Virus record (IMG/VR): IMGVR_UViG_2648501669_000010
Location: 1 to 4,852 of that record
Length of the DNA stretch: 4,852 nt
Direction: 5' to 3' (one strand)
DNA from: a virus
Taxonomy: Duplodnaviria > Heunggongvirae > Uroviricota > Caudoviricetes
Shown: positions 1 through 4,852 of the stretch, piece after piece
Layout of the letters: each line of letters starts with the position of its first letter
How positions within the stretch are numbered: position 1 is the stretch's first letter
Notes under the pieces: model-generated
Seen by the model: only the letters and a program-made list of their open reading frames with translations
What the model was told of the DNA's origin: nothing
Database searches by the model: none
Position numbers and translations under genes: made by a program

Positions 1-49
1 TCGTTCAACACACTGCACAACAAAATCAACCCATATAAGGAAAGCTGAT

Positions 50-571
50 ATGACCACTATTACCAGAGAAAGCGCGGAGATTAAATCATTCATCACTGGT
101 TTCCTGAGCGATCCGGCGCACGATAACCAATCTTCAAACAGCCTGCTTACTAATGTGTTTCGTATCGCACTGGCGTCACTGGAAGCAGAGCCAGTGGCGT
201 GGAAGGCAACCTTCACGCAAATTGACAATGAATATAATACGTTCACTGCTCTGTATTCTGACAAAGCAGAAGTCGAACGGTGGGTGCGATTGCATGAAAT
301 AGGTGACTTTCGGGCAGAAATAACACCGCTTTACGCAGCGCCGTCAGCGCCGGTAATTCCGGATGGTTGGATAAGCTGTAGTGAGCGGATGCCAGAGGAC
401 GGTCAGCACGTAATTATTTTATGTGATGGCGCATTCGTTCTTTATGCGCAATATCGAGACGGTGAGTTTTTTGATGTCGTCCGCAATGGTGAGGAGTTCT
501 TCGAAACGCAGAGCCGCAATGTAACCGACTGGATGCCTCTACCAGAACCGCCGCAGGAGGTGAGTCGATGA
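50..571 (+). CDS. DUF551-domain phage protein (accessory early-region protein of unknown function)
   Basis: 173-aa ORF with ATG at 50 preceded by a purine-rich SD (aaggaaag, 37-44). The C-terminal part (DGWISCSERMPEDG...VTDWMPLPEPP) matches my recollection of the DUF551 signature common in lambdoid prophage nin/early regions. Family assignment is from memory, not a search. Confidence 0.65.
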   Translation: MTTITRESAEIKSFITGFLSDPAHDNQSSNSLLTNVFRIALASLEAEPVAWKATFTQIDNEYNTFTALYSDKAEVERWVRLHEIGDFRAEITPLYAAPSAPVIPDGWISCSERMPEDGQHVIILCDGAFVLYAQYRDGEFFDVVRNGEEFFETQSRNVTDWMPLPEPPQEVSR

Positions 572-614
572 CCTGGCCTGAAGCATTCACAACAATTGCT
601 GCGGGTGCTTGAGG

Positions 615-650
615 CTATCTGCCTCAGGCATGAACACCAACGGCAGATAG
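615..650. repeat. Perfect 9-bp inverted repeat (ctatctgcc / ggcagatag) with 18-nt spacer, between the DUF551 gene and mok
   Basis: Read directly: 615-623 ctatctgcc and 642-650 ggcagatag are exact reverse complements. No T-tract follows on either strand, so this is not an intrinsic terminator. It could be an RNA stem-loop in the hok leader or a dimeric protein-binding site. Confidence 0.5.
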
Positions 651-714
651 AGAAAAGCCCCAGTTAACATTACGCGTCCTGCAAGACGCTTAACATTAAT
701 CTGAGGCTCAATCT

Positions 715-927
715 ATGAACGGCAAATCTAGGTTAGCCTCTTACGTGCCGAAAGGCAAGGAGAAGCAGGCTATGAAGCAGCAAAAGGCGATGTTAGTCGC
801 CCTGATCGTCATCTGTTTAACCGTCATAGTGACGGCACTGGTAACGAGGAAAGACCTCTGTGAGGTACGAATCCGAACCGGCCAGACGGAGGTCGCTGTC
901 TTCACAGCTTACGAACCTGAGGAGTAA
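715..927 (+). CDS. mok: Mok-like reading frame (N-terminally extended form of Hok, modulator of killing)
   Basis: 70-aa ORF in the same frame as hok, starting 57 nt upstream. This is the same architecture as chromosomal mokC/hokC, where Mok is an N-terminal extension of Hok. The extension KGKEKQAMKQQK resembles the MokC extension as I recall it. GAGG at 703-706 sits upstream of ATG 715. Confidence 0.5.
   Translation: MNGKSRLASYVPKGKEKQAMKQQKAMLVALIVICLTVIVTALVTRKDLCEVRIRTGQTEVAVFTAYEPEE
772..927 (+). CDS. hokD: Hok/Gef-family type I toxin (small membrane-depolarising peptide), HokD/RelF-like
   Basis: 51-aa product MKQQKAMLVALIVICLTVIVTALVTRKDLCEVRIRTGQTEVAVFTAYEPEE: one hydrophobic transmembrane helix followed by the conserved Hok periplasmic tail (RKxLCEVRIRTGQTEVAVFTAYE). 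It is almost identical to E. coli HokD/RelF as I recall it. Strong SD AGGAG at 758-762, about 9 nt before ATG 772. Confidence 0.85.
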   Translation: MKQQKAMLVALIVICLTVIVTALVTRKDLCEVRIRTGQTEVAVFTAYEPEE

Positions 928-995
928 GAGACCCGGCGGGGGAGAAATCCCTCGCCACCCCTGATGTGTCAGGCATCCTCAATGCACCCGCACTT

Positions 996-1022
996 AACCC
1001 GCTTCGGCGGGTTTTGTTTTTT
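996..1022 (+). terminator. Rho-independent terminator downstream of hok (3' end of the hok mRNA)
   Basis: GC-rich hairpin cccgc(998-1002)-ttcg-gcggg(1007-1011), extendable by A:T pairs, followed directly by the T-tract ttttgtttttt (1012-1022). Confidence 0.75.
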
Positions 1023-1094
1023 CTGAGCATCCTGGTTTACAATCCACATGCCAGCCTGAACAACTGGCACCTGCTGCGCCAGCAGAGATAGCAG

Positions 1095-1367
1095 ATGGCG
1101 CACAAAACCAAATTTCACAAATCTGATACCGACCTTACCATCCGGCACGGGCGGCGTTCACGCGCATTTAAAACCGACTGGTTCCAGCATGACCCCTGCA
1201 CTGAAGAACAGGCCGAATGGCTGATTCAGAACTACCGCAGACGTGGCTATGAGTTTCAGAAAGACCTCAGTCTTGACTTCCGACACTGGATAATTTCCGT
1301 CAGGCTCCCCTATTCCGAACGCCCACCACGCCCGTCCCGCACATTCCAGCAACGCATCTGGAGGTAA
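1095..1367 (+). CDS. Small basic prophage protein, Rem-like (unknown function)
   Basis: 90-aa ORF rich in Arg/His (predicted basic). Its stop TAA (1365-1367) sits inside the GGAGG...GTG start context of the next gene, indicating translational coupling. Its position between hok and the DUF968 gene mirrors the hokD-rem-ydfU order I recall from the E. coli K-12 Qin prophage. The sequence-level assignment to Rem is from memory and tentative. Confidence 0.5.
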   Translation: MAHKTKFHKSDTDLTIRHGRRSRAFKTDWFQHDPCTEEQAEWLIQNYRRRGYEFQKDLSLDFRHWIISVRLPYSERPPRPSRTFQQRIWR

Positions 1368-1368
1368 C

Positions 1369-2418
1369 GTGCGGGTATTACTTCGACCTGTTCCGGTACC
1401 GGAACTCGGGCTGGTGGTCCTTAAGCCGGGGCGTGAATCCATGCAGGTATTTCATAACCCTCGAGTGCTGGTGGAGCCTGAACCGAAAAGCATGCGCGGG
1501 CTGCCGTCCGGAGTCGTTCCCGCCGTTCGCCAGCCGCTGGCGGAAGACAAATCATTACTGCCATTTTTCAGCGACGAACGGGTGATTCGTGCTGCTGGCG
1601 GTGCTGGAGCACTGTCTGACTGGCTCCTGCGTCATGTTAAATCCTGCCAGTGGCCTCATGGTGATTACCATCACAGCGAAACCGTCATACATCGTTACGG
1701 TACTGGCGCGATGGTGTTGTGCTGGCACTGCGACAACCAGTTGCGTGACCAGACCTCCCAATCACTTGAGCAACTTGCTCACCAAAACCTGTCAGCATGG
1801 ATGATTGACGTCATCCGTCACGCAATGAATGGCACACAGGAGCGGGAATTATCGCTGGCTGAATTATCCTGGTGGGCGGTCTGCAATCAGATGGTGGACG
1901 CACTACCTGAGGCAGTATCGCGTCGTTCACTGGGATTGCCAGCGGAAAAAATCCGCTCGGTGTACCGCGAAAGCGACATCATACCGGGAGAGCAGACAGC
2001 CACCAGCATACTGAAGCAGTGCACAAAAAATATTGCGCTACCACCTCACGCCCACCAGCAACAGAACCCACCACAGGAAAAGACGGTGGTCAGCATTGCC
2101 GTTGATCCGGATTCTCCTGAATCTTTCATGAAGCGACCTAAACGTCGCCGTTGGGTAAATGAGAAATATACGCGCTGGGTGAAGACACAGCCGTGTGCGT
2201 GTTGTGGTAAGCCAGCCGACGATCCCCATCACCTGATTGGTCATGGTCAGGGCGGAATGGGGACAAAAGCCCACGATATTTTCACGTTGCCGCTGTGTCG
2301 GGAACATCACAACGAGCTTCATGCTGATCCGCTGGCGTTCGAAGAAAAGCATGGTTCTCAGGTTGATTTGATTTTTCGTTTTCTTGAACACGCCTTTGCA
2401 ACTGGTGTGCTCGGATAA
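1369..2418 (+). CDS. DUF968-domain protein (YdfU-like) with C-terminal HNH-like zinc-finger/nuclease motif
   Basis: 349-aa ORF starting at GTG 1369 with GGAGG at 1360-1364. The C-terminus carries CACCGKPADDPHHLIGHGQGG...LCREHHNELH, i.e. a CxxC...HH...CxxHH...H arrangement typical of HNH-type metal-binding nuclease folds. Length and position match YdfU of the Qin prophage as I recall it. An alternative start at ATG 1441 is possible. Confidence 0.75.
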   Translation: MRVLLRPVPVPELGLVVLKPGRESMQVFHNPRVLVEPEPKSMRGLPSGVVPAVRQPLAEDKSLLPFFSDERVIRAAGGAGALSDWLLRHVKSCQWPHGDYHHSETVIHRYGTGAMVLCWHCDNQLRDQTSQSLEQLAHQNLSAWMIDVIRHAMNGTQERELSLAELSWWAVCNQMVDALPEAVSRRSLGLPAEKIRSVYRESDIIPGEQTATSILKQCTKNIALPPHAHQQQNPPQEKTVVSIAVDPDSPESFMKRPKRRRWVNEKYTRWVKTQPCACCGKPADDPHHLIGHGQGGMGTKAHDIFTLPLCREHHNELHADPLAFEEKHGSQVDLIFRFLEHAFATGVLG

Positions 2419-2430
2419 AAGAGGTTACTG

Positions 2431-2790
2431 ATGGGGATTGAATTTGTTTTGCCTTACCCGCCGACGGTGAACACCTACTGGCGACGTCGTGGCAGTACAT
2501 ATTTTGTATCAAAAGCCGGTGAGTGTTATCGCCGGGATGTGGCGCTAATTGTTCGCCAGCAGCGACTGAAATTAAACCTGTCCGGAAGGCTGGCAATAAA
2601 AATTACTGCGGAGCCACCGGATAAGCGCCGTCGTGACCTAGACAATATCCTGAAGGCACCGCTGGATGCGCTGACGCATGCTGGACTACTTATAGACGAC
2701 GAGCAGTTTGATGAAATCAATATAGTGCGCGGTTTGCCTGTTCCTGGTGGGCGGCTGGACGTGAAGATTTACAAAATTGAAAGTGAGTGA
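2431..2790 (+). CDS. rusA: Crossover junction endodeoxyribonuclease RusA (Holliday junction resolvase)
   Basis: 119-aa product with clear RusA-family motifs (LPYPPTVNTYW, PDKRRRDLDNILKAPLDALT, GGRLDV), the right length of about 120 aa, and SD AGAGG at 2420-2424 before ATG 2431. It sits in the canonical lambdoid position immediately upstream of Q. Confidence 0.9.
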   Translation: MGIEFVLPYPPTVNTYWRRRGSTYFVSKAGECYRRDVALIVRQQRLKLNLSGRLAIKITAEPPDKRRRDLDNILKAPLDALTHAGLLIDDEQFDEINIVRGLPVPGGRLDVKIYKIESE

Positions 2791-3359
2791 GCGTAAATAT
2801 GATATACCCGGAAATTACAGGCAAAAGCGGTGAGCATTTACGCCTGAAAACGCTGGAAAGTGTCTGGCTCCAGGGAAAACTGCGTATGTGGGGGCGTTGG
2901 TCGTATATTGGCGGCGGTAAGACGGGAAATATGTTCAACCAATTACTGACCTCTAAAAAGCTGACAAAAACGGCAATTAACGAGGCGCTCCGGAGGATGA
3001 AAAAAGCGGGTCTGGACAAACCTGAACTTGAGGCTTTTTTGCGGGATATGATCAACGGCAATCAAAAAAGCTGGCTGGCACATTGTACCGATTCAGAGGC
3101 GTTAATAATCGACAGGGTTATTGGTGAAGCCCTGGCAGGTTATCCCGGGCTGCTCAATGTCCTGAGTCAGCGTTATGTGGGGCGGGGGATGACTAAGCGC
3201 AAAATGGCTGAACTGCTGAATGATGCACACCCGGAATGGAGTTTAAGAACCTGTGAAAGACGCATTGAGCATTGGCTAAAGGTGGCAGAATTTATTTTGT
3301 ACAAACCAATGGTTATGGCTTTTGGTATAGAGAAAAAAAGTTATTGCTTTTTGACGTAA
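2787..3359 (+). CDS. Late-gene antitermination protein Q (phage 82 / QuuD-type family)
   Basis: 190-aa ORF whose GTG start overlaps the rusA stop (gTGA at 2787-2790); an alternative start is ATG 2799. The N-terminal region (LESVWLQGKLRMWGRWSY...NQLLTSKK) resembles the LERWGAW...GLITSK motif I recall in QuuD/phage-82-type Q proteins. Synteny supports it: rusA upstream and an intrinsic terminator just downstream, as expected for Q - PR' - tR'. Confidence 0.7.
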   Translation: MSVNMIYPEITGKSGEHLRLKTLESVWLQGKLRMWGRWSYIGGGKTGNMFNQLLTSKKLTKTAINEALRRMKKAGLDKPELEAFLRDMINGNQKSWLAHCTDSEALIIDRVIGEALAGYPGLLNVLSQRYVGRGMTKRKMAELLNDAHPEWSLRTCERRIEHWLKVAEFILYKPMVMAFGIEKKSYCFLT

Positions 3360-3431
3360 AAACTGCTTCAATTCCGGTACGCTTCGCAAAGCTGTACCGC
3401 GAGGCGAATAGCAGACATGGACATTTGAAAG

Positions 3432-3456
3432 AGCCCGCTTTTTGCGGGTTTTTTTT
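3432..3456 (+). terminator. Rho-independent terminator downstream of Q (candidate tR'-like late terminator)
   Basis: Hairpin cccgc(3434-3438)-ttttt-gcggg(3444-3448) followed by an 8-T tract (3449-3456), about 75 nt after the Q stop codon. In lambdoid phages the late promoter PR' and its Q-antiterminated terminator lie in this position. Confidence 0.7.
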
Positions 3457-3578
3457 ATGCCTGAAAAACGGCACAGAACATTAAACGCGCTAGTGGTTCC
3501 GAATACCGGTCTTTCAGCTTGCTGGCTTTTTCGACAAGAGGTATTGGTATGTCACGTTAACCAGAAAAGGGAAAAGAC

Positions 3579-3776
3579 ATGCTAAAACAGCAGGATATGA
3601 CTGAAACCGCCAGAGTGGTGTTTAATGAATTAAGCGTCACCGAACCGGCGACCGTCGGGGAAATTGCGCAGAATACGTACCTTTCACGCGAACGCTGTCA
3701 GTTAATACTGACCCAGCTTGTTATGGCGGGTCTGGCAGATCATCAGTTCGGTTGTTACAGACGCCTTCCGCAGTGA
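3579..3776 (+). CDS. Small (65 aa) putative winged-helix/HTH DNA-binding protein, hypothetical
   Basis: ORF with a purine-rich upstream stretch (aaagggaaaag) before ATG 3579. The segment PATVGEIAQNTYLSRERCQLILTQLVMAGL has the spacing and hydrophobic pattern of a helix-turn-helix recognition unit. No family is recognised from memory. Codon pattern looks coding, but the call rests on ORF plus motif only. Confidence 0.45.
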   Translation: MLKQQDMTETARVVFNELSVTEPATVGEIAQNTYLSRERCQLILTQLVMAGLADHQFGCYRRLPQ

Positions 3777-3831
3777 AGGCTTTTTAATTTGTGGTAATGG
3801 GCGGCTGGTGGGTGTTAGCGGCACCTGCCAG

Positions 3832-3880
3832 CCATCTGCTCATGCGTTGGGGTCACAAGCAAACCTCAGGCCCATCTGCT
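3832..3880. repeat. Two copies of 9-bp direct repeat ccatctgct (3832-3840 and 3872-3880), 40 bp apart, in the spacer upstream of the methyltransferase gene
   Basis: Read directly from the sequence. Both copies are followed within a few bases by tgcg. A 40-bp spacing is about four helical turns. This could be chance (rough expectation of a few percent in a 150-bp spacer) or paired binding sites. Confidence 0.35.
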
Positions 3881-3926
3881 TTGCGCAAAAGCGGTATGAG
3901 CCTATCAGAGAAGTGCTTATTGATCT

Positions 3927-4852
3927 ATGGTTAATACTGTAAAAATATCCAGTTGTGAGTTAATCAACGCTGATTGCCTGGAATTTATCCAGACCTTGCC
4001 GGAAAACTCTGTCGATCTGATAGTCACAGACCCGCCATACTTTAAAGTGAAGCCCGAAGGCTGGGATAACCAGTGGAAGGGCGACGATGATTACCTGAAA
4101 TGGCTGGATCAGTGTCTGGCGCAATTCTGGCGGGTACTGAAACCTGCCGGAAGTCTCTACCTGTTCTGTGGTCATCGCCTGGCATCTGATATCGAAATCA
4201 TGATGCGTCAGCGCTTTAATGTGCTGAACCACATTATCTGGGCGAAGCCGTCCGGACGCTGGAACGGATGCAACAAGGAAAGCCTGCGGGCGTATTTCCC
4301 GGCAACAGAACGCATTCTGTTTGCGGAACATTATCAGGGGCCATACCAGCCCAAAAATGACGGCTATGCGGCAAAGGGGCGCGAGCTAAAACAGCACGTC
4401 ATGGCCCCGCTGATTTCTTACTTTCGTGATGCGCGTGAATCACTGGGGGTAACATCGAAACAGATAGCGGAAGCCACCGGAAAGAAAAACATGGCGTCAC
4501 ACTGGTTTGGTACCAGTCAGTGGCAGTTGCCGAACGAGGGTGATTACAGAAAACTGCAGGTGTTATTTGCACGTGTAGCGGCAGAAAAGCATCAGCGCGG
4601 AGAACTGGAAAAACCACATCACCAGCTGGTCAGCGCATACAGTGAACTGAACCGGCAATATGCCAGTCTGCTGGATGAATACAAATCACTGCGGCGTTAT
4701 TTTTCCGTATCAGCTGCAGTGCCGTATACGGATGTCTGGACGCACAAGCCCGTGCAGTATTATCCGGGCAAACATCCCTGCGAAAAACCGGCGGATATGT
4801 TGCGGCAGATAATAGAGGCCAGCAGTCACCCTGGTGATTTGGTTGCGGATTT
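3927..4852 (+). CDS. DNA methyltransferase, beta-class (N6-adenine or N4-cytosine), 3'-truncated by window end
   Basis: Open frame from ATG 3927 to the window end with no stop (308 codons); the six-frame track omits it only because it is unterminated. The N-terminus NADCLEFIQTLPENSVDLIVTDPPY carries the catalytic motif IV (DPPY) of amino-methyltransferases, followed by a conserved-looking core (LKPAGSLYLFCG). Motif IV lying N-terminal to the AdoMet-binding motif I (expected beyond 4852) defines the beta-class arrangement. A weak SD before ATG 3927 makes the exact start uncertain. Confidence 0.85.
   Translation, partial: MVNTVKISSCELINADCLEFIQTLPENSVDLIVTDPPYFKVKPEGWDNQWKGDDDYLKWLDQCLAQFWRVLKPAGSLYLFCGHRLASDIEIMMRQRFNVLNHIIWAKPSGRWNGCNKESLRAYFPATERILFAEHYQGPYQPKNDGYAAKGRELKQHVMAPLISYFRDARESLGVTSKQIAEATGKKNMASHWFGTSQWQLPNEGDYRKLQVLFARVAAEKHQRGELEKPHHQLVSAYSELNRQYASLLDEYKSLRRYFSVSAAVPYTDVWTHKPVQYYPGKHPCEKPADMLRQIIEASSHPGDLVAD

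Follow-up and report, generated by a model that had tools for sequence, protein, structure and literature searches.

A probable hok/mok/sok cassette of the hokD/hokW lineage with a deletion at the hok promoter site

The archetype of the hok/sok modules is the plasmid-borne parB locus of R1, in which tac, ucb, the Sok-target hairpin, the mok Shine-Dalgarno (SD) sequence, mok, dcb together with the Sok promoter, hok, a 3' stem-loop and fbi follow one another in this order. For R1 hok mRNA, a closed full-length form has been described in which the 5' and 3' ends are paired (PMC9841398). A second well-described system is hokW-sokW of Sp5 (Sakai prophage 5), an Stx2 phage of E. coli O157:H7, whose toxin HokW has 44% identity with R1 Hok. 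Mutation of the sokW -10 box in a 'pro-less' construct unmasked HokW toxicity and abolished antitoxin activity, while sokW supplied in trans partly restored growth. [quoted passage not shown] A third relative, hokD (relF) of the Qin prophage in E. coli K-12, is accompanied by relB-relE. A survey reports that HokD is toxic, counts 6290 Hok homologues in IMG/VR and states a four-fold enrichment of hok genes in prophages (bioRxiv 10.1101/2025.08.07.668861).

Here we analyze a stretch of viral DNA of 4,852 nucleotides, referred to as the window, in which positions 603-1020 very probably form a type I toxin-antitoxin cassette, a canonical hok/mok/sok module of the hokD/hokW lineage. This high confidence extends to identity and mechanism alike and is built on strong homology; we are less certain about the activity state of the copy. 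The work covers the identity of sequence elements, their conservation, in-silico pairings and a deletion at the hok promoter site; for the transcription, processing, toxicity and biological role of this particular copy, we infer only what these features and the described systems suggest.

Gene neighborhood and distribution of the cassette

According to the ORF list and a Pfam search, the plus strand carries every gene of the window. We read the window as the early-right (nin-like) part of a lambdoid prophage, which agrees with the phage early-region location proposed in a sequence-only reading of this DNA. That reading had also named a DUF551 gene as the upstream neighbor and described the locus as uncoupled from relBE. 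Both statements hold: the DUF551 gene (50-571; PF04448, E=3e-21) lies directly upstream and outside the hok module, its stop codon overlapping the start of a small ORF, and relE is absent within 700 nt upstream of hok. On the other side, the cassette is followed by an ORF for 90 amino acids (1095-1367; PHROG 1212, function unknown), a DUF968/YdfU-like gene (1369-2418), the RusA gene (2431-2790), a gene for a DUF1133/Q-like antiterminator (2787-3359), an ORF for 65 amino acids and a DNA methyltransferase gene that runs off the window end. The cassette is carried as a moron, with early genes of the replication side on one flank and the DUF968-RusA-Q genes on the other. Among 88 related loci, DUF551 is the upstream neighbor in 16, relE in 3 and some other gene in 69, while the downstream side varies less, and 56 of the loci have the 90-aa ORF and DUF968 there. 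When the whole window was compared with complete E. coli genomes, no close match over the entire length was found; the best match is a mosaic with 93.8% identity over 95% of the window.

The cassette itself is common. A megablast search with positions 560-1060 hit 4738 of the 5426 complete E. coli genomes, at a median of two places per genome and at up to ten. The leader is included (at least 80% query coverage) in 3823 of the 5426 genomes, while the K-12-type relE-hokD junction occurs in 1173 of them and in 2 of 80 IMG/VR loci. The stand-alone cassette is thus the usual form, from which the K-12 arrangement derives by truncation. The earlier view of the stand-alone state as something unusual has to be given up, as this is the majority form, and the K-12-centered picture needs correction in the same sense: the leader-bearing prophage cassette is the widespread one. 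The locus is an ordinary, already described prophage hok/sok of the hokD/hokW type. Phage records name it 'MokW', 'HokD toxin', 'host killer protein' or mok/hok. A Sok feature was present in none of the RefSeq/phage records examined, and mok was named in only one. Annotation should read hok, mok and sok of the hokD/hokW type, and not list a bare 'hokD' coding sequence.

The relationship to the described systems can be specified further. K-12 hokD shares with the window the 3' untranslated region, fbi and the terminator as well as the downstream neighborhood, a small ORF followed by DUF968/YdfU. However, the similarity begins only at window position 758, and the K-12 locus lacks tac, ucb, the Sok gene with its -10 box and the mok start, with relB-relE in their place. 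The window has all leader elements and no relE and is therefore not of the K-12 relBEF type; the comparison of hokD loci called for in the sequence-only reading leaves the window with the complete leader and K-12 with the truncated one. Like the cassette studied here, hokW-sokW of Sp5 is located in the early region of a lambdoid prophage. Its leader is near-identical, its Sok promoter region is identical, and it shares the in-frame mok of 70 codons, the same fbi and an upstream small ORF starting with ATGACCTGGCCTGAAGC. There are also differences. Hok of an Sp5/933W-type phage is identical to the window protein at 46 of 51 positions and differs at the C terminus, with VDYESEK as opposed to TAYEPEE in the window, the Sok-target patch of Sp5 is a different allele, and the 933W-type phage examined diverges after fbi and has no GC-hairpin terminator, which is present in the window. 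With R1, the window shares the element set and order from tac through fbi, a comparison based on the Rfam model and published descriptions (PMC9841398). The R1 module is plasmid-borne and the window copy resides in a prophage. The matches listed by a search for distant plasmid copies were hokD-type copies or else short ones to the region of the Sok promoter and the SD sequence.

Toxin frames and switch elements of the hok messenger

The toxin gene hok (772-927) encodes 51 amino acids and is preceded by the SD sequence AAGGAG (757-762). The protein belongs to the HOK_GEF family (PF01848, E=1.8e-23, 82.3 bits with a cut-off of 22) and matches K-12 HokD at 50 of 51 positions, V9I being the single change, such that its description as essentially HokD was accurate. 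The mok frame (715-927) spans 70 codons, is in frame with hok and ends at the hok stop codon. It is intact, as had been noted, and an in-frame mok of this length is present in 66 of 75 homologues. The SD sequence of mok, GAGG (703-706), lies 8 nt upstream of its ATG at position 715. The Mok/Hok protein matches the whole profile of PHROG 251 ('MokW-like host killing', category moron) with E=2e-32; this entry describes a protein family only and is silent on RNA elements and promoter. By analogy with the described systems, the Hok protein encoded in the window would be expected to be toxic, and translation of hok is probably coupled to that of mok.

The predicted full-length mok-hok mRNA extends from about G603 to about position 1020, a range delimited by the start of the Rfam match, the fold and the terminator. 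It nearly coincides with the mok/hok locus that had been outlined at 600-1022, and every feature described in that reading is found where it had been placed, at a level well beyond chance. The sequence-only reading had advised a search with a Sok covariance model, and Rfam RF01794 (named 'sok') indeed matches, with 108.7 bits (gathering score 59, E=6.9e-25) over model positions 1-157 of 157. The match (603-777) is to the plus strand, which is hok-sense, and it takes in the leader of the hok mRNA. The consensus structure of the model consists of the tac/ucb stem, the Sok-target hairpin and a stem formed by the mok SD sequence and dcb. Two further Rfam families gave matches below threshold and were discarded: ceN48 (25 bits, threshold 70), which overlaps the hok leader, and isrK (27, 19.8 and 18.9 bits, gathering score 50), with sub-threshold matches at 936-1017 and 3381-3454 that sit on terminator-type hairpins.

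Folding of the 418-nt RNA (603-1020), another of the checks that had been proposed, gave a free energy of -172.8 kcal/mol (z -7.7). In the minimum free energy (MFE) structure, the 5'-terminal tac element (603-614) forms a 12-bp helix with fbi (CCUCAAUGCACCC, 977-989), to which it is complementary except for one bulged base. In the same structure, the mok SD sequence is paired with ucb, the anti-SD box AAGCCCCAG (655-663), a box that also figures in the Rfam consensus and in constrained folds. The partner of ucb is the mok SD sequence in the closed form and tac, then part of the processed RNA, in the open form. The dcb box AGCCUC (735-740) is complementary to the mok SD region (703-708), and the two form a stem both in the Rfam model and in the enforced open fold. 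All boxes for the alternative closed and open pairings are thus present, and the open form is that of the Rfam consensus. Further downstream, a 3' stem-loop (936-957) appears in the MFE structure. Its helix (helix 14) is 99.1% paired across the homologues, with alternation between G-U, A-U and G-C, and by analogy with R1 (PMC9841398) it may protect the processed mRNA as its terminal hairpin. The unit is closed by a Rho-independent terminator (996-1023), made up of a 7-bp stem (996-1013) with five G-C pairs followed by TTGTTTTTTC, which confirms the clean intrinsic terminator read from the sequence.

When the open form (tac/ucb plus SD/dcb) was enforced, it cost 9.9 kcal/mol in the full-length RNA and 3.4 to 3.7 kcal/mol after removal of the 3' end including fbi, where it was still not the minimum. 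In the folding model, this shift goes in the right direction for processing. Unconstrained MFE folding of the 3'-truncated RNAs did not reproduce the open tac/ucb form and instead yielded a 5' hairpin, the counterpart of the metastable structure described in the literature. Across 75 homologues, 94.5% of the modeled pair cells were paired compared with 32-42% in a control with slid partners, which is modest evidence, speaking for conservation and constraint and falling short of proof of structure. Double changes were found in nine pairs, mainly in the Sok-target hairpin, the CUAUCUGCC/GGCAGAUAG stem and the terminator. The Sok-target hairpin is 21 nt shorter in the PPompW-type lineage. In the same 75 sequences, tac is invariant and the tac/fbi helix (helix 1) is 99.8% paired, its pairs being virtually invariant and free of covariation. 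The weakness of the covariation signal is explained by the similarity of the homologues, which are more than 88% identical.

The Sok antitoxin gene

Whether an antitoxin RNA exists had been left open in the sequence-only reading. The minus strand carries, opposite the mok start, what its sequence identifies as a complete Sok antitoxin gene. Its promoter comprises the -35 hexamer TTGCCT (758-753), a 17-nt spacer and the -10 hexamer TAACCT (735-730), and it matches that of sokW. A simple sigma-70 scan of the minus strand detected no Sok promoter above its thresholds. The same thresholds also miss the proven sokW promoter of identical sequence, and the Sok promoter was therefore assigned by homology. 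Of the promoter search suggested earlier, the matrix scan thus came up empty, while homology with sokW supplied the position. The assignment is strengthened by oligonucleotides published for Sp5 hokW-sokW (PMC8621323): primer YO-597 (sokW) is identical to the minus strand of the window at 731-760, the oligonucleotide used to probe sokW RNA, YO-592, is almost the same as 693-722, and primer YO-351 differs from 601-650 at one of 50 positions. The two promoter hexamers are the same in 53 of 75 homologues, and other variants (TTGACC / TAATCT) are nearer to the consensus.

The predicted Sok RNA would extend on the minus strand from about 723, a start derived from the position of the -10 hexamer, to 652. 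In its fold, about 15 unpaired nt at the 5' end are followed by a long hairpin and then by a GGGGCUUUUC tail, with a free energy of -30.0 kcal/mol (z -5.2). We read this RNA as one that is probably expressed constitutively in the present copy.

The hok promoter deletion and the possible role of this copy

Alignments with E. coli 52F4 and with an Sp5/933W-type phage revealed that 84 nt are absent from the window between ...CATTCACAAC and AATTGC..., the junction (593/594) being located just upstream of the hok transcription start. Sp5-type phages keep these 84 nucleotides along with a TAGAAT promoter and a full 27-aa small ORF. In the window, the deletion removes the -35 box and the first half of the -10 box (T-12) of the hok promoter. 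It also shortens the hydrophobic small ORF of 27 codons (MTWPEAFTTVGIALAVALVVYSICRWG) to a remnant of 14 (568-612, MTWPEAFTTIAAGA), as seen from a pairwise alignment with an undeleted homologue (L001) and a census of loci; the intact 27-aa version exists in 15 of 87 related loci. In 86 leader-bearing loci, the 16 nt preceding GCTTGAGGC almost always start with TAGAAT (or TAAAAT, TAGGAT, TAAGAT), and most of these loci have a -35 box of the TTGGCG or TTTGCG type 17 nt upstream. Among the 86, AACAAT at the -10 position is confined to the window, whose upstream sequence is unrelated. A simple promoter scan found no hok promoter at the homologous place in the window, and the same scan found TTGGCG-17-TAGAAT in phage Evi.

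What now occupies the promoter site is a hybrid (568-596) of ATGACC (568-573), a 17-nt spacer and AACAAT (591-596). For comparison, the R1 hok -10 box is intact (TATGAT), and there a T-12C exchange abolishes transcription (PMC9841398); the window base at -12 is A. A -10 box of the type TANNNT (-12 to -7), as expected for an own sigma-70 hok promoter, is lacking in the window. On the other hand, the hybrid retains A-11, T-7 and the TGAC core, matches at 8 of 12 positions and offers an ANNNNT box resembling TANNNT, such that it may still work as a hok promoter, if only a weak one. With the hok promoter lost, autonomous transcription of hok is doubtful, and the sequence elements of its post-transcriptional control are intact. 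The missing box weakens the word 'autonomous' and leaves membership in the hok/sok family untouched. The sequence-only suggestion of an autonomous, possibly still regulated module therefore survives in part: leader, Sok gene and 3' fold-back element have been spared, but the deletion has taken away the hok promoter. More generally, the case illustrates that a type I module with an intact appearance can nonetheless be transcriptionally disabled.

The deletion appears to be specific to this copy. Its junction had no contiguous match in the 5426 E. coli genomes, the best match being one in two pieces that spans extra DNA. Exact junction strings of 22 and 32 nt were not found in IMG/VR or in species-representative genomes, apart from a 22-mer in a Lachnospiraceae metagenome-assembled genome, which we regard as a chance match since the contig is unrelated and shows no other similarity. 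No convincing microhomology was detected at the deletion ends. Note that, with a deletion unique to this sequence, an assembly error is possible in principle.

Following the models for R1 and Sp5, the cassette would be expected to work in the following way. Full-length hok mRNA would be locked by the tac-fbi pairing, with ucb holding the ribosome-binding site of mok. Slow trimming at the 3' end would remove fbi and allow the 5' region to refold into the tac/ucb and SD/dcb pairings, thereby exposing mok. The short-lived antisense RNA Sok, produced from its own promoter inside mok, would bind the mok start region and block translation of mok and hence the coupled translation of hok. Upon loss of Sok, the membrane toxin Hok would be made. 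In the present copy, hok mRNA would probably originate weakly from the hybrid ATGACC-17-AACAAT or from read-through of early transcription after induction. The stretch between the DUF551 gene and hok showed no terminator, so read-through into hok is possible, and read-through upon induction would fit the findings for Sp5.

Several roles can be envisaged for such a copy. One, to which we give somewhat less than an even chance, is that of a functional, induction-coupled lysis helper resembling hokW-sokW of Sp5: early transcription would raise hok mRNA and shut off Sok, and Hok would damage the inner membrane and speed up phage release. Lineage and genomic position are shared with hokW-sokW, leader and Sok promoter are near-identical, and all window genes lie on one strand, so that early rightward transcription crosses hok in the sense direction. 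The Sp5 precedent adds the effects of mitomycin C and the halved phage release of the deletion mutant (PMC8621323). However, it is a single study of a single phage with a two-fold effect, and window Hok deviates from HokW at five C-terminal residues. Alternatively, the module may be decaying. The promoter deletion would then have silenced hok and left a remnant, inert or still producing Sok, that is approaching the state of the K-12 hok loci. This is possible, although we consider it rather unlikely. The uniqueness of the deletion, the removal of both the -35 box and T-12, the severity of the T-12C exchange in R1 (PMC9841398) and the matched scan that recovers a promoter in phage Evi and none in the window all point in this direction, and the survey reports chromosomal hok loci as inactive (bioRxiv 10.1101/2025.08.07.668861). 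Yet no other lesion is seen, all transcribed elements and the hok reading frame being intact, the junction keeps an ANNNNT box (A-11, T-7) with a TGAC core 17 nt upstream, and transcripts may enter from the upstream gene for want of a detectable terminator.

A role in prophage retention, by post-segregational killing after loss or excision, or in the exclusion of superinfecting lytic phages by abortive infection, as put forward in the sequence-only reading, appears improbable to us. R1 hok/sok does stabilize plasmids and reduce the plating of T4, as cited in PMC8621323, and the four-fold enrichment of hok genes in prophages given in the survey would agree with such a role. However, the same survey (bioRxiv 10.1101/2025.08.07.668861) states that chromosomal hokA, hokB and hokC gave no post-segregational killing and reports no enrichment of hok near defense systems. 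Moreover, a weakened hok promoter would leave little of the stored hok mRNA which this mechanism requires.

One feature of the leader deserves attention in this context. The 23 nt over the mok start that form the target of the Sok 5' tail (707-729) are hypervariable, with 17 alleles in 75 sequences and a pairwise diversity of 0.35 compared with 0.014 in the hok coding sequence, a difference of about 25-fold. One could imagine that hok is driven only by induction read-through while Sok is made constitutively, and that the alleles at 707-729 represent orthogonal Sok/hok specificity classes. This combined proposal is speculative and, in our estimate, has a low probability of being correct. If true, co-resident prophages would each run a private hok switch with no cross-neutralization. 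In any case, the patch offers a cheap lead on cross-talk among the many hok/sok copies in E. coli genomes. Among co-resident copies, where only two same-genome pairs were available, the Sok-target alleles differ in one pair and are identical in the other.

Variation in the Sok target and the mok frame

The alignment of 75 distinct hok-cassette homologues revealed a hypervariable patch at window positions 707-729 (alignment columns 106-127), a stretch spanning both the start of mok and the site targeted by the 5' tail of Sok. Pairwise diversity in this patch amounts to 0.35, compared with 0.05 in the remaining leader and only 0.014 in the hok coding sequence, and 17 alleles are distinguishable among the 75 sequences. 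Such hypervariability may reflect diversifying Sok/hok specificity among co-resident copies. Two pairs of related hok loci from the same genome were available for comparison, and here the patch alleles differed in one case (L057/L074) and were identical in the other (L043/L066).

The mok frame (equivalent to window 715-771) is not fixed either. It is in frame with hok and encodes 70 amino acids in 66 of the 75 homologues, while eight carry a frame of 19 amino acids that stops near the hok start and a single one a +1 frame of 68 amino acids. This is consistent with the act of mok translation being more important than the sequence of the Mok peptide. In one lineage, formed by PPompW-type prophages (loci L006, L010, L017, L048, L076 and L086), the hairpin of Sok and its target is 21 nt shorter (equivalent to window 663-690) and three compensatory base-pair changes are present at the hairpin base.

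An editing motif in hok and a small ORF upstream

Codon 47 of hok is TAC and is followed by G, yielding TACG (window 910-913), the motif reported for hokB as a site of TadA-mediated A-to-I editing that changes tyrosine to cysteine. A survey (bioRxiv 10.1101/2025.08.07.668861) reports the motif for hokC, hokD and hokE as well, at the corresponding C-terminal position. The HokW-type variant shares the TACG motif with the hok gene studied here.

Directly 5' of hok, 15 of 87 related loci contain a conserved, unannotated small ORF for a hydrophobic peptide of 27 amino acids (MTWPEA[F/L]TTVGIA[M/L]AVALVVYSICRWG), the ATG of which overlaps the upstream gene's stop codon. The ORF is intact at positions 3885-3968 of L001 (E. 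coli 52F4) and 2385-2468 of L005, and is cut to 14 amino acids in the window (568-612). Searches of the 27-residue sequence against PHROG and NCBIfam gave no match.

Terminator stretches and further copies of the cassette

Matches to isrK, a Salmonella prophage sRNA family, at 936-1017 and 3381-3454 scored 27 and 19.8 bits, below the gathering score of 50. Both lie on hairpin-plus-terminator stretches, 3' of hok and 3' of the Q-like gene, respectively, and probably reflect generic terminator similarity. In public records, a 'hypothetical protein' or 'Mobile element protein' is placed on the minus strand where the terminator of hok and the beginning of the following gene lie (window 969-1148; L001 4377-4556; L003, a further related locus, 2876-2998); the annotated ORF is probably a spurious call.

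None of the complete E. coli genomes is close to the window over its full length, the best match, split into three pieces, covering 95% of it at 93.8% identity. The window combines modules, each of them common by itself, into a mosaic. A cassette copy of ~88% identity resides on IncY plasmids with phage genes for RepL, an antirepressor and baseplate (CP088422.1). The record of Actinobacillus phage vB_Apl-pPE4 (PP818812.1), an odd host attribution, contains a hok locus 96.9% identical to the E. coli-type window cassette.

Follow-up and report, generated by a model that had tools for sequence, protein, structure and literature searches.

A conserved small gene-DUF968-rusA cassette encoding a putative HNH nuclease in lambdoid prophages of Escherichia coli

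The DNA analysed here, a window of 4,852 nucleotides (positions 1 to 4,852 of the IMG/VR virus record IMGVR_UViG_2648501669_000010, Caudoviricetes), is a 'nin-to-Q' segment of a lambdoid prophage in which every gene lies on the plus strand. Three consecutive genes, specifying a small basic protein, a DUF968 protein, and RusA, are best explained as a conserved delayed-early cassette for DNA processing within the lambdoid nin region, located between the replication genes and Q. It appears moderately probable that they constitute a co-translated module, in which the DUF968 protein would serve phage recombination or replication as an HNH nickase or endonuclease acting together with RusA, possibly under stimulation by RecA. 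The relevant features of the window are:

50-571, plus strand: DUF551 gene
603-777, plus strand: hok/sok, Rfam match to sok; the Hok coding sequence ends at 927
996-1013: terminator after hok
1095-1367, plus strand: gene of the small basic protein, 90 amino acids (aa), PHROG 1212 (open reading frame and phrog_1212)
1360-1371, plus strand: coupling junction with GGAGG (1360-1364), TAA (1365-1367), c (1368), and GTG (1369-1371) (sequence)
1369-2418, plus strand: YdfU-type DUF968 gene, 349 aa, PHROG 96 (Pfam and PHROG)
1369-2043, plus strand: N-terminal region of the DUF968 protein, aa 1-225 (secondary structure, phrog_11007)
1645-1737, plus strand: N-terminal Cys/His cluster C93-Q...H101-H102...C118-W-H-C121-D-N (conservation, predicted structure)
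2044-2097, plus strand: predicted disordered His/Gln/Pro-rich linker, aa 226-243 (pLDDT below 50)
2161-2403, plus strand: predicted C-terminal HNH (beta-beta-alpha-metal) domain, aa ~265-345
2431-2790, plus strand: rusA, Holliday junction resolvase gene, third gene of the module (Pfam RusA, E 2.1e-15)

Downstream of rusA, a gene for a Q-like DUF1133 antiterminator, a small TrmB-like gene, and a DNA methyltransferase gene follow. The position of rusA directly behind the DUF968 gene, as noted in the initial annotation, was confirmed; it starts 12 nt 3' of the DUF968 stop codon and has its own Shine-Dalgarno sequence, AAGAGG. The best match of the window in any complete E. coli genome shows about 94% identity. 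This gene string is also annotated in E. coli NZ_CP182387, where NCBI PGAP lists a 'hypothetical protein' and a 'DUF968 domain-containing protein' separated by a 1-nt gap. Of 5426 complete E. coli genomes, 4549 contain DNA matching the cassette, in up to nine copies each, and functional lambdoid and Stx-converting phages carry it as well. The cassette is very common, conserved, and ordinary in kind among E. coli lambdoid prophages. Scanning it for promoters revealed nothing above chance. Since it apparently has no promoter of its own and is located behind the hok terminator, the cassette would be expressed solely from antiterminated early transcription. In K-12, a strong Rho-dependent terminator has been mapped upstream of ydfU (PMC9160355).

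The small gene and the DUF968 gene are joined in a peculiar way. The GGAGG sequence preceding the DUF968 start lies within the last two sense codons of the small gene, Trp89-Arg90 (TGG-AGG), and the overlap GGAGG-TAA-c-GTG reported initially proved exact in coordinates and motif. The pair displays the properties of coupled genes, being located on the same strand with the stop codon near the next start, a Shine-Dalgarno sequence inside the upstream reading frame, and a conserved arrangement. TAA is found one base before GTG in all 83 Escherichia-type junctions, and GGAGG is present in 81 of them. When further viral contigs were searched from the small gene, 77 of 80 had a DUF968 gene following with unchanged spacing; one of the three remaining loci is at a contig edge, and the other two keep about 30 nt of the DUF968 gene before a rearrangement. 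The junction is more than chance, its design being kept in about 160 loci. Among DUF968 homologs in other genera, the start position is shared as well, with ATG, GTG, or TTG as the start codon.

More distant versions of the small gene were detected in nine loci from Citrobacter, Scandinavium, Enterobacter, Atlantibacter, Pluralibacter, Buttiauxella, and Klebsiella. These encode proteins of 66 to 67 aa with 38-49% identity and are devoid of the variable 25 N-terminal residues. All nine end with W-(R/G), encoded as TGG-RGG and followed by the stop codon, and the next start is located 4-6 nt further on. The next gene is DUF968 in Klebsiella, while in the other seven loci, representing five genera, rusA is interposed and DUF968 comes after it (the identity of rusA is confirmed by Pfam for locus L090). 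Use of the last codons as the Shine-Dalgarno sequence of the following gene is a family property of the small gene. Because this rule holds whichever gene comes next, it favours co-translation with the whole module and not with DUF968 specifically. In the window, ribosomes leaving the small reading frame would reinitiate on DUF968, so that both proteins would be made together. RNA structure was also considered. All 28 junction variants are predicted to form a hairpin that buries the Shine-Dalgarno sequence and the GTG codon, but synonymous recodings of the same peptide equalled or exceeded the native pairing in 311 of 400 cases for the Shine-Dalgarno sequence and in 113 of 400 for the start codon. 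The hairpin was therefore discarded as evidence, and RNA structure adds nothing to the case for coupling.

The small open reading frame is a real gene under purifying selection in its own frame. Pairwise dN/dS is 0.21 in frame, falling to 0.12 in the conserved core and reaching 0.46 in the first 30 alignment columns; in the remaining five frames, values are above 1 in four and 0.31 in one antisense frame. An intact frame of 90 or 92 aa exists in 81 of the 83 Escherichia-type junction loci, starting with ATG in 77 and GTG in four; the two others are cut by a contig end and represented by a partial duplicate containing N, respectively. The product is basic as first described (pI 10.4, 19 K+R versus 11 D+E) and matches phrog_1212 with E 3.9e-37, aa 25-90 corresponding to profile positions 1-66 of 66. 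No match was obtained in Pfam or NCBIfam, nor in the PDB by sequence and profile searches, and a word-indexed search of 5.8 billion proteins returned relatives only from Escherichia and Shigella, none of them named. AlphaFold2 predictions reached a pLDDT of 69.5 overall and about 85 for the core; aa 1-21 are predicted to be disordered, and the conserved core, aa 25-90, should adopt a beta-alpha-beta-beta fold with a C-terminal helix. Across genera, ten residues of the 66-aa core are invariant.

The label 'Rem-like' in the initial annotation had to be abandoned. BLASTP with K-12 Rem (b1561) gave no alignment at E <= 100, and in the Qin prophage of K-12 rem is a separate gene upstream of the true homolog of the small gene. 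The likeness to Rem is restricted to its position between hokD and ydfU in Qin; rem itself is absent from the window. The K-12 homolog, a reading frame of 92 aa between rem and ydfU (1644306-1644584, minus strand), is missing from the NC_000913.3 annotation, but is separated from the GTG of ydfU by a single base, as in the window. NinE, which occupies the corresponding position in the DLP12 prophage, was likewise tried and showed no similarity to the small protein.

The 349-aa product of the second gene belongs to the DUF968 family as first assigned, the Pfam profile (PF06147) matching aa 160-346 with E 2e-76 and 256.3 bits versus a cutoff of 27.8. Full-length similarity was found to phrog_96, 'HNH endonuclease' (E 5.9e-175). 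Pfam HNHc_6 (PF16784) matched aa 271-319 with 22 bits, which is below its gathering cutoff. An exhaustive HMMER search yielded 3171 representative proteins at E <= 0.001, among them full-length relatives with identities down to about 30% across Enterobacterales. The NCBIfam search returned nothing, sequence and profile searches of the PDB gave no match, and with PADLOC just a chance-level match to PglZ was obtained; there was no match to a toxin-antitoxin family. Apparent fusions of the N-terminal domain to tail-fibre, portal, and capsid proteins in the databases are chimeras from prophage decay or assembly and were regarded as uninformative. The AlphaFold2 model has a pLDDT of 85.8, and the length of the linker, aa 226-243, varies in the family alignment. 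The gene is under purifying selection, dN/dS being 0.10 for the entire gene and 0.054 for the HNH region.

The C-terminus contains the residues C276, C279, H287, H288, D303, C310, H313, H314, and H318, which belong to the motif WVKxQPCxxCGxxADDPHHxIGHGxGGMGxKAHDxFxxPLCRxCHxxLH in an alignment of 27 sequences. We propose C276, C279, C310, and H313 as zinc ligands and H288, D303 (at the Asn position), H314, and H318 as the catalytic set; the latter four residues are invariant in alignment A2. AlphaFold2 places strands at 285-288 and 306-309 and a helix at 311-319. A predicted beta-beta-alpha-metal core, a catalytic His, a polar residue at the Asn position, and helix ligands, the hallmarks of HNH/His-Me finger domains, are therefore combined here. 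Judged from sequence and predicted structure, the C-terminal ~85 residues of the DUF968 protein make up an entire HNH/His-Me finger that includes a CCCH zinc site and a His/Asp/His/His catalytic set, and the HNH-like cluster suspected initially was found with all residues and the expected predicted fold. In hhalign comparisons, the domain was aligned to YbcO with 86% probability. Foldseek searches of the PDB ranked HNH domains first, although the best E value, 0.39, was not significant. Pfam RecA_dep_nuc (PF16786) gave no match at E <= 0.01, and the resemblance to the Ref nuclease is structural only. That DUF968 is of HNH type, clusters with DUF1364/YbcO, and has RusA and Q as neighbours had already been published in 2014 and 2017 (PMC4118853, PMC5714182); the initial annotation was correct on the HNH character and the RusA neighbourhood but overstated their novelty.

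The N-terminal 225 residues are predicted to begin with a beta-rich stretch, followed by helices, a Cys/His knuckle, and a helical bundle. phrog_11007 covers aa 2-135. No significant match of aa 1-225 to any solved structure or known family was obtained, and similarity to the NinB/Orf/YbcN-like N-domain of Gram-positive DUF968/HNHc_6 proteins, which was considered, is not present. Among 27 homologs with 26-83% identity, C93 and C118 are invariant and Q94, W119, and D122 are conserved in at least 90%. The resulting motif, CQ...Y[CH]H...LCWH[HC]DN, is located on a predicted beta-hairpin (105-118) and helix (119-125). This cluster probably forms a zinc knuckle, and it might represent a second, degenerate HNH-like unit; comparison with HNH domains was in register but not significant (hhalign P 0.17; BLASTP E 0.1 with the Gp16 HNH).

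Linkage to rusA extends beyond the window. In 71 of the 80 loci found from the small gene, rusA follows DUF968. In 80 DUF968 loci of other species, RusA is encoded within 3 kb in 56, usually upstream, and genes for KilA-N or Rha/ANT antirepressors often sit between the two. RusA and DUF968 are thus linked in either order across Enterobacterales, and in about 240 loci the DUF968 gene has a fixed early nin position by rusA and Q. Small-gene homologs occurred in seven Escherichia/Shigella-type and nine other loci among these 80; most DUF968 loci outside Escherichia have none within 3 kb. Since the small gene is often absent or separated by rusA, a specific partnership between the small protein and DUF968 is conjectural. 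The small protein diverges faster than the nuclease (mean p-distance 0.25 versus 0.04-0.10), and an allele only 38% identical adjoins a DUF968 gene with about 93% identity. Allele distances of the small gene correlated with those of DUF968 for aa 1-160 (rho 0.4) but not for aa 161-349 (rho about 0), which indicates a mosaic breakpoint inside DUF968. Co-evolution of the two genes was rejected as an interpretation because linkage and the breakpoint explain the correlation.

One of the closest known relatives is K-12 YdfU (b1560, Qin prophage; PF06147; His-Me finger group 7), which has 349 aa, 86% identity, and an identical start context. Its locus resembles the window in the coupled small reading frame upstream and hok further upstream, but rusA is lost and rem lies between hok and the small frame. 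The YdfU family has been classed as His-Me finger proteins with RusA/Q neighbours (PMC5714182), and as late as 2024 ydfU was listed among uncharacterised genes (PMC11551758). A shorter counterpart, YbcO (DUF1364, PDB 3g27), has 96 aa and is without the N-terminal region. It is encoded in the analogous overlapping string ninE-ybcO-rusA of DLP12 and phage 82, and NinE in this string has no homology with the small protein. A recombination nuclease of the HNH superfamily, lambda NinG/Rap (His-Me finger group 24), is likewise a product of the nin region, its gene lying between those for replication and Q (PMC4118853, PMC5714182). NinG/Rap is a functional analogue from a different family (Pfam NinG did not match the DUF968 protein), and lambda does not have RusA.

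Among characterised proteins, the closest relative is Gp16 of Staphylococcus phage PhiNM1 (ABF73046, selected as the 16th CDS with matching residue numbers). According to a 2026 paper, it is an early phage HNH nickase; RecA, to which it binds, raises its activity, and the phage requires it for DNA replication (PMC12817073). Gp16 matches Pfam HNHc_6 and is also just above the DUF968 threshold. Its similarity to aa 273-328 amounts to 39% identity over 59 aa (BLASTP E 1e-9; hhalign probability 94%) and includes an identical LCREHHNE motif. H288, H314, and H318 align with Gp16 H157, H185, and H189, and all seven residues mutated in the Gp16 study are conserved here. Both are early genes of phages whose genomes also encode RusA (PMC12817073). 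They differ at the N-terminus, which is NinB/Orf-like in Gp16 but an unrelated 225-aa region with a Cys/His knuckle in the DUF968 protein. Unlike Gp16, the latter is below the HNHc_6 gathering threshold, and a coupled small gene has not been noted for Gp16. P1 Ref (PDB 3plw) is a RecA-dependent HNH nuclease (PMC4330346, PMC3973344) with a basic disordered N-terminus of 76 aa in cis. The N-terminal region of the DUF968 protein is predicted to be folded, and, unlike in P1 Ref, the only basic disordered segment of the cassette is on the separate small protein. As the DUF968 protein is outside the Ref family, sub-threshold for the Gp16 family, and without a NinB-like N-domain, a dependence on RecA is suggested by analogy only.

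From these comparisons, a tentative scheme can be drawn. The DUF968 protein would be a metal-dependent DNA nickase or endonuclease that creates or processes intermediates of recombination or replication, such as D-loops and forks; RecA or a phage recombinase may stimulate it, as in P1 Ref and PhiNM1 Gp16, and RusA would then resolve the junctions produced. The N-terminal 225 residues with their invariant Cys pair could provide recognition of DNA structures or partners. The small basic protein may be an accessory or regulatory factor of the module, which is the least certain step. A more specific version, which we regard as decidedly unlikely, casts the small protein as a dedicated subunit gating or targeting the YdfU HNH nickase, and perhaps RusA, on recombination intermediates; as a separate chain, it would contribute a basic disordered DNA-binding arm like the one built into P1 Ref itself, and YdfU would then be a two-module enzyme whose degenerate N-terminal HNH-like knuckle reads DNA structure.

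Other explanations have to be weighed against this scheme. The cassette could serve host takeover, the DUF968 protein nicking host DNA and arresting host replication with the small protein as a dosing or inhibitory, antitoxin-like partner. Overexpression of Gp16 inhibits growth of the host and represses its DNA replication (PMC12817073), Rho-dependent terminators such as the one upstream of ydfU have been described as needed against toxic prophage genes (PMC9160355), and both the coupled order with the small gene first, resembling type II toxin-antitoxin layouts, and the faster evolution of the small protein would fit. However, obligate co-occurrence as expected for toxin-antitoxin or immunity pairs was not observed, DUF968 elsewhere being mostly without the small gene or separated from it by rusA; searches with PADLOC and for toxin-antitoxin families gave no support; and one DUF968 type tolerates strongly divergent small-protein alleles. 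An anti-host pair is accordingly considered unlikely. Such an activity would be compatible with a role in recombination. Homing or terminase-associated packaging functions, typical of many phage HNH genes (general knowledge; introduction of PMC12817073), appear highly improbable for DUF968: sporadic insertion, an intron, or adjacency to terminase was not found, the gene is not inside another gene, its early nin position by rusA and Q is fixed, and the additional 225-aa N-terminal region is conserved.

It could also be argued that the C-terminal domain is a zinc finger without catalytic function and DUF968 a DNA-binding regulator or scaffold instead of a nuclease. The His-His pair is missing in three of 27 family representatives (P0316, P0333, P0368), some family members are annotated as regulators (PMC5714182), and Gp16 H157A kept growth inhibition (PMC12817073). 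The protein studied here, in contrast, has every catalytic and zinc position, selection within the gene is strictest on its HNH region, and its structural neighbours are active nucleases, which makes the loss of catalysis very unlikely. A further view of the small reading frame, as a mere translated leader that brings ribosomes to DUF968 or rusA and specifies a functionless peptide, is hardly probable either, given a core conserved across genera with ten invariant residues, its low dN/dS, and its confidently predicted fold. The reading as a delayed-early nuclease module acting with RusA is preferred.

For specialists, nothing in this arrangement is surprising; the gain lies in the correction of 'Rem-like', the definition of the small-gene family and its coupling rule, and the identification of the closest characterised relatives. 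The cassette is among the commonest prophage modules of E. coli, yet ydfU is a 'y-ome' gene and its coupled partner is unannotated in the K-12 reference. The characterisation of Gp16 leads, by analogy, to the hypothesis that DUF968 proteins are RecA-stimulated nickases promoting phage DNA replication. If a Gp16-like role is true, it would account for the joint occurrence of an HNH gene and rusA throughout Enterobacterales, and it could bear on prophage induction, recombination between prophages, and SOS/antibiotic synergy as for P1 Ref. If, in addition, the small protein acts as a subunit, most E. coli genomes would harbour a new RecA- or recombinase-directed nuclease system, one gene of which is unannotated in K-12.

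The cassette formed by the small basic ORF and the DUF968 gene is directly preceded by a complete toxin-antitoxin locus of the hok/sok type, in which sok is identified by an Rfam match of 108.7 bits. Downstream of the cassette and rusA lies a gene for a Q-like antiterminator of the DUF1133 family.

603-1022, complete hok/sok-type locus
603-777, sok
ending at 927, Hok/Gef coding sequence
996-1013, intrinsic terminator, followed by a T-run
2787-3359, Q-like DUF1133 antiterminator ORF
3434-3456, stem-loop CCCGC-TTTTT-GCGGG followed by eight T, just 3' of the Q-like gene

With the GTG at 2787 as its start codon, the Q-like gene would overlap the rusA stop. In a related genome, the start assigned by PGAP is equivalent to the ATG at 2799, and the Pfam match starts at the same methionine. 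The stem-loop was recognized by eye and is absent from the list obtained by the consensus scan; it is positioned where a terminator of the tR' type would be expected.

For the small ORF, a conserved homolog of 92 aa is present in the Qin locus of E. coli K-12, but no CDS is annotated for it in the RefSeq entry of MG1655.

L002 (Qin locus) 3307-3585, corresponding to NC_000913.3 1644306-1644584, - strand, 92-aa homolog between rem (b1561) and ydfU (b1560)

Elsewhere, including the genome of one K-12 derivative, PGAP designates such homologs 'hypothetical protein'. K-12 also harbors an analogous arrangement in DLP12 (L244 2422-3234), where ninE, ybcO, and rusA form a string with overlaps of 8 nt and 4 nt. 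NinE is not related to the small protein of the window, and YbcO is the counterpart of only DUF968's C-terminal HNH domain. In many genera of other Enterobacterales (L090-L162), rusA is followed by a KilA-N or Rha/ANT antirepressor-like gene (230-300 aa) and then by DUF968, the start of which frequently overlaps the stop of the preceding gene (ATGA or GTGA type).

The DUF968 protein contains a second Cys/His cluster.

1645-1737 (aa 93-123), C93, H101/H102, C118, and C121, then D-N

C93 and C118 are invariant throughout the family, and the cluster is predicted to be located on a beta-hairpin and a helix. It may represent an HNH-like zinc knuckle in degenerate form; its resemblance to HNH, when tested, did not reach significance.

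Comparisons among loci L015, L016, L019, L020, L023, L025, and L057 revealed a mosaic breakpoint within DUF968 at about position 1848 (about aa 160). The small gene is inherited together with aa 1-160, while aa 161-349 vary independently. One allele of the small protein shows 38% identity to that of the window, yet the adjoining DUF968 is about 93% identical. In public databases, the N-terminal region of DUF968 is also found in apparent fusions to tail-fibre, tail-tip, portal, or capsid domains (P0245, P0265, P0293, P0309, P0311, P0373), which most likely resulted from deletions in decaying prophages or from misassembly.

Follow-up and report, generated by a model that had tools for sequence, protein, structure and literature searches.

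The window, as the whole stretch of DNA analysed here is called, comprises 4,852 nucleotides (positions 1 to 4,852 of the IMG/VR virus record IMGVR_UViG_2648501669_000010). A small open reading frame (ORF) is preceded in it by a Q-like antiterminator gene and followed by an adenine methyltransferase gene, with a terminator-like hairpin and a short conserved motif on the upstream side and a series of RNA hairpins on the downstream side (Table 1). The Q-like gene, which belongs to PHROG 753 ('anti-termination protein Q-like'), is context only and lies outside the cassette. The small ORF lies in the late operon downstream of Q, as the first-pass annotation had it, and takes the first cargo slot there; the gene order of the closest annotated E. 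coli prophage agrees (Q, small ORF, methylase, tRNAs, stx2e, lysis genes).

Table 1. Features of the small ORF locus, in window coordinates
Feature	Position	Strand	Basis or remark
Q-like antiterminator gene (DUF1133 type)	2787..3359	+	DUF1133 5e-105; weak PF06530 (Phage_antitermQ); PHROG 753
Strong intrinsic-terminator-like hairpin GCCCGC-TTTTT-GCGGGT plus T8 run	3433..3456	+	Read from sequence; left cassette boundary
Motif TTGCTG-N11-MAGAGKTAY (here TTGCTGGCTTTTTCGACAAGAGGTAT), then GTATGTCAC	3519..3544	+	Candidate operator or promoter of small ORF
Shine-Dalgarno-like AAGGGA of small ORF	3567..3572	+	Read from sequence; 7 nt to ATG
Small ORF (PHROG_331), predicted winged helix	3579..3776	+	ATG start, 65 codons
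P0 hairpin GCCTTC-CGCAGT-GAAGGC, then TTTTTAATTT	3763..3790	+	Terminator scan
P1 long interrupted hairpin AUGGGC-GGCUGGUGGGUGU ... GCACCUGCCAGCC-AUCU-GCUCAU	3797..3843	+	RNAalifold, minimum-free-energy fold, covariation
P2/P3 domain of leader	3850..3926	+	Folding and covariation
M.EcoGII-type beta-class N6-adenine methyltransferase gene	3927..4852, runs off window	+	PF01555 E = 4e-29

The small ORF encodes a real protein and has been kept by strong purifying selection. Mean pairwise differences at codon positions 1, 2 and 3 are 0.19, 0.15 and 0.48, and the median dN/dS is 0.09 (19 sequences from different genera), so that the doubt raised in the first-pass annotation, which would have applied had the protein not been conserved, falls away. 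Together with a match to the PHROG_331 profile (E = 8.3e-37, residues 1-64) and an E. coli database record for an identical protein, these patterns place the ORF far beyond chance. A purine-rich block is also kept at the position of the AAGGGA element across the alignment of related loci. PHROG_331 is a small, uncharacterised family confined to temperate phages of Enterobacterales, in which M1, T8, T45 and Q46 are invariant and M7, A11, C40, L44, A50 and G51 nearly so. The third helix (H3) is the best-conserved part family-wide, down to 35% overall identity, and two E. coli alleles with only 50% mutual identity are almost identical in the N-terminus and H3. Two cysteines are conserved (C40 and one near the C-terminus), the net charge is about -1, and no obvious dimerisation element is found in the 65 residues. 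A PADLOC search for anti-phage defence families returned only noise for this ORF.

The helix-turn-helix-like core noted in the first-pass annotation is resolved by profile and structure comparison into a predicted winged helix, a DNA-binding type of fold. The AlphaFold2 model (pLDDT 88.4, pTM 0.75) contains helices at residues 4-16, 26-33 and 37-49 and strands at 53-56 and 59-62, which follows the winged-helix topology H1-(b1)-H2-H3-b2-wing-b3 and would make the small protein a complete minimal winged helix (H1-H2-H3-beta-beta). A Foldseek search with the model retrieved solved and predicted winged-helix domains at TM 0.7-0.83, the top matches being those of IclR/MarR regulators, O-methyltransferases, SelB and Z-alpha (TM 0.7-0.8); the N-terminal domains of IclR, OhrR and PcaR fall in the same range of 0.7-0.8. 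Z-alpha identity was rejected, as the signature residues are missing. Pfam matches to TrmB, MarR_2, HTH_24 and Rrf2 all score under the curated cut-off, and DNA-binding regulators make up most of the closest named families and structures. RefSeq (PGAP) entries list the small protein as a 'hypothetical protein'; PGAP names its near-identical relatives 'TrmB family transcriptional regulator', a label that GenBank copies of the protein also bear. TrmB proteins consist of an N-terminal winged helix and a C-terminal sugar-binding domain. Membership was rejected for the small protein, which scores 18.5 bits against a gathering threshold of 25.6 for TrmB (PF01978) and, at 65 residues, consists of a single domain; the resemblance behind the name does not go beyond the domain level. 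The N-terminal domains of MarR, TrmB and IclR proteins share with it the fold and a helix-3 'LxxLxxxGL' pattern, but the proteins themselves have 130-350 residues with dimerisation and/or ligand-binding parts, whereas the small protein is a bare domain.

M.EcoGII is a textbook non-specific DNA methylase, which a prophage has to keep silent, and a tool in wide use for chromatin and RNA footprinting. The methylase downstream of the small ORF is its orthologue, with 86% identity over 308 residues, including VTDPPYFKV (reference sequence from the supplement of PMC11551740), and the beta-class motif order with an N-terminal DPPY. Its start is fixed at 3927 because an in-frame TGA lies at 3921-3923, and no Shine-Dalgarno sequence is found within 15 nt upstream of the AUG. 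Phage 1720a-02, named as the bearer of an enzyme very similar to M.EcoGII (PMC5778455), carries the whole cassette. Nothing on the control of M.EcoGII was found in the literature searched.

The methylase is the cargo with which the small ORF travels. The two occur together in 19 of the 21 genus-level loci, and the methylase lies downstream in 71 of the 72 viral contigs with room for it, so that the co-occurrence on which the first-pass annotation had staked its proposal holds. Its further description of an orphan methyltransferase 150 bp downstream in the same orientation is borne out as well: the spacer spans 3777-3926, the PF01555 gene follows at 3927, and beyond it come tRNAs, toxin genes and lysis genes. 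Homologous cassettes stand behind Q genes of PF03589, PF06323, PF06530 or DUF1133 type, and the pairing persists down to 35-45% identity and across these four Q families, in spite of evident recombination at distances of a few hundred bases. The cassette region was found in 2400 of 5426 complete E. coli genomes (about 44%), and the phages that carry it include Stx2e, Stx2a, Stx2c and Stx2d types, in which the toxin genes follow directly downstream on the same late transcript.

The exceptions to this arrangement separate its parts. An Stx2k phage has an AraC-type gene in place of the methylase and retains the small ORF and the upstream motif; two loci (L119 and L120) keep both beside a methylase pseudogene; and a divergent locus (L110) keeps both with a 73-nt spacer in place of the long leader, which is also absent from L113, where the small ORF is kept. 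One chromosomal lineage (P0176, 31 collection blocks) holds an orphan copy of the small ORF with neither motif nor methylase. Conversely, the leader and methylase occur without the small ORF at that position in N15, LLS, OS31, VHML and other phages. The small ORF is thus an add-on to an older leader-plus-methylase unit, because the leader precedes the methylase family in phages that lack the ORF there, and for the same reason the enzyme does not need the small protein.

The hairpin at the left boundary of the cassette is a candidate tR' that would end the short pR' transcript. In most related loci inspected, an equivalent hairpin with a U-run lies 20-70 nt before the motif, one locus (L123) lacking it. 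The motif TTGCTG-N11-MAGAGKTAY occurs once in the window, as compared to 0.03 times expected by chance. A single copy stands 61-69 nt ahead of the start codon in 109 of 123 loci, and this holds even for members with an identity of only 35-45%; among 120 independent matches in viral contigs, 111 are directly followed by the small ORF. No other DNA element accompanies the small ORF throughout, and no other non-coding DNA is conserved as widely as H3 at a constant distance from the gene. Motif and gene persist together in L110, the Stx2k phage and L119/L120. The motif is promoter-like, with a -35-like TTGCTG, a 17-bp gap and a poor -10 (TAYNNG), and agrees with the sigma-70 consensus at about 6 of 12 positions, lacking the T at the last -10 position; a consensus promoter scan did not call it. 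Its dyad is limited to 3 bp (CTG...CAG). Identity with a Q-specific pR' was rejected because nearly the same cassette is found behind Q genes from different families, the motif regions being near-identical behind three of them. Sites for sigma-54, sigma-32, CRP, LexA, IHF and DnaA gave no convincing fit in a comparison by eye with consensus sequences, which is a weak test. A long-range RNA pairing of CUUGCUG with codons 4-6 (CAGCAAG) was dropped, since it is confined to the close group and absent in divergent loci.

The 150 bp between the two genes encode a conserved, structured RNA leader that has not been described previously: Rfam gave no match at E <= 10 for positions 3480-3960 and none there at E <= 1 in a whole-window search, and literature on pR' regions, StxS, anti-sRNAs and Pas sRNAs describes neither the leader nor the small ORF. 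The first hairpin, P0, whose loop and start of the 3' arm are spanned by the TGA stop of the small ORF, looks like a leaky intrinsic terminator between the two genes. Most lineages keep a hairpin on or near the stop codon, with differing stem sequences and U-tracts of varying quality, and in L110 a plain hairpin with U6 takes its place. Farther downstream, beyond P1, positions 3850-3860 (GGGUCAC.AAGC) pair with 3915-3926 (GCUU..UGAUCU) to form P2, which abuts the methylase AUG and encloses hairpin P3 (3868-3903). In the wide set of sequences, double changes were found in 30 of 40 leader pairs (14 of 18 in helices 1 and 2, which make up P1, 9 of 10 in P2 and 7 of 12 in P3), as counted on a covariance-model alignment that biases such counts toward the model, an alignment with MAFFT only having lost P2. 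Because of this bias, slid and shuffled controls were used for the pair counts. In P1, switches between G-U and A-U or G-C pairs point to selection on the plus-strand RNA and not on a DNA palindrome.

These results bear on two claims of the first-pass annotation, which had sought an operator in the spacer and had reported only direct repeats there. The operator was sought in the wrong place, the spacer being an RNA leader and the DNA element linked to the ORF lying at 3519-3544. The direct repeat CCATCTGCT is indeed present twice (3832-3840 and 3872-3880), but the spacer also holds imperfect inverted repeats, which are the conserved RNA hairpins; in most other genera both repeat copies differ, for example as CCATTCGCT and CCCACTGCT. 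Several other readings of the spacer were discarded. A 47-codon ORF (3791-3934) is broken by one-base indels and stops in close relatives and has only 7 codons in most genera. An extended -10 promoter (TGTGnnAAT, 3791-3799) for an independent small RNA was judged unlikely, the TG-AAT spacing varying by 1-2 nt, and a pseudoknot between the P1 loop and CUAUCA was dropped for inconsistent support.

We tentatively read the small ORF as an accessory control gene of the late-operon cassette, encoding a DNA-binding autoregulator or gatekeeper, and hold this with less than even confidence. The small protein would bind TTGCTG-N11-MAGAGKTAY through H3 as its recognition helix, in which T45 and Q46 are invariant and C40 and L44 nearly so, and would regulate its own gene, the motif overlapping a putative weak cassette promoter about 60 nt upstream. 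In the lysogen, the transcript from this promoter would yield the small protein only and stop at P0, and any message reading through would be poorly translated, as no Shine-Dalgarno sequence precedes the methylase start, which is predicted to be paired in P2. Upon induction, Q-modified RNA polymerase starting at pR' would pass tR' and P0 and produce enough message for the methylase, which may then modify progeny phage DNA. Layered control of this enzyme is to be expected. In the passage of PMC4104026 that cites Juhala et al. 2000, a promoter, an ORF and a terminator-like hairpin are the classic 'moron' layout. Some observations speak against a DNA-binding autoregulator, namely the poor sigma-70 promoter, the 3-bp dyad, the charge, the lack of an obvious dimerisation element, the leader and methylase of LLS, OS31 and VHML, which lack the ORF, and the P0176 copy, which lacks the motif. 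H3 might just as well be conserved as a contact surface for another protein.

Controller (C) proteins of restriction-modification systems such as C.PvuII, C.AhdI and C.Esp1396I are dimers with an all-helical Xre-type HTH, which recognise the inverted repeats of C-boxes and set the timing of endonuclease expression. Like the product of the small ORF, they are small and their genes precede a co-oriented DNA-modification gene, and self-control through a site upstream of the own gene would be a further common trait if autoregulation holds. The resemblance that led the first-pass annotation to propose a C protein is one of size and position only: the small protein is modelled as a winged helix and has no HTH_3-type Pfam match at E <= 1, matching only winged-helix families; the motif differs from a C-box, and a search of 3340-3990 at the DNA level found no inverted repeat that resembles one; and the methylase is an orphan of M.EcoGII type, with tRNAs, stx or lysis genes but no nuclease gene next to it in the tabulated loci and no endonuclease gene at any locus examined. 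Membership of the C family is therefore rejected and a classical C protein extremely improbable. The small protein is probably a control or partner protein for the methylase; of the proposed regulator, the fold, the cargo slot and the co-occurrence stand. The Com protein of phage Mu, an RNA-binding Cys4 zinc finger that activates through a hairpin next to the masked mom start, is another model. As here, a gene for a roughly 60-residue protein lies directly upstream of that for a DNA-modification enzyme, and Mom is toxic, silent in lysogens, expressed only late in the lytic cycle and has its start in RNA secondary structure; a parallel between Mom and M.EcoGII has been drawn (PMC12707154). A Com-like translational regulator that binds the leader, for example at P1, and opens or closes the P2 mask would draw on this layout, on the strongly supported leader structure, on the ability of winged helices to bind RNA (SelB domains are among the structural matches) and on the Stx2k-type recombinants, whose junction lies just after P1 so that P1 stays with the small gene. 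It is nevertheless very unlikely, as the leader and methylase occur in phages without the small protein, including the Q-encoding E. coli phage LLS, whose leader is near-identical (161 bits), as L110 and L113 have the protein but no leader, and as the loop and upper stem of P1 show free variation against an invariant H3. Com-type identity was rejected outright, the small protein having two conserved cysteines in no CxxC pair and no zinc-finger or other Com-like feature; moreover, the com gene overlaps mom, whereas the two genes here are 150 nt apart.

The main rival to the autoregulator is a methyltransferase-binding partner, either a targeting or specificity subunit or an antitoxin-like inhibitor, which would use its conserved N-terminus and H3 to bind the enzyme and the variable H2 and wing surface to contact nucleic acid. 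The non-specificity and toxicity of M.EcoGII would then be traits of an enzyme without its native partner. Very tight synteny in spite of frequent recombination on both sides argues for this, as does the finding that M.EcoGII shows no specificity for sequence when alone and methylates RNA as well (PMC5778455); the 50%-identical E. coli alleles, which share N-terminus and H3, pair with near-identical methylases. A precedent exists in the Stx2a phage PA8, where PNB-2, a small winged-HTH protein co-transcribed upstream of M.EcoPA8orf6770P, redirects this MT-A70 methylase to 16S rRNA in a 1:1 complex, the two co-occurring in >83% of cases and the partner conferring substrate specificity (PMC10810198). 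PNB-2 likewise stands immediately upstream of a Stx-phage adenine methyltransferase, but homology was rejected (hhalign probability 15%, none detectable). PNB-2 has 143 residues, its gene overlaps that of the methylase and lies near int rather than in the late operon, and its partner is of MT-A70 type with DPPW, as opposed to PF01555 with DPPY. Here, 150 nt of structured RNA and a terminator-like hairpin lie between the genes, whose translation signals differ strongly, an arrangement unusual for stoichiometric subunits; an M.EcoGII-family enzyme is active in vitro without the small protein (PMC5778455) and exists without it in several phages, and intact small ORFs stand beside methylase pseudogenes, beside an AraC gene or alone. 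A partner role is accordingly somewhat doubtful. A prophage-expressed 'moron' transcription factor that works independently, on host genes or other phages, and is linked to the methylase only through a shared insertion hotspot after tR' would agree with the promoter-like element and terminator-like hairpin of its own, the add-on status, the orphan chromosomal copy and the copies beside methylase pseudogenes. Independence predicts other late genes downstream, however, and the methylase is missing in only 1 of 72 viral contigs and present in 19 of 21 loci, a pairing that holds to 35-45% identity and over four Q families despite nearby recombination, which makes this reading unlikely.

The layered arrangement could also be read jointly as an unrecognised multi-layer control system for M.EcoGII, made up of a new co-evolved leader class and a natural-partner protein, which as a whole is rather doubtful. 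The leader would then have co-evolved with the methylase family across Enterobacterales, Vibrio and Aeromonas phages and may be sensed or modified by the methylase itself in autogenous translational control. The locus offers concrete parts in a gene for a predicted winged helix with an invariant motif, a stop-codon hairpin and a strongly covarying 145-nt leader. As stx genes lie on the same late transcript, termination or modulation at the cassette could also affect toxin expression. Should the small protein be an enzyme partner, it would widen a recent finding, the retargeting of phage methylases by small winged-helix proteins, and the 'non-specificity' and toxicity of M.EcoGII would describe an orphaned catalytic subunit only.

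N15 gp51 and phiKO2 Gp51 are distant family members or relatives of the small protein (hmmsearch E = 2e-4 and 1.4e-3). Unlike the small ORF, their genes lack the TTGCTG-N11-MAGAG motif and lie upstream of an annotated late promoter and terminator, and they are therefore not in the methylase's transcription unit. They stand just before the leader, the M.EcoGII-family methylase (gp52) and the lysis genes, and their products share with the small protein the N-terminal 'NMTEEA' motif and the H3 pattern.

Features of the window by position
Feature	Position	Strand	Remarks
DUF551 gene			first feature in window order
hok/sok module	603-927		after the DUF551 gene; Rfam sok 108.7 bits; Hok/Gef ORF 715-927
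isrK-type match	936-1017		weak, terminator-like; beside hok/sok module
90-aa ORF			after hok/sok module
DUF968 gene			after 90-aa ORF
rusA			after DUF968 gene
Q-like antiterminator gene, DUF1133 type	2787-3359		after rusA
Hairpin plus terminator	3375-3456		directly 3' of Q stop codon
isrK-like Rfam match	3381-3454		weak: 19.8 bits, E = 0.46
Strong hairpin and T8 terminator	3433-3456		after Q-like gene
Chi copy, one mismatch	3489-3496	+	just 5' of motif
Upstream motif	3519-3544		single copy
65-codon ORF	3579-3776	+	then 150-bp spacer
P0 hairpin	3763-3780		ORF stop codon across loop and start of 3' arm; then U-rich run
Candidate leader RNA	3790-3935	+	~145 nt
47-codon ORF	3791-3934	+	probably not a gene
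P1 long interrupted hairpin	3797-3843
Exact Chi octamer	3804-3811	+	within 5' arm of P1
P2	3850-3860 with 3915-3926		directly abuts methylase AUG
P3 inner hairpin	3868-3903
PF01555 DNA methylase gene	3927-		runs past window end

In the window, the nin region of a lambdoid prophage gives way to its late region. The region was found in 2400 of 5426 complete E. coli genomes (best identity 97.8%), and the block also occurs in phage P27, SfV, phage 1720a-02 and many Stx2a, Stx2c and Stx2d phages. The annotated prophage nearest to the window has the gene order Q, ORF, methylase, tRNAs, stx2e and lysis genes. The hok/sok-type type I toxin-antitoxin module is complete. A 10-bp hairpin (CGGTACGCTT-CGCA-AAGCTGTACCG) precedes the strong terminator behind Q. 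We would place the late promoter pR' and its terminator tR' between Q and the 3433-3456 terminator, and the 3375-3456 segment probably corresponds to the short transcript that this DUF1133-type Q would have from pR' to tR', a counterpart of lambda 6S RNA or StxS.

The 65-codon ORF agrees with the first-pass annotation in its coordinates, orientation and 150-bp spacing from the methylase gene, and a Shine-Dalgarno-like AAGGGA lies 7 nt 5' of its ATG. Across 19 orthologues, including sequences from Escherichia, Salmonella, Klebsiella, Citrobacter, Kluyvera, Buttiauxella, Enterobacter and Proteus, mean pairwise differences at codon positions 1, 2 and 3 were 0.19, 0.15 and 0.48 and the median dN/dS was 0.09; the protein-level conservation named beforehand as a check is thus present across genera. 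By these measures, the ORF is a real gene. Its product matched PHROG_331 (unknown function) at 8e-37 and is called 'hypothetical protein' or 'TrmB family transcriptional regulator' in source annotations. The family is small: when 1.84 billion representative proteins were searched with a profile, only 85 clusters reached E <= 0.001. It is annotated only generically and is uncharacterised.

AlphaFold2, using a 26-sequence alignment, confidently predicted a minimal winged helix (pLDDT 88.4; H1 4-16, H2 26-33, H3 37-49, two-strand wing 53-62) rather than the Xre-like HTH that the first-pass annotation had named as the other option. Pfam matches were all sub-threshold and all of winged-helix type (TrmB at 18.5 bits, DprA_WH, MarR_2 and HTH_24), and Foldseek neighbours (TM 0.7-0.8, E ~1e-3) were winged-helix domains, namely those of IclR, PcaR and OhrR regulators, SelB and Z-alpha and the dimerisation domain of O-methyltransferases. 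The predicted fold is generic and alone does not fix the ligand. Because the residues invariant down to 35% identity (M1, T8, T45 and Q46) and those nearly so (M7, A11, C40, L44, A50 and G51) fall in the N-terminus and the recognition helix H3 ('RCQLILTQL'), conservation is concentrated there; H2 and the wing are variable. A second E. coli allele (2283-2486 of locus L104, from Stx2c phages) is only 50% identical, differing in H2, the wing and the C-terminal half of H1, with the N-terminus and H3 almost identical. It is paired with the same motif, the same leader and an 88%-identical methylase, which shows that alleles are shuffled inside the cassette.

Co-occurrence of ORF homologues with the methylase, also marked for checking at the first pass, was borne out. 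A methylase gene lies 153-162 bp 3' of the ORF in 19 of 21 genus-level genomic loci, the exceptions being one contig end and one replacement, and at 150-151 bp in 71 of the 72 viral contigs with room downstream. The same Q type was upstream in only 20 of these 72, and the Q genes ahead of the cassette came from four families (PF03589, PF06323, PF06530 and DUF1133). All five divergent members (35-50% identity) have the order Q, ORF, PF01555 methylase, with holin/lysis genes next in 4/5 (the four long enough to show them), and two further members adjoin methylase pseudogenes. In Stx2k-type phages (loci L105, 3097-4144, and L030), the small gene, motif, P0 and P1 are kept, and the remaining leader and methylase are swapped for a 237-aa AraC-family regulator gene, with the junction immediately 3' of P1; the AraC-family gene appears to carry its own TATAAT box. 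One lineage carries an orphan chromosomal copy (70 aa, 2501-2713 of L121/L122; 31 blocks of the collection) in a non-prophage-looking setting of Mla-like transporter genes, DUF1398 and AraC, and at this locus the motif, leader and methylase are all absent. The pairing is strong though not absolute, in a region with evidently frequent recombination.

Upstream of the ORF, the motif TTGCTG-N11-MAGAGKTAY, followed by GTRTGTCA, has a chance expectation of 0.03 in the window. In 109 of 123 loci, a single copy lies 61-69 nt 5' of the ATG, and it is kept in the most divergent members and in those with a short spacer or without a methylase. When a longer version was scanned blind over viral contigs, a family member lay directly 3' of 111 of the 120 matches; the rest were contig ends, one nonsense allele and four deletion remnants. 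The motif is promoter-like, with TTGCTG as a -35-like element, 17 bp, and then TAYNNG; its -10 is poor, and a consensus promoter scan did not call it. A Q-specific pR' was considered and rejected, because near-identical versions follow three different Q families. In four viral contigs (L146, L154, L165 and L214), the motif and the 5' UTR are intact as far as the Shine-Dalgarno, but a deletion has removed the small gene together with the leader and methylase; the motif is followed there by ~0.8 kb without coding sequence and then by a 645-aa ORF, which by eye we take to resemble the nanS-p esterases that Stx phages carry.

At the nucleotide level, conservation of the spacer core exceeds that of the ORF's synonymous sites (mean pairwise difference 0.18 vs 0.48). 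The spacer folds into four elements, P0 to P3, and the window sequence has a minimum free energy of -74.6 kcal/mol (z = -3.7 vs shuffles). With a covariance model, R1, built on the P0-P3 structure, pairs were counted in a close set of 29 sequences and in a wide set of 24 including distant phages. Because the alignments were fitted to R1 and are hence biased in its favour, slid and shuffled controls are reported. Standard pairs filled 92% of cells in the close and 90% in the wide set, as compared to 29-43% and 28-42% when 3' partners were slid 1-3 columns. Both sides had changed in 14/40 and 30/40 pairs, respectively, versus 3.6 ± 1.3 and 10.9 ± 2.3 in shuffles and 2-6 and 8-15 in slid controls, and covariation scores were 0.137 vs 0.098 shuffled (close) and 0.32 vs 0.13 (wide). 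Since switches between G-U and A-U or G-C are frequent among these pairs, the data point to selection on the + strand RNA. No Shine-Dalgarno was found within 15 nt of the methylase start, an in-frame TGA lies two codons 5' of it, and an Rfam search of the leader returned no family match. The leader is a candidate new cis-regulatory RNA that would mask a start codon without a Shine-Dalgarno. The 47-codon ORF, of which 45 codons follow from the AUG at 3797, runs the full length of the leader. Single-nucleotide indels or stop codons interrupt it in close relatives and most genera retain only 7 codons (MGGWWVL), so it is probably not a gene; its stop, 5 nt past the methylase AUG, would allow translational coupling in the window lineage.

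Leader RNA was also found immediately 5' of M.EcoGII-family genes in N15 (gp52), phiKO2, PY54, VHML (orf17), Serratia OS31, E. coli phage LLS (161 bits) and Citrobacter phiNP, and ~125 nt 5' of the annotated methylase start in an Aeromonas and a Vibrio phage (leader coordinates: L244, the N15 locus, 1670-1809; L245 1616-1759; L247 1690-1826; L249 and L252 1366-1509). Temperate phages with the leader thus include lambdoid, N15-like, VHML-like and HK97-like ones. Only phiNP among them has the full ORF cassette, and a search for ORF relatives in LLS, OS31, VHML and the Vibrio and Aeromonas phages found none. N15 gp51 and phiKO2 Gp51 are distant relatives (E = 2e-4 and 1.4e-3), although the annotated late promoter and terminator come only after their genes. 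Conversely, two divergent lineages keep the ORF and motif: in L110 the spacer is short, its terminator hairpin plain and the Shine-Dalgarno normal, and in L113 the leader is reduced. Judged by this distribution, the leader belongs to the methylase and not to the ORF. Because the leader occurs without the ORF, and the ORF and motif without the full leader, methylase plus leader is the older unit, to which the ORF with motif and P0 has been added in lambdoid prophages of enterobacteria. For N15 gene 52, the start given in GenBank (locus position 2035) is apparently ~230 nt too far downstream; the tblastn methylase match (1801-2889) starts with residue 1 at 1801, right after the leader RNA.

Over 308 residues, the window methylase shares 86% identity with M.EcoGII (reference sequence from the supplement of PMC11551740). 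M.EcoGII, encoded by a prophage of E. coli O104:H4, is an adenine methyltransferase without sequence specificity; it is silent in the lysogen, deleterious when expressed constitutively, and also methylates RNA (PMC5778455). The M.EcoGII literature found by search nowhere mentions an upstream ORF or any regulator. We tentatively favour a sequence-specific DNA-binding autoregulator, which may act within a layered containment of this dangerous enzyme. H3 would recognise the upstream motif, the invariant T45 and Q46 being matched by an invariant site. The layers could comprise a cassette promoter that is weak and regulated, a terminator across the ORF stop codon that leaks and might be covered by a ribosome terminating there, and leader pairing with the bases just 5' of the methylase start; after induction, polymerase that has been modified by Q and comes from pR' would overcome the transcriptional blocks.

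The main rival, itself rather unlikely, makes the protein a binding partner of the methylase. Stx2a phage PA8 offers a direct precedent: its small winged-HTH protein PNB-2 joins an MT-A70 methylase in a 1:1 complex and redirects the enzyme to 16S rRNA (PMC10810198). However, homology of PNB-2 to the ORF protein is not detectable, and its gene overlaps the methylase gene, whereas a structured, terminator-containing 150-nt spacer separates the two here. An unrelated 'moron' function fits poorly with the tight ORF-methylase pairing and seems improbable, and a Com-like RNA-binding role is more improbable still, given the independence of leader and ORF. Membership in the controller (C) proteins, which the first-pass annotation had raised as a candidate, is rejected. 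As a class, the ORF fits best among genes for small proteins that bind nucleic acids and are coupled to a phage methylase. The cassette architecture, motif and RNA leader are undescribed as far as the searchable literature shows, the leader arguably being more novel than the ORF. The finding is unsurprising in principle, but it makes the long-open question of M.EcoGII silencing directly testable.

The small gene is flanked by two Chi sites in the same orientation, the exact octamer GCTGGTGG in P1 and the one-mismatch copy GCTAGTGG, which is exact in many related loci. Under the textbook orientation rule, Chi in this orientation would presumably act on RecBCD that enters from the cos/lysis side. 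An exact Chi is also present in the unrelated short spacer of L110/L112.

Follow-up and report, generated by a model that had tools for sequence, protein, structure and literature searches.

An M.EcoGII-family adenine methylase gene of a lambdoid prophage, preceded by a structured leader RNA that may limit its translation

Described relatives and the identity of the methylase

[quoted passage not shown] 2018, PMC5778455). Many restriction enzymes are blocked by its methylation, and the authors proposed an anti-restriction role (PMC5778455). Lysogens express neither enzyme, and over-expression of M.EcoGII slows growth (PMC5778455); lysogen silence and toxicity of such a methylase function have also been reported in PMC12707154. 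The authors place both in 'a very large family' found in E. coli prophages, phage 1720a-02 included (PMC5778455). All six reconstructed ancestors of M.EcoGII, reaching back toward the split from M.PflMI, act as methylases on DNA and RNA; with RNA, no sequence motif emerged for M.EcoGII, Anc291 or SUPREM (PMC11551740). [quoted passage not shown] The nearest site-specific relative, M.PflMI, recognizes CCANNNNNTGG and is 27% identical to M.EcoGII (PMC11551740); its predicted fold is similar, TRD included, but it lacks the charged interdomain linker, which the protein described here has. The mom/com genes of phage Mu likewise provide a phage DNA-modification function that is late, silent in the lysogen and toxic if mis-expressed (PMC12707154), although Mom has no homology to the present methylase and is not an AdoMet methylase of the beta class.

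The stretch of 4,852 nucleotides analysed here (the window) ends within a gene of this family. Its protein aligns with M.EcoGII over 308/308 residues with one gap at 86% identity; the reference was Table S1 of PMC11551740, machine-read from the PDF with a few reading errors, so that the true identity may be slightly higher and the 42 substitutions or gaps at 308 positions are partly errors of the reference. Identity to Anc291, a resurrected ancestor of M.EcoGII, is 88%, and within the TRD the two proteins do not differ at residues 163-189. With M.PflMI merely 27% identical to M.EcoGII, these values place the window allele well inside a clade whose tested members show no sequence preference. 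[quoted passage not shown] Like the window gene, M.EcoGII is prophage-borne and stand-alone, with the beta-class order of motifs, an HTH-type TRD and a charged linker; the window gene is a different allele, however, whose activity is predicted and whose C-terminal 40 residues lie beyond the window. Anc291, SUPREM and the other ancestors are synthetic reconstructions, whereas this is a natural allele within the sequence space that they span. By its sequence, the gene is an ordinary prophage-borne member of a family characterised before, that of M.EcoGII, and the methylase itself is already known. Adenine methylation in any context would be carried over to this allele from the published M.EcoGII. 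We consider it very likely that positions 3927-4852 encode residues 1-308 of an M.EcoGII-family enzyme, a stand-alone N6-adenine methyltransferase of the beta class carried by lambdoid prophages of Enterobacterales, with a late, Q-dependent, protective function and a leader that probably limits its translation. The features of the window are collected in Table 1.

Table 1. Features located in the window, with the evidence for each
Feature	Position	Strand	Basis
DUF551 gene	50-571	+	
hok/mok toxin gene with sok antisense RNA	603-927	+	Rfam sok, 108.7 bits at 603-777
Small PHROG-1212 ORF	1095-1367	+	
DUF968 gene	1369-2418	+	
rusA	2431-2790	+	
Q-like late antiterminator gene, 190 aa	2787-3359	+	DUF1133 E 5e-105; Phage_antitermQ E 9.6e-07; PHROG 753 'anti-termination protein Q-like' E 9.8e-80
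tR'-like intrinsic terminator 3' of Q-like gene, GCCCGC/GCGGGU hairpin and U run	3427-3457	+	RNA fold
Small winged-helix-like ORF, 65 aa	3579-3776	+	Pfam TrmB E 0.0018, below cut-off; PHROG 331 (unknown function) E 8e-37
Terminator-like hairpin over small-ORF stop codon, GCCTTC-CGCAGT-GAAGGC and T-rich tail	3763-3790	+	Terminator scan
Structured 5' leader RNA of methylase gene, about 130 nt	3798-3926	+	Conservation, covariance model, covariation
Leader P1	3798-3802/3870-3874	+	
Leader P2	3803-3814/3822-3833	+	
Leader P3	3837-3840/3858-3861	+	
Leader P4 hairpin	3878-3882/3888-3892	+	
Methylase gene, first 308 of about 348 codons, cut by window end	3927-4852	+	Frame translation, Pfam, M.EcoGII identity
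Motif IV DPPY (catalytic), residues 35-38	4029-4040	+	Translation; alignment to solved beta-class enzymes
Target-recognition domain, residues 150-240, helical bundle with Xre-type HTH	4374-4646	+	Predicted structure
HTH helices of TRD, about residues 177-193	4455-4505	+	Predicted structure
Motif X region, GKHPCEKPADMLRQII...PGDLVAD, directly 5' of motif I	4767-4850	+	Alignment to RsrI 222-248, 8urk 211-238

On translation, the frame stays open from the ATG at 3927 to the window end, for 308 codons and two bases without a stop, and an in-frame TGA at 3921-3923, two codons 5' of this ATG, excludes an earlier start. The protein matches positions 1-187 of the 221 in the Pfam profile N6_N4_Mtase (PF01555) at E 4e-29, scoring 102.6 bits where the cut-off is 26.7. 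The closest solved cores, the M.BceJIV-type enzyme (PDB 8urk/9c3u; E 1e-17) and M.RsrI (1eg2/1nw8; E 1e-15), align to motifs IV-VIII (residues 8-115) and to motif X (residues 281-308); the DPPY of the window protein falls on motif IV of both and is invariant among 55 homologues. The last residues, ...PGDLVAD, are followed by 'tt', two bases into the F codon of motif I, where the four closest relatives read on as FFMGSGST (motif I, FxGxG) and reach a stop about 40 residues later. The best database relatives (E 1e-207, 96% identity) are 348-352 aa long. The order of motifs, from an N-terminal DPPY through the TRD and motif X to motif I as read from relatives, is that by which the methylase is assigned to the beta class. 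Since the last ~40 residues, motif I included, lie beyond the window, we infer the intactness of this copy from relatives with 95-96% DNA identity. The preliminary description, which had seen a beta-class methyltransferase with an N-terminal DPPY, cut short by the window end, and had proposed the Pfam search, was right on these counts.

Similar DNA is present in 2408/5426 complete E. coli genomes, nearly half of them, and about 500 genomes match the 4.85-kb window over 80% or more of its length, the best nucleotide match to the window being 95-96%. Homologues at 65-97% identity occur across Enterobacterales. The methylase gene is of interest chiefly for annotation: as M.EcoGII and M.EcoGI have been demonstrated to act without sequence specificity, database names such as 'site-specific DNA-methyltransferase' mislead when given to this family. 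In practice, M.EcoGII is sold as a reagent for chromatin footprinting and serves in RNA m6A tools. Natural alleles near the more active Anc291, that of the window included, are candidate variants.

The central segment and its recognition domain

The solved beta-class enzymes (8urk/9c3u, RsrI, CcrM and MboIIA) align only to residues 8-115 and 281-308 of the window protein. About 165 central residues have no counterpart in these chains, which indicates that the central segment is a real separate region and, in comparison with 8urk/9c3u and RsrI, that the TRD is a different domain. An AlphaFold2 model of the whole 308-residue fragment with 55 close homologues had a pLDDT of 56 and was not used for fold searches; residues 150-240 modelled alone, with 103 sequences at 52-96% identity, gave a pLDDT of 76 and a pTM of 0.63. 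A Foldseek search with this model returned weak E-values, and the Pfam matches to HTH_3 (residues 167-190) and Pou (156-188) were both below threshold. In the predicted structure, the HTH segment folds as an Xre-type HTH domain and sits between the catalytic and AdoMet-binding halves. A charged linker is present at residues about 215-260, and the window protein therefore combines the HTH-containing helical-bundle TRD and the charged linker that mark the M.EcoGII family. The peptide GVTSKQIAEATGKKNMASHWFG, quoted earlier as part of an inserted HTH-like or target-recognition segment, corresponds to residues 174-195. The HTH fold of that proposal is upheld by the prediction (Xre-type), but the notion of an insertion is not: the segment is the TRD itself, already described for M.EcoGII (PMC11551740).

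Late position, neighbouring genes and competing readings

The window represents the nin/late-regulatory region of a lambdoid prophage, with all genes on the + strand. As the preliminary description had placed it, the methylase gene lies just 3' of a Q/terminator module, consisting of the Q-like gene and the hairpin at about 3427-3457 (z -4.5). The RNA fold of 3360-3470 has an energy of -42.5 kcal/mol (z -4.53); the consensus terminator scan missed the hairpin in it. The hairpin over the stop codon of the small ORF has a different stem in other genera, with complementarity kept and, in some, long T runs. The position of the methylase behind the Q-like gene and two terminator hairpins fits antitermination-dependent late expression, as judged from gene order, and it also fits the reported lysogen silence. 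In such a scheme, the gene would be read only after induction, once Q-modified RNA polymerase passes both hairpins. Progeny DNA would then be broadly adenine-methylated and, in the next host, protected from restriction systems sensitive to adenine methylation.

Several further observations were made in this region. The stretch 3360-3460, between the Q-like gene and the small ORF, is highly structured (z -4.5) and has a strong terminator at its end; it may, by analogy, correspond to a short pR' transcript such as lambda 6S or StxS. An isrK-like match at 3381-3454 was sub-threshold (19.8 bits against 50, E 0.059). A simple promoter scan of 3200-4000 returned no sigma-70 site, so that pR' has no assigned location. 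The Q-like gene starts with a GTG that shares bases with the stop codon of rusA (GTGA, 2787-2790), an overlap suggestive of translational coupling. The nin region contains a complete hok/mok/sok type I toxin-antitoxin module (Hok Pfam E 1.8e-23, ORF 715-927), and sok is the sole Rfam match at gathering level in the window.

The same arrangement is found in described Shiga toxin phages. Over the small ORF, leader and methylase, nucleotide identity is 93% to phiP27 (an Stx2e phage, gene L24) and 86% to the methylase module of phage 1720a-02. In both, as in the window, Q, small ORF and methylase follow in this order; in the two phages, tRNAs and/or stx come next: tRNA-Ile, tRNA-Arg, stx2e and holins in phiP27, stx2 in 1720a-02. 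The window differs from both in its DUF1133-type antiterminator and in the upstream nin region (DUF551, hok/sok, DUF968, rusA). Among E. coli, Salmonella and Klebsiella loci, the module stands behind three Q families (PF06530, PF06323 and DUF1133) and is followed by holins, tRNAs or TerB-like cargo. At 77 species-level loci, the commonest ORFs 3' of the methylase were three holin families, phage lysozyme and, in Xenorhabdus, a Tad2-like protein, and the seven largest downstream ORF clusters gave no nuclease-family match. An ORF and Pfam scan found no nuclease gene in the window, including the 3.9 kb 5' of the methylase, and none was seen 3' of the gene in annotated or ORF-scanned relatives. 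The adjacent cognate endonuclease gene of a type II restriction-modification (R-M) system is therefore missing from the window and from the 3' side in relatives, and the orphan status first described from the window is supported; like M.EcoGII the gene is prophage-borne without a cognate nuclease, within a lambdoid nin/Q context seen in the window and in its relatives.

In Xenorhabdus/Photorhabdus loci (L168, about 3570-4550, and about nine further ORFs of the same cluster), the gene after the methylase encodes a protein of 327 aa whose Tad2-like domain (Thoeris anti-defence) matches at E 8.5e-17. The pairing suggests an anti-defence gene cluster in these genomes.

The small ORF has weak winged-helix matches (TrmB/MarR-like). 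It lies ~150 nt 5' of the methylase at constant spacing in most E. coli, Salmonella and Klebsiella loci. In about one third of species-level loci it is absent and unrelated genes stand in its place, so it is not an obligatory partner.

The enzyme might instead be an orphan methylase that is sequence-specific and plays a regulatory part, epigenetic or of the cell-cycle type, like Dam, CcrM or YhdJ, its HTH reading a defined DNA motif. The Xre-type fold predicted for the TRD reads specific operators in repressors and C proteins, M.PflMI is site-specific despite its similar predicted TRD, and the window protein differs from M.EcoGII at 15/80 residues between positions 161 and 240 (~19% of TRD positions). 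Nevertheless, the protein is 86-88% identical to two active enzymes without detected sequence preference; DNA and RNA methylation was seen with all six ancestors leading back toward the split from M.PflMI; and the linker missing in M.PflMI is present here. Moreover, the window protein scores far below the cut-offs of the equivalog models for YhdJ (NCBIfam NF008572; 88.3 bits against 292) and CcrM (NCBIfam NF050803; 43.2 bits against 830). Sequence-specific recognition of this kind thus appears quite unlikely.

Two other readings concern what lies past the window. As the window stops inside the gene and its own downstream neighbour falls outside, the gene could be the modification half of an ordinary type II R-M system with its nuclease just beyond the end. 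Yet in the relatives with downstream DNA read, the gene is followed by tRNAs, stx, holins, lysozyme or by TerB-like or Tad2-like genes, none of the seven largest downstream ORF clusters scanned matches a nuclease family, the 3.9 kb upstream holds no nuclease, and a non-specific methylase is no usual cognate partner for a site-specific nuclease; we regard this as exceedingly improbable. The gene could also be a decayed prophage remnant, inactivated past the window or never expressed, with no function in the host. The 308 codons are intact, however, all catalytic-half residues invariant in 55 homologues are kept, and the leader, upstream ORF, Q-like gene and rusA are likewise intact; lysogen silence is the state expected of a late gene, and decay seems highly improbable. 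A late, protective methylase of the M.EcoGII family remains the preferred reading.

The leader RNA

The leader is the sole fresh element of the locus. Between the end of the small ORF and the start codon of the methylase lies a spacer of 150 nt that is conserved above the flanking coding DNA in E. coli, Salmonella and Klebsiella. Its 1-nt indels argue that it is not coding, and a spacer-encoded peptide (ORFs 3718-3942 and 3791-3934) was rejected on account of these indels and of RNA-typical covariation. Rfam 15 contains no match for positions 3777-3926 even at E<=10, and no description of the leader was found in the literature covered by our incomplete search. With a covariance model based on 52 sequences, each locus yields a single strong copy, always on the strand of the gene and ending at its start codon, and the leader is present at 60 loci from about 30 named genera. 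In viral contigs the leader sequence pattern has 121 matches, of which 119 are followed by a methylase start and 111 are preceded by the small ORF. Of the remaining two, one locus ends too soon; the other (L191) is an exception to the leader-gene linkage in appearance only, the gene being internally deleted. There (IMGVR_UViG_2671180727_000005, 2145-2700), the leader is fused after ...GAGCCTATC to the final ~60 methylase codons, which gives a dead methylase copy with the leader and the downstream tRNAs retained.

Comparison of relatives supports a three-way junction of P1-P3 together with P4 and a tail hairpin (fold A); the tail up to the AUG is conserved, and its hairpin is the weaker one. 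In the model-based alignment of 60 sequences, 98% of cells are paired in fold A, compared with 29-44% in slid controls. Compensatory double changes occur at 13/26 pairs against 4.5 in shuffles, 0/500 of which reach 13; all such counts were taken over sequences that are related, are biased in favour of the fitted structure and are not tree-aware. An independent MAFFT alignment gave the same picture for P1-P3. The clearest covarying pair, 3837 with 3861 (CG 28, UA 13, AU 11, UG 6), was recovered also by an unbiased scan of all column pairs. An initial RNAalifold structure from 8 sequences was revised once 52-60 sequences gave P1 and P3, and it was retained as the alternative fold.

The minimum-energy fold of the window's own leader sequence (fold B) differs from fold A. 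It comprises the pairings AUGGGC/GCUCAU, GGCCCAU/AUGAGCC, AAGC/GCUU and GGUCA (3851-3855)/UGAUC (3921-3925), the last of these segments directly adjoining the AUG. Across the 60 sequences, fold B is 89% paired and has compensatory changes of its own. Folds A and B exclude each other and differ little in energy (means of -54.0 against -49.0 kcal/mol), with a preference that varies among relatives: the window's own leader favours the closed fold by ~10 kcal/mol, whereas some relatives favour the open one.

Translation of mom is gated by mRNA structure near its start, which is opened by the small Com protein, and our gating hypothesis is modelled on this arrangement. Fold A would leave the AUG region open, whereas fold B would pair GGUCA with the UGAUC abutting the AUG and so gate translation of a toxic enzyme. 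The two-fold leader would thus probably limit translation of the methylase, confining it to a short window or to a trigger, for which a ligand, a protein or co-transcriptional kinetics would be candidates. Judged from structure alone, the leader may have a regulatory role. We propose tentatively, and at somewhat under an even chance, that it represents a bistable class of cis-regulatory RNA not yet described, dedicated to M.EcoGII-family genes and restricting translation of the toxic methylase. Such an RNA would offer a concrete handle on the silencing and release of a toxic enzyme, the mechanism of which is not explained in the literature examined.

The small ORF was considered as a Com-like activator acting on the leader. 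This candidate is weakened by the third or so of species-level loci that keep leader and methylase behind unrelated upstream genes; unlike in mom/com, the small upstream ORF is not obligatory here. The Xenorhabdus/Photorhabdus loci have a shorter, different spacer where the leader would stand.
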